Part shown: one piece after another, positions 1-64,000 of the stretch | Position numbering within the stretch: position 1 is the first letter of the stretch | How the letters are laid out: every line of letters begins with the position of its first letter | Source of the DNA: Tetramitus jugosus | Taxonomy: Eukaryota; Protista; Heterolobosea | Direction: 5' to 3' | Assembly (NCBI GenBank): GCA_937625935.1 | Contig: OW569345.1 | Span: 62,001-126,000, forward strand | Length of the DNA stretch: 64,000 nt | Translations under genes and position numbers: made by a program | The notes under the pieces: model-generated | The model's database searches: none | Told to the model about the DNA's origin: nothing | What the model saw: only the letters and a program-made list of their open reading frames with translations

Positions 1-50
1 ACTTTCACTTGTCAAATAACACGAAAAACAAAGAAAACCAAGAATCAAAC

Positions 51-1436
51 ATGTTACAGGTTCACATTGACAGAGCGTACAATATTGAAGCAAAGGATCT
101 CAATGGCAAGAGCGATCCCTATGTCAAGATTAAAATCAAGAGTCAAGGCACACAGAAAAAAGTGGCAAAGACAAAGATTATCTATAAGACGTTGGATCCT
201 GTTTGGGACGAGACGTTTGATATTGAGGTGCCAAAAGGTGATAATGACGCGGTGATTTCGTTTGAGTTGGTAGACTATGATCGATTCAACCAGAATGATC
301 ATATTGATACGGTGGAGATTAAATTGAACAAGCTACCAAGGAATTCAAAGTGTCAAAGTATGTTTTCACTAGATTTGTGTTGAAGAGAATGTGACGAGAG
401 TGCACATTTATTCTAATACTCGATCATTGTTTCTATATAGAGGTGTTCCGAGTCGCTAGTACTTCACCAGAGCTCGTTGGAACGTTAATTGTCGGATTTA
501 CCACCAAAGATTGTGGAACAGAGTTGATTTCAGGTGAGCAAAAGTTGGAGGATTTGCGCAGTAGAATGAGCTTTTTGAGCACATTCGAGATGTTTGGTGT
601 AAAGTCAACTGGGAATTTGGTTGCTGATTATAAGAGCTTCAAGAGTGCATTGGCCGATTGGAGAGACAAAGAGCTCACCATGGAGAGAGTTGCCACCTTG
701 ACCTTCCATTCCTATGACAGTGGAGCAAAGGGATATTTGACCTCTGATGATTTGGCACGTTTGGCCGATCACATGTTTGCTTTCATGCCTGCTCAGCAAA
801 GAGCAAACAATGCAAAGAGAATTTTACAAAAGTGGCAGGAGAAACACAATGCAGACAAGGACGAATTTGTCAATCCAGAGGAGTTTGCTACATTGGTCAC
901 CGAAATTCTTAAGCCTAATAGTTTCAAGAACAAGGAACCAATATCTGCCATTGGCCAAGCACAGGATATCGAACAGTTCAGACAACAAGTAAGGACATTA
1001 TTGCAACTTGTGGGCAGCCCTGATCTTTATCATGCCGTTTCCAATCCAAAGGACAATTGCACCAAGCCATTCAGTATTCCAAATGAAGTACCTCCTCAAG
1101 ACCAATCCAAGTTCAAGAGTGATCTCGCATATGCCTTCTTTTACTATTATCACAGTTTGTTGATTGATGATATTGAACCGGCAGATTCGGTCAACAACTG
1201 GAGAATGAGCGTTGCTGACTTCTATAACTTTATCGGTAACACGAGCAACAAGCTGAAGAACAGTATGTACATTTGAATCGTTTTCACAAATATGCACTCA
1301 GAATGCAGTGTTAGCTAACAACACACGTGTTTTGTTATTATGTTCAGTTCAAATCAAACAAGGTTGGGACAGCTATTCCCTGAGTGATTTCAAACAAGAG
1401 TTCTCCAAGCTGGATGAGTTCAACTTGGAGGAGTAG
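51..1436 (+). CDS. C2-domain and EF-hand calcium-binding protein (3 exons: 51-357, 441-1262, 1348-1436)
   Basis: C2 motifs (DLNGKSDPYV, KTLDPVWDETF, DYDRFNQND) and EF-hand-like loops (YDSGAKGYLTSDDL, NADKDEFVNPEEF). GTATGT..AG introns 358-440 and 1263-1347 join the frames and lead to TAG at 1434-1436. Confidence 0.85.
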
Positions 1437-1750
1437 AAGATTCAACGTTGTATGCTCCACTCCGTAAAAACGGTTCCCTTTGTTCTATCCGGTAACAGGC
1501 CTGCTTATGTATACTGGGCCGTAAATGCTCTCGTGATATAATTAGTCACGAATCAAATCTTTTCTTGTTGACTCAATGAAATTCATTCCTAAACAGGGAA
1601 AGAAAACCTTGCGAAGCTTATTCTTCAACAGCAGTGAACACCTCAAACTGAACACATCAACAACTCAACTAACCTGGAGAAAACAGCAAAGCAAGCAGAG
1701 AAAAACCAACAAGAACAACAGCAACAACAAACAACCACTATAGTATCACC

Positions 1751-4700
1751 ATGAGTCACTACAACAAGAACTACGCATCAACCAGCTACAACAGCTACAA
1801 CAGCTACAACAGCTACAACAATGAATACAGCTCTGATCCCTTTGGTAATCAATACTTTCACTTTGGTTTCGGTGTTGACACTGGATTGAAGGCAGAGTTG
1901 GGACTGACAGACTTGTCTAGTCCCCTGTACAGCAACGAAAACAAGAGCTCTTCTTATGAAGAATTGGACAAGCAAAAGGGTCCACTCCATGAATTCAAAG
2001 CTAAAGTATCGAGCAAGTCAGAGATGAGTCCCACTCTGGGAAGAGGATTCGATGATTCACCCATTCCAGATCAATCAGTCTTCTCTCCTACCAACTCGAA
2101 CAGCAACAGACGAAGGAATGCCTACTAGGAGTGTGTGTGAACGACTGACCCATCACTCAACCCACACTACTAGGTGTTTTACAGATAGAAGTGACTCTGA
2201 GAGTCTTCAGATTACCTGATTCGACACGTCCATCCATACTGTACATAGAGAAATAAACCATATTCAACCTTCCATCAAAAAACTCCGATCTTTTTGTCTA
2301 TTCTTACATCAGAAATGGGCACTTGTTCACTTGGTTGCAACAATGGTCAAACCAAGCTCTTCAACTTATCGGACATTTGGACATATCTCCGTGGTGCTGG
2401 ATGCTCCACCGCTGTGAAAAACGCCGTCAAGTTTTTTTGACCAACAAGAAAGCAAAAACAAACTACTTTCAGCAATCGTTATTTCAGGACCCAAGAAGAC
2501 ATTTCATGACTATTGAGAATGCAGAAACAGACCAATTTTAACCCAGTGAGTGATTCAAGACTCAACTATTGGAGAGAAGACTTGGATTGCACCAGAACAA
2601 GATCAAGAGGATGAAGACGATAACAACAGTGATGACGATCATGATGAAAATAAGAATGAGTCATCTTCTGCCAGCTCCAACGGTTGCAAATCGTGATAAA
2701 ACCAAGAGAGAAACAAAGAATAGAACTAGCCGGAGTTTCTCAACGGGCACGACGAGTGCAGGGCGCAAATGTTTCTCCAAACATTCGTTTCCAGTGGAGA
2801 CGAGGGCAGTGAAGCATCGGACCGGTCACACAATAGTGTTGATCAGGATGATGATAGCACTGGAGCAACAGTGTCTTCTTCGACGACTCCTACCTTCAAT
2901 GCTACTATTAGTTCCTTGGTCACACGGCGTCCGTCTTCTACTTCTCAAGAACCCTTAGGAAACAGTGACAACAGTGATGATGCATTCTCTGCATCCGCAC
3001 CCATCAATGTCGACAATGTAGATAAGAAGGAGAAGTGTTGCTCCTGTTCCTTCTTCAACATGTTTGTCAACAGTTCACTCCTGATACAACCTATTTCAAG
3101 AGCATGTGCACTCAATTGTTAGAGTATGGCTATCTGTCTGATTCTCGATCTTGGTCACAATTGTCTAAAGTCTGTGTGCAAGGACTTTATGCTTGATGTT
3201 ATTTCAAATTGGCCAGCCTTTTCCGAAGCGGCTCCACAAGGTGAGATTACAGAAGGAGCCGCCTCGAAATCAAAGCTCCGGAGATCGGAATCTGTTGGTT
3301 CCTTCCTCTCTGGTCTCGGAAGAGACATGGAAATGTCAAGAAGAGGAAATCTACTCGTGTCATCAACAGAGCTTCCATTCTTTGATTTCATGTTTTACTC
3401 AACTTCTCGATTCAAGCAAGATTGGGGCAGCAAGGCTAAGCTAGGAAAGGGAGCCATTGGTTCTGTATTTCGGTCACGTCATCGCATCGATGGTCATGAA
3501 TATGCCATCAAGAGAATCAAGTTCTGTTTCCGAAATAAGCTCGAACTTGAACAAACATACGCAAAGGTTATTCGTGAGGTGAAGTTGTTGGCAAGCTTGG
3601 ATCATCCGAATATCGTGCGATACAATAAAGCATGGTTCGAACCTAGTTGGAAAGATCCTGACTATGGCGAGCCAGAAAACAGCGATGACGATGAAGAGGA
3701 TGACTTTGATTCAGAGAAAGTGGATGATTTCGAATCCAACATCAACGATGGAAGCACTGTCAATAGTGGAAGCAGTGGATTTGCTAATATAGGTGTTGAT
3801 GCAAATATCAAGAGGGCCAATGACGATTGTGCGAATAATGTTCAGTTTAGTTTTGATGAAGAGGCTGACCCTGCTTCTCCCTTCACCCCGAGCATGCCGC
3901 TCAATTCAGATAACGTCAAGTTTGAATGTTCAAGTGATGGCGATTCTGTAATTAGTCTTGTTCAACTACCCGAAGAGCCACACCCATACGACAAGTATCA
4001 ATCATCATTTATTGCTCCTTCCCCACAGGATATGAGCTACCTAGAATATGCCATCAAACAGAAGCAACAAGGAACAGCAACCAGACAACCAATAGTTCCT
4101 CACCGCTCCATAACTGAAAAGGTGACTAATCCCCAGCTGTTGTTGACAATTCAGTTCAGCAAGCAGTCAAGAATCTATTGGCCGAAATGTTCAACGAGAA
4201 GAAGAACAAGTTCGAAATGTTTTTATATATTCAATGCAACTGTGTCAACAGAATACGTTGGAGGATTACATGTGGAATCAAAATCGTGTCCAACAATGCG
4301 TTGTAGATTATGGTCAATGCATGAACTTTTTCAAGCAAATTGCCGAGGGTGTTGCCTACATTCACAGCAAGGAGCTTATGCATCGAGATCTCAAGCCAAA
4401 AAATGTATTTATTACCAATGATAACATTTTCAAGATTGGAGACTTTGGCTTGGCTAAATCAGTGAGAGACAACCTTGCTCACACAAAGTTCAACAAACAT
4501 GGCACAGAACATGGTGACAAACAAATTGTTCAACGGTCTCAGAGTCCAATTGGATCAGATTTATCGGAGCACACATGCTTCACCAGAACAATATGCCACA
4601 TCCATGTATGATGATAAGGCAGATGTGTTCACCCAGTCTGGGTGTCATTCTTTTTGAGATGTTGCATCCATTTGCTACAAAATCTGAGCGAGCTCACATA

Positions 4701-5033
4701 TTGACTGGTCTACGGTCAGGCAAGATCCCAGATTCTAAGCAAGAGAAATATCCTGAGGAGATGGAGCTTGTGAAGAGGTGTATCGATTCAGCTCCAATGT
4801 CACGTCCAACAGCGAGAGAAGTCCTCACCATAACAAAGGGCATCCTGTTGCGTAAGCAGAAGAGAAACGTGAATGGACAAAAGTCATACGCGCATCTCGA
4901 CAGCAGTGTGAACATCACTCACATTGCCCAAACGAACGACGAAGTTGTCACTACGAAACCAGTGACCAACGACTTGGATGTTCGAATGTTATTACAACAA
5001 AAGGATGATGAGATTATGCAACTTAGAGCATGA
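1751..5033 (+). pseudogene. HRI/EIF2AK1-like eIF2-alpha kinase, multiply frameshifted and apparently interrupted at its 3' end
   Basis: Motifs LGKGAIGSVF, YAIKRI, REVKLLASLDHPNIVRYNKAWFE, a long acidic insert, LYIQ(M)QLC, HRDLKPKN, KIGDFGLA, ASPEQ, SLGVILFEM and a C-terminal coiled coil are spread over several frames. An HRI-like N-terminal helix motif (LLLFLLQHVCQQ...FKSMCTQLLEYGYL) lies at ~3036-3140 in a frame the ORF track does not list. Confidence 0.8.
1783..1820 (+). repeat. 9-bp tandem repeat (CAGCTACAA)x4, encoding SYN repeats
   Basis: Directly visible in the sequence. Confidence 0.9.
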
Positions 5034-5034
5034 T

Positions 5035-5844
5035 TTATTCAATAAAAACATCAGTATCTTGCAACCGGTCAGTCACAACCAATGGAGGTGGTGCAATCTT
5101 TTCACACAACCTCTGGATCAACGCTCCTTCATAGCTGGTGATGGGCAGTGACGAGATACAGCTTGAGTGGCCCATGTCAAAACATACAAGTTTTTCAGTG
5201 GCCATGTAAACACCATACTGAATTCTACCCAACCTCAGGTAGTTACTCAGCTTGCAGGATGTTTCTGGCACAATGCAAGTGAAAGAAGTGGTGCCGTGTT
5301 CTTCCAAAAACTGCTGTCCCGCGCGAATTTCCCTGATGTCCGTGCAGAGAAGACTCACAGTCTCCTGTGTCTCCACTTCCAACTGCATTTTTGCGTAAGT
5401 AACAAAGTGCACAACCCTGTGGGGATAACGATCAAGTAGTGTGAGGAGCTTGGGACACGCGCTGCAATTGGACTTGAACAATCCATTGTTGTGGGTGCAC
5501 CGTTTCCTAACAACATAATAAAGAAAAGAGGTTAGATACTTCAATCGTTGTATGTCATTCAATACAACCAAACCAAATTTTAAGATATCCACAACATCTT
5601 CAAGATTTTTCCCCGCCAGCGAGCATGATACTCCGCTAAATTCCCTAACGGCGAGACATAGGATGGCAATCTTTCTTTCATTGAAAGACAAGGGTAAGCG
5701 AGGAGTCATTGTAATCACACCCATCGAGTCTGGAGTATCTTCCCTTTCAAATCGAAATGTCTTTCTCGTTCCATCATCCAATTCAACAACAACTGACGTG
5801 AGAGCCAGCGCATTTTTGCGGAGAAATAGGTTCAATTTTTTCAT
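5035..5844 (-). CDS. Orphan element-associated protein (ORF-L, ~269 aa), divergent from the transposase
   Basis: Intact intronless ORF; first ATG at 5844 (MKKLNLFL...). It has a Cys/His cluster (CTH...CSAC) and no recognised domain. Confidence 0.6.
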   Translation of the reverse strand: MKKLNLFLRKNALALTSVVVELDDGTRKTFRFEREDTPDSMGVITMTPRLPLSFNERKIAILCLAVREFSGVSCSLAGKNLEDVVDILKFGLVVLNDIQRLKYLTSFLYYVVRKRCTHNNGLFKSNCSACPKLLTLLDRYPHRVVHFVTYAKMQLEVETQETVSLLCTDIREIRAGQQFLEEHGTTSFTCIVPETSCKLSNYLRLGRIQYGVYMATEKLVCFDMGHSSCISSLPITSYEGALIQRLCEKIAPPPLVVTDRLQDTDVFIE

Positions 5845-5973
5845 TGCACTTGTTTTTTCATCAAGTGCGAGTAGGAAAATCCCACGAATCAGCGATGTGG
5901 GAGTTTTACACAAAGAAATTGTTGTATTCAAACAAATTTATAGCTTGGAAATAGAAGAATCGAGTAACCTACT

Positions 5974-8688
5974 ATGACAATCAACGACCAACTCCTACAG
6001 GAAGGCATTTTTGGTCCTGTCTATTCTACAAATGGTCAAATCTACGATATTACCAGTATCATGACTCAGAGAAGCCAATTTCCTTCGGAAACTAGAGAAT
6101 TTCGGCAGTATGCAAAAAGGTTCTTGCAAGAGATAGACTCATCATGGTCAGTGACAGGTGGAAGATACTACGTTTCATTGCGGGGGGTATTGCGAGTGGC
6201 ATGTAAATGTCGTTTATTCTCAATACTGGATGGATTTGCAGATTATTTTGAATCGAGTCATACTCCTAATGTTGCCACCGTCGCTAGATACTCCTCATTA
6301 GATCCCATTGATATTAGTAACATATTTTCGACAATAGAGACAGTGGGGTCGAGTTCCGGTGTGGGTATCCATAATATATTGCCCAATCGCCGATCAGAAA
6401 CTTCTAGATTAAATCGACTTAGAAGAAAAATTGTTGTCGCTCTTGTGGATATTTGCAAGCCCTATCAATCCCGAAACATGCAAGAATATCCTATTCAACA
6501 GGCTATTCTGGATATATTAATAATGTTCCTCAGTGGAAATACAGCATCTATCAAATCAAATGATTTAGTGACTGGTATTATCAATGCCCTGTGTGCTAAT
6601 TATGAAAACAGAGTCCTATCTATTCGGTTGAAGGAGATCGACAATCAATTGAAAACAATGAAAAAAGAAGCAGCATTCATGAAAAGCTATTGCAATCTCA
6701 CAGACATGCAATGGTTAAAATTGAGGTACTTCTTTGTCAAAAAGAGGAAGAATATGATATTTGTCACACCCTTCCCAACGACGATATGCGGTGCAAATTT
6801 ATACTGTCCATTTGTTAGCTTGAAGAAGGTGAAAGAGGGGGAGAATCATATCAAAGAGACTCTTTACAAACGAATGCCGCTTGGACAGATGCCGACAAAG
6901 GGCCGTGGCTTTGTTTTTACGCTAGATGATTTCACGAAATTAATCAACAAGTTCGAACAATGGAAAGATTCCAAAGTTCCTGTGGAAACAAAAAGTCATA
7001 CATGTCAACAGTTCGAAGAAGTCATGCGCTTTCATGATATTATCCCAAGCATGCTATCGAATAGCTTTTCGATGAACGAGGACGGAACCATTGCCATTAA
7101 GTTGAAGAAGTATTCTTGGCTTTTCAGCTGCGATACAAAACGAACGATGCCGTTTTCATCAAAGGAATTCCGAAAGGATAAAACTTTGGCTTGCTTGTTC
7201 CCACTATTTCTTGGAAACGCAAGACCCTCCTTTTATATGTTCACGATTATTGCATACATGGAATTAACAGAAACCCAAAATAACATGCAGTGGTTGAATC
7301 GATACTTGTTCGAAAACTACTTTGATGCGTTCAAGAAATACTATTTGTTGGTACAACGATGTGATGGAACTCGCGAACTAGTGTTGTTCGATCTGTTCTT
7401 ATGTTCAGATTACAAAGAACTGGCAGCGTTCTTTGGGGAGCTCACGAAATCATGTCTTGGGTGTGAACATGATTTGGACAATAATCTTATTGGTCGCATC
7501 AAAACTCTCAATGACTACCCTTCCTCAGCATCTAAAACGTATGGACCAGATCGGGTAGTCTTTGACATAACACATTGTTGCTCAGCAATAGGGAAAAGCT
7601 TGCGAGATCAGATTGTACATGATGCGATAGCAACAGACAAGTACCAATTTGTTCAACGTTTAAGGGACACTCCAGTATATCAGCAATACCTGCTAACTGG
7701 AGATGCTTATAGTTGCGAGATCGAAGATTATCAGTCATTTTTCCGGATATGCGAGGAGTATAACTACTCGTACAGTGTGTCTAACATTTTTGAGTCGGCA
7801 AATATCTTGTGTTCATTATTGAGTGAACGTACTTCAACTGTACTGCCAACAGTGTTTCCAACCCTCATGATGGTTCAACAACTGCTCGATAGATTAGGCA
7901 TTAACTTCGATGTTTTGTCTGAAAAAACAGCGACAAAGAGAATCATGACTCCATGCTACGCTGCTTCCTTAGTTCTGTTGATATGGCCAAAAATTGAATC
8001 AATGATTAAGAGTAATGATTGTGTTTCAAAACTGGCTATGCGCAAATGGATAGAAGCAATGAAAAGTCATTGCCCAACTCAAGATCAAGTTTCAAAAGTG
8101 AAGTACTGGGCTTCAGTTGCATTTGATGATTGGTCTTTCTTCAAAAAGAGAACATATCGTATGTTATCCAAGCATATCACAAATACTTTCATCGATGGTG
8201 TCAATAGCGGGTTGTTGCCATGGAAAATGAATACAGAAGGAATAGAACGTCTTAACTTTATGACGAGTAATACCAAAACAAATCGCCGCACTCTTGACGA
8301 TACAACGTTAGCTCCCTTTTTGAACGGTACAGAAGAATTTCAAGATTTGGTATTGGATGAAGACAATGAAATATCGGATAATCATCTGGGACCACATTAC
8401 CTACTCCAGGTGTTGTCTAAATTTGATGTCCGATGTGAAGCACACAAGAACTACGATAGAACTCATAGTGAGTCTCTTACAACGACAAGAGTCAAGAGGC
8501 TTAGTCAGAGATTGGATAAGAATAATGTATTACAGTGGTCGCTGTTTGATCAGGGTATAGTTGAACAACTAAATTCTCAAGTTTCTAATCTCCGACATGG
8601 CATTAGACCAATTCGAGATGAACAGATGGAGGATACTTATCAGGTTGAATCAGATAGAGCTGACCTTGTCGAGAATAGTTGGGCATAG
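5974..8688 (+). CDS. RAG1/Transib/Chapaev-like DDE transposase (904 aa)
   Basis: Ordered motifs: AAFMKSYCNLTDMQWLKLR (aa 233-251), FSCD387, LTE433TQNNM, FLCSD479YKELAAFFG..C494xxC497, D531ITH534, H734, NTEGIE758RLN. These match mouse RAG1 D600, E662, D708, C727/C730, H795, H942 and E962 in order and context. Confidence 0.8.
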   Translation: MTINDQLLQEGIFGPVYSTNGQIYDITSIMTQRSQFPSETREFRQYAKRFLQEIDSSWSVTGGRYYVSLRGVLRVACKCRLFSILDGFADYFESSHTPNVATVARYSSLDPIDISNIFSTIETVGSSSGVGIHNILPNRRSETSRLNRLRRKIVVALVDICKPYQSRNMQEYPIQQAILDILIMFLSGNTASIKSNDLVTGIINALCANYENRVLSIRLKEIDNQLKTMKKEAAFMKSYCNLTDMQWLKLRYFFVKKRKNMIFVTPFPTTICGANLYCPFVSLKKVKEGENHIKETLYKRMPLGQMPTKGRGFVFTLDDFTKLINKFEQWKDSKVPVETKSHTCQQFEEVMRFHDIIPSMLSNSFSMNEDGTIAIKLKKYSWLFSCDTKRTMPFSSKEFRKDKTLACLFPLFLGNARPSFYMFTIIAYMELTETQNNMQWLNRYLFENYFDAFKKYYLLVQRCDGTRELVLFDLFLCSDYKELAAFFGELTKSCLGCEHDLDNNLIGRIKTLNDYPSSASKTYGPDRVVFDITHCCSAIGKSLRDQIVHDAIATDKYQFVQRLRDTPVYQQYLLTGDAYSCEIEDYQSFFRICEEYNYSYSVSNIFESANILCSLLSERTSTVLPTVFPTLMMVQQLLDRLGINFDVLSEKTATKRIMTPCYAASLVLLIWPKIESMIKSNDCVSKLAMRKWIEAMKSHCPTQDQVSKVKYWASVAFDDWSFFKKRTYRMLSKHITNTFIDGVNSGLLPWKMNTEGIERLNFMTSNTKTNRRTLDDTTLAPFLNGTEEFQDLVLDEDNEISDNHLGPHYLLQVLSKFDVRCEAHKNYDRTHSESLTTTRVKRLSQRLDKNNVLQWSLFDQGIVEQLNSQVSNLRHGIRPIRDEQMEDTYQVESDRADLVENSWA

Positions 8689-8693
8689 TTAAT

Positions 8694-9440
8694 TTATTTT
8701 TTGTATTGTTTTCTCGTGTTTTTTAAGCTAATGCTTTCACCAGCCTTGATGCTACAGTAATTAAGTATTGGTCGTCCATGGCAATCCTTAATGAAGAGCC
8801 GAAACTTCAACCGCAATCCCAAATCTCCATTCATACCATTGTGAAAATAAATATATAGTGGAGCACGGGAAGTACAATTGGTTCCATCCTTCCAGGTGCG
8901 CAGAGGGTAATTCTGTCCAAAACAAGAGCGAAACATTTGATAGTTGGAGATAACTCTCTGTCGTTCAATGTCCGATCGAACTATTTTCCTTTGTAAAATA
9001 GCTCGAGGCAAATGTCCAAACAAGTGATCAAACACTTGCTTCGTCATCGGTACAGTGCTAGTGGTGACAAAGTCGTCATAGGGATGAGCTTTCCTCATTG
9101 TGGATATCATTTGAATGATCGTTGTTCGCAATTGAAATTTGAGTTCAAAAGCCAAAAATTCATCCACCTTTGGAATAGGATTTCGTTCAATAATTAACTC
9201 CTTTTGGTGTGTTCGCAAGCGAACGACAGCATCTTCGAAACTTGCTTGCACCAGGTCTCTGAAGAAACTGTCTCTTTCGTCGTTGGTGTTCAAATCATAG
9301 TTCCTTTCAGTCATCTGCTTGTATTTTTCATAAACACTGATGATGGAGACATCGTGACTTTCCCACTGCATTTGCTGGTTTTCACAAAGAGGAAAGCGCG
9401 TCATCAACGTTCCAATACTGGGATCAAGCTCGTGTAACAT
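8694..9440 (-). CDS. Orphan element-associated protein (ORF-R, 248 aa), convergent with the transposase
   Basis: Intact intronless ORF whose stop lies 5 nt from the transposase stop; basic C-terminus; no recognised domain. Confidence 0.6.
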   Translation of the reverse strand: MLHELDPSIGTLMTRFPLCENQQMQWESHDVSIISVYEKYKQMTERNYDLNTNDERDSFFRDLVQASFEDAVVRLRTHQKELIIERNPIPKVDEFLAFELKFQLRTTIIQMISTMRKAHPYDDFVTTSTVPMTKQVFDHLFGHLPRAILQRKIVRSDIERQRVISNYQMFRSCFGQNYPLRTWKDGTNCTSRAPLYIYFHNGMNGDLGLRLKFRLFIKDCHGRPILNYCSIKAGESISLKNTRKQYKK

Positions 9441-9571
9441 AGTTGTGTTCTTTTACAGCTCCACCTCTCCAATCAAAGCCATTCATGTTGTGTCGTTGTT
9501 TTGCTTGGATTCCTTTATTTTTGAAAGAGGGACCCTCTATTTTTCGAATGCTGCACGGACTTTCAAAATGA

Positions 9572-9643
9572 ATTGAAGAGAGAAGACACTACAAGATGTT
9601 GATGTCTCTTCCGTCCGAAGAGTCAACACTTCCATCTACCTGA
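9572..9643 (+). pseudogene. Probable displaced 3' tail of the eIF2-alpha kinase
   Basis: Reads IEERRHYKMLMSLPSEESTLPST*, which continues the coiled coil ...QQKDDEIMQLRA in frame if the island and one ATGA are removed. Confidence 0.45.
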
Positions 9644-9761
9644 TCTGCATGGGCTAGGCTGACTGGCGCTTCAGTTGAGGAACTTCCAGATCAAAAAAAC
9701 GAAAAAAAGCTTAGCGTCGAAAACACAACCAAACATCCAATAAGAAAAAGTATTAAAGCAA

Positions 9762-12410
9762 ATGAACAACAACAATAACATTTCTCAGATCAATCCCATG
9801 TTCATTCCACACAGTACTCAACACGAATCCATGTTCATTGGTCGTCTGTTGAGTGCCCACAAGATGATTTGTCAATACAGTGATCCTCTGTTGCAAGCAA
9901 GAGCCCTTTCTGTGATCCCAGAGGACAAGCTACGGTACCAAGCCCAGTTAAAGTATGAACAAGAAAATCGTCAACCACAAGATTCCATTGCACAGCATGA
10001 CATGGATCACTATGTCATTAAAGAGCTGCTCCACTGGTTCAAATCAGAGTTTTTCAAGTGGGTAGATGCTCCTCCGTGTGATCACTGTGGTCACTCACAG
10101 ACAAAGGCCATTGGTCGCAGTGGGCCCAACACTGCTCAGGAGAGAGAAGGCCTGGCAAGTGTCGTTGAAGTCTATCAGTGCTCTTCGTGCCAACAAATGA
10201 CTCGTTTTCCTAGATACAATCACGCGAGTAGGTTGTTGGAGACGAGAAGGGGTCGTTGTGGCGAATGGGCACAATGTTTTACACTCATGTGCATTGCAAT
10301 GGGATACAAGGCTCGTTTTGTGAACGATTGGACAGATCATGTGTGGACAGAGGTGTTTATTGAACGGAGATGGCAACACGCCGATAGTTGTGAAGCGACG
10401 TTGGATGCGAGTCAAATGTATGAATCTGGTTGGGGCAAGAAGCTGAACATGATTGTGGCAGCGGGTTTTGACGAGTTGGTCGATGTGACTCGAAGATATA
10501 CGAAACAATTCTATACGGAGGAGTTTCAAATGAGAAGAAGACAACTGGGAGTCTCAGAAGACTTTGTTGCGCAGTGCTTGACCAATATGAATTATCAGTT
10601 GCAGTTTGTAATGACGCCGCAGAAGATTCAAGAGCTGAATTTCATGCAGACGCAAGAGCAGGAAGAGTTGAAGCAGACGCAACGAGATGCAATGGATTCG
10701 ATCAAGGTGGAAGAATTGAGAGGTAGACAATCTGGTTCAAAGCAGTGGGTAGAGAGCAGAGGAGAAGGTGGTAGTTCATCCACGGAGAAGAAATCCATGT
10801 GCATTACTCCACCCATAGGCGTCGATATCAAGCAATTAGATTCATGGAGCCGCGATCACCCCAATCTATTCCAAAGCGAGAGTTCAAGCTTTTCATTCCT
10901 AGCATCGGCAAGACAGTTTAGAGAGGGTGATGAACCATGTGCACGATTAACTCCCAACCAGACATCACAAGTCGGAGCAGTTTGGTATCAGAAAAAACTG
11001 GACATATCTCAACTGGGATCACTCTACATATCTTTCACATTCCGAACAGTGGGAAGAGGAGCTGATGGATTTGCATTTGTGTTGCAAGCAGATTCATCGA
11101 GTGCCATTGGTGAGGGTGGATGTGGCATAGGATACCAAGGTATCAAGAATAGTGTGGCAATAGAGTTTGATACCTATTGTACGTACGATCGATGCAATGA
11201 CCCCGATGGCAATCACATATCGATTCAGACGAGATATTCAGAACCCAATTCTGCTCATCATCACTACTCTCTTTCTTGTACCAAGAATTTGGAATCGGAC
11301 TATGGAGTCATGTTGAATGATGGCAAAATTCACCATGCTAAGCTTGTGTATGATCATTCAACAAAGAAAATGCATGTCTCAGTAGATGGCCTTTGGATTC
11401 TCAGAGATGTTCAGATCGATTTGAACAAGGTATTGAATCAGAGTAGTTGCTGGATGGGTTTTACTGCTGCAACAGGTGGATTATGTCAGGCTCATGATAT
11501 TCTAACATTTACCACATGCTCGACTACCACAGTTGGTGGTGAATCGAGTCGCAACCGTACTGAATATGTGCTCTATAGTGCAGGCAACGTTGCAGGAATT
11601 AAGAAAAAGTTAATCGAGTTCAATTCATCATTGCTTGATCCTTCCACAGCCTTGAGTGGGGTTGAACTGAGCACCTTGACAAATGTCATGAACTGTCTTG
11701 ATAGTGTATCTCACTCCTTCAAGTGGAACGATGAACTACATGGTATTGTATTCAAGATTTTGGATACATGGCCTCAAGCAAAGCACTTCCCAGTGCTAGA
11801 CTTGATTCGATTGTGTTGCCATAGATATTCCACTGCAATGTGTGATTACTATTCTCAGCGGAACTCTTTCTGTTCAAAGTTACTATTGGACAAAAAAGCG
11901 CAGCCTGCTGCAAACCGAATGATTCTCTATCGTTTGCTTTGCAATGCACTGGGTTCAACAGAATTAAGACTCAAAGTAATCATGCCTGAAATTCGTGTGA
12001 TCACTGACAATGTTTTGGAGGAGAGTTCTTCTTGGTCTCTCTCTGCAAGTGACAAAGCACCAGTTCGAGAGCCATTCTTTGCCTTTGTTCATAATCTTGT
12101 ATTGATGCTTAGTGAAATCAAGGAACATGAAGAAGATGTCTTGGTTCAAGTACTAAATGCGGAGATATCCTTGTTGAAGCAAGAGCTGGGGTCTAGTGAT
12201 TTGGAAGACAAGAATATCCATCTGATGCTCAGATCTCTCGTACATTCCCTCCAGATACGACCTGACGAAGAGGCAGAAGAAGGTTCCGTCATCAAGTTCA
12301 TTTTGATTTCAATGGACATTCTGGAGTTACTTACTGCTATAGCTTCCAATCCGAAGATCTCATCTACCACGCAACAGTTTGCGCAAAAGGTGTCAGATCT
12401 TTTACAGTAA
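9762..12410 (+). CDS. NGLY1: Peptide:N-glycanase with an L-type lectin domain and a C-terminal PUL domain
   Basis: LLHWFKSEFFKWVD, two CxxC zinc motifs, RFPRYN, catalytic triad RGRC166GEWA / DH193VWTE / AD208SCE and YESGWGKKL. Lectin motifs GADGFAF, VAIEFDT, GFTAATGG; PUL motif FPVLDLIRL. Confidence 0.9.
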   Translation: MNNNNNISQINPMFIPHSTQHESMFIGRLLSAHKMICQYSDPLLQARALSVIPEDKLRYQAQLKYEQENRQPQDSIAQHDMDHYVIKELLHWFKSEFFKWVDAPPCDHCGHSQTKAIGRSGPNTAQEREGLASVVEVYQCSSCQQMTRFPRYNHASRLLETRRGRCGEWAQCFTLMCIAMGYKARFVNDWTDHVWTEVFIERRWQHADSCEATLDASQMYESGWGKKLNMIVAAGFDELVDVTRRYTKQFYTEEFQMRRRQLGVSEDFVAQCLTNMNYQLQFVMTPQKIQELNFMQTQEQEELKQTQRDAMDSIKVEELRGRQSGSKQWVESRGEGGSSSTEKKSMCITPPIGVDIKQLDSWSRDHPNLFQSESSSFSFLASARQFREGDEPCARLTPNQTSQVGAVWYQKKLDISQLGSLYISFTFRTVGRGADGFAFVLQADSSSAIGEGGCGIGYQGIKNSVAIEFDTYCTYDRCNDPDGNHISIQTRYSEPNSAHHHYSLSCTKNLESDYGVMLNDGKIHHAKLVYDHSTKKMHVSVDGLWILRDVQIDLNKVLNQSSCWMGFTAATGGLCQAHDILTFTTCSTTTVGGESSRNRTEYVLYSAGNVAGIKKKLIEFNSSLLDPSTALSGVELSTLTNVMNCLDSVSHSFKWNDELHGIVFKILDTWPQAKHFPVLDLIRLCCHRYSTAMCDYYSQRNSFCSKLLLDKKAQPAANRMILYRLLCNALGSTELRLKVIMPEIRVITDNVLEESSSWSLSASDKAPVREPFFAFVHNLVLMLSEIKEHEEDVLVQVLNAEISLLKQELGSSDLEDKNIHLMLRSLVHSLQIRPDEEAEEGSVIKFILISMDILELLTAIASNPKISSTTQQFAQKVSDLLQ

Positions 12411-12468
12411 AGTTAATGTTACCAACAACCCTTCCTAATTATTTTATTCTGTATATTACAAACCAACC

Positions 12469-14595
12469 CTAATTTCTAAACTTGAATGACTCAATCTCCT
12501 TGCTAATTTCTGCCAAAACTGATTCATCTTCGATCGTTGCCGGTGCTTTGTACTCTTGTTTGTTGACCATCTTTCTCAGAATGTTTCTCAAGATCTTTCC
12601 CGACCTGGTCTTTGGTAATCGCTTCACAACAATACAGTTCTTAAAGCAAGCCAAAGGTCCAATTTCATGACGCACCAAATGCACACACTCTTGTTGAACC
12701 TCTTGATTTGTCTTGGTGACACCATTGTTCAACACAACGAAGCCAACAGGGACTTCGCCTTTAATCTCGTCATACATTCCCACAACAGCACCTTCGGAGA
12801 CTGCTTTGTTCATTGTCAACACTTGCTCCATTTCACTAGTAGACAATCGATGTGCTGCAACATTGATGATATCATCAGTTCTGGACATAATGTACACGTT
12901 GCCCCGTTGATCAATGTGTCCAGCGTCTCCAGTGTTATAATATCCTGGATACGCTTCCAAATAACCACTCTTGTATCTATCGTCATTGTTCCATAGACCG
13001 GAGAGAGTGCCTGGAGGCAGAGGCAGTTTGATCACTACTTGACCTTCACTCCTGCCATCGTGGCCACTTGCTTCCGATGAATCATCGCCTTCCATACTCA
13101 ATATTCTTACATCATATCCAGGCACTGGTGTGTAACATGATCCAGACACAATATCCAACGGTTTGGTGTCGTTTAGACCTAGCATCTTGGAGCAAATGGG
13201 CCATCCTGTCTCTGTCTGCCACCAATTGTCCAACACTGGAATCTTGTTGTCCAAAATACCAGAGATCCACTTCAGAGTCTCTGGATCGCATCTCTCACCG
13301 GCAACAAACACGCTTCTCAACGAAGACATGTCAAATTTTTTGATTCCAGATCCGGTGGGATCCTCCTTGCGAATGGCTCTCCATGCAGTAGGCGCAGCAA
13401 ACACACAATTCACCTTGTGTTGACTCATGAGCCTCCAATAGGCATTGGCATCAGGTGTCGACACTGGTTTTCCCTCATATAGGATACATGTGGCACCATG
13501 AATCAACGGACCATATGCAATGTAACTGTGACCAACAACCCAGCCAATATCCGATGCAGCAAACATGACATCATCCTCTCTCACACCAAACACATTGTAC
13601 ATGGAGTATTTGAGAGCGACGAGGTGACCTCCAGTGGGACGAATCACACCCTTGGGTGAACCTGTTGTGCCACTCGTGTACAACACGTAGGATGGATCAT
13701 TGGAATCTACAGGGACGCACTCCTCTACTGGCTGTTTACAGTTCTTGACCTCATCTTCCCAGTCAAAGTCTCTCTGAGGATTCAGTGGCGATGGAACATA
13801 GGAGGAGTTCTTGTTATTGAGTGTTCTCTGATAGACGAGACACTGAACACCGTGGACGCCATCCTTTTCGAGCTCATTGATCGCATGATCCACAAACTTT
13901 TTGTAATCAATGACCTTTGAGTTGGGCTCGACACCAAAATTGGAGCACAAGATGAGCTTTGAACGTGCATCTTTGACTCGAAAGGCCAACTCGTGACCAG
14001 AGAAGCCACCAAACACAACAGAATGAATCGCACCAATTCTCTGACACGCAAGCATAGCTACAATCGCATCAGGTATCATGGGCATATAGATCATCACCGT
14101 ATCACCCTTCTTCACATGAAATCGATGTCGTAAAACGCCCGCCAAAATCTTTACGCGCTCCCAAATTTCTCCGTAGCTCAAATGTTGGACAACGCCGCCA
14201 GTCAGCGGAGAATCGTAAATCAGCGCAGTTTTGTCCTTTAATTGAGGCAAGTGTCGATCGAGAGCGTTGTAACATGTGTTGGTTTGGCCGCCAACGTACC
14301 ATTGGGCCCTTCCATAGGGGTTTCTCTCAGGATCACTATCAAAGCTAAGCACACTGTCATATGGTTTCATCCATGCAATGTTCTGAGCTTGTTGATGCCA
14401 AAAATCTTGAGCTCCACCATTTTCAAAATCAATGGATTGCTTGTACACTTGTTCATAATTCGAATATGATCTTATTGTTCTCAACGTCAAGTTGTTGTTG
14501 GCAGCAGCACGACACAAGTTCAGGTGAGAACGTGAAGATGACAATGGATGATGGTTGGCAGTGGAAACGAGGAGACGGCGAGTCGTATGATACAT
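12469..14595 (-). CDS. ACSS3: Short-chain acyl-CoA (propionyl-CoA) synthetase with a mitochondrial presequence
   Basis: YTSGTTGSPKG, ASDIGWVVGHSY, DNWWQTETG, HRLST, LPKTRSGKILR; Arg/Ser-rich N-terminus. Confidence 0.9.
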   Translation of the reverse strand: MYHTTRRLLVSTANHHPLSSSRSHLNLCRAAANNNLTLRTIRSYSNYEQVYKQSIDFENGGAQDFWHQQAQNIAWMKPYDSVLSFDSDPERNPYGRAQWYVGGQTNTCYNALDRHLPQLKDKTALIYDSPLTGGVVQHLSYGEIWERVKILAGVLRHRFHVKKGDTVMIYMPMIPDAIVAMLACQRIGAIHSVVFGGFSGHELAFRVKDARSKLILCSNFGVEPNSKVIDYKKFVDHAINELEKDGVHGVQCLVYQRTLNNKNSSYVPSPLNPQRDFDWEDEVKNCKQPVEECVPVDSNDPSYVLYTSGTTGSPKGVIRPTGGHLVALKYSMYNVFGVREDDVMFAASDIGWVVGHSYIAYGPLIHGATCILYEGKPVSTPDANAYWRLMSQHKVNCVFAAPTAWRAIRKEDPTGSGIKKFDMSSLRSVFVAGERCDPETLKWISGILDNKIPVLDNWWQTETGWPICSKMLGLNDTKPLDIVSGSCYTPVPGYDVRILSMEGDDSSEASGHDGRSEGQVVIKLPLPPGTLSGLWNNDDRYKSGYLEAYPGYYNTGDAGHIDQRGNVYIMSRTDDIINVAAHRLSTSEMEQVLTMNKAVSEGAVVGMYDEIKGEVPVGFVVLNNGVTKTNQEVQQECVHLVRHEIGPLACFKNCIVVKRLPKTRSGKILRNILRKMVNKQEYKAPATIEDESVLAEISKEIESFKFRN

Positions 14596-14774
14596 TTTTC
14601 TTGTTCAAGAAGAGGTGTGAGTTGTTGCTCTATTGTACAGTAAAGAAGTTGTTGTTCGTTGATTTTTTCTCAAGAGAAAAAATGCAGGGAAAAGGAGACT
14701 GCCAGAGTGAAATCAAACTTGAGTTCTGTTTTTTTTAGTCACCACACAACACATTCAATAAAAAGGGTTGATGA

Positions 14775-16260
14775 ATGCGCGAATCGTTGGTGCGATTAAA
14801 GTACGCAGCAAACAGCCAAACGGTGCGTGTGCGGGATCCGTCACTCACCGTTGGTGATGATTGGTTTGGATTGAACGGTGATATCTTTGGAAATGAACCC
14901 GTAGAGCAGCTGATTGTGAAACAGAGTGTGATCTTTATTTTGACACAGTCAGGTCGTGTGGTGCTATGGGATCAAAACTGGGAGCAAGGCTCATGGTCCA
15001 TGGTTGGAGGTATCATTATGGACAGGTGTGTCAAGGAATTGCAATTCGACCATGGTTGCGCACTCTCGGATCGAGTGACCGGAATGGAAGTGAGCGATAC
15101 AGCGTGTTTCTTTGTCTGTGCGTCAGGTGCTGTCTTTGTTATGGGAACAAATAATGCGAATTGCCTAGGATTGAGATATCCATGCTTTGAGAGAATTACC
15201 AAACCCATGTTGATGGATCCGCTTTTGTTAAAGAATGAGAAATGCATTCGGATCGTGTGTGCCGGACTATCCACTCGCTTTGTCACTGTCCCGCGGTACC
15301 AAGGGTTTTCCTCGTATGGGCACAACATTTATAGCTGTGGCATGAGTATGTATACCATGTAGACCATGTTGATGCTACTTGATGATACTCACACTTTCTT
15401 TTGTGCTTGCATCCAGACTCGCGTGGTGAAGGGGCTGTGGGTGGAATTGTTCCTCGTGAGTTGACCTCTCCTGTTCAAGTTCACTCTTTGTTGCTTCAAA
15501 ATGAGCTGATTCATAAGATTGTTGCGGGCAATCACTCGTACATGATGTTGACTGAGAGTGGTCGAGTATTGGTGAATGGGTATGTATTCATGCAAGTTAA
15601 CCAGAGAAAACCAAAAACTAATATGTTGTTATCAACACTGCATTTTAATATTCAGGTCCAATGCAGGCAATCAATTATTCAAAACTGGTACAACAGCTCT
15701 CATATCACAGTTGGTTGAAGTAAAGTGTTCTTGTATTGTGCGCGATATTGCCAGCAGATCCAACTCTTTTGCTATGTTACAAGGTAAGTACTTCAGTCCT
15801 ATACAGTGTATCTTCCAAGTTCATAATCGCGCTAAAGCTTATTGTTCAACAATGCAGGTGGAAAACTACGCACTTCATCCAAATTCTTCGCTGGGCCAAT
15901 CAACTTTGGTTGCAATCCAGTCAATTTTGCTCATATTTACGCTAGTTCAACAACATTTGTTGCTGTGACAGGAGACAATGATGTTTACTTGGTCGATGGT
16001 GACGAGACAGAAGGCGCTAAACTTGACTTGTGGCCTCGGAAGATGTTGGACAAATATGAAGTCTCTTTCTCGTCTAGTTCTGTGTTATCGGTCTTCTATT
16101 GCATATGTATGTACGCTCCTTCCTGCTAATCCACATCACAATATCTCTAACACTGAATTTTACAGTGAGTAAGAATGCAGTTGCACGAAGTTTTCCTAGA
16201 ATGAATCAATTCGTCGAGAGTGAATCTCTCTCAGATATCATGTTTGTACTACAAAATTAA
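14775..16260 (+). CDS. RCC1/BLIP-II repeat protein (5 exons; introns 15346-15416, 15580-15655, 15784-15857, 16107-16165)
   Basis: RCC1-like repeats (LTQSGRV, VFVMGTNNANCLG, SCGMNSRGEGAVG, IVAGNHSYMMLTESGRV). GT-AG introns join four ORF fragments and a final exon ending SDIMFVLQN*. Confidence 0.75.
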
Positions 16261-18525
16261 GCGCAACCGTTCAGGACAGCGATCTATCTTGCTCCACACA
16301 CGATCTGGTACAGTGTCTAGACCAACAGCTTTCTCTTCGTGAGTAATGATAGAATCAAATTTGTGGGGAATAGGTGAGTCACAATATTCGCACAGCCATG
16401 CTTCCTGTTTGCTAAAGGTACTCAATCTGGTATCTTGACGTTTTCGTCCACGAGCTGAAAGAGGTGGACTGTCCGTGTTCGTTTTAACTTTGTAGGACAT
16501 GCTAGTTTCAAGTACTGTTATAAATTCATTCTTCCATCCATGTCTCGGATCATGATACACGAATACTTTGATCGGTATGGCCAATTCCTTTGTCGCTAGT
16601 AAAATTCGAGGACCGGAAACATAAAGATGAAGAGGTACTCTTGCCTTATTGTACACCTCCTCGACCCACACTTGTTTCAAGTGTTCCAAAATTTGTTTCT
16701 CCAACTTATCACTACATTTGTCGCATGCGAGCGTTGTTTCTCTTGGGAGACGAGCGATCCATTCTCCAATCTTCTTTGGGCCCCTAGGTGATGAACTATC
16801 TGGATTTGGCACCACCAACGTAAACGCACCTGTAGAGATTGGCGCACTGATCTTGGTGTCAAACGTTGGCTCAATCTGAGAGTTTGTCGAAGGGTTTCGT
16901 AGCATAAATCTCATCTCATACTCAATCTCATAATTCTTACCCAGTGGAAACTGAAGACTCAACTTGACAAAGTTTTGCGATGCAACTTCCCATGAGTCCG
17001 GATTCGATATCGAATCAAAGTTAAACACTGGAATCTTGATCGTCTGATTAAACGCCCAAAAGTCCACCTTTTCGGATGCACACTCCTGGTCTGACTGTAT
17101 TGCACCAATACTACCAAAATTTCCATGCGACCAGCAATTGAACTGTTTCTCAATCTCTCCTTCGCCCACTAGATAGACACCATCGACTTTTAAGAACACG
17201 AGAATAAAAAGACTGTGAACAGTTCTAAAAGCCGGTCCATATATCAAATCGATCACCTCCTTACTCTTCTTCTTCTCCTTGATGAGCTTTGCGAGTGCGT
17301 AATTTCGAAGTGCGTGTGGCCAATAAGCTCTACCATAGATTGGATCACCCAAATAGAAAATGTTTTTCAAGTTGGAGTCATCAGCAGGAGATCTCGGTAT
17401 TTCACTATCAGAAAACACAATATGAGAGTGATACTGCTCTCTGAATGCGTTCCACCATGTTGTACTTCTTTCCTCGAATCGATTCGTGAAATCAAACTTT
17501 GAGCAGGGCGTAATCAACACACGAATCGGTCCATACTGTTTAATCATTTTTTGACTGCACTGTGCACTGTTTGACAGTACAAGTTTCGATGCTTGATTAC
17601 CCGAGTTTCCACCGACAGATAATGACGATGATGATGATGATGCGAACGTACTGGGCGAGAATCCATCATGACTCGAACTACTACTATTGGACAAGCTCTT
17701 GTGATGTTTTGAGAATTGAAACTTGAGACTCTGAACAACACTATTGTACAGCGATGTGAGCGAAGTGAGCATATCACTCGAAATGTTTGAAAACATGACA
17801 TCGTGTCTCTCACATGTAAACAGTGACATGCTCCTCACATGCTCCAAATGTGTCATCCAATGCCTGAATTGATATGTGTCTGGACATTGAACCATGAGAT
17901 GATCATGACACGCATCTAAACTGATTCTTTCAGGAGTGCTACTCTTGATCCCACTGCTATGACCACCACTACCACTGCTACCACTGCTACTACTGCTACC
18001 GGTATTGTTACTGTTTCTGCTACGATGATTCGAATCATTGTCACCACCACCACTACCATCATAATCATCAGAAATACCACCACCACCACTACTACTACCA
18101 CTGCCAAGGTGAGACGAGAGTGAAACAATTTCAATCACGTGATTCTTGAGTGCAATGACACATGTTACATGATACATATCAATCGTGTAGATGGGAGTGT
18201 CAAGTGGCGTAATCTTATCAGTCCAGTAGCATGATAAGCTACTGCAGTTTTTGATTTTGTTGTATCGCAGGACAAAGTAGCATCGATCCGTGTAGTGCAC
18301 AATGGGTGATGAAAGAGACTTTTTGGACGACTTTTGAGCAGAGGAGGGTCGCGATCCCGTCGTAAAGAAAGACAGTTTTCCCTTCCCCGACTTTTTTGTG
18401 GCGCCAAAAGAATCATCCGACGATAAATCTCCAGAGGAGAATTGATTGCGTTTTTTGGATTGTTTTTTGACCCATTGGGGTAGTTGTGTGTCCAGAAAAC
18501 CCTGGATGAGCACATGAGGGTCCAT
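16249..18525 (-). CDS. PH-domain-containing protein with low-complexity inserts and an unknown C-terminal region
   Basis: Split PH-like elements: LIQGFL, RCYFVLRY, LSCYW, PIYTIDM, LMVQC..QFRHWMTHL. Confidence 0.65.
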   Translation of the reverse strand: MDPHVLIQGFLDTQLPQWVKKQSKKRNQFSSGDLSSDDSFGATKKSGKGKLSFFTTGSRPSSAQKSSKKSLSSPIVHYTDRCYFVLRYNKIKNCSSLSCYWTDKITPLDTPIYTIDMYHVTCVIALKNHVIEIVSLSSHLGSGSSSGGGGISDDYDGSGGGDNDSNHRSRNSNNTGSSSSSGSSGSGGHSSGIKSSTPERISLDACHDHLMVQCPDTYQFRHWMTHLEHVRSMSLFTCERHDVMFSNISSDMLTSLTSLYNSVVQSLKFQFSKHHKSLSNSSSSSHDGFSPSTFASSSSSSLSVGGNSGNQASKLVLSNSAQCSQKMIKQYGPIRVLITPCSKFDFTNRFEERSTTWWNAFREQYHSHIVFSDSEIPRSPADDSNLKNIFYLGDPIYGRAYWPHALRNYALAKLIKEKKKSKEVIDLIYGPAFRTVHSLFILVFLKVDGVYLVGEGEIEKQFNCWSHGNFGSIGAIQSDQECASEKVDFWAFNQTIKIPVFNFDSISNPDSWEVASQNFVKLSLQFPLGKNYEIEYEMRFMLRNPSTNSQIEPTFDTKISAPISTGAFTLVVPNPDSSSPRGPKKIGEWIARLPRETTLACDKCSDKLEKQILEHLKQVWVEEVYNKARVPLHLYVSGPRILLATKELAIPIKVFVYHDPRHGWKNEFITVLETSMSYKVKTNTDSPPLSARGRKRQDTRLSTFSKQEAWLCEYCDSPIPHKFDSIITHEEKAVGLDTVPDRVWSKIDRCPERLRLIL

Positions 18526-18809
18526 TTACTCGTCTTCTATGAATTGGTTTGTTTGTGGTAGATGTTCTTGTTTTTTGTTTTTGTGTCCCGTCACAAACGC
18601 ACAATCTCTTTGTTGCTGTTTCGTTGGTTTTGTTGACCGTTTGACATTGACAGGTCGATGTTTTCTTCTTTGGGAAACGAGTAAAAAATCAGTTCAGGAG
18701 TTGTTGTATACCGAGCCCTTATTGGCTTACGATGTTTCTTAATGATGTGTAGAGGTTCAATCATTTGGGGACGTTCATGTCAAATCTCTGACAATGGATC
18801 CATTGATGC

Positions 18810-20879
18810 TTAAGGAACCTTACTCCTGGAATGATTCATTTGACTGGCTGTGATAAATGTCGAGGAGGAGAGGATGAATTGGGGCAAATTTCGAATCAAC
18901 TTATCCCAATTATTGCATTTGAGACTAGCTTGAAGGGATACAGTCTGGAACAGGGATGCTTGACGAAGTTGCTCCGAACTCTCACTCGTGTGTTCTTTCA
19001 TTGCCTCTAGACAGAGCAGATGCACCATTGAAAGTATCAACTGAGACAACAGATGGATACCTTTCATATTTTTTGCTAACTTAGCAGCAAGCATTTTGTC
19101 TCTCTTGTTGGACTGGCGATTCAGTATCAACGTCATACTCTGACTATATGTTTCACCAGTAATCGTAAAAACTTCTCGAAGGTGGAAAACAACCTTTCTA
19201 AGAACATAGATGGAATTCAGGCCTACAGACATACAGTTTCCAATTTTACCCACAAAATATGACGGAAACTCAATCTCTGTTAAGATCAGATCCTGAGAGG
19301 CGGAGTCAGAATTGTCAAAGTTGATTCCGGTATGATGAAGCATAAGTATTTGATCTTGAAGATTTCGGATCGCACTGAGACAAGTTGATTCATCTGGTAC
19401 CAATAGGACGAGAGGTTTTCCTAGCTCTTTGGCAATCTGATGTTTCGGTAGAGTGCATTCAACATACTTGTCATAAAATCTGAGTAACTCATTCCTACAT
19501 TGTACAATGTCCTCAGCGAGCATCTTAGCGGGATGAAAATAGGAAGAGTAAGAATGATAATAGAGATGAATGATTGATTCTTGATCATCATTGCTATGCT
19601 CTTCTGTGGGTGGTGACTTGTATTTCTTGAACAAAATCACACACAAGTACACAAGAATGTCTGCAATAGATGAGGGAACATTGCTTGGAACGAGACATCC
19701 ATGAGCTACTTTGTCACGTATTCTTGGTCCATCCTTCCAAAATAGAACATCGAACAACATGTGCATAATCTTGTCTCCTAGCTCCTGGTATAACTTGTTA
19801 GGCACCTTAGTTGTTTTGTCTGTAACGATCGTATCTAGAATCTCATCAAATGTTGTGTAAGCTTCATCCGTGTCGGCACAATGTATTCGATCTTCACAAT
19901 TGTTCACAATTCCAAACAATCTTCGTAGCGAATGCTCCAACAAAGGCAATAGAAGCGAGATGCAATAAAAATATTGCTTTGAATCATACAACGAGAAAGC
20001 TTTCTGCCAATCCACCAAACGATTGGCTGGTATAAACTCAGTATCCGCAGTCAACTCCAACATCTGCTCAACGCTCACACTGACCTTCGGAATCGAGATT
20101 GAATCCATCACGGGACGCAAGTCGAAACTGTTTCTCACATTCTTCTTTGCTCGTACTTCAGGCAGCGCTCCGACACTAACAATCAGAGCAAACAAGAAGG
20201 AGATGAACGAGTTTGGCAGATCATTGCAACCTAGAAATCCATGCCAGAGTAAGTTTCGAGCATTGAGAGACTGGATGGGACCGGTGAAGCATCGAATAAT
20301 AAACAGAACATTATCGCCCAAGTATTTGCTCATCTCAGGATTCGTCAATATATCATTGATTTTCATTTCTCTGGAAGAAATCTCTTCAGGTGACACCTTC
20401 TTAGAGCTCAACAACAAATCACCAATGGCTCTCTCAAACATTGTAATACCCAACGCAAAACAGAGCCAATACTCCCCTGCTTGATACAACCGTAGACACT
20501 CGTCCAACAATTCATAGTGTGCAAAGTATTGAATAGATTCAACATCATCAACAATACTCAAAATGTTGTTCGCAGCCATGAGTGTTTCATGGATCACCGG
20601 ATGCATAACTTCAATCACTGGACGCAAATGAATGGATGCAATTTTCACACTCTCCAAGTCAGGTTCCAATGATGTTGGAGAATCAACAACATTGTTCTCG
20701 ATATAATCTCTCTTCTTTATGAAGTAAGGGGATTCCCAATTGATCAATAACTTTTCCGTGTTGATCAACTGTAAAATATCTCCGTCATCGGGCAGAACCA
20801 ACGGATCAAAGTGGTAGAGCATTCGTTGGACACGATCAGACAGAGCAGGAGGCTCATGAGATGGGAACAGGATCACCAT
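18810..20879 (-). CDS. ERMARD: ER membrane-associated RNA degradation protein (DUF4209 family)
   Basis: ERAIGD, GP..SLNARNLLWHGF, LLLPLLEHSLRRLF, YTTFDEIL, GPRIRDKVAHG. Confidence 0.8.
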   Translation of the reverse strand: MVILFPSHEPPALSDRVQRMLYHFDPLVLPDDGDILQLINTEKLLINWESPYFIKKRDYIENNVVDSPTSLEPDLESVKIASIHLRPVIEVMHPVIHETLMAANNILSIVDDVESIQYFAHYELLDECLRLYQAGEYWLCFALGITMFERAIGDLLLSSKKVSPEEISSREMKINDILTNPEMSKYLGDNVLFIIRCFTGPIQSLNARNLLWHGFLGCNDLPNSFISFLFALIVSVGALPEVRAKKNVRNSFDLRPVMDSISIPKVSVSVEQMLELTADTEFIPANRLVDWQKAFSLYDSKQYFYCISLLLPLLEHSLRRLFGIVNNCEDRIHCADTDEAYTTFDEILDTIVTDKTTKVPNKLYQELGDKIMHMLFDVLFWKDGPRIRDKVAHGCLVPSNVPSSIADILVYLCVILFKKYKSPPTEEHSNDDQESIIHLYYHSYSSYFHPAKMLAEDIVQCRNELLRFYDKYVECTLPKHQIAKELGKPLVLLVPDESTCLSAIRNLQDQILMLHHTGINFDNSDSASQDLILTEIEFPSYFVGKIGNCMSVGLNSIYVLRKVVFHLREVFTITGETYSQSMTLILNRQSNKRDKMLAAKLAKNMKGIHLLSQLILSMVHLLCLEAMKEHTSESSEQLRQASLFQTVSLQASLKCNNWDKLIRNLPQFILSSSTFITASQMNHSRSKVP

Positions 20880-21209
20880 TGTTTTTCGTTTGTTTTTGTT
20901 TGGTGAATTTTCTCTTGGAGGTGCAATTTCATTGCTGCATCAATGCATTGAAGGTGAGGACCCTTTTTCTTGGAGCCTAAGAAGATGTACAAACATTTGA
21001 TAAGGAAATGAATCATGTGGTTGTCCAATTTCTTTTCCGCCGTGGAGCAGCGAAAATGAAGCGAATCACACTGCCCATAAGCACTATTCCTACTACGTCA
21101 CCAGGACGCAATAAGCTTCATATTAAGAATACTAGATCATATACTAGTCGCCTCCTTTCTGCCTACTTTCTACCGTAAAAAGAGGCACTTAAAAAAAATC
21201 ACCTAAAAA

Positions 21210-22922
21210 ATGTCGAAAGAAACGAGCACGTCCACACTCAGCAAGGAACAGCAAAGAGTTCTTCAGGTTGCTTTGCGAGGATTCAATGTTTTCATAACGG
21301 GTTCTGCTGGTGTTGGTAAGAGCTTTTTGCTACGAGAAGTGGTTTCTCAGCTGAAACGACAAGGAAAACAAGTCGTTGTTACTGCCTCAACAGGAATAGC
21401 TGCACAAAATGTTCAAGGGAGAACGATTCACAGCTTTAGTGGCATTCAACTTCGACCAAATGGACAAATTGACAAGGCGTCTGCATGGAAGAATAAGGAC
21501 AAATGGAGAAGAACAGATGTTTTGGTCATTGATGAGATTTCAATGCTTGACGCAGATTTCTTTGATGCATTGGAGTCAGTAGCAACTGAAATTCGATGCT
21601 ACCAGCAAATTAGAAATCGTACACCCATAGACCAGCTTTGTCCTTTTGGTGGGATACAATTGATATTGTGTGGCGACTTTCTTCAGTTGCCTCCTGTTGA
21701 TACATCGTCTAACCATTCAAGTAAGAAAATGTGCTTTACTTCAGCTTCATGGGGTAGATGTATTCACTATAGTTTTGAGTTGAAGCAGGTATTTAGACAA
21801 GAGCAAGAAGAATTTGTATCAATATTGAATGAGATTAGATATGGAAGAGTGTCTCCAGAAACGGAACAGAGAATTTTTGCGCTGTCTAGACCTCTGAAAA
21901 ACATAGCAGATGGAATAGAACCAACGAACATTTATGCTAGAAATACTTTAGTTGATCAACAGAACTATAATCAGTTGAGAAAGTTATCAAGCGAGGAAGT
22001 AGTCCTCACCGCTCAGACAGATTACTACTATGATTCTATCAAGTTGCAAACAATTCCTACCGATTCTGTTGACTATAAGATGATCAGAAAGGGTATTGAA
22101 CAAAGCAATATCCAACAAGTTCTTCACTTAAAGGTTGGAGCTCAAGTTATGCTCACACGAAACTATCCAGATGGCACTTTGGTCAATGGTTCTCGGGGAG
22201 TAGTAATAAGGTTCGTTAAAACGGGTGAGTATTTCATGAATGCACCGTTGAACTGTTCAGATTGGTTACAATCCAACGACCTTTTGCCGGTCGTCAGATT
22301 TGAAAACAATCACGAACAAGTAATTGAGCCTGCTACATTCGAAATTTTTGGAACAACAGAAAGCCATTTCGCCAAAACATGTCAAATACCATTGAAACTG
22401 GCCTGGGCCCTTTCCATTCACAAAACTCAAGGTCTGAGCCTGGATTATTGCATAATATCAATGCGAGAAATCTTCGAAAAGGGCCAAGCGTATGTTGCTT
22501 TATCTCGATGTAGATCACTGAATGGTATTCAAATATTGAACTTTGAGCCAAGAAAGGTCAGAGCGGATGAAACAGCATTGCAGTTTTATCACAATCTGGC
22601 ACAATCTGAATTGGATGATGAAGAAATCAATTCTATTGCGCTATTTGGAAGGTCTTATTCTCGGATCAGTAACTCCATGGCACCATCAGACAATCATGAC
22701 GAAAGAAACAGATTGAAGAGAAGCTACCACCAAATATCTGAGAATAGTGATTGGAATAACAAAAAGAAGTACCAACCAAAGCGTCCAAAGGTAGACCATC
22801 CGATAGAAACAACAGTAGCTCAACAATCATTGAAAATGCCCAAGAATCAAAAGTCGGATTCGTTGGCAAATACCACTTTTGCCTCGATGTTTAGATTTAT
22901 TCTGAACAACGCACAGAATTAA
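21210..22922 (+). CDS. PIF1: PIF1-family 5'-3' DNA helicase
   Basis: GSAGVGKS, DEISM, FGGIQLILCGDFLQLPPV, LKVGAQVML, LVNGSRG, PLKLAWALSIHKTQG, GQAYVALSR. Confidence 0.92.
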   Translation: MSKETSTSTLSKEQQRVLQVALRGFNVFITGSAGVGKSFLLREVVSQLKRQGKQVVVTASTGIAAQNVQGRTIHSFSGIQLRPNGQIDKASAWKNKDKWRRTDVLVIDEISMLDADFFDALESVATEIRCYQQIRNRTPIDQLCPFGGIQLILCGDFLQLPPVDTSSNHSSKKMCFTSASWGRCIHYSFELKQVFRQEQEEFVSILNEIRYGRVSPETEQRIFALSRPLKNIADGIEPTNIYARNTLVDQQNYNQLRKLSSEEVVLTAQTDYYYDSIKLQTIPTDSVDYKMIRKGIEQSNIQQVLHLKVGAQVMLTRNYPDGTLVNGSRGVVIRFVKTGEYFMNAPLNCSDWLQSNDLLPVVRFENNHEQVIEPATFEIFGTTESHFAKTCQIPLKLAWALSIHKTQGLSLDYCIISMREIFEKGQAYVALSRCRSLNGIQILNFEPRKVRADETALQFYHNLAQSELDDEEINSIALFGRSYSRISNSMAPSDNHDERNRLKRSYHQISENSDWNNKKKYQPKRPKVDHPIETTVAQQSLKMPKNQKSDSLANTTFASMFRFILNNAQN

Positions 22923-23361
22923 TAATAAACGATGCACAGCACAAATAACTTTTATTGTATTGTACGTTTAGCAACAAATTTGATGATAATGAGCCATCAT
23001 CTCGTTAGTTTCCAGAAGTACGGAGTCTATGGATCTGATTGTGTTTTCGGTGGCAGACAGGGCATGTGTTCAGACAACACGAGCTCAATGTTGGAGTACA
23101 ATGTACAAACCTTTGATGAGTAAATGAATACTGCTCGGTTTCCCATTTCTTTTCCAACTACTCTCGAACAGTCAACTGTCTTGTCACTGTTTTGTAAAAT
23201 CAAGTACGGTTTCAGAAATATCACACCATGGAGTAAAAATACATTGAAACAACTTCAAGCTGTTTCTAGCTCGACCTAGAAGCGCAGTATCAGCGATACA
23301 AACCAGTCAAATCACCCCAGATAGAAAGTAGTTCATTAGTATACATTGACATCACACAAGG

Positions 23362-23721
23362 ATGGTTGAACAAGAGACACAGCACAAGCAAATCTATGCC
23401 AACATTCTCCAGTTGGATGACCATGAGGAAGAGATCGAAAGAGTAGAACCCTTGGTTGACAAACAACAATCGAACCCCTCATTTGAAGGACATGAACGGA
23501 TCGAAGAAGAAGGGTCACCTACATACAACCTGGGACGAAGAGATAGCTTTGCATTGAAGAAGAGCCAGGAGAGTCAAGGCCTGGACAAGAACAACTATCA
23601 AAGCTCAAGCATTCATCCAACAGCGTTCACGCCCTTTGGAACTGCATCTGCGTGGGATCAAATCCATTCGGATGAAAACTTGGTGACACAAGACATATCC
23701 AAAGACTTGTATCCACAATAA
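23362..23721 (+). CDS. Hypothetical small acidic protein
   Basis: 119-aa ATG-initiated ORF filling an intergenic gap; no motif recognised. Confidence 0.45.
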   Translation: MVEQETQHKQIYANILQLDDHEEEIERVEPLVDKQQSNPSFEGHERIEEEGSPTYNLGRRDSFALKKSQESQGLDKNNYQSSSIHPTAFTPFGTASAWDQIHSDENLVTQDISKDLYPQ

Positions 23722-23812
23722 CAAATCAACAACACAAATCCTACTACCTCATAAAGCAAAAGGAATCAAGTATTTCATCATTTCTCTAGTTATTGTTGTT
23801 ATTTTTAATCAA

Positions 23813-24910
23813 TTAGTCATACAGTGCAAAGAGCTGTGTCATATAAATCTTACCACTCGCAGTACGATACACTCCAATACCGCAGTGAGTATGAATAGCC
23901 AACAAATTGGCTCGATGACCAGGTGAATTGATCCACCCATTTACTGCCACCTTTGCTGCATCAACAGTCTCCGTGCTCCACGACAAATTCTCTGCTGCAC
24001 CACTGGATGGTTCAGGATATTTTTGTACACGCTCCGAGAAGCCATCGTGATTGAACGGCGCACGTCCTTCACCCATATTCTTACTGTGCACCTTTCCTAC
24101 TTCAGCAATGGGTTGAGACCACTTGAGAGGTGGTAAATAGTGCTGTGCTCGAAACTCATTGGTCAATTTCAGAGCTTCTCTTCCTAGTCGATCAGCATCG
24201 TACAGTGTGTTTTCAATGGTGTGCACAGAGGACCTAGATGACGATGAATAACTGTTGCCCTCGATTCGATAATTTCTCTCCTGCTGATGTTCAATGTGCA
24301 AATCTCTCATGGTCTTGATGTTTGGTGAGAGCATTCGATTCTGCCTCCTGAGTTTCTCTTGTCTCTGCTTTAATTGATCTCTTATGGTTGTTGTTGTTGT
24401 TGACACATTGGTAGGTTTGTTGTTGGTATTGTTATTGTTGCGATAATGATTGAATGCAGTTCTACTAGTAGTAGTAGTAGCAGTAGCAGTAGTAGTCACA
24501 TTAGTACTATTACTTGCAGTTGTCGAAGTAGTATCAGTCCTAGATGCAGAATCATCTGCTTCTGCTGTTGTTTCGTTCACTATCATAATTACATCACCAT
24601 CATCATCTGAAGATGATAATGCAGTGAGATCTACAGCATCATTGGACAACAGTGACGATGATGTTTTGTTCAACATTTCATCGTCATTGTTCTTTTGTGC
24701 AGAATTTTCATTGTTGTTATTGTTTGTTGTTGTTTGTCTTTTTTCAATGGCTGCCAATAGCTTGTTGCGATCGAGCCCAGTTGCTGGTTGAGGAGAGAGT
24801 CGATTGGATTTTCGAATGGAGTTTGGTTCACTGTTGGAGCGACCAGTTCTTCTCATTCGGTCTCTGTGCAACTGGGCCAATAGTTCATTTTTGTTGTTTG
24901 GTTGCGACAT
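23813..24910 (-). CDS. CAP/SCP-domain protein with a disordered N-terminus
   Basis: LTNEFRAQHYLPPLKW, HSKNM, FNHDGF, AENL, WINSPGHRANLL, GIGV..YMTQLF. Confidence 0.85.
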   Translation of the reverse strand: MSQPNNKNELLAQLHRDRMRRTGRSNSEPNSIRKSNRLSPQPATGLDRNKLLAAIEKRQTTTNNNNNENSAQKNNDDEMLNKTSSSLLSNDAVDLTALSSSDDDGDVIMIVNETTAEADDSASRTDTTSTTASNSTNVTTTATATTTTSRTAFNHYRNNNNTNNKPTNVSTTTTTIRDQLKQRQEKLRRQNRMLSPNIKTMRDLHIEHQQERNYRIEGNSYSSSSRSSVHTIENTLYDADRLGREALKLTNEFRAQHYLPPLKWSQPIAEVGKVHSKNMGEGRAPFNHDGFSERVQKYPEPSSGAAENLSWSTETVDAAKVAVNGWINSPGHRANLLAIHTHCGIGVYRTASGKIYMTQLFALYD

Positions 24911-25066
24911 TGTTTTGCTTTGTCTGCTTTTTTGAATGTGTCAAAAGAATTCTGGAAGCGATCGCATGGAAAAGCTTTGAGTTGTTTGAACTGGCGTGCA
25001 CGAACTAATCAGTGCGGACAAACATCAAAAACATAGATCCGCAATTACCACAACAACGCAGAAAAA

Positions 25067-25785
25067 ATGACCGAACAGTCAGTTGAGTTGCAGACCAAGG
25101 CGCCTGTTCCTTTCAGGTTGACAATCACTGGTGAATCCTCTGTTGGTAAATCTAGCTTGATCCTGCGGTATGTCCGTAATCAATTCCAGGAGTTTCTAGA
25201 ACCAACGATCGGTGCTTCTTTTCTGACTCATACCGTTCCGCTAGACGAAGGGTATGTATGTTTAAATGACAATGCATCCGTATACATCATTTCATTGTCT
25301 CGACGCTCCGAATCACATTCTTACACAAAATGAAATTGCCCAGACCTAGTATCGTCAAATTTGAGATCTGGGATGTAGCAGGAAATGAAAGGTACAGAAG
25401 TTTAGCTCCGGTCACATATAGACGTTCTGATGCTGCCATTGTAGTCTATGACATTACTGATTATAATTCATTTTCGAGAGCGAAAGGAAAGGTCAAGGAA
25501 TTGCAAGTTCAGTTCCCCTCAATTGTGATTGCTCTGGCTGGGAACAAACAAGATTTGGATGACAGGCGAAAAGTGGACACAGCTGAGGCTCGGGCCTATG
25601 CAGACGAGAATGGAATTCTCTTTACAGAAACATCAGCCAAAACAGCACACAATGTCGCTGAAGTGTTTGCAGACATTGCAAAACAATTGCTGAAGGATCA
25701 CAAAGGAGGCCATGAATTAGAAGGAATTAATGTTATGCCAAAGGCAGCTGAAGGCGGAGGAGGTAAGAACATTAGGTGTTGTTGA
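25067..25785 (+). CDS. Divergent Rab5/Rab22-family GTPase (intron 25252-25349, alternative acceptor 25343)
   Basis: [46 protein letters not shown] and a C-terminal CC prenylation motif. Confidence 0.88.
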
Positions 25786-25879
25786 TTTATCATCCATAAA
25801 TCCTTCCACTCTGTTGTATTGTACATGAATCATCGAATAAATTGTTTACTTGTTTATTGTCAAGTTCCAAAAGTACGAC

Positions 25880-27093
25880 TTATCTCTCCGCTGGTAATTG
25901 AGCATTCATGGTGGATGTGCATTTCCAGGCTCCTCCAATCCAGGAGAATAGTCTGACCATTCCGTCATCACCACTCGTTGCCAACACTGTTCCCGTAATG
26001 TTCCACTCCACTTTCCACACTTCTGCCTTGTGATCATCGAGCACCCATCTCTCTATCAGTTCATAATTGTTTGCCTCAGTCTTGATCTTCCATATTTGTG
26101 CAGTTCCATCCTTGGACGCACTGGCAATCAAGTGATAGGATCGACCCATGTTCGGTGCCCATGACACATCGTTCACTGCTTGTTTGTGCTCCCCTAATGA
26201 AAGACACATTCTCCAGTGTCGTTCCTTGATGTGATAAATGTTTACAGAGTTGCCTTCTCCGAGAACGAGTGCTGGTCCTTCCAATCTCGATGGATTCCAT
26301 GACAAACATCGAGCCACTGTTCCCTTCTTTGACAAATCAATCTCTTGATTCACTGTCCAATACGACAGATTCATCACATCAGGTGCCTCATAAATTCTCA
26401 CGTGCTTATCCAGAGAACTCGTTGCCAATTTCAATCCGTGATGCTTTGGCGCAAATTTTATATCAACAATCGCCTGTGGTGAATCGACAAGTGTTGATTT
26501 CAGTGTCCATTTGAGCTTGCGTTTCGATGATGATGAAGATGAAGATGAAGAGGTGGATGACGGAGTGTTTGCAGATGTTGTTAAATGACTGTCACCTGTA
26601 GTTGATGAAGATGATGAATGTTGTTGTTGTTGTTGTTGCTTCTCATCCAGTGTTTCCTCCCATATATTGCATGTGTGATCTTCGGAGCATGAGGCCAACA
26701 CTTGACCAAATTCTGGATGGGCCCATTGGACCTTGAGAACAGGTCCGTTGTGAGCCTTCCAATCATAGGTACACTGCCATCCACCATGTTGAGTGTCCCA
26801 TACGCGAATACTGTTATCAGAAGAGCAAGTGGCCATTCGTTTGCCATAAAAATCATATTGTACATCATGAATAAAGTAATTATGATTGGCTGAGAAACAA
26901 ACTCTCTGAGATGATGATGATGATGTCATTTTTGATATCAAATTTGTTTTCAATTTTGATGATAAAAGTGTTAGCTCATGGTTGTTTGGGGGGTGTGATC
27001 AATGTTGGTTCGCATAATGACACATACTGTTGAATCTTCTGATGCGGATTGTTGTTGTTGTTGTTGATGAGATGAGCGTTGTGGGGAATTCAT
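25880..27093 (-). CDS. SEH1: Nucleoporin/GATOR2 subunit Seh1 (WD40); 2 exons, intron 27027-26906
   Basis: HDVQYDFYGKRMATCSSD, WAHPEFGQVLASCS, FAPKHHGLKLA, WAPNMGRSYHLIA, WNITGTVLATSGDDG. The 22-codon first exon has a GTATGT donor, a GCTAAC branch point and an in-frame first AG. Confidence 0.9.
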
Positions 27094-27277
27094 TGTTCTC
27101 TCGTTCTCAATTCGTTCAATTTGTTTGTCTTGTGCTTTTTTTTCATTGTCGCAGTATTGAAGATTTTCTGCGCACACCCGACAAATTGTAAGCAGCGGCA
27201 TTTTTTTTCTTTTCCACAACAAGGCCATCCACGCAAATATCAACAAAAGCAATAGTCGTCGTATATTCACCGTCATC

Positions 27278-28606
27278 ATGTTTCGAACCACATTGAGCAC
27301 AACACAAAGGAGAATCACAAAGATCCACAATCATGGAAACAAACTCTGTGTTGCGTCATCATCTTCACAACTACCAGCCACAACACAACCAATCATAATG
27401 ATGATGAGAAACACATATCACACAACATCCATCCAATTCCATTGCCATCCACGCACCTCTTCATCTCACCATCTTCACAGCAACACTTGTTCTATTTATC
27501 ATCATCATCCACAAACTACAAAACGCAATTATCACTTGCATTCCACTCTATCTCAACAACAACAAAAAGAACAACAACAGGGAAAAGAAGAAGAACAGGA
27601 AGAATTTGTTGATGAAGACCATTCCAACAATACATTATTGGAAGAACAAGATGCGAAGGAATCCATGTCAGAAACTGAAATTCAAAAAAATCAATACTTG
27701 GATCACTTTAGTCGACTAAAGAAACTGATTTTTAAGTTTGAACAAATTGTGGAAGATGAAAAAAATAATGGTATTGGTGAAGTGATAACGGAGACACCCA
27801 TGCAAGACAAGGAAGCACTCATGAAGTCAGTGGTTGATGAATTGAAGAAAATGGTTTATTCGTTGGAGAAGATGGTGTTTATTGAGGCTGCACATTTGTT
27901 GACTGCTGAGAGTGAAGACGATGTTGTGATCGAGTCGATTGATAATAGAGAAGATGAGTGGAACAAGGACTTGTTTGAGAATGATGACGAAGCAGAAGAA
28001 GAAGAAGAAGGCGAAGATGATGAAAGTTCTGCCGTGTCATCATCATCAAAGAACAATAGTAAGAACAAGAAGCGATACAGTCAAGCAGATGTGTTCATGG
28101 ACGAACAAGTTGAAGATGATACACAAGAGGCGTTTGATGAGTCGTTTACGCCTATCGATTCAGCTCTCTACAATCAATTGATTCAAGTATTGCAATACAT
28201 TGGTTCTTCCATGGAGAGAGGAGAAGTCGCATGTAGTCTTCTCACAAAAATATATGAGTTGATGACTCGTTTGGCCAATGAATATGCAAATGCACCTGCT
28301 GAACTGTTCAAGCAGCCATTCTTCAAGGACAATGCAATGATCCGATTGAATACCGACATGTTCAACCAATTGTTAAAGTCCTATGCACTTCATGGATCGA
28401 ATCAAAATGTGGTCATTGTGCTCCAAGACATGAAGGAGAGAGAAATTAAGGCCAATGCTCACACGTATCATGGATTGATACAACTGGCCATGTATCATGG
28501 CGATTATGTGCGTGCAACAAAGATTTTGGAGTACGCTAGGCAGTGTGGCTTTGAACCACTACCAGAGACTCTGGCTCTCTTCAATGAAGAACAAGAGGAC
28601 TTTTAG
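27278..28606 (+). CDS. Mitochondrial pentatricopeptide-repeat protein
   Basis: Presequence-like N-terminus; two C-terminal PPR motifs (MFNQLLKSYALHG..LQDMKEREIKAN, TYHGLIQLAMYHG..GFEP). Confidence 0.75.
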   Translation: MFRTTLSTTQRRITKIHNHGNKLCVASSSSQLPATTQPIIMMMRNTYHTTSIQFHCHPRTSSSHHLHSNTCSIYHHHPQTTKRNYHLHSTLSQQQQKEQQQGKEEEQEEFVDEDHSNNTLLEEQDAKESMSETEIQKNQYLDHFSRLKKLIFKFEQIVEDEKNNGIGEVITETPMQDKEALMKSVVDELKKMVYSLEKMVFIEAAHLLTAESEDDVVIESIDNREDEWNKDLFENDDEAEEEEEGEDDESSAVSSSSKNNSKNKKRYSQADVFMDEQVEDDTQEAFDESFTPIDSALYNQLIQVLQYIGSSMERGEVACSLLTKIYELMTRLANEYANAPAELFKQPFFKDNAMIRLNTDMFNQLLKSYALHGSNQNVVIVLQDMKEREIKANAHTYHGLIQLAMYHGDYVRATKILEYARQCGFEPLPETLALFNEEQEDF

Positions 28607-29023
28607 AATCACGACCAACAACTAGTAAACACTTTTGTTCTCTCCATTTTGTGTTCCGATTCCAGCGCTCCCAAGACACCCGGGATCAAGAATTTACAGT
28701 TGCCTAAACGGTTTGCCCAAGGAAATCTTGTGCAAGCTAGCGAGAATGCCAGGTGATTGTGCTTTTGGTACATCCGTAACAAGTATAATCAAAGAGCTGA
28801 ATGATGCGAGAGCAGGCTGTACATTGATGGTGTCTGGAATAACTGCCAGTAAGCTCCATTTGCCAAACACCATGGCGAAGGCAAGCATCGGAATTCAAAG
28901 TTCGCGCACCGGCTTGAATTTTTGTGAGAACAACCCCTCTCAACCATCAAAAATTCAACACAAACAATAGACAAAAAACGACTTCACAGTGCATAGTTCA
29001 AGATCATATTAAATGAAAACAAG

Positions 29024-31187
29024 ATGAGTAAAAATCGAACCGCTTCCACTTCAACCATTCCCTCATTAAACCTGTCTCAGATTCAATTATTGGACAGGCA
29101 CAAGTATGCTCACTGTGCCATGTTTATCAGAATGAAGTGCGAGGAAGATGAAGAATATGTGAGTATTCCCGTGTTTGAAACTCTGTAGTGCGTGATGCGT
29201 TCGTGATGTTGTTTTGAAGATTGACACTTTTTTTTCTTCCACTTGAATTGTTGTTGATTTTGTGTTGTTGTCAATTGGTTTATTGCTCTTATGTTGATTT
29301 ATGTCTATCGTCACTTGATGATCAAAAGCTCATGTACATGTATCCTAGTCTTGCAAGCTCCAACATTCACGCGAAATCTATGGAACAGCTCAAAGGAGTT
29401 TTTCATGCCGCTTATGGCGGTTCAGTAGATGTCATGGAATCTCCGCTCGCTTTTCTGCACTTGATTCCGTCGACGGGAAATAGCTCAGCAGGACCTGATC
29501 GAAACAGTGCTTCTTCGAGTGCATCTCCTCACATGTTTACATTGCATGATCTACCATCTCCTTCATCGAGTCAAGGCTCACCTTCCTCAAAATCGAAATC
29601 ATTATCCCACGAGAATCAATACAATAGTATAAAGGCGAGTATTGAACGTTTGAGATTAGAGCTAAAAAAGAAGCAGCAGTTAGTGGTGACATACAGGTTG
29701 ATTCATGAGGATTTGATGTTTATATTGGTGTTGCCTCATTTGCACGAGTTGTTTATGGCCAATTATATGGAGTCGCTGTATGGATTGCTCAAATTTTCGT
29801 TTGATTCGATCGATTCTGTGGTGTTTGATCCACATGCTCATGCAGATTTGGATGCTCTGTTTCAACGATTCTTTGACAATGTTTTGCGACCTTCTCAGCA
29901 TACACTGCGATTCATGGATACGTTTTCATCTGTACGTACTTACTTGTATTGACTATATTTATGTTTGATGCTTGCCGTTATTGTTTCTCAGCCAGCACTA
30001 AACCAGCTTATTATTCTACTCATATATTTAGTCTATACCGAGCTTACAATGTCCACTGTCCCTCTCTCAACTCATTGACAATGAGTTAAACTTGCTGGAG
30101 GCCAATTTCCATTCCAAGGATCTGATGAAAACACCTCACATTTGCTTCATTTTGGGCACATGCTTACTGCATGCTGGTCTCTTACTATCATCTCATCTGA
30201 CTCCAAAACTGACAAAGAAGGTTGTGTCATTTGTTCAAGCAATGAATCATTTACAGAGAAAAGCAGACAGCCCTGAAATTATAACTGTACATGAGATATT
30301 TTATAAGGAGAAGACGAATCCATTTGGCTTAGTGAAGCCAAAGTCTGATGGTGCAACGATACAAAAGAAAAAGTATCTTCTCGTTGTCCTATGTCAAGGC
30401 AATCAGGTACTGTGTAACGTGCTTTCTCCTAGAGAGCATGCACTCAAGTATGTACAGATTTGTTATGTGTTATTGTTGGATGAATTGGTTGATTAATCTT
30501 TTTTGGTTCGTGTACAGTCAACAGGATCCATTCACCACAAATGAAATGAGGCTCTGTCTTCAACGAATGCACGCCAACAATGTATTCCGCATGGTAGATC
30601 AGTGCATGGCAAGACGTAACCCACCACTGGCTGACCCCTCGTCATTCCTCGTGAAACCCAAGCCGAACAAACCGATCAAGTCTATGCCACACACGCTGAC
30701 CATTGATCAATCCAGTTTGGAAATCTTGTCGAGTGCCACAACTGGTCCCTACAATGTCCTGTTCAACTATGTCATTCACTCCCAGGCTCAAGGCACTCTC
30801 TTGTTTCCTATCTCACTGACTGATAATCTGTCCCGAATCGAGCCCATCTTCATAAAGTACTGTGGCATCATACGCCAAACACTCATGCTGCGAAGACAGA
30901 GTGAATACCTGGTGGATGAAGATTTTACGAAACCAGAGAGAATGAGTCACGCCGCTGAGCGACCCATTCTCATGGAAGGAACAGAACCGATTGTCGAGTA
31001 CGGGATACATGTCGAAGATTCAGAGAGCTTTGCACCCCATACGATCAAATACTGGGTGGTAGGAGCCATGCTGCCAATCTCATCCTCCACTTATGGTGAC
31101 TTGACCGAAATTTACATTTGCTACGAGGACTCTATTCCTCAAAACATTGTTGATATTGCCTATCGGATGGCTACCTCCATCTTGTAA
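29024..31187 (+). CDS. INTU: Inturned (CPLANE tri-longin protein); introns 29159-29328, 29932-30031, 30448-30517
   Basis: LMYMYP..EQLKGVF, TTGPYNVLFNYV..QGTLLFP and YWVVG..EIYICYEDSIPQNIVDIAYRM match Inturned longin domains. The splice model joins the ORF pieces in frame. Confidence 0.75.
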
Positions 31188-31346
31188 ATACACAACCCTC
31201 CATTATTTATTTTCATTGCCATTCCCTACCTTCTTGTGATGCTTGGACGACACAAACTCGATATCCTTTGTATCCTCCCATCCACCAAAGCAATCCTCCG
31301 ACCAACTCTGAGACAAAAAATCAAACGACAACAAAAAGAGAGATCA

Positions 31347-33047
31347 ATGTCATCATCAACACCATCTCCCACTGGACGCAAATCAGCCCAGGTTCGTCTG
31401 TTCCAATCATCACCAACATCTCCAGCAACATCAACGGGTGATGCATCAAGTAGCAGTGGAAAGTCATCATCATCACAACAACAGCAACAGCAACAAGTGA
31501 AGAACAAGAAAAAGAGTAACATGTCTGCCTTTTTTGCTACACCACCATCACAACAACCAAAGCATCATCACCATCATCATCAACACTCAAAAGCATCATC
31601 ATCGTCTTCTACTCCCACTATTATTCCCAAGATTATGAGAGCACCATCATCTGTATCATCCACATCATCTACAGTTGCATCAACGACAACAACAACAACA
31701 GCACAACCATTATTATTATCATCAAATGAAAATCAAAATGCATTGACGGCTTCATCACGCTCTCAATCATCAAAGAGTCCTCATCAACGCATCAGTCATA
31801 CGTCTGTTTCTCCCTCTAGGAATCGTATCATGATGTCCGTGGATACCACAGCTACTACTACTACTACTATGACAACAACAACAAGTGGTGATGCGCAACA
31901 ATCCAATGTGACCACAACATCACCAATGACCAAAATGCTATTACGAAGAGAAGCAACGACACCAACACCAACAATAACTACACCTTCAACAACAAGTGCA
32001 AATGTAACACCAGATCGATCCTCAAAAGTGAATCGTGCATTATTTACTACTGCTTCTACTAGTACACCTACCATTCATCGAACGAGTAGTAGTAGTGGTA
32101 GTAGTAGTAGCAGTGGAGGGAATGCTGCTATTGATTTCATGACCAAGAATCACGAATTGAACTTGGATCGCGTGTCTCAACTATTGACCAACGTGACTGG
32201 TGCAAAGAAATCAGAGTCAAACAACTTGTTGCTCGTCAATGAGTTCCACGTTGTTGCTGTCATGGGTGGAAGAGCAACTGGAAAGAGTACATTGGCCAAT
32301 ATGATTGCCAATGTGACAACGGTGGACGGTGCGATGGATGATCGGAGAGAGCTCCATGGTCCGTTTGAAATGAGTGGTGCACATGAGCTCATTACGTGCG
32401 AGCGAAAGACGCGAGGAATTCAATTGTATGTGTCAAGTGATCGTGTGCTTGTGCTGGACTGTGAGGCACTGTTTATGGATGGTACGGGTACTGGTGGCAG
32501 TGGAAGTGGTGGTGCAGGTGGTGGATTGGAGCATCATGCAATGGAATCGGAGATGATGAGTCTTCAGTTGGGTCTGTTCCTGTACAGTGTGTGTCACGTG
32601 ATTGTGATTCCCTATTTGGAGTCATCTCTGGACGCGCATATGCTTCGTTTTGTGAGAACGCTCGATAATTTGAAGAAGGGAATTCCGGATCTGTATCAAT
32701 CCGCTGGTCCACGCATACTGTTCACTGCGAATGATGTCATATCTCATCAACAAGGTGGCAAGCAACAACAACAACAATTGCTGTTGAGTCCAGTGGATCG
32801 ATTGTTGCCTTCTCATCGCATGTTGACAGAGTTGCACGGTTATGATGTCTGTGTCGTTCCTCATGATCCATCCAGCGAAGACAAGAAACTTTTCAGGGAT
32901 AAGGTATTCAGGGAAATTGATCGCCGGTTCAGAGGAAGTGAAGTTGAATGGCTGCACGCCTGTGCTAAGAATTGGGAAGTCATACGCAAGAATTACTTCC
33001 TATCAGAGTACACCAGAACCGTACAGCGAATCTACATCTCGACATAG
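31347..33047 (+). CDS. SMG9: Nonsense-mediated decay factor SMG9
   Basis: Disordered N-terminus; P-loop VVAVMGGRATGKSTL; TRGIQLYVSSDRVLVLD, EMMSLQLGLFLYSVCHV, SEVEWL..WEVIRK..LSEY. Confidence 0.82.
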   Translation: MSSSTPSPTGRKSAQVRLFQSSPTSPATSTGDASSSSGKSSSSQQQQQQQVKNKKKSNMSAFFATPPSQQPKHHHHHHQHSKASSSSSTPTIIPKIMRAPSSVSSTSSTVASTTTTTTAQPLLLSSNENQNALTASSRSQSSKSPHQRISHTSVSPSRNRIMMSVDTTATTTTTMTTTTSGDAQQSNVTTTSPMTKMLLRREATTPTPTITTPSTTSANVTPDRSSKVNRALFTTASTSTPTIHRTSSSSGSSSSSGGNAAIDFMTKNHELNLDRVSQLLTNVTGAKKSESNNLLLVNEFHVVAVMGGRATGKSTLANMIANVTTVDGAMDDRRELHGPFEMSGAHELITCERKTRGIQLYVSSDRVLVLDCEALFMDGTGTGGSGSGGAGGGLEHHAMESEMMSLQLGLFLYSVCHVIVIPYLESSLDAHMLRFVRTLDNLKKGIPDLYQSAGPRILFTANDVISHQQGGKQQQQQLLLSPVDRLLPSHRMLTELHGYDVCVVPHDPSSEDKKLFRDKVFREIDRRFRGSEVEWLHACAKNWEVIRKNYFLSEYTRTVQRIYIST

Positions 33048-33219
33048 TCGTTCTGATGAAGAAGAGAAGAAACAGTTGTCGGTCGTCGGAGTATTCACCA
33101 GAATGCTGTACAGCGGCATGAAACAATGCTACAATGACGCTCACCAGTAAACACCCCAAAATTTTGTTCCTACTCTCGATCATCAGAACAACCCAAGCCA
33201 AATCAGAAAGAGGACAAGA

Positions 33220-36200
33220 ATGGATACCTCTCATCTCAATCCACAAGTACAAAAGTTATTGGAGGAAACTGGTACCTCTATCAAAGATCAAAATGACTTG
33301 TTGGCTCTGTCAAACGTTTCTGTTCGAGAATTGGCCAAGCTCTTTGATGACCTTGCCAAGAACTTGAAGCAGAATCAACCAAAGAAGAGAGAAGAAGTGT
33401 TTAGAGTATGGAAGGACTCTGTGGTTGAGAAGTACATGGAGAAGAAGGAAGCAGAGAAGAAAGAGGTCAGAGTAGATGCGACTGAGCCTACTACCTCCGC
33501 GTCAGATGCCTTGATCTCAGAGCCAAAGCAACTTTCAGAAGACGAATTCAATAATGCAAAGCGTCAATTCATGCAAAGCGCAATGGCACTTCTTGAAGTT
33601 GAGAGTGAAATTAGAGACTTGAAGAACCGAATGAGAACTACCAAGGATTCAAGCAACCAACATTTAAGTAACCAATTGGAGCAGTTGTCTAGAAAGTGTG
33701 CTGATCTCCTGCTCGATGAAAACAGCAAGAGAGATGCCATGTATTACACAACCTTACTCAAGAAGTGTTTGGGAAGCGATAGAATACCAGTTCGCTCATC
33801 GCTTCCAGAAAGACTTACTACTATCGACTCTTCTCTTCGGGTTGATGTGATCAAGCATGTCTTTGAAGATGAACTAGTGCTCCAATTTGAGTTGAGAAAT
33901 ACTTCAAACAACGTCTATAATAATGTGCAAGTAGAATGCTTCGAGTCAATCGAAGGACTAGAAGGAAACTACAAGAGTGAATCAGTTGATGTTCCTGCTC
34001 TTGACTGCGGTTTCACTTTCTTGAAACTGAAGAGAGTCGGTGAGATAAGGTCCGGGCAGATAAATCCTGTTCTCAAGTATACTTCTACATGCCATCAATC
34101 GTCTGTACGTATGGGAGTACTACCTGTCAATATCATTGATTATTTAACGAACAGCAACAGTGAACTGCCGAAACATTTTGTCTCAAAGACTATTGAAATC
34201 GATTCGACAGTGCTTAATGAGGTTTTGTCGTATCTTTCGGATGCACCACACATATGTGATGCAAATAACAATGGCAACAAGATTATCATATCAAAAGCAC
34301 TTGGACAAAACTCGGTCCTGTTCGAAGCGATACTCAACTCAAACACGCAAAATTATTCAATCACAACAAAAGGAGCTTCTTCGGATTGCAATCAAGTTGT
34401 TGACGCTCTAAAAGATATTGGTGGAATATTTATGGAGAGGAAGGAGAAGGTAGAAGACAAGGAAGAGCAACTATCACGACAAAATACTCTAAGTTTGATT
34501 CCTCAACTTCAGCATAAGGGAACACCACTTAAAACTTCCAAATCAACTTCACTGTCTTCAGTTGAGGGAGCACAGATCAAAGTAGAAGTAGTGAAGCACA
34601 CTCACCCTGATAGTATCGTGATTCAGTTCGTTTGTACCAATTTAATACCGAACACTATCTTACAGAATGCGGTCGTGGAACACAATTTAGATCAAGTGCG
34701 AGGTCTGTATGCTGATTTTTCCTTAGAAGCAGACCTCCCATATAATGTAGAAACGTCCATCTACTCAACACTAGCACGTGATGGTTTGGAGCTGCCTTCA
34801 GGAGTCATATCAAATACTCTCAATTTTGAGTTTATCAGCAATGGGGAGAATGAGGGAGAAGGATACATCTACTTGCAAACCATTGATTTGTCAAAGATGG
34901 ATTTTGTCAGAGATAACTCTGGAATAGATTTTGATTGTGTATGGTCCTCATTGGGATGTGAACAAGCAGAAACCACGAATCTGGAGAATGTTGATCTTCA
35001 AGGAGCCGTATCCAGGTTTGTAACACAATCTGGTTTGAATCCATTAGAATCTACCCGTGTCTGTTCTGGCAAGGATAATCATACTTTATCGTTTGCTGGT
35101 ATTACAGTTGATGGAGATGATTTGTTGATCCAAGCGAGAGTAAAGAGAGTGGATAACGGATCATTGATTGAGGTTGCAGCCAGATCGAATAAGCACGAAA
35201 TTATGCCGCACTTAGTTTCTGAAATGGTGAACAACCTGAATACTCAAATTAAGAATGTTGAGAACAATGCAGGAACTGTCACATTGAAGAAGAATTTAAG
35301 CGATCAAGAATTTTCAGAGGCAGCATTTGACCGTGTCTATGCTGCCACGACTCCTTCACCAGACAGCACCAAGAAGTTTTCATTGGAAGCAATGGTCTCT
35401 TTACCAGATATTGTCAACCATTTCGTCCAGAAATCCCATCTGTGTATTATCAAAGGAGGAGAGGTAGTGCAGCCAGACACCACACAACATGCTCTAAAAA
35501 TGTACAACCCTTCACGATCTGTTCTTGTTCAGTATCAGTTCAACGTTACACCAGATGGAATCAATGTCGAAATTAACATTAGAACTACTGATGCAGAGAG
35601 CGAGAAGCATACGAGTGAACTAGCATTACAGTACAATGATCTCGTTCAGCCCAATAATTCCTCAATCAGAGAGAGACAAGCACAAGAATCATTTGATGCT
35701 GTTCTATCAAAAGTACCCAAGATTACTTCTATGGGTGTTCCGTTTGCATCATCTGAACCAACTATTTTGACTGATCCAGATGATGATATGCACGTTGAAT
35801 GCACAAAACACATCTACGCCCAACATCTCGTTCTTCAGTATGATATTCAGAATAAGAATGACGAGATGGAAATTGTTCAACTAGCGACGGAGATTAGTTT
35901 AGACGGAATAACTGGGCTGACTAGCATTGAAAACTTGGAAACTGGACCTTTTGTGGAACAGAAGGGTACTGCTTTTGTTATTTTAAAGATTGACAATACC
36001 TCTGAGCTACCATTTGGAAACCTTCCCAATTTATTGAACTTACAGAGCGGTGGAAACACCTACCAAATGAAGGTTGAAGATGTCGAACTGACTCCAATGG
36101 ACTTTGTTGTCGATTTCCCTCAAGTGAACTTTACTTCTGAGTGGAATCAACTATCATCACAGGGAGATCAAGATTTATCAACCAGCTATCCGTTTAGTTC

Positions 36201-37284
36201 GTCGATGCAACTATTTGTTGAAAAGCTGATATGTAGTTCCTTCTTGGCGCCTTGTGGAAACACAGGTAGAGTGTTTTCTGAAGATCATCACACAGTCCAC
36301 TTCTCTGGTAAGATGAGCACTGGTGATCTAATTTTAATCAAAGCAGATATCATCAAACAGGAAGGACAAGTAATTATCACCTTTAATTCTAGATCTCAAC
36401 ACCAAAGCGCTCGATCAGGTGTGCCAAAGGGATTATCAAATCGCTTGAATGTCATCATTCAGCAATACTTGAAGATGGAGGAAGATTTGAACAACCCTTA
36501 CTTTAGAGACATCTTCTCCAAGATTGCTCCATTGAAAAGATTAGGTGCTCCTCACTCCACAAAGGACCCAATACTGCTTTCAAAGCCAGACTCGGATCTC
36601 GTTGTCAGAGTTATTAAGCACACTTGGCCAGAGAATATTGTGTTGCAGTTTGAGTGCACTAACATGAATCCTGCAGTGGAACTAGAAAATTTAATGGTTG
36701 AAAGTGAAATTGGAGAGGAGTTGTCTCTTCAATTCCTTGTTGAAGCTGGTTTACTTCTGTACAATGAACCCGAATATGCGTTCGTAGCTCTAGAGAAGAA
36801 TGCCAGTACATTGCCTGTTACATCAGTTCGAAATGTTCTGTCTTTCCAATCTGTAGGTGTCGATCCAAGAACTGGAGAACAAACAGGTCAAGTCAAACAA
36901 GAAAAAGTCGACAATTTGCTCGATGTTGACATTCAAATCACTGATTACTTTAGCGGAAAGACAACCACTGACTTTACTACTGCATGGGCTGAACTTGGAC
37001 AGGACAATGAGAATTCAAAGTCTTATACTCTGCCACTTGAGATTCAAGATGCAGTCAATCTGTTTATCTTGCAAAGTACGATACCTCCGATCCCAGATTG
37101 TTCCATCACAGTATCTGGCAGTGCACACGAACTGTCATTTATTGCGAGAATACACAATGGAGCCGAAGTGTTGTTCAAGGCCAACTTTGCCGCCGCTGGA
37201 AACCATTCCACTGAAGTCACAGTCACAGCTCGAACCGAGTACGACTTTTTGAAGGACGTTCCAGACTTTATCATGCATCAATAA
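33220..37284 (+). CDS. Protein with four tandem gamma-COP appendage modules and no adaptin trunk
   Basis: Four copies of V.V.KH....VLQF...N at aa ~208, 455, 859 and 1129, each followed by a platform-like segment; N-terminal coiled coil. Confidence 0.8.
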   Translation: MDTSHLNPQVQKLLEETGTSIKDQNDLLALSNVSVRELAKLFDDLAKNLKQNQPKKREEVFRVWKDSVVEKYMEKKEAEKKEVRVDATEPTTSASDALISEPKQLSEDEFNNAKRQFMQSAMALLEVESEIRDLKNRMRTTKDSSNQHLSNQLEQLSRKCADLLLDENSKRDAMYYTTLLKKCLGSDRIPVRSSLPERLTTIDSSLRVDVIKHVFEDELVLQFELRNTSNNVYNNVQVECFESIEGLEGNYKSESVDVPALDCGFTFLKLKRVGEIRSGQINPVLKYTSTCHQSSVRMGVLPVNIIDYLTNSNSELPKHFVSKTIEIDSTVLNEVLSYLSDAPHICDANNNGNKIIISKALGQNSVLFEAILNSNTQNYSITTKGASSDCNQVVDALKDIGGIFMERKEKVEDKEEQLSRQNTLSLIPQLQHKGTPLKTSKSTSLSSVEGAQIKVEVVKHTHPDSIVIQFVCTNLIPNTILQNAVVEHNLDQVRGLYADFSLEADLPYNVETSIYSTLARDGLELPSGVISNTLNFEFISNGENEGEGYIYLQTIDLSKMDFVRDNSGIDFDCVWSSLGCEQAETTNLENVDLQGAVSRFVTQSGLNPLESTRVCSGKDNHTLSFAGITVDGDDLLIQARVKRVDNGSLIEVAARSNKHEIMPHLVSEMVNNLNTQIKNVENNAGTVTLKKNLSDQEFSEAAFDRVYAATTPSPDSTKKFSLEAMVSLPDIVNHFVQKSHLCIIKGGEVVQPDTTQHALKMYNPSRSVLVQYQFNVTPDGINVEINIRTTDAESEKHTSELALQYNDLVQPNNSSIRERQAQESFDAVLSKVPKITSMGVPFASSEPTILTDPDDDMHVECTKHIYAQHLVLQYDIQNKNDEMEIVQLATEISLDGITGLTSIENLETGPFVEQKGTAFVILKIDNTSELPFGNLPNLLNLQSGGNTYQMKVEDVELTPMDFVVDFPQVNFTSEWNQLSSQGDQDLSTSYPFSSSMQLFVEKLICSSFLAPCGNTGRVFSEDHHTVHFSGKMSTGDLILIKADIIKQEGQVIITFNSRSQHQSARSGVPKGLSNRLNVIIQQYLKMEEDLNNPYFRDIFSKIAPLKRLGAPHSTKDPILLSKPDSDLVVRVIKHTWPENIVLQFECTNMNPAVELENLMVESEIGEELSLQFLVEAGLLLYNEPEYAFVALEKNASTLPVTSVRNVLSFQSVGVDPRTGEQTGQVKQEKVDNLLDVDIQITDYFSGKTTTDFTTAWAELGQDNENSKSYTLPLEIQDAVNLFILQSTIPPIPDCSITVSGSAHELSFIARIHNGAEVLFKANFAAAGNHSTEVTVTARTEYDFLKDVPDFIMHQ

Positions 37285-37506
37285 TAAATCCCACATTCCT
37301 GTTTAGTGGTGTTACGGAATACAACAAACTTTACTGTTTGTCCATTCTTGGTCCCTCGGTTTTCCCAACCTGAGAAAAAGATTACCCAGAGTTTTTCTCT
37401 TTTGCATGACGCACAGTTTCCCCGCAATCATATGGCTCAACAACGACAAAACGCTCCAAAATATCAAAAAAAGAAAAAACAATAGCCAGAGAGAGAGTAG
37501 TACATC

Positions 37507-38457
37507 ATGACTGATTTCCTGAGTGATTCCTATGGTCGCCGATGCATCAAAGAATATCGAAAATATGTAAATTATTTGGCAGAGCACGAACATGACTTGG
37601 ATCGTTCATTGCACCATGAACCATCCTACATTGAATTTACATTGTGCGTTACGAGTCCATTCCTAAAGTTTGCACCTTCGTGGCAACCATTGAGACACTC
37701 GATGGAAAAGTGTTTCCTTTCGAATCAAATTCCCAATCCACTTGATCAAGCCAATAATAGTAATCATAATAGTAAGAGCATGGATGATAAGATTGATAAG
37801 AGTGGTACTAAGAGTGGTGGTAAGAGTGGTACTAAGAGTGTCAATTATGGACCATGTATGAATGTGATTGAGAATATTGATGCGAGAGGAAGAGCAGATT
37901 TAGATGTCATGTTTCGCAATGAACCGCATCAGACATCTCAAATTGCACAGGCACTCACCTCGTATCGCAAACAATTGAACCACAATGAGCGAATACATAG
38001 GCAGTTGAATTGTGTGGCGTATCCAGAGCACAGCAAGTGTTCTACACTGAGAACCAACATGTTCTCAGAGGTGAGTCAAGGTGCGTGCTCTGAATTGTTT
38101 GTTGCGAGCACAAAATGCTTTGAAACACAGGCAAAAAAGAAGAAGAAGGCACTGTGGAAGCACATTTTCCTATCAGAGGACTTGTATGCACTGGCATCGT
38201 ACAAGAATTATTGTGATCAGGTGCAGAGAGATATGATGCGCTGTGCCGAAAAGTATTTTAGATTGGCAGTCATTTCGTACGACATGGAGAGAACACTGGA
38301 GATGATTGATCCGGATTTTAGAAGAAACATTATGAAACAAGAGTGGGGAATTGTGACCAAGGAACAGAGACAAGAAGCTGAGGAGAAGATGAAACTGGAG
38401 AAGAAGGAAATGGAGGAGCTTTATGCCAAATACAAGCAACAACAAGAGGGAGACTAA
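37507..38457 (+). CDS. Hypothetical Cys-rich protein with two CX9C motifs
   Basis: CSELFVASTKC and CDQVQRDMMRC; 12-bp repeat encoding KSGT/KSGG at ~37797-37840. Confidence 0.6.
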   Translation: MTDFLSDSYGRRCIKEYRKYVNYLAEHEHDLDRSLHHEPSYIEFTLCVTSPFLKFAPSWQPLRHSMEKCFLSNQIPNPLDQANNSNHNSKSMDDKIDKSGTKSGGKSGTKSVNYGPCMNVIENIDARGRADLDVMFRNEPHQTSQIAQALTSYRKQLNHNERIHRQLNCVAYPEHSKCSTLRTNMFSEVSQGACSELFVASTKCFETQAKKKKKALWKHIFLSEDLYALASYKNYCDQVQRDMMRCAEKYFRLAVISYDMERTLEMIDPDFRRNIMKQEWGIVTKEQRQEAEEKMKLEKKEMEELYAKYKQQQEGD

Positions 38458-38551
38458 ACTTACATAACACAACGATTAAACAACAAGCACACACACACAC
38501 AAATAGATTTTCAATAAACTTTTGACAACAATCGCTTACTTTCATTTTTTA

Positions 38552-39352
38552 TTAATCGCACTCCATTGCCGCATCTAACACACCTAGTGTAGAATCAGTT
38601 GTCATCCTACACTTGTTGATCAAGAATCGATGCAATTGATCACTCGTCTTGTACAAGTGATTCGCATCCAATATGCACAAGTAGCCAAATGTCATTGAAT
38701 TGGTCTGAATGAGCCGTGGTTGTTGAGACAGTGTTTCATGATTGACTTCCACGAGCTTGCAATCCAATGGACACACTAATTGAACACACATTTCATCACT
38801 ATCACCACGACTATCACTACTATCATTCTCATTCTTACTAGTATTAGTCGTATCATGATAATAAATGGAACAGAGAACAGTCTTGTGTTTAATCATTCGT
38901 TCTCGCTCTGCTTGTTTCTTATTCTTCTTTTGTTGTTTTTGTTGTTTGGCTGTGGTGTATTGTGGATGATGAATCTTTGTTGCAGTGGATGATATATTGT
39001 TATTGTTATTGTTATTGGTGTGATGGAATTGAATACGAGTGACATGATATCGATTGTGTTGAGCGACTAGAAAATGATGCTTGGACAGTGTGATGACCAT
39101 GAGTCCATTCCCGTGCAACAATAATTGAAATTCTTGTTGTTCATTATTATAGCTATTATTTTCACTATTGATAATGTTGATTGTGTCACCACTGTTGTCA
39201 GTTGGAGACTGTTGTTCTTGTTGTTGTTCTTGTTGTTGAGAAGAAGAAGAAGAAGATTGAATGGTGTGAATGGATGGAATGAGGTATTGCTTGAATGAGC
39301 GAAAGGTTAATTGCTCTTGAATCGTGTGAGGTGATGTTGGTTGTTGTTGCAT
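38552..39352 (-). CDS. ABITRAM: Abitram/FAM206A (glycine cleavage H-like) protein
   Basis: LLHGNGLMVITLSKHH, TVLCSI, CPLDCKLVEVN..PRLIQ..GYLCIL. The start is uncertain (39352 or 39460). Confidence 0.7.
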   Translation of the reverse strand: MQQQPTSPHTIQEQLTFRSFKQYLIPSIHTIQSSSSSSQQQEQQQEQQSPTDNSGDTINIINSENNSYNNEQQEFQLLLHGNGLMVITLSKHHFLVAQHNRYHVTRIQFHHTNNNNNNNISSTATKIHHPQYTTAKQQKQQKKNKKQAERERMIKHKTVLCSIYYHDTTNTSKNENDSSDSRGDSDEMCVQLVCPLDCKLVEVNHETLSQQPRLIQTNSMTFGYLCILDANHLYKTSDQLHRFLINKCRMTTDSTLGVLDAAMECD

Positions 39353-39548
39353 GATGATGATGAGGAAGGATGATATTGTTTGTTGGATGTGATTTTTCGT
39401 GTCTTGCTTTTTGTTGTGAAATGGTTGGAAATTGTTGTTGTCGGAGTGTGCAATTTCCATTGGCTGGTTGAACTGGGAAAAACGCGCTCTCAATTTTTTT
39501 AAGCTCGACAAAACATTAATCACCAAACATACAATCGAATGATCACAA

Positions 39549-40592
39549 ATGACATCAACGACGAGAAACAACAACAACACTCAAAAGATCCCACTGTTGA
39601 ATCACAATCTCATGAACAGCGAGGCTCTTGCTGAGATTCTCCGATCTAAAAACTCCGCTCTTCCCATTCACATTGTGACGGCAACGTACTTGGATCCGAG
39701 AAGATATCACTCATTTCTGTACATTTGGTTCTATTTGATTGCACTGTTCGGTGCTCAATTCGTTCAATACTCCTGGGTCAAGTCCATTTGGGGAAAGAAA
39801 TGGCGGAGTATTTTAGAGCAATGGCGGGAAAGGATTACAATGTTTGAAGGAAAGGATGGAAAGGTGGGAGGTGGAGTCGCTGCATTGCTTGAATGGTATG
39901 GATACAAGGAGGATTATTCGCCAGAGTCAACTCTATTGTTTTTGAAGGAATTTGCGCAGAATATGGTGTCGAGTCATGATGAGGATGGTGACCAGAGCCG
40001 AGTGAGTAATGAGGATCAGCAACATGATAGTGATGATGGTGGCGCAACTAGTTTACGACCATTGGTGGCCATGGGTGCTTCCTATATAGATCCAAGACTG
40101 CCCAATGTCGTCTTCTTGAATCATCAGGAGAATGCACGGCAAGATGCAGCACAACTAGATCAAGCAGATGATCACGTTGAAGAAGCGAATTTAACTAACC
40201 AAGGTGTGGATCAGGTGGCAAAACACATGGTACATCGATTAAATCATAGTATGAATTCGACAATGACATATCAGGAGTGGGAAGCAAGGAACACGCCTGT
40301 TTGGAAGTCTCGATTCTTTATTGCACCGGAACAGTTACCTACGATGGAGCAGTTGGATTCTGAAATTGATGACGAGGAGTTGTTTGTGGCATACAATGAT
40401 CCTGCTCCTTTACCAAACGAGTTTCAAGCTTACTTGTTTGAGGATTTCCTGGACGACATGCAACCAGAGATGGATCATAGAATCATGTCACACAGCCAAA
40501 GAGTAGCATACATATTGAGAGATGTAGAAAGAGATCGAGAGCAAATCATTCGAACTGCAATTCAAAAAACAAAGGCGCTGTCCATTAAATGA
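39549..40592 (+). CDS. Hypothetical membrane protein
   Basis: 347-aa ORF with one hydrophobic helix (FLYIWFYLIALFGAQFV). Confidence 0.6.
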   Translation: MTSTTRNNNNTQKIPLLNHNLMNSEALAEILRSKNSALPIHIVTATYLDPRRYHSFLYIWFYLIALFGAQFVQYSWVKSIWGKKWRSILEQWRERITMFEGKDGKVGGGVAALLEWYGYKEDYSPESTLLFLKEFAQNMVSSHDEDGDQSRVSNEDQQHDSDDGGATSLRPLVAMGASYIDPRLPNVVFLNHQENARQDAAQLDQADDHVEEANLTNQGVDQVAKHMVHRLNHSMNSTMTYQEWEARNTPVWKSRFFIAPEQLPTMEQLDSEIDDEELFVAYNDPAPLPNEFQAYLFEDFLDDMQPEMDHRIMSHSQRVAYILRDVERDREQIIRTAIQKTKALSIK

Positions 40593-40629
40593 GGAGTGTT
40601 TCATCACATTGGCTCAAATACATCTCATT

Positions 40630-41775
40630 TTACAAGTCAGGATTGTTCAAATCTGAATCTGGAGCTGGGAAATAGTAACCCATGCCATAAATCAGGCCAT
40701 CCTTCCACTTGCCCTTGAATACGCTTCCATCTGCGTTGGTCAGTACACCCTCTCCCTCCTTTCTTCCATTCTCGAACATTCCATCATACACTGTGCCATC
40801 AACATTCTTAAAGACTCCATGCCCGTGTCTCTTATCATCGATCCATTGTCCTTCGTAGAGAGCACCATTTGCGTATGTCAGCACGCCGAATCCATGGGCT
40901 TTATCATTCTTCCATTCTCCTTCGAACACATCTCCATTGGAATAATGAAGCTCTCCCTTACCATTCTTCTTTGCTGCATTCCACTCACCAATATATTTAT
41001 CTCCATGCGCATATGTGAGGGTACCTTTGCCGTGAGCCTTGTCATTCTTCCAATACCCTTCGTACTTCTCTCCATTAAAATAGGTCAAGACTCCATAACC
41101 ATCCTTGACATCACTTCTCCAATCTCCTTCATATTTGTTTCCATTAGGGAAGAAGTAGATACCCTCTCCGTGCATCTTACCCTCCTTCCAATCTCCTTCA
41201 TAAACACCTCCGTCAGCATAATAGTATTTACCCCATCCGTGCATCTTTCCATCGATCCACTCACCATCATACTTCTCGGCAACACTACCATCTTCAGCGG
41301 CATAGGTAACAACTCCTTTTCCGTGTCTCTTATCTTCTTTCCATTCTCCTTCGTACTTGTCTCCATCTGCATAGAAATAAGTACCATAGCCATGCATTTT
41401 CCCATCTAGCCACTCTCCATCATACTTATCCCCATCACCATAAAGAAGAACTCCTTTGCCATTGATCTTTCCGTCGGCCCACTCTCCAACATACTTGTTT
41501 CCACTCGCATAGAAACAAGATCCCTTACCACTGATTATATCTTGAACCCATTCTCCCTCATACCTAGATCCATCGGCGTAATAGTAGGAACCGATACCGT
41601 GTCTCTTACCAAATACCCAGTCGCCCTAATAATTCAAAAGGTGAGTTAAAATAATAGGTAATTTCAAAGAAGTACGATGCATCAATTCACATACCTCATA
41701 CTTTTCCTTGTTTGGGTAGATCAGCGTACCCTTTCCATGCATTTGGCCATTATCAATTTCTCCAGTGTAGATCAT
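40630..41775 (-). CDS. MORN1: All-MORN-repeat protein of the trypanosomatid MORN1 type (intron 41694-41626; 358 aa)
   Basis: Starts MIYTGEIDNGQMHGKGTLIYPNKEKYE; continuous YEGEWxxxxxHGxG repeats with the characteristic YA..DGSV.EK insert. Confidence 0.88.
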
Positions 41776-41963
41776 TGTTCTTGAGATCAATTATGGTTGT
41801 GTTGATTTGGAATGTAAACCTGTTTGCCACTTCAAGAAATAAGAATTTCACCCTCGTTTTGAGCTGTAATGCGACCTTGTAAAATTGAACCGGAGAAAAA
41901 AACAACCGATCACCGCCAGACCGCCAAAAATTGGTGTCGTTACGGCAGTTCGCGAATCAAGTA

Positions 41964-41981
41964 TTGGCGCCAAAGTTTGAA
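41964..41981. promoter_or_regulatory. E2F-like palindrome followed by CHR-like TTTGAA in the MORN1/XMAP215 divergent promoter
   Basis: Sequence TTGGCGCCAAAGTTTGAA; function is inferred only. Confidence 0.3.
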
Positions 41982-42076
41982 CGTTTCCGGGGGCCACTAT
42001 CCCAACCAAACGAATTGACATCAAGTCGCACAACCAACTACTTCTACCCAACCAACACACAAGCAACAACTAGATT

Positions 42077-45000
42077 ATGACTTTCGAGAATACAAACATG
42101 GATACAACCACAGAGGATGTCGTTGTTCCGCCATCATCTCATGATCTCTTTGAAAGAATGTTGGAAGAACAATTGAGACTTGAAAACGCAAAGAATCCAC
42201 ATCTACAACAACAAGCTGATGATCCAATGGGAGAGACATCGGCGAAAAGCGAAGGCAATCTCATTAGTAGCTCTAATTGGAAGGAAAGATGTGAAGCTTA
42301 TGATCAATTAATAACTACGCTGAGCACAACAAGTTCTGACAATGATTTTATTGAGAATGGAAAGTATTTATCGCAATGTGCAACAGAGAAGAACCATGCA
42401 GCCCTTGAAAAAGGCCTTCAAGTCGTCCTTTGTTTTGTTACACACTATAAACAAGCATCAAAAACAGCTGTAGAAATTGTACCACTCGTGATTAAGGCCT
42501 ATCCTTCAACAAAGCAAAGTGTTGTGAAACTGGTGAACGATATTCTGCTCATGTACACTGAAATTGATTGTGGTGTAACAGTTTTGGTAAGTTAATGCTC
42601 TTGATTTTGGAGTTGTCGAATGTAACTTTGTTTACTAACTCTTTTTGATTGCAAATGTAATTTAGGAACAACTACTGTACTTTGGACAAGCTGCAAATGA
42701 GAAGAACCCAAAGACAAGATCTCTATCTATCCAGTGCATTGCACTTTTACTCCGGAACTTTGGACAGAACGCTATTGCCATCAAGTCTATTTTACCTAAA
42801 ATGCCATTATTTTTGTCAGAAGTCAATATAACAATCAAGACACAAGCAACTGAACTCATTGTAGAACTCTACAGATGGCTCAAGGATTCTTTGGTTATGA
42901 TCATGGACACTTGGGAAATTAAACCTGCCCAGAAGAAGGATCTTCTTGCTCTATTCGACAAAGAAAAGGAAACTACATCTGCGCCAATAAGAGCAGTGCG
43001 ATCCGGAAAAGTAATGGACAATTCGATACAAGTAAAATCTGCAAAGCCACAAGAAGAAGAGATTGATCCTATAGAATTGTTGGAGCCTCAGGATGTATTA
43101 TCAAAAATTCCTAATGAATGGGAGAGTGAAGTAACGAGCGTAAAGTGGGCAGAACGTAAGAAAGCCTTGGTTGATCTTTTCGAACTTGTGGCTCGTTATC
43201 CAAAGCTTAAATCTGGCGATTATTATCCTCTGATAGGTAAACTAGCAGTTATCATCGAGTCAGATAAGAATGCTGTCGTTATCAAACAAGCAATTGAAGT
43301 TTGCGAACAATTGTGCAAGGGCTTAAGGAGTAGTTTCACCTATGCTTCTACTGTAGTACCTCTGCTATTCCAAAAATTTAAGGACAAGAAATTGATTGAT
43401 GCTGCTTCTAAGACACTTGACTCTATTGATAAGTTTTCGCAACCAATTGAGGATTTTATCGATAGTTACACCTCTGAACTTGATCTTAAATCACATGCTG
43501 TGTCTAAACAAGGTTGTCTCTCACTACTAGAGTCTTGCCTCTCAAGAAAGAAGGCACTTCATACACACGCGCACAAGGTTATGGCACAGAAATTTATTGA
43601 ACTATCTGACGATGCTAGTGCCGGAGTTAGAGAAAGTTCATTGAGATTACTCGCACGCTTGCAGTGGCTTGGAGGTGATCGTTTCATGTCTTCATTTTTA
43701 GCTAAATTGGACAAGACCAAAATGGAGAAGGTTACGCAGGCACTAAATGGCTATGGAGCTTCTCCTGTCGGTTCTGCAACTGTTTCTTCGAGTGTAACAT
43801 CAATTCCTGTTTCTACTGAAGAAAAACCAGCACCTCCCAAGCGAGCTGTTTCCGCACCTAAAACCTCGAAACCTGTTGCTCCCCGAACCACGGCAAGAAG
43901 TTCATCTACTCTACCTTCTGCAGCAAGCAGACCTCTAACATCCAGCAGAGTACCAGCCAAACCCACAAGTGGTACCACAGCCAAGAAACCTGTAGCTCAA
44001 AAATCAGCCCCCGAAGAGGATATTGACACAAAATCCTCACTATCCAAAGAAGAAGTAATCGAGAAGGCCAAAGAAATTATTGCGTCAGATATCATTACTG
44101 GATTCACTTCGGCAAAATGGAGCGAAAGAGTCGAAGCATTGAAACAACTTGAAACATTCGTTACAGAATCGAGTGACGTTGTTGAATTGCACAAAGAAAT
44201 TATTGTGCGCTATATTGGCTATGTACCTGGATGGGGAGAGTCAAATCTACAAGTAGTAACAAAACTGATCGAAGTTGTTACATTGATTGTCTCTCAATCA
44301 ACAACTTTCTCTAAAGGCGCTCTTGTCTCTTCTATTGAAGGAATTGTGGAAAAACTAGCAACAGCAAAGGCAAAGGATGCAGGAAAGGTGTGTCTCAGTT
44401 CAATCGCAGAACTGCTAAATCCTCAATTCCCCTTTTCTCTTTTATATAAGAAGCTCTTGGGACACAAGAACCCAAAAATCACAGCTGAAGGTATCATGTG
44501 GATGTCATCAACTGTCGCAGATTTTGGTGTATCGTATATTAAGGTGGATCAATTGATTGAATTTATTAAGGCGTGCCTGGAAAATACCAACCCAGCAATC
44601 AAAAAGAATTGTACCAGTCTCTTATGTGAGATGAGAAAGTATATGGGTGATGGTTTGCTAGACTTTTTGAGTGATGTGAAACCTGCTCTCTTGTCATCGA
44701 TCAAGACAGAGTTTGAGAAGATGCCTCAAGTGACCAATGTGATACCCGTCAAGCAAGTTAGAGGCGAGGATGCAGCACCTATAATCAGTGGTGCAGTAGG
44801 TGACTTGCCTCGAACTGATATCAAGTCTAGGATCTCTTCTAAAATTTTAAAGAACTTGGACGATGGTAATTGGAAGAATCGGTTGGCTGCGGTCAACGAA
44901 ATTGAGCAACTCATTATTGAGGCGAACAAGCGAATTCAACCCACCTTATCAGAACTTATCAATGCTCTCAAAAAGAGACTGGATGATCCGAATGTTAAAA

Positions 45001-47393
45001 CATTGACAACTACGTTATCTCTTTTGATATTGGTAGCAACTGCAACGGGTCCCTCTGTCGAAAAGTATTGCAAACTCATCTTACCAAACATTATTTCCAA
45101 GCTGTCGCACAATAACAAGGCAGTTAGAACACTCGCTCTCTCAGTCCTAGAAGCATGGGTAGAAATTATTACATTGGAACCGATGCTCAAATTCTTCCCT
45201 AAGGGACTTTCAACAGAAAAGGGGCATCCTGAGGGAAGAAAAGATGTTCTTACCTTCATTGTCAACCATTTGCCAACTATCAAGCAGAGAGATGCACCAA
45301 CGTTTGAACCCATCGTCAAAACAATTATCGAATCAATCCAAGATCCAAAACCAGACATAAGGAAACTGGCCGAACAGATATTACCAGAAATTGTGGCAGC
45401 TATTGGAGTAGAGGAAGTCCGAAAGTATTGTAGAGATTTGAAACCAGCTTTCAGACAAACTGTCAATGCCATCCTGGACAAATACATTGATGCTGTTCCA
45501 TCAATCCCAGTTGTAGTGAACAATCAACCTGAAGTGTCGAGAATTCTCTTAGCATCGAATGCTCAGATCCCTACTCCTGTTCTTTCACAGTCTGCATCCT
45601 CTCCTATGGAAATTGATGATGATGTCGAAGAAAAGAGTGTAACACAGCCAGTTCTAACCTCATCATTCAAGCAACCAAGAACTGTTGTACGAAGACCTGT
45701 AGTTGAAGCAGTTCCCTCATCGGAACCTGTTGCTATCAGCACAAGAGTTCACGAGCAAATTACTCAAATGCCAGTGAGATCTGTTCCAACACTAAATATT
45801 GCAGAGCTTGATGGCTCTCAGCCGATCTCTATCCAAAAACTTATTGGTGCAATCCAAATCGATAGAACGAACGATGAGAATACAATCAACGCTTTGAAGA
45901 AGCTGGTTGAAATCTTGAACAATGATAGGAGAGCTGTCGTACCTCACGTGAAAGAACTAGTAGATTGTTTAACATCTGGTATTCAAAATGCTTTTGAATT
46001 AGCCACAGCCGGTTTGATCAGTATCAGACTCTGCAAATACCTCCTCAATACCAAGATGATTCTGTTCTCGAAGAGGAATATCATGGAATTGATCGACAAA
46101 GATACTCTTCAAAACCTAATTCATCAACTTCTAACAAGATTGCTTGATGAGAAGTTGCCTCTGCTTGAAGATGGACAGAACTTGCTGAGAGCATTCAACC
46201 AGTTAATGATCAACATTCTTCAAAACTCCAACAGAACGTCAACATACACCTCATTGTTGAACCTACTCGCCTCTTCACATGACAAGCTCCACATGAAGAA
46301 GTACACTGAATTGGTTGTAAAATGCCTTCTCAAGCTAACCAAGGCACTAGAGAGCACTGTGGACCGCATTCAGATTGATATTCTCCTCATGGACCTTCAC
46401 GAATTCTTGACTGCCAATCCACCGACTCAATTCAAGAACAAGGATGACTTGCCTCTGAGAACCGTGAAGACAATCTTAAATGAACTTGTCAAGGTTAAGG
46501 GACCGAGTATTAGAACTCACCTATCATTCATCCCTACGCACAAGAATCCGCTGATTGTGTCATACATTGAACTAATGCTGACAAATGCTCAAAAGCAGAA
46601 GGAAAAGGACACAGAGTCGATCCAAAATATCTCTACTGAACCTGATGAAACGAACAATACGCAAGAGACCAATGAAATGTTGAATGAAATTTTTAACTGT
46701 ATCAGCAACAAGGACACATGCAATACTGGATTGTTCCGACTTTACAAATTCAAGAAGACCTATCCATCTGCTAACATTAACATCCATCTCTCCCGCTGCA
46801 GTGAAGTGTTCCAGGTTTATATTAAGCGCCAGCTAGCCAAGATTGAGGAGCATGAGAGTCGGTCATCACAGAACTTTGAAACTAGAGTACATACACCCCA
46901 ACCTCAAACAGAGACAGCAGATGCCCCCAAAACAACTAAACCCTCATACGGTCTGTCATCTATGGACGCCATTAGAGCTGAAGTCAAGCGCAGACAACAC
47001 GAAATGCAACAACTAGGCAATATCAACCCCGAAGATCAAGCACTGAGCCGATCACTCTCTGTCCAAGACATTCGAAGACGATTTAGAGAAGTGAAGGTAA
47101 ATAACGCGAGTGACTTGCCGATGGAACCTCCTCAATTCAATGATCAACCATTAGCCAATGTTCCAGCCTCCTCTGACCAATTGGAAGCACTGAAAAACAG
47201 AATTAGAGCAAAGGCAAAGCAACAACAAATGGACGAACAAAGAAGACGGTCCTCATCTCTCTCACAGTCGACCGATGCTGCAGCATTGAGAGCCAGATTG
47301 GCTGCTACTCAGGCCAAGTTCGTCCGGGAAGAAGAAAAGGAGAATCAATCCGATTTGTCCAATTTGAAGGAACGACTAGCACGATTGAACTAA
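42077..47393 (+). CDS. CKAP5: XMAP215/ch-TOG/MOR1 microtubule polymerase (intron 42587-42665)
   Basis: TOG HEAT-A motifs SSNWKER, SVKWAER, SAKWSER, DGNWKNR; conserved C-terminal region LCKYLLNT..LVVKCLLKL..LPLRTVKTILNEL. Confidence 0.9.
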
Positions 47394-47426
47394 TTGGCGG
47401 TAGCCTATTAAAACTCATTATTCCCC

Positions 47427-48389
47427 TTACAATTTTATTCCACTGTGCAAAGCGACAACTCCGAAACTCATGCTAGTGTACTTTGTGTGCTTGAATCCAG
47501 CATCCTCGAGCATGCTCTTGAACTTTTCCTGATCAGGGAACTGTCTGATGCTCTCGACAAGGTATTGATAGGAGGCACGGTCATTGGTCACCACCTCACC
47601 AACAGCAGGAATCACATTGAACGAATACCAGTCATAAAATTGACGCAACGCCTCATTGTCCACTCTGCTAAACTCTAGACACAAAAAGTGACCACCCTTT
47701 TTCAAAATTCTATGTGCTTCCTTGAGTGCTCTATCAATGTGAGTCACATTACGAATACCGAATGCAATCGTATATCCATCGATACTGTCCGATGCAATCG
47801 TGGGCAAACTCTCTGCATTGCCCTCCAACCAGTCCAACTCTATACCACTCGACTCCTTCAATCGATCCAATCCCAGTTCAATCGACTTTTGTTTACCCAC
47901 TTGGAGCATGTTGGGATTAATGTCCGATACAATGACTTTGGACTGTGGCACACTACCATTCATTGCTGATGCTGCCGTTTGTCTTCTCATGTACTCTACA
48001 ATTCGAAATGCAATGTCACCTGTACCACCAGCCACATCCAACAATGTACAACCTGGTTGTGGTCTATAGTGATCCTCAATCATGACATCTTTCCACATGC
48101 GATGCAAACTTCCACTCATCAAATCATTCATAATGTCATACTTGTTGGCCACGTTGGCAAACACGTCAAACACCATTTGTTGTTTTTGTTGTTCGGGAAC
48201 AGTTTGGAAACCAAAGTGAGTCGTAGTTGATTCATTTTGTTGTTGTTGTTGTTGAGTTTGTTGTTGAAAAAGAGAAGAATGGAAAAAGAGACTGTTGTTT
48301 TTGGAGGAGGTGGTGGAGGTGGTGGATGAAGAGAGACGTTGAAGGAGAGACAATGGTGCTCGTAAGCTATTGGTTGTTGCTCTGTGCAT
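47427..48389 (-). CDS. COQ5: Ubiquinone biosynthesis C-methyltransferase (UbiE/COQ5), mitochondrial
   Basis: THFGF, VANKYDIMNDLMSG, LLDVAGGTGDIAF, YTIAFGIRNVT, SYQYLVESIRQFP. Confidence 0.95.
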   Translation of the reverse strand: MHRATTNSLRAPLSLLQRLSSSTTSTTSSKNNSLFFHSSLFQQQTQQQQQQNESTTTHFGFQTVPEQQKQQMVFDVFANVANKYDIMNDLMSGSLHRMWKDVMIEDHYRPQPGCTLLDVAGGTGDIAFRIVEYMRRQTAASAMNGSVPQSKVIVSDINPNMLQVGKQKSIELGLDRLKESSGIELDWLEGNAESLPTIASDSIDGYTIAFGIRNVTHIDRALKEAHRILKKGGHFLCLEFSRVDNEALRQFYDWYSFNVIPAVGEVVTNDRASYQYLVESIRQFPDQEKFKSMLEDAGFKHTKYTSMSFGVVALHSGIKL

Positions 48390-49026
48390 GATGATGTTAT
48401 GATGGATATTGGATTGTTTTGTTGTTTGTTTGGTTGTTTGGCGATGAAATGAAAAAACTTGCGCTGATGTTGATCCTTGGTGTTTGGTTCTGCCGACAGA
48501 AGGTCGCGAGAATTTGGTTTCCGACTCAAAAAAAACAGAGAACGCACATTCCACACACGAATAACAAGCAACAAGCAACAATAAGACTAATCATGATCTA
48601 CGACGTCAACAGTGAACTTTTCTTGAGATTTATCAGAGCTAGAGGAGACAGAAACCAATACACGTAAGTCCTTTTGATCGCGCAACCACAAATTTGTCTC
48701 TTGTATCAAAGAACAAGGAAAAACTCACCTCTCGCTTTTTTTTTCTCACTATCTCTCTCTTGTCACAAAACGAAAACAAATTTTAGTAACTATGGTCCAT
48801 CTCAAAACATGCAATCCAAGAGCACTGGCTTCTCAGCCAACGTGCAGGCACAGTCAGCCTAAACTCCAAGCGCTTGACTGATTGAACCAGAAAATCGCCG
48901 CCAATAAAATTACTTTTTTCCGAATCGGAGATTCATAATTTGTAAAAAAACAAAAAACTTGCAACAACACGGGAAAATATCATATTCATCCATAACCAAC
49001 ACCAACATCCATAATAATCATCAAAA

Positions 49027-49428
49027 ATGCCCTTCAATTTCAGTAGAATCTTTGGTCCATTGACCGCTCATCAATACATTAACCGTGTCAAAATGGCTGG
49101 CGTCGTCGCATTCCCATTGACCTTCTTCTATGCCACTTATTCCAACAAATCTCTCGACGTTCAACCCATTCTAGACACTAGACTATCTCCATTGTACGTT
49201 GAGGGATATGTGGACATGTGGAATGAGCAATCATCCTTGTTGAAGCCATATTGGGCAGAAGGTGAAAAGCGCAACGCATTGACTGAAGAACAAAAGATAG
49301 AATTGGACTTTTTGAAGAGCTTGAGATGGAGCTTGAAACAAAAGGGCACAGTCAACAATTCTTACCTTCCAGACATGTTGGAAGGAACTGTACAATTGGA
49401 TAAGACTTCCTCCTTTTTCTCTGTGTAA
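49027..49428 (+). CDS. Small single-pass membrane protein, possibly mitochondrial
   Basis: 133-aa ORF in AAAATG context with one hydrophobic segment. Confidence 0.6.
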   Translation: MPFNFSRIFGPLTAHQYINRVKMAGVVAFPLTFFYATYSNKSLDVQPILDTRLSPLYVEGYVDMWNEQSSLLKPYWAEGEKRNALTEEQKIELDFLKSLRWSLKQKGTVNNSYLPDMLEGTVQLDKTSSFFSV

Positions 49429-49682
49429 ATAAGAGTGCTCAGTTTCATGTAGCACAATCACACATCAGAGAGGAGGCAACAACAACTGGATACATTCACA
49501 ATATGAACAGTAATAACAACAGCAACGACGGAGAACCAAATAAAAAACACTATTATCTATTCACATTGTTTGAGAGGGCGCCTTAAAAGAGTGATTGTAT
49601 TCGACAAGTGTCGTCGAAGGACTCGAATTTTGAATGAGATTGAAAAAGCTTTTTACTATGACGCGAGATGGAAATAAAATCT

Positions 49683-50504
49683 CTATGCTTGTTCAACAGT
49701 GACTGAGGCAGTGGATTCTTCCGTTGCCAAGGCTTGTTGATCAACATCTTGATCTTCCTCCTCTTCTTCTAGAGCTTGCTTCTTCTCTTGTTGTTGTTGC
49801 TGTTGCTGTTGTGTTTGTTGTTGCATCTTTTGTTGCTGTTCTTGCAAGTGTCTCTTGACTTCTTGCATGACAAACATTTCCTTCTTTTCCTTGATCAACT
49901 GTTCTAGATTGACACCTCCACTTGCAACTGCTGTTGCTGTTGCTGCTGATGGAGCAGATGATTTGATTTGTGTTGTTGCTGCCTTGACCTGTTTCTTGGT
50001 GGATGATGATTTGCGAGTCTTTGCAATCGTCACTTGTTGTTGTTCCGTCGTGCCATCCACAACAACAACAGCTGATGGTGATGGTGAATTGGCTGATTTG
50101 AGAATCGATGAATCAAACATGGTAATGGAATTCAACTGTACAGAGTAAGTGCATGGAGCAGTGTGACTAGTGCTCTTGTTAGACAAGAGAGCATCTAATT
50201 GTCGTGATGGGTGATGAGAAAATTCGAGTGGAGATGGTTGTTGTTGTGGCTTTGGTTTCAAATTGTGCAATCTCTGCAATTGAGACTCTGCATACTGAGA
50301 AATATCATTGAAAAACTCGTCGTGCTCTTGAGCTGTTTTTCTATTGTCTAGTTTGAGAGACACTTCATTGTTGGGCCATTGTATAATGACAAAGTGTTTG
50401 TTGTTTTGTTGAAATTGTTGTTGTAGTGCAGATGTAGAAGAATGGAATCGAGTGTTGCATGATTTGCACAGGGAGTTGCTATTGCTTAAAAATCGTCTCA
50501 TCAT
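49683..50504 (-). CDS. Hypothetical low-complexity protein with a mitochondrial-type presequence
   Basis: MMRRFLS...RFHSS N-terminus; Q-rich coiled coil. Confidence 0.55.
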   Translation of the reverse strand: MMRRFLSNSNSLCKSCNTRFHSSTSALQQQFQQNNKHFVIIQWPNNEVSLKLDNRKTAQEHDEFFNDISQYAESQLQRLHNLKPKPQQQPSPLEFSHHPSRQLDALLSNKSTSHTAPCTYSVQLNSITMFDSSILKSANSPSPSAVVVVDGTTEQQQVTIAKTRKSSSTKKQVKAATTQIKSSAPSAATATAVASGGVNLEQLIKEKKEMFVMQEVKRHLQEQQQKMQQQTQQQQQQQQEKKQALEEEEEDQDVDQQALATEESTASVTVEQA

Positions 50505-51078
50505 TTTTTGTTTGTGTGTCTTAAAAATTTGTTTGTTGATTTTGATATGTGTGGTATGGATTGGATTGGTGGATATGATGGTATCTAGAGTGAGAAGTGT
50601 AGCGAATCGCTAAAAAATGTTTAAAGCTTCACTCTTTGCGGTTGGTTGTTTGTTTTTGGGGTGGTTTGTTGGTGTGTTGGTTTGTTTTTTGGTTTTTTGG
50701 ATGAACGCCTCATTCGCTTCTCGTGACGCTTTATTCAAGCTTGAGGAACCTGCATCGCAAAGATTTGCCCGTTCCGCTTACAAAATTGAATCTCAGGACA
50801 ATTGGAGGAACACACGTTGGAAACTCAAACGAACATTTTTTATTTACAATGACCGACGAGCTCTCCAGGTGTCACAAACTTGAGAATCTCTTCGTGAATA
50901 TTCAAAAGGCAATTTCACATCACACAGAACCAGTTTTCGAACAATGATCCTGCAATAATCAGACTGCGATGTCTTGGGCGGTCGCATTACAGATGAGGGT
51001 TTTGGTTGACCGATCAAGTAGCGAAAAAATATTGCGATTTTTCAGCAAACTCCTTGCCGTTCTTTTCTCGTTATTCCT

Positions 51079-51492
51079 TCATTCGCCTCTGTAAACCGCA
51101 ATATTCTTATCCGTTTCGTGAACTTTCACCTGGTACAACAAACCCCGAGGCAAATGCTCCGTCAATACATTCCAAACAAAAATTGAAATGTTTTCTGCTG
51201 TGCTGACTCTTGTGTGAAAATAAGCAACATCCAGGTCCAAGTTCTTGTGATCCACCTGATCGAGCACATGCTTATGGATGATCTGCTTGAGATCCACCAA
51301 ATTCATCACCATCCCCGTTTGCTCATCCACTTCACCAAACAATGTAATTTCTAGCTTGTAGTTGTGTCCATGTCCATTCTTGTGGTTGCACTTGCCATAC
51401 ACTGCCTCATTTTGTTCATCTGACAAGTGAATACTGTGCAAGCGATGACACGCTGAAAATTGTTCAATCCTAGTCAAGTAAACCTTTGGCAT
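51079..51492 (-). CDS. PTS: 6-pyruvoyl-tetrahydropterin synthase
   Basis: FSACHRL, GKCNH..GHGHNY, DHKNLD, STAEN, ETDKN..YRGE; ATG at 51492. Confidence 0.95.
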   Translation of the reverse strand: MPKVYLTRIEQFSACHRLHSIHLSDEQNEAVYGKCNHKNGHGHNYKLEITLFGEVDEQTGMVMNLVDLKQIIHKHVLDQVDHKNLDLDVAYFHTRVSTAENISIFVWNVLTEHLPRGLLYQVKVHETDKNIAVYRGE

Positions 51493-51512
51493 GGCGATAA
51501 TCAATTGGTTTG

Positions 51513-51530
51513 CTTTTTGGCGCCAAAAAG
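51513..51530. promoter_or_regulatory. 18-bp perfect palindrome CTTTTTGGCGCCAAAAAG (E2F-like core) in the PTS/TMEM97 divergent promoter
   Basis: The palindrome is directly visible; function is inferred. Confidence 0.4.
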
Positions 51531-51610
51531 TGAACACAAAAATTTTGATCGGTGAGTCCGACGGAAAACCCAATTTCCCAGCAAGCAAAAAACAAAAGAA
51601 CAAACATATA

Positions 51611-52138
51611 ATGTCATCCAAGGTTGCCAACTTCCTGATCCTCTTTTATTATGTGATCCATGTTCCGATCACTCTGTTTTGTGACTCTCAAGTTGTTCTC
51701 CCATCTTCCTATTATCCTTCATTCCTGTTGGATGCCATGAAGAATTACACGGTCATGTTCGAAGACAAGCTCTGTGCTCAGCAACCAACCTGGTTCTGGA
51801 GTATGACATTTGTTGAGGTGTTTGTCCAATTTCCCTTCTTTTTCGTGAGCATTTATGCCTTCTTGATGAAGAGAAACTGGATCCGCATTCCGACCATCAT
51901 TTATGGATCACATGTCGCTACTACTCTCATTCCCATTCTGGGTTCGGTCTTGTTTGATCCATTGTTGAAGCCAAAGAATGATTTGGCTCTGTGTGGATTG
52001 GTGGCCATCTATTCCGTGTGGCTCGTCTTCCCTGTGTGGATGACCTATTATGCATGGGTCAATGAAGACTTGTTTGCTACCGGCACGACCACGAAGAGTG
52101 TTGCGGCCACCAACACCAAGAAGGCAAAGAGTAACTAA
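51611..52138 (+). CDS. TMEM97: EXPERA-domain protein, TMEM97/sigma-2 receptor-like
   Basis: HVPITLFCD, P.WFWS..FVE.FVQFPFF, IIYGSHVATTLIPIL; four TM helices; lysine-rich C-terminal tail. Confidence 0.85.
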   Translation: MSSKVANFLILFYYVIHVPITLFCDSQVVLPSSYYPSFLLDAMKNYTVMFEDKLCAQQPTWFWSMTFVEVFVQFPFFFVSIYAFLMKRNWIRIPTIIYGSHVATTLIPILGSVLFDPLLKPKNDLALCGLVAIYSVWLVFPVWMTYYAWVNEDLFATGTTTKSVAATNTKKAKSN

Positions 52139-52206
52139 ATAATTATTATTATGCTGAATCAATAAAGAGCTAGATTTGATTTTGAAACAAAGGTTAGTAT
52201 TGGAGT

Positions 52207-55200
52207 TTAACTCCATTTATTGAGTGAATCCTCTCGTTTGAGACTCGAGCTCGAAAGATTGAAGGAGTTTGCACCACTGAAAGAGTTCTTTCTTTCGAGA
52301 GCGGGGGCAGTGTTGGAGGACTTGTTTGCATGTGGATCTTCCCACTCACCCAATTCGCCTTCTTGCTCATCCAAGTCGTCTTGATCGTTGATGTGACGTA
52401 CTTTGTTCTTTGCATCTGATTCTTCCAGAGTCAAAGAACGCAATATTGGGAAGAAGGAGATATCGTCACCCTCGGCCATATTGAAAATGTATTGTTCCAC
52501 ACCAGTGTATTCTGTCACTTCCTTTTCGAATAGATAGATCAAGAAGAATACATAGTCCCACATGTAATGTTCATGCTTGATATGATCGTGGAAGGTAATA
52601 CCTTCGTTTGCCTTCATGTCGAATCTCGCTCGGTCAATATCGCAGATGAAACACTTGTCTTTGATGAGTTTCTCAGTGTTTTCCGCATTCTGTCTAATAT
52701 CCGCAAAGGCATCCAGAATGATACCAAACACAATATTGATCAACACAATAATGACAGCAAAGAAGAAGGCCATATCGAGCACAAATCGCAAAGGACTCAC
52801 AACAGGATCCATGATATCTTCCCAGAAACCACCACCACGCAGACCATAATTAAAGATGGCGACAAAGCATTGATACTGGGTGTCACACAATCGAGTACCA
52901 TCGCCCAACGTAAAGTCAGACGCCGACCAACTAAAGTATAGCACTGAGAAGAAGAAGACCGAAAAGGTCATCAGCACACCTGTCAATGCCAGAGACTTCA
53001 CATTGTTTTGAATGGCTTGTAGAACACTTCGGAGAGTAGGAGCTCTTGCAACAACTTCGAACAGCAATAGGCAATATATGAGTGGGGAGACTGAAAATCC
53101 GAGGAATGAAATACCGAAGAATAGCAAAAATGTCCACATTTGAGTATCTTTCAGAGTGTAGGATAGATACTTGAACACGAACTCGATATCAAAATCTTTT
53201 TTCTCCCATTTTGTGTCCTTCTCGAAGCTGAATTGCTTTTTCACTTTCAGCTTAGCATAAAAGTACACATAGAGTCCGAATAGACCCGCAGCCATGAACA
53301 GCTGTATGAGACCTAAAATAAATATGGCCATCTCGGCACCTGCATGAGTGAAATCACCGCTTAGTATCGCATCTGTTGAGTCTTGAGTGTCGACACCTGG
53401 AATTGGAATGATACCATTTTCAGTATCGAACGTCTTCTTATATGTCACACACACGATGATATTTAGTAGCACTGAGAACAAGAAGACTAAGATTCTCAAC
53501 TGACTCCAGTTTCTTTCCACAAAGTTCCAAGTAAATGACTTGAGCGCCTTTGCTGGACTAGTGAATAAATGCTTGATGTGTGTTGCATTGGTCTTAAAAT
53601 TTTCATAATGTTCCATCTCTACTCTAAACTTGTTAGTTTCTTCGAACAGGGCTCTCACCTTGCTCTTTGCACTCTCTCTATCACAATTGATCAGAAAATC
53701 CTGCTTTGTTTGCTCGATCATATTCGAAGAGATCGATGGTCTCTCGAAGTACACTCTCTCCAAAAAGTTATTTCTCAATATTTCTATTCTTCCTGTTCTG
53801 TCTTGATATGGCTTCAAGTTTTTGCGTTGTTGTTCATTTGTGAACCAGCGATTCAAATTCTCATCCACTTCTTCGTCAAATGTTTTCTTATCTCTGAAAG
53901 TATTCAGCAGGAAGTACACATGCATGCCTAATCTCTCATAAGACTTCTTTACCTTGTTGAGCACGGATTGTTGAGGTTCCTTAGATCCAGCCTTTTCTAG
54001 ATCCTCTCGGATCCGAGTCAAGAGCTTCGAATCATTAGCACCAGTACGCACGATCGCACATTCCGTAAGAGTATCCTGGAGGGCAGTAATGTTGATAGAA
54101 CTACGCATCAATCCATATAGATTCTTATCTCTGTTTCCTTCGAGCAGAGATATCAAGTTAAGTATAATCTTATATCGTAGCTTGAGGACTGATCGAAGTG
54201 ACAGCTCTGGATTGTCATTTTGAAGGATATCGTTCGACATGAAGTATAGCTTAGGACTAAGACCTAAAACTTGTTGATTATTGGTGCATGGACCTTGAAT
54301 GAATTCGATTAGTGTATCGAAGCATTGAACTGCGGTCCCAATCGTGTCTCCATCTACATAGGCTTGCAGGGCCAAAATATATTGAAGACTCTCTTGAACC
54401 AGATTGACAGACAAGTTGTTCGTGTGTTGATTATTCACAAAATCTTGCATCTCTCCAAAATGACCCTCACACAACAACTGAAGCAATCTCAAAATCTGTT
54501 TGATATAGCCAACTTCTTCAAAATTATCACCATCAACTAATTTGACTAGATCCATTGATTGAAGATCATTGTTAAGCGATTCTGATTGATTTGTTCGATG
54601 AATTTGTTGAGCAATTAGCACTTGCTGTTGCATGGACTTAATATTTTCAACATCACGATTCTTTAAGTCTCCAATCTTCGTAATTCGATTTGAATCGTGC
54701 AATGCTTTCAGCTTCAACATTCGCTTCTTCATGAAATCTCGTTTCTTTTTGATTTCTCTAATGGCTAGACGAATTCGATCACGAAGTGCTACGAAGAAGG
54801 GTTCAGAGTGCGTGTTCGTAAAGATGAGATAAATATTTCTCTGAATAATCTTGTTACCATCAATAAGCAGGAGAATTCCAAGTTCCAATGCTTCTCGCAC
54901 AATACTATTAGTGCTGCTACACACCAGCTCGAGAACAAGAGCAGGTGCTTCCGCGTCGGCCATCATCTTTAGTTTCTTCTCCAAGATTGATTCCTTACCC
55001 TTTCTCGATCGAGGTTCATTCTCACTCTCTTCCTTAGCATTGAGTATGACTGTTTGTAGTGTCTTCAAGGCTTTGAGGGTGGCAAAAACTGCTGCTTCAT
55101 TGTATCCTGAAGCGTACATTCTTCGAAGAACTCTCACGAGAGTATTCAAATCTCCTTGCTCGTTATATAGTTTAGCCACACTAGGCATATCCGAAATATT

Positions 55201-58200
55201 GAGCAAATGATACTTTAGTCTGATGATGAGGGATGAGTATTGATTACAGACACGTTCATCATTCTCCTCAAGTTTGGGAGGTGATGTTCTCGATTTCTCT
55301 ACGGTTTTTGCAGCATTTCTCATTGTATCTTGCAAGAAAGTGAGAACCAATTGACGGCAGGATGAGCCCAGATTAGCAATAACGGCATCCTTCTTGTACA
55401 TAGCCTGAACAGTTCTAGTTAAAGAGGTTCTTTGCGCTGGATCGGCCGTCTTTCGATAGATCGAAATAATCACATTGAGAAGTTGCTCGGTCATACGATC
55501 ATGAACGTCACTCTTCGTTCGAAGAGCATTCGTGTTCACATGCTTTGCATAATAATTCAGAATGAATGGTAGAGCTAAGTTGAACACATAGTTATCATCG
55601 ACATGGTATTGGGGTTCCGTTATCGAGATATCATCAAGTGTCACGATTTCCGTTACTACAGATGCGGATGCTTGAGAGGAAGACGCTTTGGATGGAGTAG
55701 CAGTGGATTCATCGACCATAGAGTTTTTGTACTGTTGCAGAATAGCATTATTGGCAGCCAATTTGGCTCTTTTGGATACACGAGGCTTGACTAAGTAATA
55801 ATTCAATTCCTTGCAAATCTGATCCATGAGAATGAGCAGCTTGGTAGTCGTCGTGATCTTAAGAGCCTCAATTTTTTCAGTATTGATGTAGACTTCATCG
55901 AGGAAACGAAGGAGAGGATCTCTCACTTCCGGAATCAAATCACTTTCAGTCAGCTGACTCAATACATCATCAACACTCAACAGAGCCTGGAGTTTAACCT
56001 CACTCACATGATTTTTACCATCAGCACAATCACACAGTAGCTGAAGCAAGGTGATATGATAGTTAAGGATTCCATCTGGCTTTGTGATGTGTTCGTTGTT
56101 TTGAATTCTTCTATTTCGTTCTCTCAAACCTTCTTCATCACTAAAAAGAATCATGACATCCTTCTTTCTTTCCATGAGATTCTTAGTTACGAGCGTTTGA
56201 TTTCTTTTCAATGGTCTTCCATCGCTTCGTACCAGATGTCTCAAAAACGTTAAATACTTTGAGGACAATCTGCTTTCGGCCATACTATCAATAAAGAAGC
56301 GAATATGTTTTTCTTCGATTGTACTGCAAAGAGTTGGATTATCCTTCACAATTTCACATAGTAGTGTACACATATCGGGTATAGAAGTGAGACGAGAGAT
56401 CAAGAACTCCAAGTGCCTAAATAGTACACCTTGGTTGTCCTGATTGCCCCTGACAAACTCGGTGAGCATCAATATAGAGTACTTCCACAGAGTATTTTGA
56501 GTACTAGTGTCACTGAACGATCTCTGAAGAATTGAAATCGCAAGTTCATGGGCTTGAAGATTTCTCAAAATACGCTGAGAACGTTGTCCATTCTCTTCAC
56601 AATCCTTCATGATGATAAGGATCAAGTTCCGAATATCAATGGCCTCTTGACCGCGAACTTTAGCAGCTTGTTCACCAGCAAGGAACTGACGAAGTCTCGA
56701 TGTATTCTTGTTCAAGATGAGATAACTCGTCAACATCGCATGTGACACAAGCAACTCTACTCGAGGCAACAACTTGCACAATTCTTCCTTTTGATTATGA
56801 GCTCTGAATAGAAGTTTCATGGCGCTTGTAGCAAGGTCCTGGTCTTCATAATTCATCAAGTCTTGCATCACACGATTGAATACTTGCTGGAATTGAGGAT
56901 CATTGAGCCGTGAGCTCGGCTTGATATTGTCACCCGTATAGGCAAACATTTTATGAACCCACTCTTGTTCCATTCTTGGTTGATCCACCAGTTCCTGTTT
57001 TTTCTTCGTTTGCAGATTCTCAGAGAATTGCTCTGTCAGATATGAGATTCTGATGTTTTGCACTTGGTCGAAGAAGATGTCAAAAATCTTACATATTTCG
57101 AGCTTAATCGAAGATATGACAACATTTTGTTCATCTTGCACATATCTCTCAGCAGCTGTGAGTGTCTTTTGATAGGAGACATCAGATTTACCATCAAGAA
57201 CCTGGAAAAGTTTCCTGGTAATCTCATCGATCTGGTCAAAGTTTGAATAAATACCAAATTCAAACAAAGTACGGCAAATATATGTTAGCATAAATATGAA
57301 TCTATTGCTCTCGATATCTGCCTTGTCCAAAGATTGATGCTTTGAGTAAAATCGAGTCATAAATTTCTTCAATTCGTCCATATTGGCCTCTTGTTGGCCA
57401 AATCTTCTTGCGTCCTTTCTCTTCTCTTGATTGTTCTGTAATCTTTTAGGCGTCATGTCTCGAGTCAAGACAATAACTGGCTTCTTCTCATAGAATGAAG
57501 TATCGATATAGCAGTGGAATAAGAGCTGACAGAAATTGGATCTCAGTCTAGGAGGCAATGAATTGTCGTCAATACAACTTAGGATTGTATCAAAATTAAT
57601 GAGCTGGGATACAGTCTGAATATTTCTCGTATTTCTTCCCATACATAGCTTTCCGAGCAGCTCAATCGAGTTTTGGAAGAATTCAAGTTGATTTCGATCA
57701 AACCTTCGTACAGTACGAACACTTCCTGAATCCAATGTAAAGAAGTCCTTGAGCGGCAGAGAACGATCACCAAAGTTAATCATTATCACATCATTGTCTT
57801 TGTGCGGTATCATAAGCTGCCCTTTTGAACCTGAGTCGCCCTCCAAGAGAATATGGGCAATAAAATCTTGGTTTTTGGTCACAGGAGTGGAGTTGACATC
57901 ACACAGCGCACACAAGAAACCCAAATAGTCTGAACTTCTGCTCGATGTTGATAACAAATTGACGAAAAAGCGAATTTCCTCTGTCGTGATCTTGTTTAGC
58001 AGTTCGAGATTATTTGAAAGAATCTCAGTCAATGCACTAGACACACCCAATCCATACTCAATCTGTGATTGGATGAAACCAATATGTCGAGACATGTACA
58101 GACCGTTCACAGCATTCAGCTTACAGCATTGTTTGATGAATCGATATGCGTACCTGAACATTTCCTTGTAGGTGAAGAAATGCTCCTCATGAATATCCTC

Positions 58201-60970
58201 AGGTCTGAGATAACCATTCTCGAATGGTAACTTCAAGAGATCAATCACCTTGTCAATCATTTTCTGCTCTCTCAAATAGTTTTGTCTATTATAATAAGGA
58301 ATACCCTCCCTTCTCATTGGATCTGTTTCATTCGACTCGGTACAGAACATAATCAACTGCACTAATGCCTTGGTCACTTGATTACACTCGGTTTTCTTCA
58401 TCTTTTGCTTCACTTTTAATTTGTTGACCATGCTGTCCATGATGGGAGCAATGGACTGGATGAATAACAAGTCGTCAATCTGCTCCTGTGGTACAGTACG
58501 GACTACCACTACATCCTCTTCACTCATCACACTGGACGTTTCCAGCTTTATAAAATGACTTCGTTTCGCTCTCGCAGATGCCGCAGATCGAACATTCATA
58601 GTAGATAGCGACCTCGTGAGATCTGTTTTGTCAGATGTCACAGCATGCATCCAACTATTCGTTATGCTGTGCTTGACTCTCATAAAAGAATCGACTGATA
58701 TATGTCCCTTCGACTTACTCGTAGGACATAAAGTAAACAACGTAGAAGTAGCTGTCGGTTCATCAACAAATAGTTCGTACTTCTTTGCAACTTCTGTTAT
58801 GGAGCGTCTAACACCATTCGCAGCGAGAACATTGTTTTGTAAAACTTGTTTTCGGAGCAGATCCCAACCGCGACCTCCCTTTCGAGCTTGGGAGAGGTTG
58901 AGAGAGGAAGCACCAAGAAAACTGCTAGCACGCCTTCGGTCGCTGGGTGAAAGACCTGATTCAGCCTCTTCAGTTGAATAATCGTCAACATCTTCCAGAG
59001 TAGATGAAATGGAATCGTCATCGTTACTCGCTCTCTCCAGCTCGCTATCATACAATAATTTTTCAGATGATCTAGTAGTGTACAACTGTACTTCCTCCTC
59101 ATCGCTAAACTCCTCATCGCTGTCCTGAATGACAGGAACTCGTACGGCCATATATCTGTTTGACGCAACATGCTTCAATCGATACATGTCATTCCATTTT
59201 AAGCAACCACCTCGCGAGGGATCATACATTTCAATTTCGAACATTGTGTTCGAACTGTTTTTCGCCGATTCGTCCAAATCAGACTTAATCTTCACAATCT
59301 GATTCCGGTCATCCACCGTCATAAAACCTTCGGCTTCCTTGTGATAGAGACGAATGACATCACCTGCTTTGATCTTTTTTGCAGATTCAATGCCTAAGAA
59401 GGGTGTAAAGAGTCTCATTCTCCACTTTGCTTCATTTGTATCAGTACTCATATTGACCTCAGGCTTATTCTCGTGCTTGTACCTCAATTTACTCAAATGT
59501 ACATATTGATTCGATTTTCTGCTCCACAAGCGAATTTGATCTGAGATGAGAACCTTTTGACCTTCGGTTCTAAACTTGTAATATGGCATAATGTGAAACA
59601 CACTGTTCGAATTTCCATTTTCATCCAATGTCAATCTCATGCAATCTTTTTGCACTTCGGCAGATTCTCTAGCAATCGTCAAATATTTGTTCGTTTTCAA
59701 GTGTAAGAGCTGAATCGCTTGTCCATACGAGACTACTTTTCCGATGCTTCTCTCTGCTTCCACTCGATTCCTGATTGCATCAATATGATTTTTGTTAGTT
59801 TGATCGCAACAACAAAAATAAAAACGTGTTGCAATACTACATACTGTTCGGCTTCTTTTTCCATTTTAATCTGCAGTGCCTGTAGCTCTGACTGTTTCTC
59901 AACCAACAACACGGACGACAAACTGTCCATCACGTGATTACTACCCGTATGATTTCCCAATATCGAATCTCCCATATTGATTTCAGCCATTGACATTTGA
60001 CTCGTTATACTCGGTGGAGTTGCCACTCTCATTTGACTCAACATGGCCGATGTAGAGCTCATTGGATTCGTTGCATTTTCCATTGCAACATTCGATGATG
60101 ATGCTACTCGAGCCAATGTCGCATTGGCATTGTTATTATTCATGTTGTTATTGCTACTGTTGTTTGCACCACCACTCGAAGCACTAGCAGCAGAGGAATT
60201 GTTGGCAGCTAATGAGGCAGCAGCCGCTGCAGCAGCAACATATTTGCTCACCTTTCGAAAATCAAACTCTTTCAATCCAAGTGAATCAAGTCTCTTATAA
60301 AACGTGTTGGCAGCAGTGTATTGATTCTGATTTTGAACAACGAATACGCATTCTATTGTTGTTCATGTTGTGTTTGTTATGTGTGTGAGTCAGTTGAGTT
60401 TGATATGATCAAAAAATCAAAAAAAACATGAGAGAGCACCATACAGGCAAGCATACCTTTAAAATTGGATGGCAATTGTGATTTAGAGTTGGTCTCAATA
60501 GCTCCACACCTGTTGATCAATAATCACAAGATGGAATTCACAATAAAACAGTGTCAATCAGATGCTCATGTCGATCGACACAAACAAAGCTTCAACAATG
60601 AAACAAACAAAAAAACAAGAACCAAATTTTGACAGCAACACACGTACTTGGTATTAAAATTCTGAATACCAGATATGGACAAAAAGGCATATCCCGTATC
60701 CATATCCATATAAAAACTGATTTGATCACCGATTCTCAATGTCCACGTATCATCAAACTTTGATGACGATGTTCGAAATGAACTACTACTACTACTATTA
60801 TTCCCACCATTGTTGCTATTGTTATTGTTGTTATTATTGTTACCATTTAGTAGATTGTTATTGCTATTATTGTTGTTATTATTATTATTATTGTTGTTGT
60901 TATTGTTTTGAAGAGACAGAGGCTTCATGCCCTGTTCCAACATGGCCCTCTCCACTAAATTCTGAAACAT
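52207..60970 (-). CDS. ITPR: Inositol 1,4,5-trisphosphate receptor-type Ca2+ channel (~2815 aa; exons 60970-60648, 60509-60457, 60352-59845, 59770-52207)
   Basis: LRIGD, YGQAIQLLHLKTNKYL, MIR repeats, RQNYLRE, LRLLQLLCEGH, EFIQGPC..NQ, transmembrane region, IIVLINIVFGIILDAFADIR, CFIC..HIKHEHYMWDY. Confidence 0.93.
60781..60908. repeat. Imperfect trinucleotide microsatellite encoding poly-Asn/Ser in ITPR exon 1
   Basis: (TTA/TTG)n and (CTA)n runs. Confidence 0.8.
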
Positions 60971-61354
60971 GATTGTTGTTGTTGTTGTTGGTTGGGATTG
61001 GTTGTTTTGTGCTGCACGCCGTTCAAAAACCACAGGATATCAATCAGCAAAAAGAATTCCGAATTTGCTTTGTTTGTTGAGGGAACTCTGTTTGAGTGAG
61101 TGGGTGAGCGGTTCGATGAGTTGTTTGTTTGTTTGCGATGATTTTTGCTTTCCCTCTCAACAACAACTCGAAGTGTCGAATCTGTCCAATGAACTTTGTG
61201 GAGCTTCTTTGCCTGTGAAGAAATCGAGAAGTTGTGAAAATGGGATTGAACAAACAGACAAGTGACTTCCGACTCTGACGTGTGACATTCGATGTTGTCG
61301 GAGTTATACGACAGAGAAATACAACATGGAGTGATGAATACCATCTGGCTTGCT

Positions 61355-61624
61355 TTATTGTCCGTAAATAAATGAGTAAAATGAACGAGACCACGAGCGG
61401 TTGTTGCTTGAGTTTTCTTCAACCATTGTTTCATCAGTGTCAGCTCCTATTGTCTCGTCTTGGTACTCTGGCGGTTCAACGTCCCCTGTTTGAACAATTT
61501 GCTTCAATTCTTGTTGTTCTTTTGTCTCTGAGAACACATAGTCACTCAAATCGTGACCAATGTTAATCACTCCTTGAATGACACGTGAGTGAGCTGGAGG
61601 AGCACTTGGATCTGTGAAAGACAT
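61355..61624 (-). CDS. Hypothetical small acidic protein (possibly the last exon of a longer gene)
   Basis: ORF MSFTDPSAPP...YGQ; possible upstream splice sites are unresolved. Confidence 0.35.
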   Translation of the reverse strand: MSFTDPSAPPAHSRVIQGVINIGHDLSDYVFSETKEQQELKQIVQTGDVEPPEYQDETIGADTDETMVEENSSNNRSWSRSFYSFIYGQ

Positions 61625-61902
61625 GTCAATGAACGATCGTTGGAGGTCTATTGCTTTCTTTTCTTTGCCACACGTTTTCACTGAAGAAAAGAAGAGATTG
61701 TTATTTCCGGATGGAAGACAGTAATAATACATCTTGGTGTTTTTGATGTGCATACCGCGATGATCTCTTCAAATTACTATTTATTACAAAATTACGTTCA
61801 TCTCATATCGAAGAGAGATTCGACCCCCCCAATTCATGATGATTATTTCTTCTTCGCTTGTAAAAAACGACCTGTGAGTGATTGGATCCTGCTGTTCTCC
61901 TC

Positions 61903-62208
61903 TTATTCGTTCTTTGACTTGACAAACTCTTCATAGATGTTGTCCTCAGGGTCATCTCTTCTATCCCACTTTGGCCAATGAACACCAGCAGAATTCTTGG
62001 CATAGTTGAAGAAGAGTGGATCTCTCTTATCTCCTTGGAATAGGAACTTCTTTCTCTCTTCGTCCTTGACAGCCGCACTGAGCGTGCTTGGCTTCTCCAG
62101 TACTCTTGATTGCAGATACTGAACACCAAAGGATAGTCCAACAATGAAAGTGAAGAGACCCAATTGTCTCATTGGATAGGGAACAGTTTTGTTGTTAGGA
62201 GTGGACAT
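61903..62208 (-). CDS. Small single-pass membrane protein, weakly COX16-like
   Basis: The segment FIVGLSFGVQYLQSRV resembles the COX16 N-terminal helix; weak. Confidence 0.45.
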   Translation of the reverse strand: MSTPNNKTVPYPMRQLGLFTFIVGLSFGVQYLQSRVLEKPSTLSAAVKDEERKKFLFQGDKRDPLFFNYAKNSAGVHWPKWDRRDDPEDNIYEEFVKSKNE

Positions 62209-62619
62209 TCTTTATTTCAGATGAGTATAGTACAGTTAGTAGTGTTTTATAGTACAATAATTGAGGGTTGGTTGGGTAGAAATCGGTTGTTGTAGTGTTT
62301 TCTGATTGGGTTCGCTCTCCAGATTTCTAAAATAAATACTGGCAGCACACGGTAAGTTCCCCTTACTGTAGTGACGTCGCACGTCCACAACGAAGAAGCT
62401 GCGTCAACCATCATTACACATATTGGAAGGAAGCTTCAACCGGTTTGATCTCAATCTTAAATTAACTTTTTTGACGGCCCGACTCTCAGACTCCGCTTCA
62501 AGCTTTTTTCCTTCCAAGCGCAAAAAACCACAAAAAACCACAACCATTCACGTTCACAAATCAAAAAACACGTGATTCAGAGATACACACATACACACAA
62601 CGAAATTGAAATAGAAAAA

Positions 62620-63925
62620 ATGACAGAATTGTTTGTGGGTAATTTGACTCCTAATGTTTCACCTCAAGACTTGAAAAGCGCGTTTGAAAAGTTTGGAAAA
62701 TTGGTGAGATGCGATTTGAAGAAACGTTTTAGAGATAGCTTTGCTTTTGTATCATATGAGAATGAGAGTGATGCCATGAAGGCAATCGAAGAATTGAATG
62801 GTACTGAGATTAGAGATGCTAAAATTAATATTGAGATCACAAAGTCTAAACCAAGAGTCAGAGGAGGCAGAAGAGAAGATGAAGTGAACAACAGTACCAC
62901 TAGCAGTGGTAACAACAGAGGAAGAGACACCAGTAGACCATCAAGGTATGTTTCTTTTTCGTCATTAATGCAGCATGTTTCCATTGGAATATGGTGAGTG
63001 AGTCCAATTGGTGAGAGTGAATGATGCTGACAAACACTTCTTTTTTGTTGTTGTTGTTGTTGTTGATCCGATTGTTGTTTTGCTTCCGTGTTGTTGGGTT
63101 ACTGCATGATTGATCAACAAAGCAGAAGGTACAGTCCATCATCATCATCATCATCATCACACAGAAGAGTCAGAGTGTCTCCTGGCAGAGGTCGCTCACC
63201 AAGAAGTCCTTCGAGACACTATGATTCGAGAAGTAGTCCTTCGAGAAGACGCTCTCCTGGTAGAAGTCCATCGTATGTTGTTGTTATTATTGTTGTTGTT
63301 GTTGTTGTTGTTGTGTATAGCTATATTGCTTTTTTGTCAAGTTTCTGTGCGCCTGATGTGAATGCAAGCACAAGCAAACAAAAAATAATTGATTTTAACT
63401 CTAACACCATCACATGCAAACACAATCAACAGAAGAAGAGATTATTCACCAAGAAGCAGAAGAAGAGATTATTCTCCTGATAGCAGAAGAGACTACTCCC
63501 CAAGAAGAGATCAGAGCAGCAGAAGAAGACACTACTCCCCTAGAAGAGACGACTCTCCTCGCAGATCATCCTCATCCAGAAGAAGTGATGATTACTCTCC
63601 ATCCAGATCCAGAGGCAGAGACAGAAGAAGAGATGAAAGCAGCAGCAAAAGAAGAAGAAGATCAGAATCGTATGACAATGAAAAGCGCTCCTCTCGCTCA
63701 TCACCTTCCAGAGCTTCTGACAGAGAGAGTGACACTGACTATGACAGAAAGAGAGCAAAGAGGGATGAGAGAAGTCCTGTGAGAGATATAGATGTAACAA
63801 CAAAGAGTGGAAACGGTGATGACTCAGACAAGAATCACAACAATAACAACGTCAAGAACAAGAATGACACCCACGGTGAAAACAGAGAAAAGTCAGCTGC
63901 AGGTTCAGAGTCTGGTGAAGAATAA
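62620..63925 (+). CDS. SR splicing factor (RRM plus RS domain); introns 62946-~63125 and 63273-~63432
   Basis: RNP2 LFVGNL, RNP1 FAFVSY, RS/SP/RDYSP repeats; GTATGT donors with in-frame acceptors. Confidence 0.88.
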
Positions 63926-64000
63926 GATTATCGTGAAGAACATTGCCAACGGTGAGAATCCTGTTCCTTCCTTAGCAAGCCAAATCAATTGAATGAATCC

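Follow-up and report, generated by a model that had tools for sequence, protein, structure and literature searches.

In the literature consulted here, RAG2 is the only partner described for enzymes of the RAG1/Transib type, and RAGL transposons are considered to have arisen when RAG2 was captured. The gene of the partner is convergent with that of the transposase in most RAGL elements, and lies upstream in tandem in the Aureococcus RAGL (PMC10629977, PMC9435367). Known Transibs encode one protein, start with CAC and make 5-bp duplications (PMC4411706, PMC9435367). The ends of CMCT elements are mostly CA..TG, with duplications of 2-5 bp (PMC12730594). The element described here, found in a window of 64,000 nucleotides (the whole stretch of DNA analysed) from Tetramitus jugosus, encodes a transposase that is closest in features to RAG1/Transib, together with two further genes and pieces of host genes.

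Results

The preliminary description placed three genes in an island at 5034-9567, next to a broken host gene. The genes and their order, ORF-L (-), transposase (+) and ORF-R (-), were found as described, as open frames devoid of internal stops, and the spacings of 129 bp (5845-5973) and 5 bp were also correct. The left boundary was not: a ~97% identical sister copy on contig C6, inserted between different flanks, sets the limits of the mobile unit at 2357-9580, i.e. 7,224 bp (Table 1), and one contig spans the left junction with 0 differences. Both copies end in CTCTTCAA, which forms 8-bp terminal inverted repeats (TIRs); long TIRs were considered and rejected. No target duplication was detected at either full copy, the flanks being CCAAG/AGAAG in the window and GGTCG/AAAAG on C6. 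These two are the only full copies, and that of the window is the only intact one, the C6 copy being broken.

Table 1. Features of the element in the window.
Feature	Position	Strand	Details
Whole mobile unit (family A)	2357..9580	.	~97% match to G000:C6:8816-15744; flanks unrelated on both sides
Left terminal inverted repeat	2357..2369	+	CTCTTCAA, 8/8; 11/13 against right end
Left subterminal region	2370..2551	.	2405-2537 recurs on C24
Xanthine-dehydrogenase-like gene piece, 56 bp	2552..2607	+	90% match to C34; loose ends 2571/2607
HRI-like eIF2-alpha kinase fragment, frameshifted	2599..5030	+	96% to intact single ORF on C22
ORF-L, 269-aa accessory gene	5035..5844	-	ATG at 5844, stop 5035-5037; open frame reaches 5931
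Divergent intergenic region, two hairpins	5845..5973	.	129 bp; fold z -2.98
DDE transposase, CMCT-like/RAG1-like, 904 aa	5974..8688	+	ESM features, motif conservation in three families, dN/dS
ORF-R, 248 aa	8694..9440	-	Convergent with transposase, 5-bp gap; runs 9440-8694
Right terminal inverted repeat	9568..9580	-	Pairs with left end

We then asked whether the two orphan genes belong to the element or, as could have been the case, are single-copy host genes. The same gene order recurs on C6, and among decayed copies the transposase is found next to ORF-L (C24, C43) or to ORF-R (C35). Comparison between copies, another check that had been proposed, revealed purifying selection on all three frames: dN/dS was 0.19 for the transposase against the C6 copy (p=6×10−9), 0.35 for ORF-L (pooled, p=6×10−5) and 0.38 for ORF-R, for which synonymous sites are saturated against P0008 (dN 0.39). 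This co-occurrence and this selection support the proposal of a RAG1/Transib-like element with several genes, whose accessories are not RAG2.

The three proteins had no Pfam match at E≤1, and in particular no kelch match for ORF-L or ORF-R, in agreement with what had been noted by eye. The divergent intergenic region may serve as a promoter. A hairpin at the right end was not significant (fold z -0.62), an Rfam search of 2000-10000 returned no match, and scans for related loci in metagenome, viral and prokaryotic collections found nothing.

Candidate catalytic and zinc-binding residues of the transposase are D387, D479 and E758, C494xxC497, D531xxH534 and H734. D387 and D479 are conserved in families A and B, and E758 in families A, B and C (by motif), which gives a putative DDE triad in RNase H order. 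Following the second D, a C(2)C motif is conserved in P0001 and P0002. Before the last E, family C has a full H(3)H, while families A and B have a Met as first His (Met730 here) and keep the second, His734. Neighbours in ESM features include many RAG1 clusters (0.88-0.90), at a recognition of 2071 (<2300) and with <170 shared features. Neither single-protein nor profile queries matched a PDB sequence, and a word-based homologue search with the transposase and ORF-L gave no result. The predicted model (pLDDT 42) was too poor for a fold search, and no meaningful fold match came from it. The family B transposase P0002 has a weak Plavaka match (E 0.03). Judged by motif order and ESM features, the enzyme appears closest to RAG1/Transib.

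ORF-R homologues are P0007-P0010, plus loci at C11, C40, C47 and C50. At ~30% identity, they lie beside two more transposase families whose transposases are 21-24% identical: family B (C47 and C50, transposase P0002, 24% identical) and family C (C11, C40 and L061). The gene is convergent in families A and B, and upstream in tandem in family C. Every genomic ORF-R match with a readable or inferable neighbourhood lies with this transposase lineage and none with another superfamily, two weak matches being outside this count. With homologues beside two further families, ORF-R is, as far as genomic neighbourhood tells, a lineage-wide partner of this transposase lineage. In the assembly GCA_037189345.1, a 50% identical relative has neither ORF-L nor ORF-R detectable beside it, and the ORF-R homologue of that assembly lies on a 3.8-kb contig where no transposase match was found. 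The predicted model of ORF-R (pLDDT 68) has a helical N-half and a basic alpha/beta C-half (pI 10.1), and is not kelch, in line with the lack of kelch repeats noted earlier by eye. A fold search with this model gave no match to a known fold, and an ESM search no result. Family B additionally carries Ulp1 and PHD-PHD modules. An ORF-R/PHD fusion in that family is unlikely, P0010 ending without PHD; the C47 copy is decayed.

ORF-L, which has a CxH-x8-CxxC motif at residues 116-130, accompanies the transposase in family A only, and a homologue was found on C50 within a TIR-bounded MULE-like element; C51 has a further homologue. From this distribution ORF-L looks like a swappable accessory, likely exchanged between this element and the MULE-like element. 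This means that the two orphans are not equivalent: with ORF-R lineage-wide but ORF-L family-specific and shared, an obligate three-component machine is not supported.

Could both orphans instead be passengers that manipulate the host by counteracting silencing or helping expression, as the TET/JBP genes in fungal CMCT elements do, with ORF-R long retained but no subunit of the transpososome? We consider this rather unlikely. The varying position and orientation of ORF-R would fit, as would the presence of the ORF-L family in a MULE-like element, the extra modules of family B, and the fact that accessory genes shift between superfamilies in fungi (PMC12730594). However, the orientation of RAG2L varies likewise in true RAGL elements (PMC9435367), and ORF-R keeps to one transposase lineage in the count given above.

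The broken host gene, thought to be adjacent, sits within the unit. It is a captured kinase fragment, codons 407-1223 of the 1233 of an intact gene on C22, truncated at both ends, with 10 indels, and with 44 substitutions common to the C6 copy. The idea that the insertion broke a host gene was rejected, since an intact parent is present on C22 and the fragment is mobile together with the unit. The fragment is fused to a 56-bp piece of another gene, the source of which, on C34, is a long ORF identified by eye as xanthine-dehydrogenase-like from its 2Fe-2S and molybdopterin-type motifs. Thus fragments of host genes lie inside TIRs while an intact parent exists elsewhere, as defines Pack-type elements.

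It is improbable that the C2/C6 pair arose by segmental duplication or ectopic recombination of a smaller element, of ~4.6 kb, together with a neighbouring kinase pseudogene, the 8-bp repeat being incidental. Such an origin would account for the lack of target duplication, for a 15-bp motif that both copies have immediately beyond their left end, and for the place of the C6 copy, close to a contig end and next to another transposase fragment. But the inverted repeat coincides with both limits, for which the chance is ~5×10−4 (ends defined independently, 2-nt slack), and the right-end motif is conserved, CTCTTCAATT being found on the independent contig L062 at the equivalent position upstream of an ORF-R homologue. 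Moreover, the C24 match to the left subterminal region adjoins decayed transposase and ORF-L fragments without the kinase, and the double truncation of the kinase and its fusion to a second gene also argue against it.

Finally, an immobilised or domesticated cluster retained for a host function would explain the single intact copy, the strong purifying selection and the loss of one canonical zinc ligand, but is very improbable in view of the many dispersed decayed copies, the retained TIRs, the 97% sister copy at another site and a cargo that is a pseudogene.

Discussion

We think it probable that the unit is a CMCT-group DNA transposon that moves by cut-and-paste, with ORF-R as co-factor, ORF-L optional, and a captured host cargo. 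Its features are nearest to those of RAG1/Transib, and its three open frames make it potentially autonomous. The 904-aa DDE enzyme would bind the CTCTTCAA ends and excise the 7.2-kb unit. ORF-R would be a co-factor devoted to this enzyme, taking the role of RAG2 without being related to RAG2; the basic C-terminal domain of ORF-R suggests nucleic-acid binding, which may serve target capture or act within the transpososome. ORF-L may be an optional chromatin or silencing accessory, probably zinc-binding, that passes between transposon superfamilies with no relation to each other. The pieces of the kinase and dehydrogenase genes would have been copied into the element in a single event, probably when gap repair switched templates, as in Pack-type capture, and have travelled with the element thereafter.

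A bolder reading, which we put forward tentatively as it is rather unlikely, is that of a separate RAG1-like transposase lineage in which a second subunit (ORF-R, perhaps with a new fold) evolved independently and became obligate, with insertion that leaves no target duplication, and with swappable chromatin modules (ORF-L, PHD-PHD, Ulp1), in other words a second natural origin of the RAG1/RAG2 type of two-subunit recombinase. A lineage that retains an unrelated partner across such divergent transposases would offer a way to ask if enzymes of this type repeatedly need a second subunit, and what that subunit contributes. An assay is feasible, since the copy in the window has all three genes intact and its ends are defined.

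As in ProtoRAG/RAGL, a RAG1-like DDE enzyme goes with a separately encoded second protein (PMC10629977, PMC9435367), and the two genes are linked; the convergent layout of families A and B and the tandem one of family C mirror the usual RAGL and the Aureococcus RAGL, respectively. Unlike in ProtoRAG/RAGL, the partner is not a RAG2-like six-bladed kelch protein but is predicted to be helical plus alpha/beta, and the element has a third gene and carries host cargo. Transib shares with our element the motif order D, D, CxxC, DxxH, H, ExxN and short TIRs (PMC4411706, PMC9435367), but has a single gene where three are under selection here. With no RAG2, no CAC heptamer at the ends and no 5-bp duplication at either copy, membership in ProtoRAG or Transib fails. 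The CxxC and the late His, both located after the second D and before the last E, fit the definition of the CMCT clade, which includes ESTA and Plavaka (PMC12730594); unlike in most of that clade, the termini are CT..AG without duplication, and the accessories are unrelated to TET/JBP. The element also exemplifies host-gene capture, for which a limited search of titles and abstracts gave no report in Transib, although this does not prove absence. Like Pack-MULEs and other cargo-carrying TIR elements, it holds chimeric fragments from more than one host gene inside its TIRs (PMC5861414), but the carrier, unlike Pack-MULEs, is RAG1/Transib-like and its own genes are intact.

Anatomy and limits of the element

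Assembly G000 is that of a eukaryote (26.35 Mb in 56 contigs) with intron-poor genes, and the window corresponds to C2:62001-126000. Re-reading its ORFs bore out the three ORFs of the preliminary description, with their order and the two gaps between them, and a search of the genome contigs found all three in the same order on contig C6, answering the question of co-occurrence at another locus. DNA identity between the window and C6 copies extends from ~2356 to ~9581 and ends abruptly on both sides, and a perfect 8-bp inverted repeat, CTCTTCAA, lies at these limits (11 of 13 bases match). By these two observations the mobile unit is 2357-9580, larger than the island of 5034-9567 first delimited. 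Comparable ends were found in 104 of 200,000 random 7.2-kb segments. On an independent Logan contig, an ORF-R homologue (54% identical) is preceded by CTCTTCAATT at 153 bp from its start; the corresponding distance in the window is 140 bp. No target duplication was detected at the window copy or the C6 copy, the latter carrying a 302-bp deletion and frameshifts. The GC content of the element is near that of the host, and a Pfam search gave no match for any of the three ORFs.

The flanks of the two copies are unrelated apart from a 15-bp motif (2331-2345), which lies 26 bp ahead of where the left TIR starts (35 bp at C6); it may reflect a target preference or be the leftover of a longer end. 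Immediately beyond the right end, a 63-bp stretch (9591-9653) is 87% identical to C15:285204-285266. It contains a hairpin, and the TIR core CTCTTC is found again in the stem; the fold z of the hairpin was not significant, and an Rfam search gave no match. Further right, 9762-12410 encodes a fusion of PNGase-like transglutaminase, L-type lectin and PUL domains. A CMC-like transposase fragment identified by eye (L040:7841-8338) adjoins the C6 copy.

Genes of the window element and related elements in assembly G000 and elsewhere
Feature	Location	Strand	Size	Content
ORF-L	ATG 5844	-	269 aa	
Gap, ORF-L to transposase			129 bp	
Transposase ORF	5974-8688		904 aa	
Gap, transposase to ORF-R			5 bp	
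ORF-R	9440-8694	-	248 aa	
MULE-like element	L050:4530-9118 (G000:C50, about 120.5-125.1 kb)			~52-nt TIRs; ORF-L homologue; 1153-aa SAP-Ulp1-DDE-SWIM transposase
Family B	C47 (L048:900-4950); C50; metagenome contig L051 (ENA ERZ23579034)			
Family C	L047:4415-6582 (C11); L049:4403-5630 (C40); JGI contig L061			

Captured host DNA

The segment 2599-5030 matches a kinase ORF on contig C22 (codons 407-1223, 96% identity). That ORF is intact, has 1233 codons and weakly matches the HRI helical domain. Both ends of the kinase are missing from the fragment, which has 10 indels and is joined to a 56-bp stretch from a xanthine-dehydrogenase-like ORF on C34. The heavily broken host gene previously placed beside the element is in fact cargo inside the unit, and the intact kinase resides on C22. 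Branch points at 2571, 2607 and 5030 were as expected in reads of the likely source run and of a groundwater metagenome. Since the cargo copies share 44 substitutions relative to C22 (with 11 and 20 private ones), their sequences indicate a single capture, preceding the movement of the copy. The differences from C22 are mainly synonymous (dN/dS 0.22), which suggests capture from another allele. The left subterminal region is also present on C24, amid transposase fragments and without the kinase. The transposase dS relative to C6 is 0.06, yet divergence in the shared cargo is only ~1.2%, a hint that element lineages have recombined. Outside the kinase, a separate gene, a 125-aa ORF at 1751-2128, has very high depth in run X8.

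Selection and expression

For the transposase, the dN/dS comparison between copies that had been proposed gave 0.19 against C6 (p=6e-9). Pooled values were 0.35 for ORF-L (five fragments, p=6e-5) and 0.38 for ORF-R (two fragments, p=0.003); these pooled comparisons have the window sequence in common and are not fully independent. Between ORF-R and its relatives P0008 and P0009, synonymous sites are saturated, with dN of 0.39-0.45. Selection has acted on all three genes.

No run is recorded as RNA; X8 is RNA-like, judging by its uneven cover. One X8 contig spans 4758-5830, that is ORF-L plus an extension into the kinase cargo, and none falls on 5840-7800. If X8 is RNA, ORF-L would be transcribed, its 3′ end running antisense into the cargo; this is a lead only, as X8 contigs reveal neither strand nor level.

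Partner genes

ORF-R homologues of ~30% identity accompany two further families, B and C, of the same transposase lineage. In family B a RAG1-like transposase-Ulp1 fusion is followed by a convergent PHD-PHD gene and, last, by the ORF-R homologue, short of which contig L051 stops; this separately encoded tandem-PHD gene recalls the PHD of RAG2. In family C, the ORF-R homologue and the transposase share a strand, with the homologue immediately upstream, and both genomic copies are internally deleted. Near the C40 copy lies a Harbinger-like DDE fragment identified by eye (L049:2421-3098), and L051:1-106 matches at ~90% high-copy repeats on C53 and C55. Four database homologues of ORF-R were found. 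By these occurrences, ORF-R is a partner across the transposase lineage. Two observations in assembly GCA_037189345.1 count against an obligate link: a decayed transposase beside which no partner was detected, and a short contig that carries an ORF-R homologue and no match to the transposase. In the model of ORF-R (pLDDT 68) the N-half is helical and the C-half, which is basic (pI 10.1), is alpha/beta; the model is not kelch, in agreement with the first inspection by eye, and the fold search gave no known match (best Z 4.6, best TM 0.34).

ORF-L goes with family A (copies on C6, C24, C43 and C25); at the loci examined, none was detected next to family B or family C. A database search for homologues found none. 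A single distant homologue (23% identity, score 102; the highest score among 3,000 shuffles was 67), having in common with ORF-L a CxH-x8/9-CxxC motif, lies inside an apparently intact MULE-like element, the 5′ end of which recurs four times (twice on C23, on C13 and on C50). A further homologue is located at C51:191636-192010. This sharing parallels the movement of accessory genes between superfamilies in fungi (PMC12730594).

Transposase, mechanism and placement

Many RAG1 clusters are among the nearest ESM-feature matches of the transposase (0.88-0.90), with two caveats of the tool: a recognition of 2071 and <170 shared features. Its AlphaFold model is poor (pLDDT 42), and fold searches with it were uninformative. 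A RAG1 fold is probable, and the conserved motifs presumably correspond to RAG1 residues. Two relatives were found, P0001 (50% identical, broken, from GCA_037189345.1) and P0002 (24% identical, 1439 aa, carrying Ulp1 at its C-terminus); D387, D479, C494xxC497, D531xxH534, H734 and E758 are kept in order. These motifs agree with the definition of the CMCT clade, in which the region from the second D to the last E holds C(2)C and H(3-4)H (PMC12730594), except for the first His of H(3-4)H, which is Met in the window transposase and family B and is kept in family C.

Most likely this is a cut-and-paste element, whose DDE enzyme would act on the short CTCTTCAA ends, with ORF-R as a putative dedicated co-factor and ORF-L as an optional accessory that may act on chromatin or silencing; host DNA would have been copied in during repair. 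The main rival reading is that ORF-L and ORF-R are host-directed passengers. The anatomy of the element and the selection and co-occurrence of its genes stand; catalysis, binding and all functions of the partners, those in targeting, regulation or anti-silencing first proposed among them, stay putative.

The best placement for the element is inside or adjoining the CMCT clade, as a new variant. Like RAGL transposons it has a linked partner gene, but it falls outside ProtoRAG and Transib by the fold of the partner, the sequence of its ends, the target duplication and the number of genes (PMC10629977, PMC9435367, PMC4411706).

Follow-up and report, generated by a model that had tools for sequence, protein, structure and literature searches.

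We consider it reasonably likely that the open reading frame at positions 5974-8688 (+) of the 64,000-nucleotide stretch of Tetramitus jugosus DNA analysed here (the window, part of contig C2) codes for a cut-and-paste transposase of the CMCT clade (EnSpm/Mirage/Chapaev/Transib/RAG1), that this enzyme represents a divergent heterolobosean lineage nearest Transib/RAG1, and that the frame lies at the centre of a transposon of three genes, ORF-L, the transposase and ORF-R. As the initial annotation had claimed, the frame is single and open, uninterrupted from ATG to TAG, and gives a protein of 904 aa.

Conserved residues and probable class of the transposase

We checked D387, E433, D479, C494/C497, D531, H534, R729, H734 and E758 in the translation. 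Every motif residue named by the initial annotation was found at its position, and conservation makes a chance arrangement unlikely. D387 (7132..7134, +) and D479 (7408..7410, +), the putative first and second catalytic Asp, each stand at the end of a predicted strand, D479 within a DYK motif, and E758 (8245..8247, +) would be the catalytic Glu on the final helix. A C(2)C motif is formed by C494-x2-C497 (7453..7464, +), and D531-x2-H534 (7564..7575, +) is the presumed counterpart of RAG1 DALH795. Order and spacing suggest that D387, E433 (or E430), D479 and E758, all of them conserved, are equivalent to the DEDE tetrad of RAG1/RAG1L; the 46 residues from E433 to D479 equal the E662-D708 interval of RAG1, in what we take to be its numbering. 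A DDBD-like helix sits ahead of the core.

An exhaustive phmmer search of 1.84 billion representatives with the 904-aa query returned six matches, namely pieces of a 50%-identical copy, short fragments and P0002, a 1439-aa protein with 24% identity over about 700 aa and a C-terminal Ulp1 domain, which is a common transposon cargo. The 50%-identical relative, present in assembly GCA_037189345.1, is frameshifted, and a further distant relative, P0007, was reached via P0002. When the query and these three relatives were aligned (four sequences from three assemblies, with identities from 50% down to 24%), we observed no change at D387, E430, E433, D479, C494, C497, D531 or H534. The two distant relatives, P0002 and P0007, also retain H734 and the E758-R pair; the degenerate piece P0003 keeps the E758 equivalent, but has an Arg at the H734 position.

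Three of the four zinc ligands of ZnB are present (C494, C497 and H734), and the H(3-4)H motif preceding the catalytic Glu is incomplete, with H734 alone. The first His of the HxxxxH pair had been read as an Arg, and R729 is indeed found there. Since this position is occupied by Arg in the query and by Leu or Val in P0002/P0007, the missing first zinc His characterises the lineage as a whole and is not damage to one particular copy. The Bro-N/KilA likeness suggested for the N-terminus found no confirmation: Pfam and PHROGs gave no match, and a five-sequence profile against the PDB gave histone H4 alone (E 0.05). The VP30 and histone H4 profile matches (E 0.05-1) were taken as chance.

Other candidates were observed in the T. 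jugosus genome. Open frames of 1015 and 1123 aa, weakly similar to P0007, occur at C9:302399-302935 and C37:146940-147260, respectively, and are probably other intact RAG1-like families. Degenerate Ulp1/PHD members of the P0002/P0007 sister family, along with more ORF-R homologues, were seen at C47:204-216 kb, C11:225-227 kb, C40:347 kb, C48:93 kb and C24:415 kb.

Searches of Pfam, PHROGs and the PDB, by sequence and by profile, gave no match for the transposase, ORF-L or ORF-R. The Pfam RAG1 family (PF12940) did not match the transposase, in searches one of which ran without a positive control, and neither did Pfam Transposase_21; word-index protein searches with the transposase query and scans of viral and metagenome contigs for it were blank. 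Three identity-independent searches (ESM, Foldseek and a structure atlas) nevertheless converge on one transposase clade. With residues 225-790, the ESM feature search placed three RAG1 clusters on top (0.93); of the ten best matches that carry a family, nine have a family or clan in common; according to the tool, a chance first match of 0.9 or more occurs in 4-10% of cases. The number of shared features (151-156) falls short of the 170 usual for matches within a family, which fits a distant relative or chance.

Residues 222-780 were modelled by AlphaFold2 from a seven-row alignment, with a mean pLDDT of 45 and a pTM of 0.28 (a single-sequence fold reached pLDDT 33). The model contains, in order, a strand with D387, two strands, a helix, a strand with D479, an extended helical insert and the final helix, which bears E758; this predicted order would be that of a transposase with an RNase H-like fold and an insertion domain, in a model whose RNase H part has pLDDT <50. 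When this low-confidence model was compared with the PDB by Foldseek, ranks 1-20 were all HzTransib or RAG1 chains, yet even the best match, HzTransib, has E 0.0065, none reaches E 0.001, and the TM values are 0.16-0.18. Rows 1-5 of the structure atlas are CACTA Tnp2 (Transposase_21), Plavaka and DUF1258, and VIA-align on the model returned generic helical bundles alone.

Taken together, these results indicate that the protein almost certainly belongs to the wider CMCT/RAG1 group, and that it is probably a DDE enzyme of the RAG1/Transib group (CMCT clade) with nearest kinship to Transib/RAG1, which we hold with good confidence. The claim of a RAG1/Transib/Chapaev-like enzyme thus stands for a DDE transposase of the RAG1/Transib/CMC group, on the strength of ESM, Foldseek, the atlas, residue conservation and multicopy behaviour; a place in Chapaev or specifically in the RAG1 lineage is not established, the atlas having put CACTA Tnp2 and Plavaka first. 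That the protein is not a DDE enzyme, its motifs being coincidental and the protein itself the cargo of another kind of mobile element, would agree with the blank sequence-level searches, the low-confidence model and the lack of element ends. We hold this to be highly improbable, as three different searches agree on one transposase clade and the invariant residues correspond, in identity and in order, to those that a DDE enzyme should have.

The place of the enzyme within the clade was also considered. ESTA transposases match RAG1 by HHpred too (PMC12730594), and the ranking of RAG1/Transib first might be an effect of library content, with the CMCT transposase of the window being nearer EnSpm/Mirage/Chapaev/Plavaka/ESTA or forming a separate lineage. 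The first five atlas rows (Transposase_21, Plavaka and DUF1258) speak for such a placement, as does the capture of a host gene described below. Indeed, host gene capture is typical of CACTA elements, and Transib and RAG1 are to our knowledge the only CMCT members with solved structures, so that Foldseek against the PDB cannot discriminate within CMCT. We still find this placement unlikely: the ESM search covers CACTA clusters, yet RAG1 comes first; Transposase_21 gave no Pfam match; the E433-D479 spacing (46) is presumably that of RAG1, and the DDBD-like helix lies ahead of the core.

The element, its ends and its passengers

The genome searched comprises 26,350,207 bases in 56 pieces. The unit common to the window and to a broken copy on C6 covers 2331..9585, with 96.6-97.4% identity, which sets a minimum extent of 7.25 kb. 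This second copy, the two partner ORFs and the captured kinase fragment described below do not figure in the initial annotation. The C6 copy is near-full, has three frame-breaking deletions, and lies 9-16 kb from a contig end amid other transposon debris. Older fragments were found on C24, C35, C37, C43, C25 and C30, and also at the opposite end of C6. These dispersed copies, the near-full one included, show 76-97% DNA identity, and the window copy is the sole intact member of its family in the assembly. Within the left-end region (2331..2551), the stretch 2405-2537 is also present next to an old transposase remnant on C24, where no kinase piece occurs; this stretch is therefore part of the ancestral element, and the kinase piece lies inside the element.

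At the ends shared by the C2 and C6 copies we found no CAC-type TIRs and no target duplication (5-bp TSD), and no CA..TG termini or 2-5-bp TSD either; the termini are possibly lost, so that these results test the copy and not the family. A weak candidate inverted repeat pairs 2357..2369 (+) with 9568..9580 (-) at 11 of 13 positions; it is subterminal, not CAC-type, and occurs in both copies, with a chance probability of about 1%. We did not retain it as a proven TIR, as the shared sequence extends 26 and 5 bases past its arms and no other pairs were found in the genome. Immediately to the right of the C6 copy lies a transposase fragment (L037:750-1300) that we take, from its motifs, to be of EnSpm/CACTA type, and the right boundary of this copy may therefore be secondary. 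A 534-aa kinase-like ORF reads out of the left end of the same fragment.

A CACTA-like word at 9587 overlaps a ribosomal-protein fragment and was taken as coincidence. This 63-bp fragment (9591..9653, +) is 87% identical to a C15 gene, presumably that of ribosomal protein S5 by its translation; it lies just beyond the C6-shared part, and its membership in the element is uncertain. The start of a Peptide:N-glycanase-like gene (PNGase; 9762-12410, +) follows just downstream of it; this gene has a transglutaminase core as well as legume-type lectin and PUL domains, and its heterozygous sites amount to about 2% in run X3.

CMCT transposases have the C(2)C and H(3-4)H motifs in common, and their elements mostly have CA..TG ends and 2-5-bp TSDs (PMC12730594). 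In our case the C(2)C motif is present, the H(3-4)H motif is incomplete, and CA..TG ends and a TSD did not appear as tested; we therefore liken the enzyme to Transib/RAG1 in its working and file it in neither. For want of CAC-type inverted repeats and of a target duplication, and given the lineage-wide loss of the first His, the element is not filed as Transib, Chapaev or RAGL. The window copy probably has no usable ends now and is immobile or nearly so.

Several rearrangements were noticed in the copies. A 57-bp inversion is found in the ORF-L of C6 (L021:6232-6288) and an inverted 1.3-kb block in C24 (L022:7550-8376); lying inside dead copies, these could be scars of hairpin-type breaks. At window position 9047, one contig of run X3 joins ORF-R sequence to TTTGGG repeats, probably a telomere added on a broken copy.

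The element carries a captured kinase copy (2599..5030, +), frameshifted and 96% identical to the 3' two thirds of a C22 gene, minus its last 9 codons. The parent on C22 is an intact protein kinase gene of 1233 aa, which we take to be eIF2-alpha-kinase-like by its split kinase domain. Ahead of the kinase piece in the element, 56 bp (2552..2607, +) are 90% identical to a C34 coding stretch and are regarded as captured filler. Since seven indels relative to C22 are common to the C2 and C6 kinase pieces, the capture predates the C2/C6 duplication. We rejected the idea that the element had split a resident kinase gene: the parent is intact on C22, the last kinase codons are absent at the right end, and the C6 copy has this broken piece as well. 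Both the kinase and the C34 pieces would have entered via template switching while a break within the element was under repair, a capture that may be likened to that of Pack-type elements.

The partner genes are both orphans on the minus strand. ORF-L (5035..5931, 298 aa) is divergent from the transposase, and ORF-R (8694..9440, 248 aa) is convergent with it, at a distance of 5 bp. Pieces of each adjoin old transposase remnants elsewhere in the genome, and the three-gene layout is therefore ancestral. A weak ORF-L homologue (21%, E 2.5e-5) was noticed at C50:121008-121409, in a 311-aa open frame.

ORF-R matches C47:215397-215942 (31%, E 3e-10), where the match faces, in convergent orientation, a degenerate P0002/P0007-family transposase. 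About 110 bases on, on the same strand, lies an 83% match to the convergent neighbour of P0002 on the P0002 contig, a gene ending in two PHD fingers. The sister family's partner would probably consist of an ORF-R-like domain, a linker and PHD-PHD, its continuity being deduced from coordinates on a frameshifted C47 copy, and ORF-R resembles the N-terminal part of this double-PHD partner, to which it would be homologous. In ORF-R itself, neither kelch nor PHD was detected by Pfam/profile search. RAG2 and RAG2L are made of kelch and PHD, one of them (PflRAG2L-A) with a double PHD (PMC10462144). As ORF-R, which gives no kelch signal, falls short of the length of a six-bladed propeller, analogy with RAG2 is likelier than homology. 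We propose that ORF-R is probably an accessory partner, from which the chromatin-reading PHD tail seen in the sister family's partner would have been lost.

A more far-reaching reading, which we put forward tentatively and think rather improbable, is that these RAG1-like transposons belong to a lineage of their own in Discoba, in which the convergent partner is not a kelch protein (it has the ORF-R domain, and a double PHD or none) and the zinc site has three ligands. Such a lineage would either have invented the two-component design of RAG1-RAG2 independently or represent a very early form of it, and would move without canonical TIRs or TSD and carry host gene fragments.

Selection, expression and a possible host role

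Comparison of the C2 and C6 transposases gave pS 0.061 and pN 0.012, a ratio of 0.19. When changes were polarised with the old copies, the C2 branch showed 13 synonymous and 6 replacement changes (p 1e-5 vs neutrality), and the C6 branch 10 and about 11, respectively. On the path to C2, the kinase piece (2.4 kb) acquired eight frameshifts and the transposase zero, where about nine would be expected at the kinase rate (P 1e-4, equal exposure time assumed). By these sequence comparisons the transposase is under purifying selection, which fits either recent transposition or domestication. Synonymous divergence is higher in the transposase (5.7%) than in the kinase piece (1.2%; Fisher p 6e-9), pointing to a mosaic or allelic history.

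The unlabelled run X8 behaves like RNA, as shown by depths of 15,272 for the ribosomal-protein fragment, 387 for the host kinase and 75 for PNGase. ORF-L had a depth of 82 and ORF-R of 11 in this run, whose contigs show presence only, in one condition; no contig of the transposase was found in it, the one RNA-like run. The ORF-L contig corresponds to a third allele, neither that of the window nor that of C6, and ORF-L is probably transcribed. Close copies exist in groundwater and soil metagenomes.

The same class of enzyme could be domesticated or on the way to it, fixed at one locus without ends and serving its host in some cellular role, with the C6 copy as a subtelomeric segmental duplicate and not a product of transposition. 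The window copy is the only intact one and has no TIR or TSD, the C2 branch is under strong purifying selection, the C6 copy is close to a contig end among transposon debris, and near-identical pieces occur in an unrelated soil sample, all of which would suit such a role. However, selection is equally expected if the lineage transposed until recently, the RNA-like run shows ORF-L but not the transposase, old dispersed copies are many, the relative in GCA_037189345.1 is frameshifted, and both flanking ORFs are intact too, as in a young element. We judge domestication to be unlikely.

Proposed mechanism and comparison with known systems

For this transposon, what is known of the family suggests that a transposase dimer would bind the element ends through the 230-300 region, and that D387/D479/E758, helped by E433 and H534, would bind Mg2+. 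One strand would be nicked, a hairpin closed on the flanking DNA, and the free ends joined to the target. Transib and RAG act in this manner, nicking one strand, forming the hairpin on flanking DNA and joining the freed ends to the target (PMC5499845), and H795 of RAG1 is an active-site residue (PMC7204232).

The protist Aureococcus has a published active RAGL transposon, and pieces of RAG1L/Transib are on record from further non-animals (PMC9435367). RAG1-like transposons in protists being already published, the surprise is lower than the initial annotation implied. No heterolobosean case was found in the literature search or in the supplementary text that it covered. The present element extends RAG1/Transib-like transposases to Discoba, far from animals and from the stramenopile with the described protist RAGL. 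In addition, an intact and selected enzyme at the limit of detection provides an outgroup for ancestral RAG1 features, namely the zinc site, the partner-binding insert and the recognition of ends; the relation of ORF-R to the double PHD makes the repeated origin of a RAG1-like enzyme with a convergent chromatin-reading partner testable; and the captured kinase piece indicates that this transposon class can shuffle host genes.

With the CMC group (EnSpm/CACTA, Mirage, Chapaev), Plavaka and ESTA, the element shares the C(2)C motif, weak structural neighbours and host gene capture; it differs in having no Pfam match, an incomplete H(3-4)H motif, and no CA..TG termini or 2-5-bp TSD that we could find. 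Transib (HzTransib, PDB 6PQY; Subgroup I Transibs, PMC9435367) provides the best Foldseek match and has the same D-E-D...E order, CxxC, DxxH and helical insert between the second Asp and the Glu. Unlike Transib, with about 460-500 aa, the amoeba protein has 904 aa, including a conserved 100-aa N-terminal domain of no recognised fold; its H534-H734 span is 200 aa and its first zinc His is absent, and the element has two extra ORFs, with no CAC-type TIRs or 5-bp TSD found.

The sister family P0002/P0007 (an ENA metagenome contig, GCA_037189345.1 and the degenerate copy on C47 of T. jugosus) is similar at 23-25% identity over about 700 aa, N-terminus included, with the same single His and a convergent partner gene bearing an ORF-R-like region, whereas its transposase is fused to a Ulp1 protease domain and its partner has two PHD fingers.

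Compared with RAG1/RAG1L (RAGL, ProtoRAG, Aureococcus AanRAGL), the amoeba protein lacks the RING, the Cys-rich N-terminal motifs and the CCGHC tail, and has three of the four ZnB zinc ligands that characterise RAG1/RAG1L (PMC10462144); the partner has no detectable kelch and, here, no PHD, and the element has a third, divergent ORF and no RSS-like ends. Nevertheless, RAG1 supplies the top ESM clusters, a DEDE-like tetrad and a counterpart of H795 are present, and the second gene is convergent as in RAGL/ProtoRAG, the sister family's partner having a double PHD like that of PflRAG2L-A (PMC10462144).
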